Of a stretch of DNA of 20,000 bases, positions 1 through 20,000 are shown one piece after another; positions within the stretch are counted from its first letter, which is position 1; each line of letters begins with the position of its first letter. This stretch comes from an uncultured virus (IMG/VR IMGVR_UViG_3300020050_011573) (Duplodnaviria > Heunggongvirae > Uroviricota > Caudoviricetes). Below the pieces are notes generated by a model that was given only the letters and a program-made list of their open reading frames with translations, had not been told where the DNA came from and made no database searches. Position numbers and translations under genes: made by a program. The DNA lies in IMG/VR virus record IMGVR_UViG_3300020050_011573; one strand, 5' to 3'.

Positions 1-3000
1 GTATCAGCGTCCTCAATTGCGGATCCTCGAACCACTCCGCTACCTGAAACGTCGCCGGTATCCCCGCGCTCTGAAGTCGGCTGATTGCGTCGTCCATCGC
101 CTGGCGTTTGTTTTGTTCCCGTTTGAGCAATTCCATCACCCGACTTTTCATCAGATTCAAATAATCGCCCTGATCCACTGGATTGCCCTTCACTACTGAC
201 AGTGCCGGATTGCCCCCGTTCGGTGGAATCCAATATCTGACCTTGTTCGAGCTTTGTACCAAGTTCATCGTAAGACCTCACAACGGGCGGAACTTGCGCG
301 GCTGGATACTTTCTTGCCGACTTACCCCGACCGTCAATAACAATGACATCCACAGGCCAAGCCGCGCCTTGTTTCGCGTACATCTGGCCATCAATTGTGA
401 AATGATCAACTACATTGTAGGTGTCATAAAGATTTGCATAAAACTTTCGTTTCGCCGCCTGATTATATCCATCTGAGCGAGCTTCCTCAGTTTTCGCCAT
501 CCGATTGACACCGCCAACAATCAAGACAGCCCGACCATCCGGCAACATTTCTTCTAATGCTTGAAATGCAATTGCGTGGTCTATTTCAGATGTAAGACCA
601 AACGAAGTTTCAAATTTAATTGACTCAATTAAGCCTTGCAAAAACCCTGGTTTTTTCTTTGTTTCCTTGACCGAACCAAACGGAGGGTTAGCGATTACAA
701 CATCAACAGCCTTCGACAATCTGACTTTTGTGGCATCAGCAACATTAGCATCAAATCCTTGCGCTCGAAGGTTCTCAACCCGTTTCGGATTCAGATCGTT
801 CGCTATGACATTTTTAGGATTGGCTGCGATCACCAATGCCCCATTGCCCGCTGTTGGCTCGTACACACTCGTTTTCTTGGTGATTCCGGCAAGCTGAGAC
901 GCAACATAAGCAATCGGCAATGGCGTCGAATACGCCTGATCCTGCACACTCTGCGATGTGCGCGTTCCCAACGTTGGCATCCGATGATGCAGATCCAGCA
1001 ACTTTGCGTAAGTTTCCTGTGGAGAAAGCCCTTCAGCCACAATCTTACGAGCGACGATCACCCCGGCAAGCTCTGCGTCCTCTTCCAAGGCTTTCATTTC
1101 TTCAGTGCCAGATTTGACTCCGAATGTTCGGCCCAACTGACCGTAAAGAATTTCCCCATCCAAAAGAAGATCAACAATCTTGTTTACGCGGGGAGATGCA
1201 GTCACTTTCGGTGTACTTCCTGCATCTCCCTCCTGACGACGAGCATCCCCGAGCAAACCGACATCCCCCGATACCGATTCACTGTTGTTCGCCGCAGTCT
1301 CTTTGTATGCTACCGGCTTTGTGTTGTCCTCAGTTTTGAGCCAGTTCTTGAACTCAAAATCTGACATACTGGTAACAGCGCCACGACGAGTAGGCCCGCT
1401 ATTATCGCTGAAGTGAGCATCATAAAGAGCTTCAGCCTCTTCCTTCGTCACGACACCAACAACTACTTTATGTTCATCAAACTTACCAGTTTTTGGGTCA
1501 ATCTGATCAAACACAAATACCCGCGCCGCATAAGGATTATCCCCCACATACACATCAACCTGTTCACCGTCCGCGCCTTCTGTCCGGCGAATGTAGCCGT
1601 AATGGGCGGACATCTTCACCGACCATTCTTTACCGTTCTGATCTTTGCCAGAGCGCGTTGAACCCTTTGGATTTTCGATTGTGACATCCAGCCCGTGGGT
1701 TTTGATGTGTCCCTTTTTATAATTTCCGGCTTCAATTTGAGCTTCCGTTGGCTCAGGAAGATCATTTGTCGGTGAAGTCGCCGCTTCGTTGGCTTGCTGA
1801 TCAATAGATACCAAGCGTTGTTCCTTGATTACACTATCAACGACAGGTTGAAAGGATGGATCATAGAAAGTCAGCTTTTCTACTGCACTAACACCATGCA
1901 ACCGCGCTACCTCTGAAAGATAATCCTTCACAAAAGCGGTAAGACGGGGATCATTCTTTTTATAACCAAGCAGTTCTCCATCTCCAGACAAAATAAAAGC
2001 CAGTGCTTCACGTTCATAGGTATCAAGGTCCGCCCCCTTGTAAGCCTTAGAATACCGAAGAAGTGCAGCAGCAATTTTTGAGAATTCTGGATGACGTTTA
2101 AGCCAGTCTTTACCGACCAACAACCCCTTAGCAATACTAGACTGCCATCCATGTACCCCGATTTCATGCCATCTCAATCGCGCAACACGTTCATCGCTGA
2201 AAGAATTATCCGTTGACAGAACTTGTACGGACTTTTGCCCCGCAGCCTCTGCCTTGGTAATTGCTGTCTGTAAATCTTGCGCAAGACGAAGCAGGCTATT
2301 AGCAGCATTTGGAGCGCGTTCTTGCTGTGACAATGCCAAATTATTCAAAACTTCGACAACTTGCTTTGCTGCGTTTAATGGTAAACTTGCCCCACCAAAT
2401 TCTCGAATTACAGAATTTGCAACACCTTCTCTAACAGCAATCGCTACCCATAAAGTCCGAAGACCATCATTGTTTGTCTCTACATAAGCAATTTGCCCAT
2501 GTCCAGTTTCCACATTGACAGCTTTTGATCTAGCTTTTGTAAAAGTGTCTTCCCGTGACTGTGATGCGTTTAACGGTGCAGATTCTACTTCCCATCTACC
2601 ATTTTGCGTTTCTTTTGCAGGCTCAGGAAGATCATTCTTCGGCGAGGTTGCCGCTTCGTTGGCTTGTGCTGCTATCTCAGCTTCCCTTTCCTTCCGCTCC
2701 CGATCCTGCTGCACCATTCGCTCGCCAATCTCTTTTTTGGTGAGTTTTGGTGCTGCCGGCTTCACTGACGGATTCAACGCTTTCAATCGCTTCGCTTTGA
2801 CTCGTTTCGCTCGTTCCTTGCGCGTTTCGATCAACTTGGTTCTAACGGCATTCATTTCTGGCGTATTGGCCTCTAACCCGCCAAATTCACCAGAAGCAGC
2901 TGCCTGTGCTTGAACCTCCTGCAAAGCCTCTAAATAAGAATCAAAATCTTCATCAGATACAGACGACAACTCGGCACCAAGAAGTTGACGCTGTTGGTTT

Positions 3001-6000
3001 GTAAAACCTTTACTCGCTGGCTGAGGGGCTTTCGCATCGTTCACGTCGTTGCGAGGGCTTGAGGGCTGAGCTTTTTTCGGTGTCCAGTCATACACCGAAA
3101 TTATTTGATCTCTACGAAATGGTAACGCAATGACTTTCCCATCTTCATCACGACGCATAATGCCATCATATCCAGCCTCTTCAATCTCCCGCATCCGGTC
3201 AGGATCGTTAACAAGTTCCACTTGCTCCAAACGATCTTTCACTATGTAAGGGTTACGCAAATCCAACCACGCTGAATAAACTCGCGCCGGCCCTTCCGTT
3301 CCACCTAAATGCGCCCCTTCCGCGTACTGCGAACCAAACTCTGCATCGCTGGTAAACCAACTTGCCTCTTTAGGAGAATCAAACGCCGTTGAACTGGACG
3401 TTCCGTGATACATCGGCGCCGGATTACCCGCATTGTCTGTCACCGCTGTTCCACGAATCTTTTCAGGAAAACGACGTATTGACAGCGGAGCTTTAGATAA
3501 ATCCGACTCTTCCTTTCCTTTTGCCTTTGATATTCCCGGCACTCCATATTTCTTTTGCCAGTTTGCAATGTCTGAAATGTGAGCGTCAACGTGATGCTGG
3601 CCCAGGTTGTTGGCGCGAGCGTAATCACGCAAGACTTTGATTCCGGCTTTCCCTTCGTCCGAGTTGAGATTCACATCATAAAGACGCTTCACAAGGTCTT
3701 TATTCGCCCCTTCGATAATCTTGTAGGGCGACATTGAGACGCCAGGTTTGGCAGGTTTCGTTACTGGCCTGTCAGCTTCTGCCAACCCAGGCGAAGTAGT
3801 AAGCCGACCACCAGTAAGACCATCATCAACATTTTGAGTCTCCTTTTCAGCTAAACCGCGTCTCTGTTGAGCTTCGGCAAGCGTTGTTTCGATCCATTCC
3901 GCCGACATGCCAGCCTGGTCAGCCTGCTCAACAAAATCACGCGCCAGTTTTTTCGTGTAGATTGTCCGCGGATTGTCCAGCGCACGATAGACACGGGTAA
4001 ATTCACTGGTTTGGTCGGCTAAAAGAGAATCTAGCCTATCTGCTTCGGCTTGTTGTTCTGACGTCATCTGCTCACGCTGATAATCACCAAAACTTTCCGT
4101 TTCCCTGTCTCCCTGTCTTCTTGTCTCTTGTTCAACCTCACGGATGAATTCTTGCGGCGTTTCCGCCCTGGTTAAGCCTTCGCTGGCCATTCGTTCGCGC
4201 ATCTGGTCCGGCGACTCCCCGCCTTTGCGCGAAATCAACCCAGTTGTCCCGGACTCTTTTGGCCCCAGGCGATCCAACTCGCCCTTTTCAACTGCTCCTT
4301 CCGGCGCTGCAATCCCGCCCGCACGACGAATCTCAGTCAACAAATTGCCCTGAACATCATCCCCAGCATCACCAATTGTCTCAGTTTGCGGCTGTACACC
4401 CGTCGCTTTTGCTAAATTCTTGAAGAATGGCGAAACATTCTTCTGAATATCCTGCACAAGAGCCTGTTCTTGCTGCTGTGCTTGGACAAGCTGTTGCTCA
4501 ACAATCACACCGGCCTGTGCGTTCTGCTGTTCGATTGGCGAGGGAACTTGTCCCATCATCTGCTTTGCCTGTGCGGATTGCTGGGACGGAAGTAATTCTT
4601 GTTGCTGAGTCTGTAATTGCTGAATCTGTTCCTGAATCTGTGTGATTGCCTCTAACGGCTTGGCCAATTTGTCCAGTGTCGCATCATCGGCCAGGGCAAC
4701 GGTCTGAGGATCAATTCCCGATTTCACCAAGGTTTGAACAATCGGATGGTCAGGTTGAGTCTGAAGTGTTTGCTCAATGGCTTCAACCATCGGCAAATGT
4801 GGGGAATTGCGCTGAGCCAGTTTTTCAAGCGCAACTTGTGATGCTCCGCCACCAGCACCCAAAAACAATGCAGGCACAGCGTTATGCGCCGCATTGCTGA
4901 GCATCTGTCCGGCTGTCAAATTTGGCTTATGACCAGAATAATACTTTGCTCCAACATCAGAAATTCCAGACTGTAAACCTTCTTGTCCGCCTTCTTGAGC
5001 CGACTCTTTCAGAATATGGCCAACAACCTTTTTCCCAGTTTTGGCTCCCGTTCCCATCAAAGAGCCAGCCCCCAGGGATTCAACGCCACCTGAAATCGTT
5101 TGTGTCGCTGTCAAACGCCGAAGCTGATCCGGCGTAGCCCCAGCATCACGCGCCTGATGGTATTCTTCCGGCACTTCCATTGCAGCACCGACCGCACCAG
5201 CAACCAACCGAGGCGAGACACCCAATGCGCGACCAGCCCCACCAGCCGCTATGAATGGAACCATTGATCCGCCAGCTTCCGGCATTGTAGCTGTCCAAAA
5301 GTCAGGGTTTAATGGGTTTATTGTCGGCTGGCGAGTCTCATCAACGGGATATAAGCCTTTTGCCGCACGTTCGCCAAGCCGTGTAATTCCTTCAAGTCTG
5401 TCTCCAAGCGAGGCTTGGCGGTTTTGATGATCAATTTGAGCAGCAATCTTCGCTTTTTCTTCTGGTGGCAAAGCGCGTAATTTAGGATCACTTTCAACGA
5501 CATCATTTCCCGTAACTGTAAACGATTCATCAACCAATCGGCTAAGTCCTTCAGGGATTGAAAAAATTCCCTTGGTTGCGGAACCCATAAAGCGATTTAC
5601 CGCTTCTTCGCCTCTCCCAACCGGCGCATTGATGAATTCCTCTTCCGGTTTCAATCCTCCCGCTGCTGTGGTCAAAACTCGACGACTGAACCGTGTAAAT
5701 GGATTTTCAGACTCAACCTGCCGGCGCATTCGGCGCAATTCCGCTGCGCGTTCCATCTCTTTTGGATCAAACTTTGTTTGACCAGTATCTACCCCTTCAA
5801 GCCGGCGTTGAGTTTGTTTGGGATTCTCTTTTGCGTAAGCCCATTTTCGAGAAGATGCAGAATCAGCATCTTTCCCAAATCCAATTTCAATAAAATCACT
5901 CAAACCAGGTACTTTTAAGGCTTTTTCAGCTAACTGGTTGGCTTCAGCCAATTCGCGTTCAGCATCAGCCAGCGAATGACGACGCGCATTTTCATCTGTG

Positions 6001-6551
6001 TAGGTTCCTGTAGACCGAAATAGTTCTGTTGCGCGAGCTTTCTTTCGATTGATTTCATTCAGAATCGCTTGAGCATCTTTTTCTGTAACCGTTGATCGAG
6101 CAGCAACCGAACCAGGCTGTGTACCAGTCTTTTTTTGCTTTTGCGGTTCACTCAACCACTTGTTGTAATCCTTGACATCCTTGAAATCGCGGTCTGGTTC
6201 TCTTGTTTCCGTCACTTTACGGATTTTTAGCCAGGTGGATAACTCTTTTGCACTTTCAAAGCCTTGCTTCGGCTTCCAATTCTTGACATCAGATTGCGAC
6301 TCAAATGCCAAATCTCCTGGCAATTTTCCTTTTTTCTGCGGCTGTGGCTTTGACTCCGGAATATTCAATTCTTCAATCGGCGCTTCGATTGCCCATGAAG
6401 TCTTTCGACCAAATATCTTTTCCGCAGGCGTCTGGCTGGAAACATCATCCACCGCAATCTGAGACGGTAGGGAGACTTCTTCAACCGAAATCGGCTGGAT
6501 TGGCCGAACTGGTTGCTGTTGCTGGAAATCGTCAAAGTAGTTGCGCGGCAT
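1..6551 (-). CDS. Large polyvalent protein (DarB-like, probably virion-delivered); runs off the left edge; at least 2183 aa
   Basis: Manual translation from ATG 6551 (MPRNYFDDFQQQQP...), 3 nt after the upstream TAA, stays open in one frame to position 3. Gly/Ala-rich hydrophobic segments ~4850-5280, Q-rich coil ~4440-4640, then ART (MYHGT...WFTSD...YA...WLDLRNP...GYDGI), HEIGVH, InPase and MTase (YEPTAGNG, NPPFG) motifs. Absent from the ORF track, presumably because it has no in-window stop. Confidence 0.92.
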   Translation of the reverse strand, partial: MPRNYFDDFQQQQPVRPIQPISVEEVSLPSQIAVDDVSSQTPAEKIFGRKTSWAIEAPIEELNIPESKPQPQKKGKLPGDLAFESQSDVKNWKPKQGFESAKELSTWLKIRKVTETREPDRDFKDVKDYNKWLSEPQKQKKTGTQPGSVAARSTVTEKDAQAILNEINRKKARATELFRSTGTYTDENARRHSLADAERELAEANQLAEKALKVPGLSDFIEIGFGKDADSASSRKWAYAKENPKQTQRRLEGVDTGQTKFDPKEMERAAELRRMRRQVESENPFTRFSRRVLTTAAGGLKPEEEFINAPVGRGEEAVNRFMGSATKGIFSIPEGLSRLVDESFTVTGNDVVESDPKLRALPPEEKAKIAAQIDHQNRQASLGDRLEGITRLGERAAKGLYPVDETRQPTINPLNPDFWTATMPEAGGSMVPFIAAGGAGRALGVSPRLVAGAVGAAMEVPEEYHQARDAGATPDQLRRLTATQTISGGVESLGAGSLMGTGAKTGKKVVGHILKESAQEGGQEGLQSGISDVGAKYYSGHKPNLTAGQMLSNAAHNAVPALFLGAGGGASQVALEKLAQRNSPHLPMVEAIEQTLQTQPDHPIVQTLVKSGIDPQTVALADDATLDKLAKPLEAITQIQEQIQQLQTQQQELLPSQQSAQAKQMMGQVPSPIEQQNAQAGVIVEQQLVQAQQQEQALVQDIQKNVSPFFKNLAKATGVQPQTETIGDAGDDVQGNLLTEIRRAGGIAAPEGAVEKGELDRLGPKESGTTGLISRKGGESPDQMRERMASEGLTRAETPQEFIREVEQETRRQGDRETESFGDYQREQMTSEQQAEADRLDSLLADQTSEFTRVYRALDNPRTIYTKKLARDFVEQADQAGMSAEWIETTLAEAQQRRGLAEKETQNVDDGLTGGRLTTSPGLAEADRPVTKPAKPGVSMSPYKIIEGANKDLVKRLYDVNLNSDEGKAGIKVLRDYARANNLGQHHVDAHISDIANWQKKYGVPGISKAKGKEESDLSKAPLSIRRFPEKIRGTAVTDNAGNPAPMYHGTSSSTAFDSPKEASWFTSDAEFGSQYAEGAHLGGTEGPARVYSAWLDLRNPYIVKDRLEQVELVNDPDRMREIEEAGYDGIMRRDEDGKVIALPFRRDQIISVYDWTPKKAQPSSPRNDVNDAKAPQPASKGFTNQQRQLLGAELSSVSDEDFDSYLEALQEVQAQAAASGEFGGLEANTPEMNAVRTKLIETRKERAKRVKAKRLKALNPSVKPAAPKLTKKEIGERMVQQDRERKEREAEIAAQANEAATSPKNDLPEPAKETQNGRWEVESAPLNASQSREDTFTKARSKAVNVETGHGQIAYVETNNDGLRTLWVAIAVREGVANSVIREFGGASLPLNAAKQVVEVLNNLALSQQERAPNAANSLLRLAQDLQTAITKAEAAGQKSVQVLSTDNSFSDERVARLRWHEIGVHGWQSSIAKGLLVGKDWLKRHPEFSKIAAALLRYSKAYKGADLDTYEREALAFILSGDGELLGYKKNDPRLTAFVKDYLSEVARLHGVSAVEKLTFYDPSFQPVVDSVIKEQRLVSIDQQANEAATSPTNDLPEPTEAQIEAGNYKKGHIKTHGLDVTIENPKGSTRSGKDQNGKEWSVKMSAHYGYIRRTEGADGEQVDVYVGDNPYAARVFVFDQIDPKTGKFDEHKVVVGVVTKEEAEALYDAHFSDNSGPTRRGAVTSMSDFEFKNWLKTEDNTKPVAYKETAANNSESVSGDVGLLGDARRQEGDAGSTPKVTASPRVNKIVDLLLDGEILYGQLGRTFGVKSGTEEMKALEEDAELAGVIVARKIVAEGLSPQETYAKLLDLHHRMPTLGTRTSQSVQDQAYSTPLPIAYVASQLAGITKKTSVYEPTAGNGALVIAANPKNVIANDLNPKRVENLRAQGFDANVADATKVRLSKAVDVVIANPPFGSVKETKKKPGFLQGLIESIKFETSFGLTSEIDHAIAFQALEEMLPDGRAVLIVGGVNRMAKTEEARSDGYNQAAKRKFYANLYDTYNVVDHFTIDGQMYAKQGAAWPVDVIVIDGRGKSARKYPAAQVPPVVRSYDELGTKLEQGQILDSTERGQSGTVSSEGQSSGSGRLFESDEKSGDGIAQTGTKQTPGDGRRNQPTSERGDTGDVSGSGVVRGSAIEDAD
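300..940 (-). other. N6-adenine DNA methyltransferase domain of the polyvalent protein
   Basis: QAYSTPLPIAY (QAYSTP 921-938), SAM-binding VYEPTAGNGAL (~840-863), catalytic VIANPPFG (NPPF 678-689), then MYAKQGAAWPVDVIVIDG; the style found before Strawberry-notch/SNF2 helicases in polyvalent proteins. Confidence 0.85.
1330..1750 (-). other. InPase (inorganic pyrophosphatase-like) domain of polyvalent proteins
   Basis: PTEAQIEAGNYKKGHI...TIENPKGSTRSGKD..GKEWSVKM..HYGYIRRTEGADGEQVDVYVG...VFDQID..TGKFDEHKVVVG...EFKNWL. Confidence 0.88.
1750..2666. repeat. 47-nt imperfect in-frame direct repeat (1750-1796 and 2620-2666) encoding QANEAATSP(T/K)NDLPEP
   Basis: 42/47 identical, 870 nt (290 codons) apart, bracketing the HEIGVH module. 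Confidence 0.9.
1900..2260 (-). other. Zincin-like metallopeptidase module (HExxxH)
   Basis: RLRWHEIGVHGW (HEIGVH 2151-2168) with downstream YEREALAFIL as candidate third Zn ligand; boundaries approximate. Confidence 0.55.
3090..3460 (-). other. ADP-ribosyltransferase domain (ART-PolyVal-like)
   Basis: VTDNAGNPAPMYHGTS...WFTSDAEFGSQYA...RVYSAWLDLRNP...EEAGYDGIM...FRRDQI. Confidence 0.8.
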
Positions 6552-6554
6552 CGT

Positions 6555-7799
6555 TTAATTCCCCGTTCCCGACGTTGGCGGCAACTGTTTTCGTTTCCCG
6601 CCGGTTGTGCCACTGGTTGGCGGAAAACCCGTTCCAAACTCAAATGAGCTTTCTTTTGGAAGAGACTGGAAAACGTTGGACGCCCGCTCGGGCTTATCCT
6701 CTCCATCTGTTTTTCGCTTACGTCCCCCAATTCGCTCCAACCGCTCTTTCTGCCGGCGATCCTGCCCAGCCTGAGATGATGATGAGCGGCTATTCTGCTG
6801 GCCTTGTTTGTACTTTTCCAGTTCCGACCGATGGCGGGATTTTACATCTTCCATCTCTTTATCGTGTTCATACTTCATCCGCGCTTTTTCAAATTCAGCC
6901 TTCTTTTTTTCAACGTCTCGCTCCAAATCCGCCATGATCTTCTTACGAGCAATATCTTCCGCCGTCTCTGTCCGCATCTCCGTATTGGTCACGCTGGCGT
7001 TTCGCATCGGCTGGCCATCCGGCCCTTTGACCAACACCTGATCACGCGCATCTTTCTTGTTGTAGAGAAAAGGATTCTCACCACCCGCACCCGACGCATA
7101 TTCTGGCGCTGTAGCATCATTCAGTTTTGCAACTGCTGTCCGACCTGCAATCTCCGTCTGAAACGCTTTCTGACGTGATTCATTGCGCCGCATGACCTGA
7201 TCCTGTTCTTGTCTGGCCATCGGAAGCGTTGTTGTCTCGAAGCCCAACCGCTCAGCCGCCCCAGGGTTAAAGATTCCACCCAGCAAGCCCCCAATGTTCG
7301 CGTAAGGGTTGTTGGGCATCTTCTGCTGTGCCGCGTAAGCCCCGGTCAACGCTGCTCGCACACGATCAAGGAAGCCGTGCTTGTCGTGTCCCTGAAAAGT
7401 TGGGTCTGCTGGTATCGCTTCCATCTTTGGAGCAAGGTCTTCATATCGAACTTGGTTGGCCACGTTTTGGCGCAGGCTGTCCATCAATTCACTGCCACCC
7501 ACACGCCCCGTTGTTGGGTCCGGCCCGGTCCCGCTCGCAGGCTGTCCACTGGGAAGAATCTCGCCCATCGGGTTCATTCCTTCGGTGGAAAGCTGGCCTT
7601 GATATGGCTCAACGTTTTCCGGTCCCAATCTGCCCACTCCCGGCGCCCTTGTCGGTTCTGGTTGTTCACCCATAGGGTTAACGAGGTTGCGCGGACGGGG
7701 AATGCCGCCGTTGATTTTCATCTTGGTATCAGCGGCCCGGCGCATAATTGGATCGTTCATTTCTTGGAGTCGGCGCGAGAAGTCTGGGAATGTCGGCAT
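6555..7799 (-). CDS. Putative internal virion/ejection (DNA-transfer) protein, 414 aa
   Basis: Start moved to ATG 7799 (MPTFPDF; RBS AAGGA). Pro/Gly-rich N-terminus, GFLDRVRAALTGA / NIGGLLGGIF amphipathic segments, charged coiled-coil C-terminus; directly upstream of the polyvalent gene. Function inferred from composition and position. Confidence 0.6.
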   Translation of the reverse strand: MPTFPDFSRRLQEMNDPIMRRAADTKMKINGGIPRPRNLVNPMGEQPEPTRAPGVGRLGPENVEPYQGQLSTEGMNPMGEILPSGQPASGTGPDPTTGRVGGSELMDSLRQNVANQVRYEDLAPKMEAIPADPTFQGHDKHGFLDRVRAALTGAYAAQQKMPNNPYANIGGLLGGIFNPGAAERLGFETTTLPMARQEQDQVMRRNESRQKAFQTEIAGRTAVAKLNDATAPEYASGAGGENPFLYNKKDARDQVLVKGPDGQPMRNASVTNTEMRTETAEDIARKKIMADLERDVEKKKAEFEKARMKYEHDKEMEDVKSRHRSELEKYKQGQQNSRSSSSQAGQDRRQKERLERIGGRKRKTDGEDKPERASNVFQSLPKESSFEFGTGFPPTSGTTGGKRKQLPPTSGTGN

Positions 7800-7835
7800 G
7801 ATTTGTCCTTTGTGAGCTTCCCAATGCTTGTGCGT

Positions 7836-7864
7836 ATTGTAGTGAAAGGATTTCGCTTTGACAA
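7836..7864 (-). promoter_or_regulatory. Sigma70-type promoter for the ejection/polyvalent genes
   Basis: TTGTCA (7864-7859), 17 nt, TACAAT (7841-7836). Confidence 0.7.
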
Positions 7865-7901
7865 AAGAAAAACGGCGAGTCACCTTACTAACTCGCCGTT
7901 T
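7863..7901 (-). terminator. Rho-independent terminator ending the leftward operon
   Basis: AAACGGCGAGTTA-gtaagg-TGACTCGCCGTTT followed by TTCTTTT. Confidence 0.85.
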
Positions 7902-7973
7902 CGTTCCACCACTTTTAGGTCAAGTTTCCCTTCCCTATTCGGTAGTTTCTCACTTCTACCAATTGCGCGCAGG

Positions 7974-8741
7974 TTACACCAGGATTGTCGCTTCCGGCAA
8001 GAGTGTTTTGAGGTGTTCGGCGACCATCTTCTTTTGCTGATATTCCCAGTTTCGGTAATGCTGTTCAACCAACCGAATCGAAGCATTGTTGCCGTTCCGT
8101 TTGATTCGAATCATAAACGTTGAAGGATGAATCGCCACTTCGGGGAACGTTCGCACGGGATAAAGAACCACCTTGTCAATCGTCGCATCCCCACTTTTGC
8201 TATTCTTGGAACTGATCCGGCTGCGCACCGTGATTTCTCGGCTCAATCCTCCATCGCTTAATTCGGTCAAGTCTTCGATTTTGATTGTGCTGAACTCGTC
8301 AACCAACCGATCCACCATATCATCAGCAACAAAACACTCCCGAAGCTGAATCAACGCTTGTTCGATTTCAACGAAGCTCTGAATCATCGAGCAATTTGCA
8401 CTGCTCCCCGCTGAAGCCGAAACATGCAGCACCCTGTTTTTGTCATCGTGAACGTCCAACAGGTGAACCAGTGAAACGCTTTCCACTTTGAGAACGAATG
8501 TGTGTTCGTCATCAGCCAAATTGACATAAAGCTTTTCAACGTATTCTTTCAGCGCTTCGAGTGTGGAAACCGCCACCTGCTCCACTCGTTTCTCTTTTTC
8601 TGGCTTTTCCACATGCACAATCTGCTTGCCGCCTTGCACGAGAACACGGCTGCCATCGGGCATGTCAAAAACTTCCGCCTTTGCTGCGTGTTGCACTGCC
8701 TGAAACAGATTGGTCAACTCACCGTTTTCTCCATAATTCAT
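7974..8741 (-). CDS. Conserved phage protein (YfdQ/DUF2303-like), 255 aa
   Basis: Start 8741 with GGAG RBS; STLEALKEYV and VLYPVRTFPEV..PSTFMIRI...W motifs resemble the family paired with the small gene upstream. Confidence 0.6.
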   Translation of the reverse strand: MNYGENGELTNLFQAVQHAAKAEVFDMPDGSRVLVQGGKQIVHVEKPEKEKRVEQVAVSTLEALKEYVEKLYVNLADDEHTFVLKVESVSLVHLLDVHDDKNRVLHVSASAGSSANCSMIQSFVEIEQALIQLRECFVADDMVDRLVDEFSTIKIEDLTELSDGGLSREITVRSRISSKNSKSGDATIDKVVLYPVRTFPEVAIHPSTFMIRIKRNGNNASIRLVEQHYRNWEYQQKKMVAEHLKTLLPEATILV

Positions 8742-8769
8742 AAAAGTCTCCGATTGATTAAGTTTTGTT

Positions 8770-8854
8770 TGGTGCCGTCCCCGGCTTTTCAACTCCCCAG
8801 TCTAAAACCACGCCGATGAAAAGTTATATGTCTCTTGAACGACTAGGGACGGCA
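8770..8854 (-). ncRNA. Intergenic multi-stem RNA ending in CCA (tRNA-like/C4-like)
   Basis: TGCCGTCCC (8854-8846) pairs with GGGACGGCA (8781-8773), followed by CCA; inner CTTTTCA/TGAAAAG stem and GTC-GTTCAAGA-GAC mini-hairpin. Confidence 0.5.
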
Positions 8855-8863
8855 TAGATTGAA

Positions 8864-9226
8864 TCACTTGAAGCCCAGGCGCGGTTGCTCGGGATCACTC
8901 TCACTGACAATAATGGAATCGCCAGCCGGAACCAGGTACGCACGGCTGCGCTGTGGCACGCGATCCGGAAACTTCGTCTTCACGTTCACATCGAAATCCA
9001 CTACTGACCGATCCGCCGTTGGAATCAGCGCAATCTCGACAATGATGGTCCGCGGCTTGGCTGCCGGATAGCTCATATCCACGATATTTTTGACTGCCGC
9101 CTGAAATGCTTCGGGAAATCGCTTCCCCACTTCAGCGCGGCCAATCGTTTCAAGTTGGATGTTTGAATCCAGTTCGATTTGAACCCGGCTCGCCAGTTCC
9201 GTTCGCTCATCTTCTGCTGTTCTCAT
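8864..9226 (-). CDS. Conserved small phage protein (family often auto-annotated 'replication terminator protein'), 120 aa
   Basis: F..AVKNIVD....AKPRTIIVEIALIPTADRS.VDFDVNVKTKF pattern; ATGA overlap with the upstream gene. Confidence 0.65.
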   Translation of the reverse strand: MRTAEDERTELASRVQIELDSNIQLETIGRAEVGKRFPEAFQAAVKNIVDMSYPAAKPRTIIVEIALIPTADRSVVDFDVNVKTKFPDRVPQRSRAYLVPAGDSIIVSESDPEQPRLGFK

Positions 9227-9711
9227 TGATTTACTCCAGTTTGGCCGATCCCCGGTAAGAGTTTCGGCATTTGGTTGTTCTCGTAGGCAGCGGCAATTTG
9301 CGGAATCACGTAATCGCCAACCGTCTGCCCGTTCGGTAAAACGATATGAGCCATAAACTCTTGTTCAAAAGTCGAAATCTTCGCTTCCACAGCTTCAAGC
9401 TTGGCCTTTACAACCAACGTCAAAGCCCGCCATCGCTGCCGTGTGGCTTGTTCCCAAGCTTCGCGCTGTTGTTGAGGGCTTCGCACTGTCCCACGCACTG
9501 GCGTTAGCTTAAAGTCCCTAAAAGCTGGCATTTTGAGCATAAATTGAACCCGCAGAGTTTTAACCCTGAATGCCAACACCGCAACAGGCGGGTTTATGTC
9601 TTCATCCCAGCCATAAGAGAACCCAGATGCACCATACCGGCGAAGGATTGATTCAATCTCCGCTCGTGATTTCTCTGCGCTAACTTCTGTATTTGCTGCA
9701 AATTTTGCCAT
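9223..9711 (-). CDS. Conserved phage hypothetical protein, 162 aa
   Basis: Start 9711 after GAGGGAGG; MAKFAANTEVSAEKSRAEIE..L.RYGA...WRAL.LVVKAKLEAVE..ISTFEQEF.AHIVLPNGQTV. Confidence 0.8.
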   Translation of the reverse strand: MAKFAANTEVSAEKSRAEIESILRRYGASGFSYGWDEDINPPVAVLAFRVKTLRVQFMLKMPAFRDFKLTPVRGTVRSPQQQREAWEQATRQRWRALTLVVKAKLEAVEAKISTFEQEFMAHIVLPNGQTVGDYVIPQIAAAYENNQMPKLLPGIGQTGVNQ

Positions 9712-9728
9712 CCCAATACCTCCCTCTA

Positions 9729-9797
9729 TTCCAGCGGCGGGACTCGAACCCGCATTCCCGGCTTGCGGCCAGAGTTTCACCGTTACCTCACGCTGGA
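9729..9797 (-). tRNA. Degenerate tRNA-like element (possible GCA/Cys anticodon; pseudo-tRNA)
   Basis: Acceptor TCCAGCG/CGCTGGA, perfect T-arm GCGGG-TTCGAGT-CCCGC, D-loop-like AACGGTGAA with poor D-stem, anticodon arm TCTGG-CCGCAAG-CCGGG with C at 33; no encoded CCA. Confidence 0.55.
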
Positions 9798-9827
9798 ACC
9801 AATGAGCCGACGATCCTCAGCGCCGAC

Positions 9828-10064
9828 TCAAACTTTGCTCTTTAGAGCTTGTTCTTCCCAGTACTTCTCAAGCAGCTTGTTAGACTGTGATTGAATCTCC
9901 CGCGCCCAGTCTTTCACGTTCACATCATCGCTGCACTGGAGAATCTTTCCTGCACAATTTCTAATCGTCGCCAATGGCGAGGCCGATCCTCGCGGCAACG
10001 TCATTTCGTCCTTTGGTGTGCAACTCTGATTCAAGTCTATCTGCAATTGTTCTTCTGCGTTCAT
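9828..10064 (-). CDS. Small hypothetical protein, start uncertain (10064, 10004 or TTG near 9974)
   Basis: Fills the gap between 9961 and the tRNA-like element; AAGGAG before ATG 10064; overlaps the end of the upstream frame. Confidence 0.45.
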   Translation of the reverse strand: MNAEEQLQIDLNQSCTPKDEMTLPRGSASPLATIRNCAGKILQCSDDVNVKDWAREIQSQSNKLLEKYWEEQALKSKV

Positions 10065-10785
10065 TTTCGGGTAACTCCTTCCAAGATTGAAATTCAAATT
10101 TGCCCACTCGGGCGAAAACGTAAGAGAAAGGCGGTTCTCCATCACGCCAGCGAAGCTTGACTTGGAATCCCTTGTCATTCGCCGGACATTCCCACCAAGA
10201 GCCAGTTTCGGGAGTGGGCAAAAGCGGCTTTACGTCATTTTGCTCACTGGTGGGCAAATCCAATAACTCCCGCTTTTTCCGTGACTTAACTTTTGGTTGC
10301 TCACTGGTGGGCAAATCCGGTTTCTGTGTCGCTTTTAGTCCAGCATCAGCACTTTGCACACCAGCCGAACCAGCCAGGGAACCCACAACTCTTTTGTGAG
10401 CCACCCGCCGAGGGCCAATATGCACACCAGAAAGGCTCTTGCTAATATCTTCATCGGTTACTGGCTCCAAGTCAGCACCATGGACACCAGCGCCAGGATC
10501 CCCAGGCCCACGGTGATGCAAAATAGCGTCTTTTTGCGCACTTCCTTTTTGAATTCGTGCATTTTTTACCTCTTCCCCGCTTCCCTGCCCCGAGTTTTCC
10601 ACAAGTTGAGAATCCTTTGAAACTTCATCAAATCTGCGGCTAAACTCTTCTGCCGGCATCACTTCTTCAATTCGACGCCCGTCAGGGTGAGTAAAAATCG
10701 CTTTTCCGTTCGACCAATACCCACCCCAGCCTTCTTTTGCATGCCAGCCGTCACCACTCCATGACGACTGGCCTACACGTTTCCC
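9961..10785 (-). CDS. -1 frame extension (272 aa) of the membrane protein, reached by programmed frameshift
   Basis: Open frame overlapping the end of 10773..11627 in -1 phase; no convincing independent start; low-complexity linker then a Trp-containing, probably globular C-terminus (SWWECPANDKGFQVKLRWRD...). Confidence 0.75.
   Translation of the reverse strand, partial: GKRVGQSSWSGDGWHAKEGWGGYWSNGKAIFTHPDGRRIEEVMPAEEFSRRFDEVSKDSQLVENSGQGSGEEVKNARIQKGSAQKDAILHHRGPGDPGAGVHGADLEPVTDEDISKSLSGVHIGPRRVAHKRVVGSLAGSAGVQSADAGLKATQKPDLPTSEQPKVKSRKKRELLDLPTSEQNDVKPLLPTPETGSWWECPANDKGFQVKLRWRDGEPPFSYVFARVGKFEFQSWKELPENERRRTIADRLESELHTKGRNDVAARIGLAIGDD
10240..10318. repeat. Perfect 22-nt direct repeat (10240-10261, 10297-10318) encoding DLPTSEQ
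   Basis: TTGCTCACTGGTGGGCAAATCC twice, 57 nt apart; partial third copy GTGGGCAAA at 10214-10222. Confidence 0.9.
10743..10785 (-). promoter_or_regulatory. Programmed -1 ribosomal frameshift signal
   Basis: G GGA AAC (10785-10779) in X XXY YYZ phase, spacer GTGTAG containing the 0-frame stop, hairpin GCCAGTCGTCAT-ggagtg-GTGACGGCTGGC (10772-10743). Confidence 0.8.
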
Positions 10786-11627
10786 GGTGATTGGTTCGAT
10801 TGGGCTGTAGCTCCTGCCGTTTGTCCGGAAGCGAAGCCTACCGGCTGCCTCAAAGGCGGTTCGCTGGGTTGAGCAAACTTGGAATTGCCGCTGGCAGAAT
10901 GCGCCGCCAATCCAAGGCAAATGACTGTCAGCAGTCCCAGGAAAAGCGGTACGACGGTCAGCCCGTAGCGCTCATACGTGTTGAGTTTGGCAATATCCAC
11001 TGCTGTGGGTGTGGCATCTGCTTCAGCCTCAGCAGAAGAGGGAGGCTTTGCCGCTGCCTTGCCGGACCGAATAAATTCACGCGCAAGCCGCTTGTCCTGC
11101 GCCGCAAGCTGGCCAGCCAACTCTGCCTGTTTTTCGATCAGTTTTCGCTGTTCTTCGGCAGCCTGGCGCTGTGCGACCAACTGATGCTCGGATGCTTTAC
11201 TTGCCATCGTTTCTTGCCAATCAAGATCGAGTGCAATGGATGCGTTGATGAGCAGGACAGCCGTTAAGACAATCTGACAGATCATTGCGACACCGGCAAT
11301 GCGCTGGCTTTCAGAAGTTGCCATCCAAGCGCAGATGATAGCCATCAGTTCAGCGCCAACTGTGCCGATGATGCCAATCTTGCCCATCCCAACCAGCCGC
11401 CCGGACAGGTGAGAACCAACAATGACGAGGGTGAAAACGGTAGACAGGACGGCCAACGCGACACCAACCCATTTCAGGATTGACAGTTCGCGGCTCATTG
11501 TCCCGGCGACCATCACAGTAGATGCGGCCAACAGGCTGAAAATCGCCAGCTTACCGGCAAAGTTGCCGTTTATCGGCAAGCTGTCCATAGCTCCAGAAAA
11601 CAATGCGATAAAAATTTTGTTGTACAT
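10773..11627 (-). CDS. Multi-pass membrane protein with coiled coil, 284 aa
   Basis: GGAGG RBS; about four N-terminal hydrophobic helices, a Q/E/A coiled coil, and a further hydrophobic helix (GLTVVPLFLGLLTVICLGLA). Confidence 0.85.
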   Translation of the reverse strand: MYNKIFIALFSGAMDSLPINGNFAGKLAIFSLLAASTVMVAGTMSRELSILKWVGVALAVLSTVFTLVIVGSHLSGRLVGMGKIGIIGTVGAELMAIICAWMATSESQRIAGVAMICQIVLTAVLLINASIALDLDWQETMASKASEHQLVAQRQAAEEQRKLIEKQAELAGQLAAQDKRLAREFIRSGKAAAKPPSSAEAEADATPTAVDIAKLNTYERYGLTVVPLFLGLLTVICLGLAAHSASGNSKFAQPSEPPLRQPVGFASGQTAGATAQSNQSPGNV

Positions 11628-11893
11628 TTTCCAATGCCTCCAATTTGTTTGTTTTACGGGCGTTCAGCCCCCAAGCCAAACGCCCTACCACTAAGAGAAC
11701 TCGTTACCAAGTGATTAAGCTTCCATCGGCAAGCCCTCCTTTGTTGAAAAGGGAACGTTAGAATCAGAGTTGGCCTTACACGCCCAAAAGCAGACCATTT
11801 ACCTTGATACTTTCATCTCAAGCCACCTTTCGGCTGGTTTCTGCCTGCCGTCCTGCCCGGCGCTCTGATTTTCAATCAGCTTCAACTACGCAT

Positions 11894-11939
11894 AAGATAC
11901 ACGAACTGCATTGCAGATGCAATGCACTTTTGCTACTAT
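11894..11939. promoter_or_regulatory. Overlapping divergent promoters sharing a palindromic operator
   Basis: Palindrome TGCATTGCA-GA-TGCAATGCA (11907-11926). Rightward TTGCAG (11911-16)-17-TACTAT (11934-39); leftward TTGCAT (11922-17)-17-TATCTT (11899-94). Confidence 0.75.
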
Positions 11940-11946
11940 CCGGCGT

Positions 11947-12156
11947 ATGGCAAAGAAAAAAGAAGGTGAACTTCCCAAAGAAAACATCACATTGCGAATT
12001 GATCCGGCGATCATCCGCAAAGCTCATCAACTGGCCAACGAATCGAATCAATCTCTTGTCTGGTGGTTTGAAAACACCTTGGCCACAGCCTGGGGATTAC
12101 GAAGCTGGCCCAAGCCGCCCAAAGGACTCAAAAAAGCAAAGGAAATAAAACCGTAA
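11947..12156 (+). CDS. Ribbon-helix-helix (Arc/CopG-like) regulator, 69 aa, probably leaderless
   Basis: KENITLRIDPAIIRKAHQLANESNQSLVWWFENTL; ATG follows the -10 box after 7 nt with no RBS. Confidence 0.75.
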   Translation: MAKKKEGELPKENITLRIDPAIIRKAHQLANESNQSLVWWFENTLATAWGLRSWPKPPKGLKKAKEIKP

Positions 12157-12434
12157 TGACGTTACTTGAGAAAATGCGCGCTAAAAAAGAAGCAATTGAC
12201 GCGATGCCGGCATTACCGCAACAACCCAGGCTGATCAAGCGACAGTCTCAATGCCGGCCCGTATTACTGCTACTCGCAAACAAGCAAAAACGTTTCTCAT
12301 CTCTCCAAATGGCTGCCAAATGGCTGACAACTGAACTAGATCAACCCTGTTCACCGTCTGGAATAGGGCAGGCTATCCGACGAAATAACCCCTACAAAGG
12401 ATACAAATTTAAGTACGAGGAAGGCCGCAAATGA
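12156..12434 (+). CDS. Small basic protein with NUMOD1-like HTH DNA-binding motif
   Basis: KRFSSLQMAAKWL...SGIGQAIRRNNPYKGYKFKY. Confidence 0.65.
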   Translation: MTLLEKMRAKKEAIDAMPALPQQPRLIKRQSQCRPVLLLLANKQKRFSSLQMAAKWLTTELDQPCSPSGIGQAIRRNNPYKGYKFKYEEGRK

Positions 12435-12613
12435 TCACAATTGAAAACCAAAACACTCACGATGCTGGCCGTTGCCAGGGATGCAGGGAAGATCACAAGA
12501 AGGTATGGGTAATCGAAGCCAATGCCTCAAACATCACGATCATTCAACTTCGTCTTTGCATTCAGTGCCTCGACCAACTGAGAGAGAAGATTGCGAGAAT
12601 CATCCCATTTTGA
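12431..12613 (+). CDS. Small zinc-ribbon protein, 60 aa
   Basis: CQGC...LRLCIQC; ATGA overlap with the upstream gene. Confidence 0.75.
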   Translation: MITIENQNTHDAGRCQGCREDHKKVWVIEANASNITIIQLRLCIQCLDQLREKIARIIPF

Positions 12614-12624
12614 GGAAGGGGAAT

Positions 12625-12834
12625 ATGATCAAGATTACCAAAGAGCAATCCGGCACTTGCCGAAGCTGCGATGAACGTGTGAGCGAAATTCACGTCATCA
12701 AAATCTTGCACAAGGATGACTCCAACTACGTGCAAAAAGTTCGACTCTGTTCTACTTGCATTGGCAAACTTCGAGCAGTGCTACTATCAGATGCTTTCTC
12801 ACGCGTTCAAGTTCACAACCGAATACACCGATAA
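12625..12834 (+). CDS. Small zinc-ribbon protein, 69 aa, apparent paralog of the preceding gene
   Basis: Start 12625 after GAGGAAGGGG; CRSC...VRLCSTC. Confidence 0.75.
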   Translation: MIKITKEQSGTCRSCDERVSEIHVIKILHKDDSNYVQKVRLCSTCIGKLRAVLLSDAFSRVQVHNRIHR

Positions 12835-15048
12835 TCACCGATCCCTGATCGTCCTGACCGTTCGACCTGAGTAGCTTTCCCGGCCCGTATATCGTTCGTC
12901 CTGAATGTCCTTCGCAATCTCGTGACGCGCTTCCTGATAAGCGTAATACGCCGTGTAACCCTCCTCTTTCATCGTCTCCAACGCCTGACCGTCTTTGAAA
13001 GACTTCTGCAACCGCTGCTGGAGTCTTTCCTCATCTGTCAACGCCACCATCGAGGGAAGAGCAGCACAGATTGCTCGCACAACGTCAAAAGCGTCATCGA
13101 ACTTCTTGAAATGCCGCTGTGCTTTGACCGGCTTGCCTTCCTCGCTTTGTGGAATATGGATCCTCGGCAACTCTTCGCGTGTGCGCTTGAATCCGGTCAC
13201 GTCATTGAGTGCTGGCTTGACGGTCCACCGGCTTTTTGTGGCTGAAATCAACCGGCTGATTTGCTCTTTTCGCTCGATCAAGCTGGCAAGCTGACTGCTC
13301 ACCATTTCAGGGTATTCAAGCGGGAAACCGTCAACGACCGGCATCAACTCGCCTTGCTTGTCCTCCACGATGATGAACGCCCTTGGATGCCCGTGTAGTT
13401 CTGGCCGGAATGGATGCTTGCCCGCGTAAGGCGTGAAATAGGCCTGTGTTTGTGGATAGCCCATCGTGTAACCGGCTTCGGTATCCCATTTTTGGAAGGG
13501 AAGCCCAAAGTGATCTTGATAAATCAACCGCTCTGATTCGGCTTCGTGCGAGATAAGCCAGTTCTCAATATCATCATCCCGAATGTACTTCTTGAGCGTG
13601 TCCTTAATGATTGGAGCCATGATCAACGGTTGCGCGCCTTCACCCATAAAAATTTGAACGTGAAAAAACAAATGCCGAGGAAGGACACTGTTTGCCGGGG
13701 CCATTGCAGCAGCGATCAACACGGTGGGATGATCGTCTGATGTGCCGCAGTCCATTGCAATCGTGTGGCGCCAGCCTTTGGGAATTCGGAACTGTCCATC
13801 ATCACCAATGGCTGTTTGCCCAAAGACGTTGATAAACTCAGCCTGTGTGATGACGTGATGCGGTTCGGAGAACATCCAGAGCAGACGACCAGCCACCGAA
13901 CCCTCATAGTCCAAATCCCACTCTTGCGCCAATTCCACCGCACTCAACCGGCGTGATGCAATCCTGTAGCTGTCTTCAGTCTTCCAAGGATGCTGTCTCC
14001 AGTGGAGAGAGAAGTGCGGAATATTCTTATCAGTCTTTAACTCGCCGAACTTATTGAATTTCCCTTGTGGAGTGGACACAGCCAACCGAGTACGAGTACT
14101 TTCTGATGCAGCAGTCCAAGCAGCATATCCACCAGATGGCCAAGCCGCAGACTCATCGAAAACCACCATAGCCTGACGACCACCACGCGCAAACTGCTCA
14201 TTTGCGGACTCGCCTTTGAGCAATGAGCCAGTGACCGGATTCTTGATATTGAGAAATGGCGCATGCTTTGCGAACGTGAACCCTTTCGGCAACATCCAGC
14301 CAGGGACCAGGCGAAGCGCAATCCGGCCTTTTTCAAGCAAGGTGTCTGAGTCGCCCACCTTATCCACAAAAGCTTCTTTGCGGCTTCCATAGGTGGCTGT
14401 GAATGGCTGGCGTTCGGGGGCAAGCAACCACTCCATTGCACCGAAGACCATCACAATCCACGATGCCCCCAGATCGCGAGATTTATCAAGATGACCATCT
14501 TTGCGTTGGGTGTAGACGAGGTTGTAAATCCAGCCAATCAACTCATCTTGGCAATTGAAAGGCAGGAAGGGAATGTAGGTGAGTGGCGCATCGGTCCTTG
14601 GGTCACTTGTCCATGCCCAATGATGCCACCAGTGAATGCGCCCAGGTAACCCGGCTTTGCACTTGGCGATTTCAGCTTCCTGCTTCTCCGGCGAATCAAG
14701 CGCTTCCCAGTAGGCGAGACGGCGTTGGGCTTCTTCTGATGCTCGCACAAGCTTTTGCTCGACCAGCCAGCGGTAATATTTGGCTTCAAGGATTTCAATC
14801 TCAACGGCTTCGATTTCATCAGGCGGAGCATCAGCCGCAATCAGGGCAGAGCGTTTATCTTCGTTCTCCCTGATGCCCTGGTCAATCTTGGCCTGTTCCG
14901 GCTCGATCAAGTCTTTGCCGTTGATGGCATCGTGGAGAGCTTGGAGTAATCGTTGGTCGTTTAGCTGACCTTCGGTGATACGAAACTCTGCTTTTGACAG
15001 CTTGGGAGCGCCAGACAAAACAGAGAACATTAGAGAGTCATCGGCCAT
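12835..15048 (-). CDS. terL: Terminase large subunit
   Basis: Walker A-like LDKSRDLGASW, Walker B VVFDESA, coupling motif STPQG, RNase H-fold nuclease IAMDCG and KFDDAFD. Confidence 0.92.
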   Translation of the reverse strand: MADDSLMFSVLSGAPKLSKAEFRITEGQLNDQRLLQALHDAINGKDLIEPEQAKIDQGIRENEDKRSALIAADAPPDEIEAVEIEILEAKYYRWLVEQKLVRASEEAQRRLAYWEALDSPEKQEAEIAKCKAGLPGRIHWWHHWAWTSDPRTDAPLTYIPFLPFNCQDELIGWIYNLVYTQRKDGHLDKSRDLGASWIVMVFGAMEWLLAPERQPFTATYGSRKEAFVDKVGDSDTLLEKGRIALRLVPGWMLPKGFTFAKHAPFLNIKNPVTGSLLKGESANEQFARGGRQAMVVFDESAAWPSGGYAAWTAASESTRTRLAVSTPQGKFNKFGELKTDKNIPHFSLHWRQHPWKTEDSYRIASRRLSAVELAQEWDLDYEGSVAGRLLWMFSEPHHVITQAEFINVFGQTAIGDDGQFRIPKGWRHTIAMDCGTSDDHPTVLIAAAMAPANSVLPRHLFFHVQIFMGEGAQPLIMAPIIKDTLKKYIRDDDIENWLISHEAESERLIYQDHFGLPFQKWDTEAGYTMGYPQTQAYFTPYAGKHPFRPELHGHPRAFIIVEDKQGELMPVVDGFPLEYPEMVSSQLASLIERKEQISRLISATKSRWTVKPALNDVTGFKRTREELPRIHIPQSEEGKPVKAQRHFKKFDDAFDVVRAICAALPSMVALTDEERLQQRLQKSFKDGQALETMKEEGYTAYYAYQEARHEIAKDIQDERYTGRESYSGRTVRTIRDR

Positions 15049-15100
15049 ATCTAATCCAAATCAGTCTCAAGCCGTGTTTTCGACCATTTCAGGCCAGTTA

Positions 15101-15790
15101 TCAGTCAGATTCTTGTGAGTTTTCCTGCAAATCTATTACCGGCCCAACGCCCAACTCAGTTGTCACTCGCACACCACCTGCAAACTCTTCGCGCAGCCTT
15201 GGAGCAGCAGGGAAGTGTGGCGTGATCTTCAAGATCGCTTCTTCAGCCGACATATCAAACATTGCCATGGCTGTGCGAATTGCGGTCCTGGTGCGCTCCA
15301 ACTCGTCATCCCGCGCTTCGATGCCCATCCACTTGCCCAGCGTCTGCGCGGCCTTCTGTGAGTCAACCATCTTGAGATGGATTACGCGATCAACAGTCTC
15401 CTCATCTTTCGATCCGCGCACACGCTTGACGGTCTCTGTGATCCTCAATTCCTTGATCAAATGAGAGACGCCGGCTTTTCGAGCAGCGATCACGACAGGC
15501 TCATCAGGGAGCAAATCAGCAATGTCCGCACGCAAGTGACTGGCCACAGTACCAATTACCTCTACAGCGGTAATATCGGCAGCAGCAGCGAGCAGTTCCT
15601 TCCGCCTGTGGAACTCAGCCACGAACGCGGGGTTTTTGAGCCAGGAGTTAACGGTTTGCTCCGGAATATTTTTTGCGCGACACGCAGCTTGGAAGTTCCA
15701 ATTGAGAGCGCCGAGTGCAGCGATAAAGGAGCGTTGGACCGCGTTTACAGCGAGAGATTTGCGAGTTGTGCCTTTACGCTTGGTCTTCAT
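15101..15790 (-). CDS. terS: Terminase small subunit
   Basis: N-terminal HTH (NFQAACRAKNIPEQTVNSWLKNP), DITAVEVI...ADIADL, KMVDSQKAAQTLGKWMG; directly upstream of terL. ATG 15790 preferred over TTG 15811. Confidence 0.8.
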   Translation of the reverse strand: MKTKRKGTTRKSLAVNAVQRSFIAALGALNWNFQAACRAKNIPEQTVNSWLKNPAFVAEFHRRKELLAAAADITAVEVIGTVASHLRADIADLLPDEPVVIAARKAGVSHLIKELRITETVKRVRGSKDEETVDRVIHLKMVDSQKAAQTLGKWMGIEARDDELERTRTAIRTAMAMFDMSAEEAILKITPHFPAAPRLREEFAGGVRVTTELGVGPVIDLQENSQESD

Positions 15791-15799
15791 AACTCGTTG

Positions 15800-15827
15800 A
15801 GTATAGGGCAATTAGAGCAGTGATCAA
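15800..15827 (-). promoter_or_regulatory. Candidate terS promoter (nearly leaderless)
   Basis: TTGATC (15827-22), 16 nt, TATACT (15805-00); 9 nt to ATG 15790. Confidence 0.45.
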
Positions 15828-15840
15828 AATAATCTCTGAA

Positions 15841-15886
15841 AATAATAAAATAAGTACTTGCGCTTAGTGGTCAATGAGCATATAAA
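15841..15886 (+). promoter_or_regulatory. Rightward sigma70 promoter with AT-rich UP element
   Basis: AATAATAAAATAA, then TTGCGC (15858-63)-17-TATAAA (15881-86). Confidence 0.7.
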
Positions 15887-15928
15887 GAACTTGCCCGATA
15901 AATTAAACAGCTAAAGGAGATTAGAAAA

Positions 15929-16198
15929 ATGGCTACAATGATCCCGTCCACTGCCGCCGATTTTGTCCGGTATTACCGTGCAACAGGAGAACGCTTTTAC
16001 CTGCGCTCGGGCTATCACGTCGAAATCGGCAAACCGTTGGACTTGCTAATTGCTGAAACGAAAGCAACCTTCGGCGATACCAATCGCTTTGCCTTCACTG
16101 CGCTGCGCGGCGGCGTTATCCTGCGCCAGTGGCAAATTAAGCGCAACGGCAAGCGTTCCGTAACAAAGACTCAAAGCTTTCACTACGTGGCAGTCTAA
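15929..16198 (+). CDS. Hypothetical protein, 89 aa
   Basis: AAAGGAG RBS; first gene after the promoter. Confidence 0.8.
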   Translation: MATMIPSTAADFVRYYRATGERFYLRSGYHVEIGKPLDLLIAETKATFGDTNRFAFTALRGGVILRQWQIKRNGKRSVTKTQSFHYVAV

Positions 16199-16253
16199 CC
16201 CACTCTGGCTTGCTGGCCTTCGGCGGGCAAATCAATCAAAGGAGACTAAAGAA

Positions 16254-16589
16254 ATGGCACTCACAAAAATTACAAGTTGGGAAGAATTTGATGAGGCGCT
16301 ACCAATTGTGGAAGCGCGAGAGATTGCAAAAGCCAGGACCACAGATAAATACTTGGTGAAACTTCAGATTAAAGCCGATGGTCCGGTTGATGCGGTGAAT
16401 GTTGCGAACTACCTGTTCGTGCAGTCAGTGGAAATTCCCCAGCACGATGGCACTCCTGAATCGCGTAAAGCGAGAATGCTGGCGTGTGAAAAGTCGGCAA
16501 AAACTGAAATTGAGAACCTTCTCGATAATGGCGAGATTGAAATTTATACTGAAGATGATCTTGCCAAGCAGGGAGTCTCTTACTGGTAA
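16254..16589 (+). CDS. Hypothetical acidic protein, 111 aa
   Basis: AAAGGAG RBS. Confidence 0.8.
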   Translation: MALTKITSWEEFDEALPIVEAREIAKARTTDKYLVKLQIKADGPVDAVNVANYLFVQSVEIPQHDGTPESRKARMLACEKSAKTEIENLLDNGEIEIYTEDDLAKQGVSYW

Positions 16590-16666
16590 AGCTTTCGGAA
16601 CGAGTGCTTACGGCTCGCCTTTCATTAACCGGCCTAATTATAACATAACAAAGGAGATTACACGCG

Positions 16667-16870
16667 ATGATGACTATTGAAATCGAAATTCTTACAACCA
16701 CAATTCGCGGAGTAGAAGTATTAGCCAAAGAATACGAAGGCATGCTAATTCCCATTACCTACTCCAATCGCACACAAGCAAACAAAAAGGCTGCACGAAT
16801 GCCGAAGGGCTGGCAGGTTTACCATTTCAGCCGCCCGTTCTACGTTGGCCGCGTTCAGGAGAAAGCTTAA
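16667..16870 (+). CDS. Hypothetical protein, 67 aa
   Basis: AAAGGAG RBS; TAATG coupling to the next gene. Confidence 0.75.
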   Translation: MMTIEIEILTTTIRGVEVLAKEYEGMLIPITYSNRTQANKKAARMPKGWQVYHFSRPFYVGRVQEKA

Positions 16871-17154
16871 TGAGACGCAGTTTCTTGAAATCCTTACTCG
16901 CGGGAGTGACCATTGCTGCCGCTCCCCAACTCGCGCAAGCTGCCCCAAAGAAGTCACTGACGCCCAGGGATGCGAGCCTGCGCTTGCTTCAGTTGGCCAA
17001 CCAGATCGAGGCATCGAACTGGGAGAGGGAATTGAAAGACGACATCGCGGCCAGGGTGGAAGAGATTTCCGCTTTGATCCTGGTCAAAACCAAAACCCCC
17101 GCGCTTTGTGGCACGGACACAGAATGCACCAACCTTGAAAGGAAGATTCAATAA
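16870..17154 (+). CDS. Small protein with twin-arginine-like signal peptide, 94 aa
   Basis: MRRSFLKSLLAGVTIAAAPQLAQA|AP; TAATG coupling at both ends. Confidence 0.7.
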   Translation: MRRSFLKSLLAGVTIAAAPQLAQAAPKKSLTPRDASLRLLQLANQIEASNWERELKDDIAARVEEISALILVKTKTPALCGTDTECTNLERKIQ

Positions 17155-17555
17155 TGGACCCATACGAAACACCACCCGAAAACTTTGAAGACCTGCCCCT
17201 TATTCCGCTCAGTTGTGGTGAGCACTTTGCGATTAGTTGCGGTTTTCCAATAATGAATGAATGCCCCGATTGTTCTAACAAAGGTGAAAACGATGGCACA
17301 GCCGGACACTCGAAACTGGCGTCACACTATCGCAGTGGACTGTGGACTGAAATCCGCTGCGAAATCACGGGCATCCATTTGGAGGAAGGGTTAAACAAGC
17401 TTGAACCGTGGCTAACCCTCTCCAACTGCTTCAAATACAACGGTTCAGCCGCAACTATTTCTTTGCCTGCCTCGCAATTGCCCAATGCGAAGATTGGCGA
17501 TCAAATCCGCCTGACCATCGAGGTTGATGCGCCAGGCAATGCGGAGGAATCATGA
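17154..17555 (+). CDS. Hypothetical protein with Cys-rich N-terminus, 133 aa
   Basis: CGEH...C...ECPDC; translationally coupled. Confidence 0.7.
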   Translation: MDPYETPPENFEDLPLIPLSCGEHFAISCGFPIMNECPDCSNKGENDGTAGHSKLASHYRSGLWTEIRCEITGIHLEEGLNKLEPWLTLSNCFKYNGSAATISLPASQLPNAKIGDQIRLTIEVDAPGNAEES

Positions 17556-17758
17556 ACATTGCAGAACAAAAAGAGGAATTTGCCACACTAATAAATAATG
17601 CCGCGACTCTTTTAAGCTTGATAGACGACATGGAACCGTCCATGACCGAAGACCAAGAAAGAACGCTATTTGAGACAAAAAAGTCTATTACGCGCAGGTG
17701 CTGGGAACTGCACTCAGATAACCCTGAACTTGATGAGCCAATTTATTTCCCTTCTTGA
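17552..17758 (+). CDS. Hypothetical acidic protein, 68 aa
   Basis: GGAGG RBS; ATGA overlap. Confidence 0.75.
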   Translation: MNIAEQKEEFATLINNAATLLSLIDDMEPSMTEDQERTLFETKKSITRRCWELHSDNPELDEPIYFPS

Positions 17759-17783
17759 CGCCGCCGAGCATCAGGAGTAAGCT
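17755..17783 (+). promoter_or_regulatory. Sigma70 promoter of the replication operon
   Basis: TTGACG (17755-60)-17-TAAGCT (17778-83). Confidence 0.7.
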
Positions 17784-17790
17784 TTGAATC

Positions 17791-17967
17791 GCTGGCTGGC
17801 TACCAGCATTTACATAGCTTCAAGCTGAACGTGGAAATTCAGTAAGAAGAGAACAACCCAGCAAAACGGCTGAGATTGTGTGATGCCTTCGCGGCGCGAT
17901 GGAGTTTAGCCACTCTTTCGACGTGTTTCCACTAAGGCAAGGCATCACAGAGTTTCAGCCGTTTTTT
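17791..17967 (+). ncRNA. Structured leader / antisense-type regulatory RNA (P4 CI / P1 C4-like architecture)
   Basis: Two 5' hairpins (loops CTGGCTA, CGTGGAAA) and a 27-position stem (17863-17889 with 17939-17965; one mismatch, two G-U) enclosing TAGCCA and TTTCCAC; ends in a U run. Confidence 0.7.
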
Positions 17968-17982
17968 ATTTGGAGTCTCCCT

Positions 17983-18228
17983 ATGTTGTACATCATCCTT
18001 AAACCAAATCCACTTACACCCGCTGCCCCGCAATGCGCTCATCTTTTTATCGGGGACCACGATCAAGCGACCCTAATTGCCAACGATCACGACCGAATAG
18101 TGAAAGTAATTGCTGATGAAGATGAACTTGACTTCATCAATCAAACTTTCGACATTCCTAAAAGCAATCGCAAAGATGAATGCACATGGTTCGGCGATCA
18201 CGCCAAGTTCATCGTTGCCAACTGGTAA
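17983..18228 (+). CDS. Hypothetical protein, 81 aa
   Basis: Start 17983 after GGAG, just downstream of the structured leader. Confidence 0.7.
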   Translation: MLYIILKPNPLTPAAPQCAHLFIGDHDQATLIANDHDRIVKVIADEDELDFINQTFDIPKSNRKDECTWFGDHAKFIVANW

Positions 18229-18248
18229 AAGCAATCGGAGACACACCC

Positions 18249-18428
18249 ATGAAAATTCTAATCAGCGCCCAGGTTCAATACATTTACGAATCAAACGCCA
18301 CCACATTCGATGAAGCGATTCAAGAGGCCAGAGATGCCCTTGATTTCGACATGCACTCTGGCGGCGCAACCGTGGTAAGCATTCAGGATGAAATAAACCT
18401 TTCCACCGACGAAGACGACGATCAATAA
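18249..18428 (+). CDS. Small acidic hypothetical protein, 59 aa
   Basis: GGAG RBS; MKILISAQVQYIYESNATTFDEAIQEA. Confidence 0.7.
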   Translation: MKILISAQVQYIYESNATTFDEAIQEARDALDFDMHSGGATVVSIQDEINLSTDEDDDQ

Positions 18429-18540
18429 CACTCGCACAATTCTCCGCTGGGGATGGTGCCTCTAATCCAGCCCAATTCATAACTCGCTCACTGATCACGC
18501 CTTACGGTCAGTGGGAGGCATTGGGAGAAAAGGCAATACA

Positions 18541-19722
18541 ATGACAGATAAAAAGCGATCATCTCTTACTGGGGAATGGGGGACCTTTGTCTCCGTTCCA
18601 ACCAAATTTACCAAAAACAGCCGATCTTTGACTGACCAAGGCCGATGGTTATTTGTTCTTCTCCGCGAATACACGAACAGCGAAAGCCAGGTAGCGTTTC
18701 CCAGCTATGACACAATCTTTGAACGCACAGGCTGGGCAAGAAAAACCATCTCCAAAGCAATCAGCGATCTTGTCACACACGGCTGGCTTACCTATGAAAA
18801 GTCCTTTGGCGGCGTGAATAATTACACCCTGATCAAGCCCGCCAATAGTTCCAATCGGCAACTATTACAAGAAAGCGTCAATAGTTCCCAACGGAAACTC
18901 CAAAAGTTGCCAATGGAAACTCCAATAGTTCCCGACGGAAACTCTATTAAGATAGAGTCTATCCAGATTGAGTCTACTAAGATTGAGTCTTCTTTGTCGA
19001 AACGCGCAAAAGACGCACGTTCGACGGAGGGTAAAGGGACTTCTCTCCAGATCGTCAAACAGCTTGACCCGCTCGATACCGACTTTGGCTTTCCTGAGAT
19101 GGAGTCGCCAATTGTGCGAGCAATAGTGTGCAAGGCACACGCCCCCGAAGTCGCGCAGCCCCCCACCAGCCCCGACGCCCAGGCCACACTCCGCACCCCG
19201 CACGCACAAGCAGCACTGGTATATCCGGAACTTGCCGAAATAAAGCCCGCCACTGATTCCGCAGGTATCACGGCAAGCATTCAAGCCGTTGAGCCGCCTT
19301 CTACCCCGGTTTCCGCCAAAAGTAGCGCACGTTCTCGCAAGCCCAAGACGGAGAAATCAGCCGAAGAATCGCAAATCTCCGCTGGCGTGGTCGAACTGAT
19401 GAACCACATCGGCAAGAAAATGGGCAAGATTCCGAATCCAGCAGGCCAAGGGAAAGCTTGCAAGGAAATGCTCAAAGCTGGCTATCCCATCGAACGAATC
19501 AAGCAGGAGCTTGAAATTCAACTCGGAGAGCTTCTCAAAGGCCGTCGCCGAGTTGTGACCTGGATGACAGTTCAACAAACAATCACCAGTTCGGTTTACG
19601 CCGAACAACACAAATCCACTGGAGGCAACAATGGAAAACTCGCAACCACAGACAATGACGACCTTTACGCATACTGTGAACAACGATCAAGACTTAGGGA
19701 AAATGGCGAAGCTCATTACTAA
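18541..19722 (+). CDS. Phage replication initiator (N-terminal winged HTH, lambda O/replisome-organiser-like layout)
   Basis: LTDQGRWLFVLL...AFPSYDTIFERTGWARKTISKAISDLVTHGWL..GGVNNY; iterons in the linker; start ATG 18541. Confidence 0.85.
   Translation: MTDKKRSSLTGEWGTFVSVPTKFTKNSRSLTDQGRWLFVLLREYTNSESQVAFPSYDTIFERTGWARKTISKAISDLVTHGWLTYEKSFGGVNNYTLIKPANSSNRQLLQESVNSSQRKLQKLPMETPIVPDGNSIKIESIQIESTKIESSLSKRAKDARSTEGKGTSLQIVKQLDPLDTDFGFPEMESPIVRAIVCKAHAPEVAQPPTSPDAQATLRTPHAQAALVYPELAEIKPATDSAGITASIQAVEPPSTPVSAKSSARSRKPKTEKSAEESQISAGVVELMNHIGKKMGKIPNPAGQGKACKEMLKAGYPIERIKQELEIQLGELLKGRRRVVTWMTVQQTITSSVYAEQHKSTGGNNGKLATTDNDDLYAYCEQRSRLRENGEAHY
18843..18990. repeat. Putative replication origin: four 21-nt iterons plus three 11-mers
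   Basis: CAA(T/A)AGTT(C/G)C-N4-GG(A/C)AACT at 18843, 18879, 18901, 18923 (last three at 22-nt period); AGAT(A/T)GAGTCT at 18950, 18965, 18980 (15-nt period). Confidence 0.85.
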
Positions 19723-20000
19723 ATTATGGGCGCTTTCGTCATCGTTCCGAATTACGGAAGAAGAGGCAAAAGAGCGGGCAATTCACTGGCTGGACTTGTT
19801 TGGCCCGGATATTTTCAATGAGCGACTTCGCTACAAGGTGGCGACCGCGTGTGAAATCCACAAAGACCACGGCAAACCGATTCTAGCGCCTGAATTCTTT
19901 CAAGTCAGCGAGATGGTCAATGCAGATTTGCTTTGGACTGGGAACGAATGGATTCCGCTCAGCCAGGCGCAAACCACCACTTGGAACAGCGATTCACAGT
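19631..20000 (+). CDS. Partial ORF after the initiator, possibly a helicase loader
   Basis: GGAGG RBS at 19621, ATG 19631, open to the window end (MENSQPQTMTTF...AIHWLDLFG...); function from position only. Confidence 0.6.
   Translation, partial: MENSQPQTMTTFTHTVNNDQDLGKMAKLITKLWALSSSFRITEEEAKERAIHWLDLFGPDIFNERLRYKVATACEIHKDHGKPILAPEFFQVSEMVNADLLWTGNEWIPLSQAQTTTWNSDSQ

Follow-up and report, generated by a model that had tools for sequence, protein, structure and literature searches.

The membrane-protein gene studied here very probably contains a programmed -1 frameshift that, judged from comparative sequence data, would give rise to two isoforms of 284 and 555 amino acids. The gene is located on the minus strand (11627..10773) of a 20,000-nt stretch of DNA from an uncultured virus of the Caudoviricetes, hereafter the window. 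Its zero frame, known from the list of open reading frames and their translation, encodes the short isoform of 284 aa, which ends in ...QSNQSPGNV. The last codons, read directly on the minus strand, are CAA TCA CCG GGA AAC GTG TAG and contain, as originally predicted, the slippery heptamer G_GGA_AAC (10785..10779) in X_XXY_YYZ phase, with the zero-frame stop TAG (10775..10773) 3 nt past it. The -1 frame, read from the CGT at 10779, is open for 272 codons up to a stop at 9963..9961 (9961..10779, minus strand; no internal stops, vs. 21 in the +1 frame), confirming the predicted length, and 283 plus 272 residues give the 555 aa of the long isoform. The heptamers, hairpins and in-frame fusions of homologs described below support the original proposal of two products. 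In the proposed mechanism, most ribosomes would decode GGA AAC GTG and stop at TAG, releasing the 284-aa membrane protein, while a fraction would pause at a hairpin just past the heptamer. The P- and A-site tRNAs would then slip from GGA AAC to GGG AAA and the -1 frame would be read for 272 codons, yielding a protein in which the membrane core is followed by a long linker of low complexity and by a conserved C-terminal domain of ~65 aa. The signal, its conservation in homologs, the coding character of the distal domain and the in-frame fusions are observed, while slippage itself and its frequency are inferred. Since G_GGA_AAC is listed as a low-efficiency heptamer in E. coli in PMC4066793, which may not hold in Acidobacteria, the 555-aa form is probably the minor product.

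The 284-aa protein is a multi-pass membrane protein with four to five transmembrane (TM) segments, a coiled-coil-like centre and a TM segment at its end. A search at E<=1e-3 yielded 159 homologs, many of which are 60-97% identical, and the TM blocks are conserved across their alignment (A1). A search of the 498-2000 aa range for longer homologs found none, although this negative result carries little weight. Searches of Pfam, PHROGs, NCBIfam and PADLOC gave no family for the membrane protein, nor for the extension, the small ORFs nested in it or the 57 profile-search matches, and the Pfam search revealed neither LysM nor any other domain in the 284-aa protein. ESM Atlas gave no usable match for the membrane part or the extension, and the window DNA has no match among phage records. 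The neighbourhood of the gene in the window comprises genes for terminase subunits and a polyvalent protein, a tRNA and members of unknown PHROGs; no tail genes lie around it, and the absence of tail context stated in the original prediction is thus borne out. A scan for promoters and terminators in 9500-12200 gave no more sites than shuffles, and the tRNA was the sole match in an Rfam search of the window.

The slippery site is widely conserved. The short-form gene set comprises 22 genes, i.e., that of the window locus (WIN) and those of 21 related loci (designated by L-numbers), and in 19 of these an in-phase heptamer occurs 0-18 nt before the stop (GGGAAAA in 14, GGGAAAC in 2 and CCCAAAA in 3 genes). 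These 19 genes represent 18 distinct sequences (L010 and L032 are the same), and in 10 related loci the stop directly abuts the heptamer. Within the same genes, in-phase canonical heptamers have a background of 28 in 10,284 codon positions (0.27% per codon), and the occurrence near the stop exceeds this chance expectation. A lack of the slippery site in homologs, which the original prediction had named as an observation that would speak against it, was therefore, with three exceptions, not encountered. These exceptions are L018 and L033, which have a non-canonical G_GAA_AAA instead of a canonical heptamer, and L035, which has neither heptamer nor extension. A protein-level proxy gives a similar picture, with GK, GN or PK among the last 8 residues in 86 of 96 clusters of short-tailed homologs. 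Transcriptional slippage was rejected, because no more than 3-4 A residues occur in a row.

Folding predicts a stimulatory hairpin at 10738..10777 (minus strand), with a 12-bp core stem (10772..10761 pairing with 10754..10743) that includes two G-U pairs, a GGAGUG loop (10760..10755) and an additional 4-bp lower stem. The core begins 6 nt 3' of the heptamer, and the originally predicted 12-bp hairpin was thus recovered, with the lower stem as an addition. The 101-nt stretch containing it folds at -39.2 kcal/mol (z = -4.54; none of 200 shuffles folds as well), and the hairpin is the lowest of 290 local 50-nt windows. Its stem is identical in L002, the one difference being located in the loop. 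In every complete locus a hairpin begins 1-10 nt past the heptamer (-18 to -39.5 kcal/mol over 75 nt); the stem sequences are unrelated between clades, while the position is the same. In a test with fixed 50-nt windows, 8 of 20 loci fell outside the lowest 5% of local windows. Compensatory stem changes were read by eye between L029 and L030 and between L011 and L021, whereas the formal covariation count is a single CG-to-UA pair and, within one clade of six sequences, does not rise above shuffles. Of the homolog alignment that had been suggested as a check, the conservation of the heptamer was hence substantiated but the formal covariation in that clade was not.

In each of the 17 complete loci that have a canonical heptamer, the -1 frame stays open, over 127-346 codons; in chromosomal relatives the extension spans only 144-156 codons. 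In the comparison of the window extension with that of L002, substitutions within nt 0-180 and again within nt 540-810 favour the third codon position, while those in nt 180-540 fit no single frame. The first ~55 codons (RVGQSSWSGDGW...FSRRFDE; 10615..10779, minus strand), located upstream of every conserved candidate start, are conserved at the protein level between the two loci (substitutions 9/4/14 at codon positions 1/2/3). Summed over six clade pairs, the first 50 codons past the shift site show a weak third-position bias (73/71/88, p = 0.33), and the coding character of the proximal linker consequently rests on the open frame, not on substitutions. The bias is pronounced in the last 70 codons (48/43/104, p = 2e-8), and it is also seen in the C-terminal domain of WIN and L002 (16/12/28); judged from these patterns, the distal domain is under purifying selection. 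This domain of ~65 aa (9988..10182, minus strand), a strand-strand-helix-helix-helix unit in alignments A2 and A3, is common to all extensions and fused homologs, and a profile search with it retrieved 148 representatives. Two AlphaFold2 models of the C-terminal 95 aa had pLDDT values of 63.5 and 65.5; with these models (pLDDT 63-66) Foldseek gave no match in the PDB at E<=1e-3 and the best Z in a wide VIA-align search was 3.5, while profile searches of PDB sequences reached a best E of 0.75-1.1. The idea of an AP2/Arm-type DNA-binding fold was dropped as unsupported.

Thirteen loci (L007, L008, L009, L012, L015, L016, L017, L019, L020, L022, L023, L025 and L034) possess the same linker and domain in frame with the membrane protein. 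Their siblings L005, L011 and L021 have a -1 extension with which these fusions are colinear. The fused loci have a disrupted heptamer (C_CCG_AAA), and several of them also a degraded stem.

It could be argued that the window simply contains two separate genes without a frameshift, the downstream ORF encoding a soluble protein of ~213 aa from GTG 10602 (or ATG 10659), and that the heptamer and the hairpin are there by chance, or contribute to mRNA stability or to translational coupling. The GTG (10600..10602, minus strand), with AGGA 5-13 nt upstream, is the best candidate for an independent start in the -1 frame; it is conserved in L002, at +183, and the database ORF P0128 begins there. The original statement that the -1 frame has no good start of its own therefore needs a qualification, as the frame contains two candidate starts, this GTG and ATG 10659, the latter of which has no Shine-Dalgarno sequence and is absent from the 82%-identical L002. 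Furthermore, in L001 and L028 the junction itself coincides with an ATG (GGGAAAATG), and the profile search revealed many stand-alone called ORFs of 60-260 aa with the domain. These calls, however, come from gene finders that are unable to model frameshifts, and the 55 codons before GTG 10602 are conserved as protein in L002, in which the first in-frame start does not occur before +183 nt. In L029 no ATG, GTG or TTG is present from the upstream -1 stop to the domain, L006, L010, L027, L029, L030 and L031 have ATA at the junction when read in the -1 frame, and the clades do not share a conserved start position. Downstream ORFs of homologs with independent starts had also been named in the original prediction as evidence against it, and these ORFs mostly lack a conserved one. 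Two genes would also leave unexplained why 19 of 22 genes carry the in-phase heptamer and why unlike hairpins occur at the same spot, whereas the in-frame fusions show that both parts work as one chain. We consider two independent genes very improbable. An assembly error, or a recent frameshift mutation that turned a once-continuous gene into a pseudogene, is close to refuted: the existence of fused single-ORF relatives means that an indel of 1 or 2 nt could create the arrangement, but the same frame layout occurs in 18 distinct sequences from several assemblies, always at a heptamer followed by a hairpin, and the distal domain is under the selection described above. Moreover, the junction occurs without insertion or deletion in contigs of four public runs from three studies, one variant among which has a net 18-nt insertion in the extension that keeps the frame. 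Among the 19 runs listed, no holder of the sequence is recorded as RNA, and the metagenome runs labelled 'RNA-Seq cDNA' are flagged as probably DNA.

The composition of the linker raises the question whether the long read-through in the window is functional over its full length. The original prediction spoke of a long linker, and such a linker is indeed present, but in the window it is not linker only: it also contains two nested small membrane ORFs and palindromic repeats. ORF A (10458..10562, minus strand; 34 aa, one TM segment, Shine-Dalgarno sequence GGAAGAGGT) is read in the frame of the membrane gene, i.e., +1 relative to the extension, and ORF B (10335..10454, minus strand; 39 aa, hydrophobic) starts 4 nt past its stop and has a counterpart in L002. 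Both are preceded by good Shine-Dalgarno sequences, and their conservation equals or exceeds that of the overlapping extension frame; by hand count, ORF A is ~84% identical to its L002 counterpart at the amino acid level, compared to ~60% for the extension frame. Analogous tandem small TM ORFs occur in L001 and L003, while the extensions of the chromosomal relatives have no nested ORFs. The window further contains a cluster of TTGCCCAC half-sites (10100..10318), which holds all four copies in the 20-kb window, where 0.88 are expected for the whole window. Exact 22-bp repeats at 10240-10261 and 10297-10318 each contain an imperfect palindrome, TTGCCCAC-CA-GTGAGCAA, and the other half-sites are located at 10214-10221 and 10100-10107. 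The same region contains lineage-specific palindromes in L001 (TTGCCACACGTGGCAA, 5 copies in two codon phases) and in L003 (TCCCCACAAGTGGGGAA, 4 copies). One may envisage that the frameshift of the family is real but that the long read-through has become partly vestigial in the window. The linker would have received an inserted cassette with the two small membrane genes and the palindromic sites, and the frame across it would be open by chance, so that the functional products would be the short form and the small ORFs. The shorter, ORF-free extensions of the chromosomal relatives, the translation signals and conservation of the nested ORFs and the lack of a single-frame substitution pattern in nt 180-540 fit this idea, and the chance of an open frame across the block is 0.08 for WIN and 0.26 for L001. 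The frame is, however, open in all four long-linker loci (WIN, L002, L001 and L003), with a chance of 0.03 for L003, and the insertion variant of the extension keeps it. In addition, the C-terminal domain shows purifying selection between WIN and L002, and its sole start with a strong signal is TTG 10257 with GGAG. A partly vestigial extension therefore seems improbable to us, and a frameshift with a functional extension is the preferred reading.

The roles suggested in the original prediction (exclusion, anti-defence, DNA anchoring or a fixed stoichiometry in an oligomer) are speculative, and no family, defence-system model or fold matched. The distribution of the family bears on its putative function. 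Among 201 genomes sampled from the class the family was found in five, and these five holders are Blastocatellia. In all five, one family copy is located directly downstream of, and on the same strand as, the sole lexA scoring above the cut-off. In L006 a LexA equivalog is found upstream of the family gene, and CI-like S24 repressors adjoin the family gene in L029 and L030; the phage copy in the window has neither a repressor nor lexA next to it. The family thus spans phages and host chromosomes, and the original designation as a phage membrane protein was correct with respect to the membrane but too narrow with respect to the phage, because the chromosomal copies adjoin host lexA. The region upstream of lexA showed TTTCGG/CCGAAA inverted repeats but yielded no identified LexA box, and a conserved hairpin element between lexA and the family gene has no Rfam family. 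The possibility that CAC-N2-GTG palindromes form a shared LexA/CI operator was rejected, because they are absent from most lexA-linked loci. Since chromosomal copies follow the sole lexA and others adjoin CI-like repressors, we tentatively suggest, as a working guess of low confidence, that the protein is a membrane effector tied to DNA damage or prophage induction. The short form would then represent the membrane core alone, and the long form would join this core via a basic linker to a small, putatively nucleic-acid- or protein-binding domain. If the link with lexA is one of regulation, this would point to an uncharacterised damage-response membrane effector in Acidobacteria.

Apart from tail chaperones, insertion sequences, dnaX and some further genes, bacteria and phages are not known to have many conserved -1 frameshifts. 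The probable frameshift described here belongs to a known type of recoding, but it sits in a membrane protein of an unstudied family, is conserved with three different heptamers and several unrelated hairpins, and is found in phages as well as in host chromosomes directly after lexA. A literature search of open-access papers yielded no description of this family or its frameshift. Loci in which the two parts are always fused and those that are never extended form ready-made natural controls for studying the purpose of the isoform ratio. A systematic annotation error also comes to light, in that gene finders predict the extension as an ORF of its own and place its start arbitrarily.

The best-known phage counterpart is the lambda G/G-T frameshift in the tail assembly chaperone gene, where the site is reportedly conserved even though the proteins diverge. 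Both systems would share a G_GGA_AAR-type -1 slip near the end of a phage gene, with a short major and a C-terminally extended minor product. However, the position between the major tail and tape measure genes and the soluble chaperone product that characterise tail chaperones are not found in the window, where the gene encodes a multi-pass membrane protein without tail genes around it; the family also differs in having chromosomal members beside lexA, a strong hairpin and some in-frame fusions. Conserved cellular -1 shifts in dnaX (tau/gamma) and copA (CopA(Z)) set the ratio of isoforms with a common N-terminus, and copA, with the heptamer C_CCA_AAG, is itself a membrane protein gene. The shift truncates the product in those two genes, whereas in this family it would extend it by 127-346 residues; the lexA-linked chromosomal copies would form a further cellular example beside dnaX and copA.

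The architecture of the long isoform resembles that of p16.7 of phage phi29, a membrane-anchored DNA-binding protein with an anchor, a coiled coil and a small C-terminal domain, and p16.7 could be regarded as an analogue if the C-terminal domain binds DNA, which we surmise because the linker is basic and palindromes are nearby. Neither the PDB sequence searches nor Foldseek or VIA-align revealed similarity in sequence or fold to p16.7. It is an unlikely scenario that the window combines three layers, i.e., a fixed isoform ratio set by the frameshift, overprinted small membrane genes and a palindrome array as binding sites for the C-terminal domain, whose coding sequence lies just downstream, with the long isoform tethering DNA to the membrane. 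The phage genome or, for the lexA-linked copies, damaged chromosomal DNA would then be anchored to the inner membrane, and the system would be comparable, albeit recoded and SOS-linked, to phi29 p16.7 or to an origin located inside its initiator gene.

The transposase frameshifts of the IS3 and IS1 families, as treated in PMC4066793, likewise combine a heptamer with a 3' stem-loop or pseudoknot and ORFs overlapping in 0/-1 register. According to that paper, G_GG.A_AA.C is one of the heptamers found more often in IS elements, although its efficiency in E. coli is low, and G_GG.A_AA.A is more efficient. The product in the window, by contrast, is not a transposase but a membrane protein, to which the extension would add a linker and a small domain. 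With respect to genomic setting, the chromosomal members resemble the lexA-adjacent, membrane-bound SOS cell-division inhibitors YneA, SosA, ChiZ and DivS in being membrane protein genes without a recognised family beside lexA, a synteny that, in PMC6851548, is taken as a hint of a damage-induced membrane inhibitor. As characterised there, those inhibitors are small, single-pass proteins, mostly encoded divergently from lexA and often carrying LysM, whereas the proteins of this family have four to five TM segments and a coiled coil, lack LysM, are encoded downstream of lexA on the same strand and are, in all probability, recoded.

The membrane-protein ORF of the window (11627..10773, minus strand) encodes 284 aa, which read as several hydrophobic segments, a charged coiled-coil-like stretch and a final hydrophobic segment. 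Its C-terminus (...QSNQSPGNV) is specified by the last codons CCG GGA AAC GTG TAG, in which the slippery heptamer G_GGA_AAC (10785..10779) lies in X_XXY_YYZ phase shortly before the zero-frame stop TAG (10775..10773). A 12-bp stem with a 6-nt loop (10772..10761 with 10754..10743) sets in 6 nt 3' of the heptamer, and a 4-bp lower stem lengthens this hairpin to 10777..10738. No stop interrupts the -1 frame for 272 codons, from the CGT at 10779 to a stop at 9963..9961 on the same strand, and the predicted trans-frame product comprises 283 + 272 = 555 aa. Since the ORF, heptamer, phase, hairpin and open -1 frame were all read again directly in the sequence, the junction was described accurately in the original prediction of a -1 frameshift. 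The junction folds at -39.2 kcal/mol (z = -4.54; 0 of 200 shuffles as stable), and its 50-nt stretch ranks most stable among 290 local windows. The junction is covered by contigs from four public runs belonging to three studies, all free of indels near the heptamer; one is identical to the window over 10656-10857, and a variant contig carries a net 18-nt insertion at 10607-10617 that preserves the extension frame.

Homologs of the membrane protein numbered 159 at E<=1e-3, the best 120 of these 159 being 57-97% identical, and the named homologs among the matches listed carry Blastocatellia or Acidobacteria labels. DNA was obtained for 38 related loci (1 viral-contig, 24 metagenome and 13 genome), with L039 duplicating L001, L010 duplicating L032 and L018 duplicating L033. 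Including the window, the 39 genes comprise 22 that resemble the window gene (short-form genes), 16 longer single ORFs and one (L024) that runs off its contig end. Of the 22 short-form genes, 19 (representing 18 distinct sequences) have a canonical in-phase heptamer 0-18 nt upstream of the stop, i.e., GGGAAAA in 14 loci (L001, L003, L004, L006, L010, L026-L032, L037, L038), GGGAAAC in two (the window and its 82%-identical relative L002) and CCCAAAA in three (L005, L011, L021); in ten of these 19 it abuts the stop codon directly. Within the bodies of the same genes, in-phase heptamers were found at 28 of 10,284 codon positions. Conservation of the slippery site across homologs, proposed earlier as a check, was thus confirmed. 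As a protein-level proxy for the heptamer, GK, GN or PK falls within the last 8 residues of 86 of 96 short-tailed homolog clusters among the matches listed, judged from protein alone, and most of those clusters terminate exactly in GK. Among the 22 short-form genes, L035 has no heptamer, and L018/L033 carry a non-canonical G_GAA_AAA followed by TAA. The latter junction reads CTG GAA AAA TAA, after which come a 10-bp hairpin and a 190-codon -1 ORF, and may permit single-tRNA slippage on A_AAA beside the stop codon.

The junction structure is kept in place, not in sequence. In every complete locus a hairpin sets in 1-10 nt 3' of the heptamer (-18 to -39.5 kcal/mol over 75 nt), and stems of different clades share no sequence relationship: GCCAGUCGUCAU... 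in the window and L002, GCGCCACAG...CUGUGGCGC in L006, L010 and L031, GCCGUCA...UGACGGC in L005, L011 and L021, CGCCGGUGAAUCC...GGAUUCACCGG in L029 and L030, and GGGGAACCGC...GCGGUUCCCC in L018. The controls were less clear-cut: with fixed 50-nt windows, 12 of 20 loci placed among the lowest 5% of local windows and the other 8 outside it. Compensatory stem changes were seen by eye at two inner-stem pairs between L029 and L030 and at one between L011 and L021. In the other control, formal counting of pairs over six lexA-linked sequences gave 82% of cells paired in register vs 24-48% when slid, but covariation above shuffles was not found in these six, which contain a single CG-to-UA pair. Of the hairpin check suggested earlier, the presence of the structure holds at all complete loci; formal covariation in the six lexA-linked sequences does not exceed shuffles.

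In 17 of 17 complete loci with a canonical heptamer the extension runs uninterrupted for 127-346 codons, and all extensions end in a shared C-terminal domain of ~65 aa with the pattern ...GW.C....KR.Y..(H/Y)LSR..(W/Y)..M... (alignment A2, of these domains). A profile search with this domain yielded 148 representatives among 1.84 billion proteins, most of them called ORFs of 60-260 aa in which the domain is C-terminal. Over the final 70 codons, summed for five locus pairs, substitutions at codon positions 1/2/3 were 48/43/104 (p = 2e-8). The first 50 codons past the shift site display a weak bias (73/71/88, p = 0.33), as expected of a poorly constrained linker, and the window/L002 pair has a third-position bias there (9/4/14). 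Judged from these sequences, the -1 ORF is genuinely coding but has no start conserved among the relatives: in-frame candidate starts vary by clade and few have a Shine-Dalgarno, the -1-frame junction codon is ATA in many loci, no in-frame start precedes the domain in L029, and none precedes +183 nt in L002. The extension had been predicted to have no good start of its own; the ATG at 10659 is indeed absent from L002, but the GTG at 10602 is retained there with its upstream AGGA and, therefore, independent initiation at this codon is possible in the window.

A split arising by error is contradicted by the longer relatives, 13 of which (L007, 8, 9, 12, 15, 16, 17, 19, 20, 22, 23, 25, 34) carry linker and domain in frame. 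Read in the -1 frame, the extension of L011 (SIEPSGMPDLTASV...GRYQFRQDGMGWECREIV...) lines up colinearly with the continuing reading frame of L007 (...QKSVEPSETPDLTASV...GRYQFCKDGAGWRC...), the two joining exactly at the heptamer's lysine codon. The fused genes have C_CCG_AAA at the site, which has lost its slipperiness, and in several the stem is degraded. Because these fusions are colinear and their site is broken, the two parts function as one polypeptide, and the split form is not an error since, alongside many distinct fused sequences, there are three distinct split ones. L013, L014 and L036 are longer single ORFs with a different in-frame C-terminal region. As fused-only lineages exist and L035 lacks an extension, neither isoform is indispensable everywhere. 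The comparative evidence supports the original frameshift reading well, and on this comparative ground a programmed -1 frameshift at the window junction is probable. According to one study, G_GG.A_AA.C is a low-efficiency heptamer in E. coli, yet is used by insertion sequences (PMC4066793); the long isoform is, therefore, probably a minor product in the window phage, although Acidobacteria may differ.

Between the conserved first ~55 codons of the extension and its C-terminal domain, the membrane-gene frame of the window contains two tandem small ORFs on the minus strand, each with one hydrophobic segment: ORF A (10562..10458, 34 aa, with a good Shine-Dalgarno) and ORF B (10454..10335, 39 aa). 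Both are kept in L002, where ORF A is ~84% identical and the overlapping extension frame ~60% (counted from printed sequences), and analogous ORFs occur in L001 and L003; they look like overprinted small membrane-protein genes. The extension frame has 0 stops and the third frame 21. Given the small-ORF amino acids, an extension frame open across this block has a chance probability of 0.08 in the window, 0.09 in L002, 0.26 in L001 and 0.03 in L003, which suggests dual coding. Just downstream of ORFs A and B, the four TTGCCCAC octamers that the 20-kb window contains all fall inside 215 bp, in a palindrome cluster (TTGCCCAC-CA-GTGAGCAA, 10100-10318) with two exact 22-bp repeats, each bearing an imperfect 18-bp palindrome. 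L001 has TTGCCACACGTGGCAA five times in two codon phases (5010-5520) and L003 has TCCCCACAAGTGGGGAA four times (~4400-5110). Since the palindromes are lineage-specific and those of L001 occupy two codon phases, they are DNA-level sites, putatively operators, iterons or similar. Nested ORFs and palindromes are both absent from the chromosomal short-linker loci.

By gene content, the window surroundings are those of a phage or similar element, with small and large terminase subunits (15811..15101 and 15048..12835) and a replication-initiator-like gene (18511..19722); as predicted, no recognisable tail genes lie near the membrane gene. A minus-strand ORF of >2183 aa (3..6551) that runs off the window, with ART-PolyVal, InPase and DNA methyltransferase-like domains, is a "polyvalent protein" of the type found in phages and conjugative elements. 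The divergently oriented small gene at 11911..12156 (plus strand) has weak similarity to DUF6364 and HicB-like antitoxins; judged by eye from the sequence pattern, its product could be a ribbon-helix-helix DNA binder and hence a candidate binder of the palindromes. A 78-aa ORF (10064..9828, minus strand) with a strong Shine-Dalgarno (GGAAGGAG) and no family match runs in another frame over the extension's final ~34 codons. Between it and the phrog_17260 gene sits a tRNA-Cys (GCA) called by both Rfam and ARAGORN (9798..9728, minus strand), and because this tRNA occupies 9728..9798, the listed GTG start of the phrog_17260 gene at 9780 is probably too far upstream.

The designation "phage membrane protein" suits the phage-like setting of the window but not the chromosomal copies of the gene, which adjoin lexA. 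In L006, L010/L032, L026, L027, L031 and L037 it is flanked by lexA and a DinB-family gene, on contigs (58-186 kb where recorded) that also bear ordinary chromosomal genes. The L006 neighbour is a LexA equivalog (171 bits vs a cut-off of 111), and in 5 of 5 genomes examined the single above-cut-off lexA is directly upstream of a copy. A CI-like S24 repressor adjoins L029 and L030, and an excisionase-family HTH gene follows the fused clade. The family is narrow, with 5 positives among 201 genomes sampled from the class, and some genomes hold multiple copies (up to 7 matches in the Blastocatellia genome G002, including contig-end fragments). A conserved ~90-nt element containing a long hairpin (..CCGCCTGCACCACTTGAACCG..GGGCGTTCACCGATTCGAC..GTCGAATCGGTGAGCCAACGCCC; L006 2700-2830, L026 2570-2670, L027 2590-2670) separates the lexA terminator from the membrane gene; it matches no Rfam family and might be a small RNA, leader or attachment site. 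Repeated TTTCGG / CCGAAA inverted repeats upstream of lexA (L006 1790-1830, L026 1660-1740, L027 1620-1680) may be a candidate LexA box for this lineage.

No family match was found in Pfam, PHROG, NCBIfam or PADLOC, no sequence relatives in the PDB and no useful match in Atlas. AlphaFold2 models were mediocre (pLDDT 63.5 and 65.5), with a strand-strand-helix-helix-helix layout and no fold match. The linkers are strongly basic, and conserved aromatic and basic residues abound in the domain, which fits a putative cytoplasmic tail binding nucleic acid or protein. Very tentatively, core-only and tailed forms would both be made in a ratio set by the frameshift, and the protein might act at the membrane as an effector linked to DNA damage or prophage induction. 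As the mechanism is canonical, the recoding itself is of an already known kind; the interest lies in the recoded gene, a membrane protein without recognised family that is lexA-linked in chromosomes, in its naturally fused variants, and in a window linker carrying overprinted small ORFs plus a palindrome array. The lexA adjacency is, at most, a lead towards an SOS-type role. According to PMC6851548, lexA synteny hinted others at membrane-bound SOS division inhibitors, and it is this synteny, here in the chromosomal copies, that the present family shares with them; as described there, those inhibitors are small and single-pass, unlike the multi-segment protein reported here.
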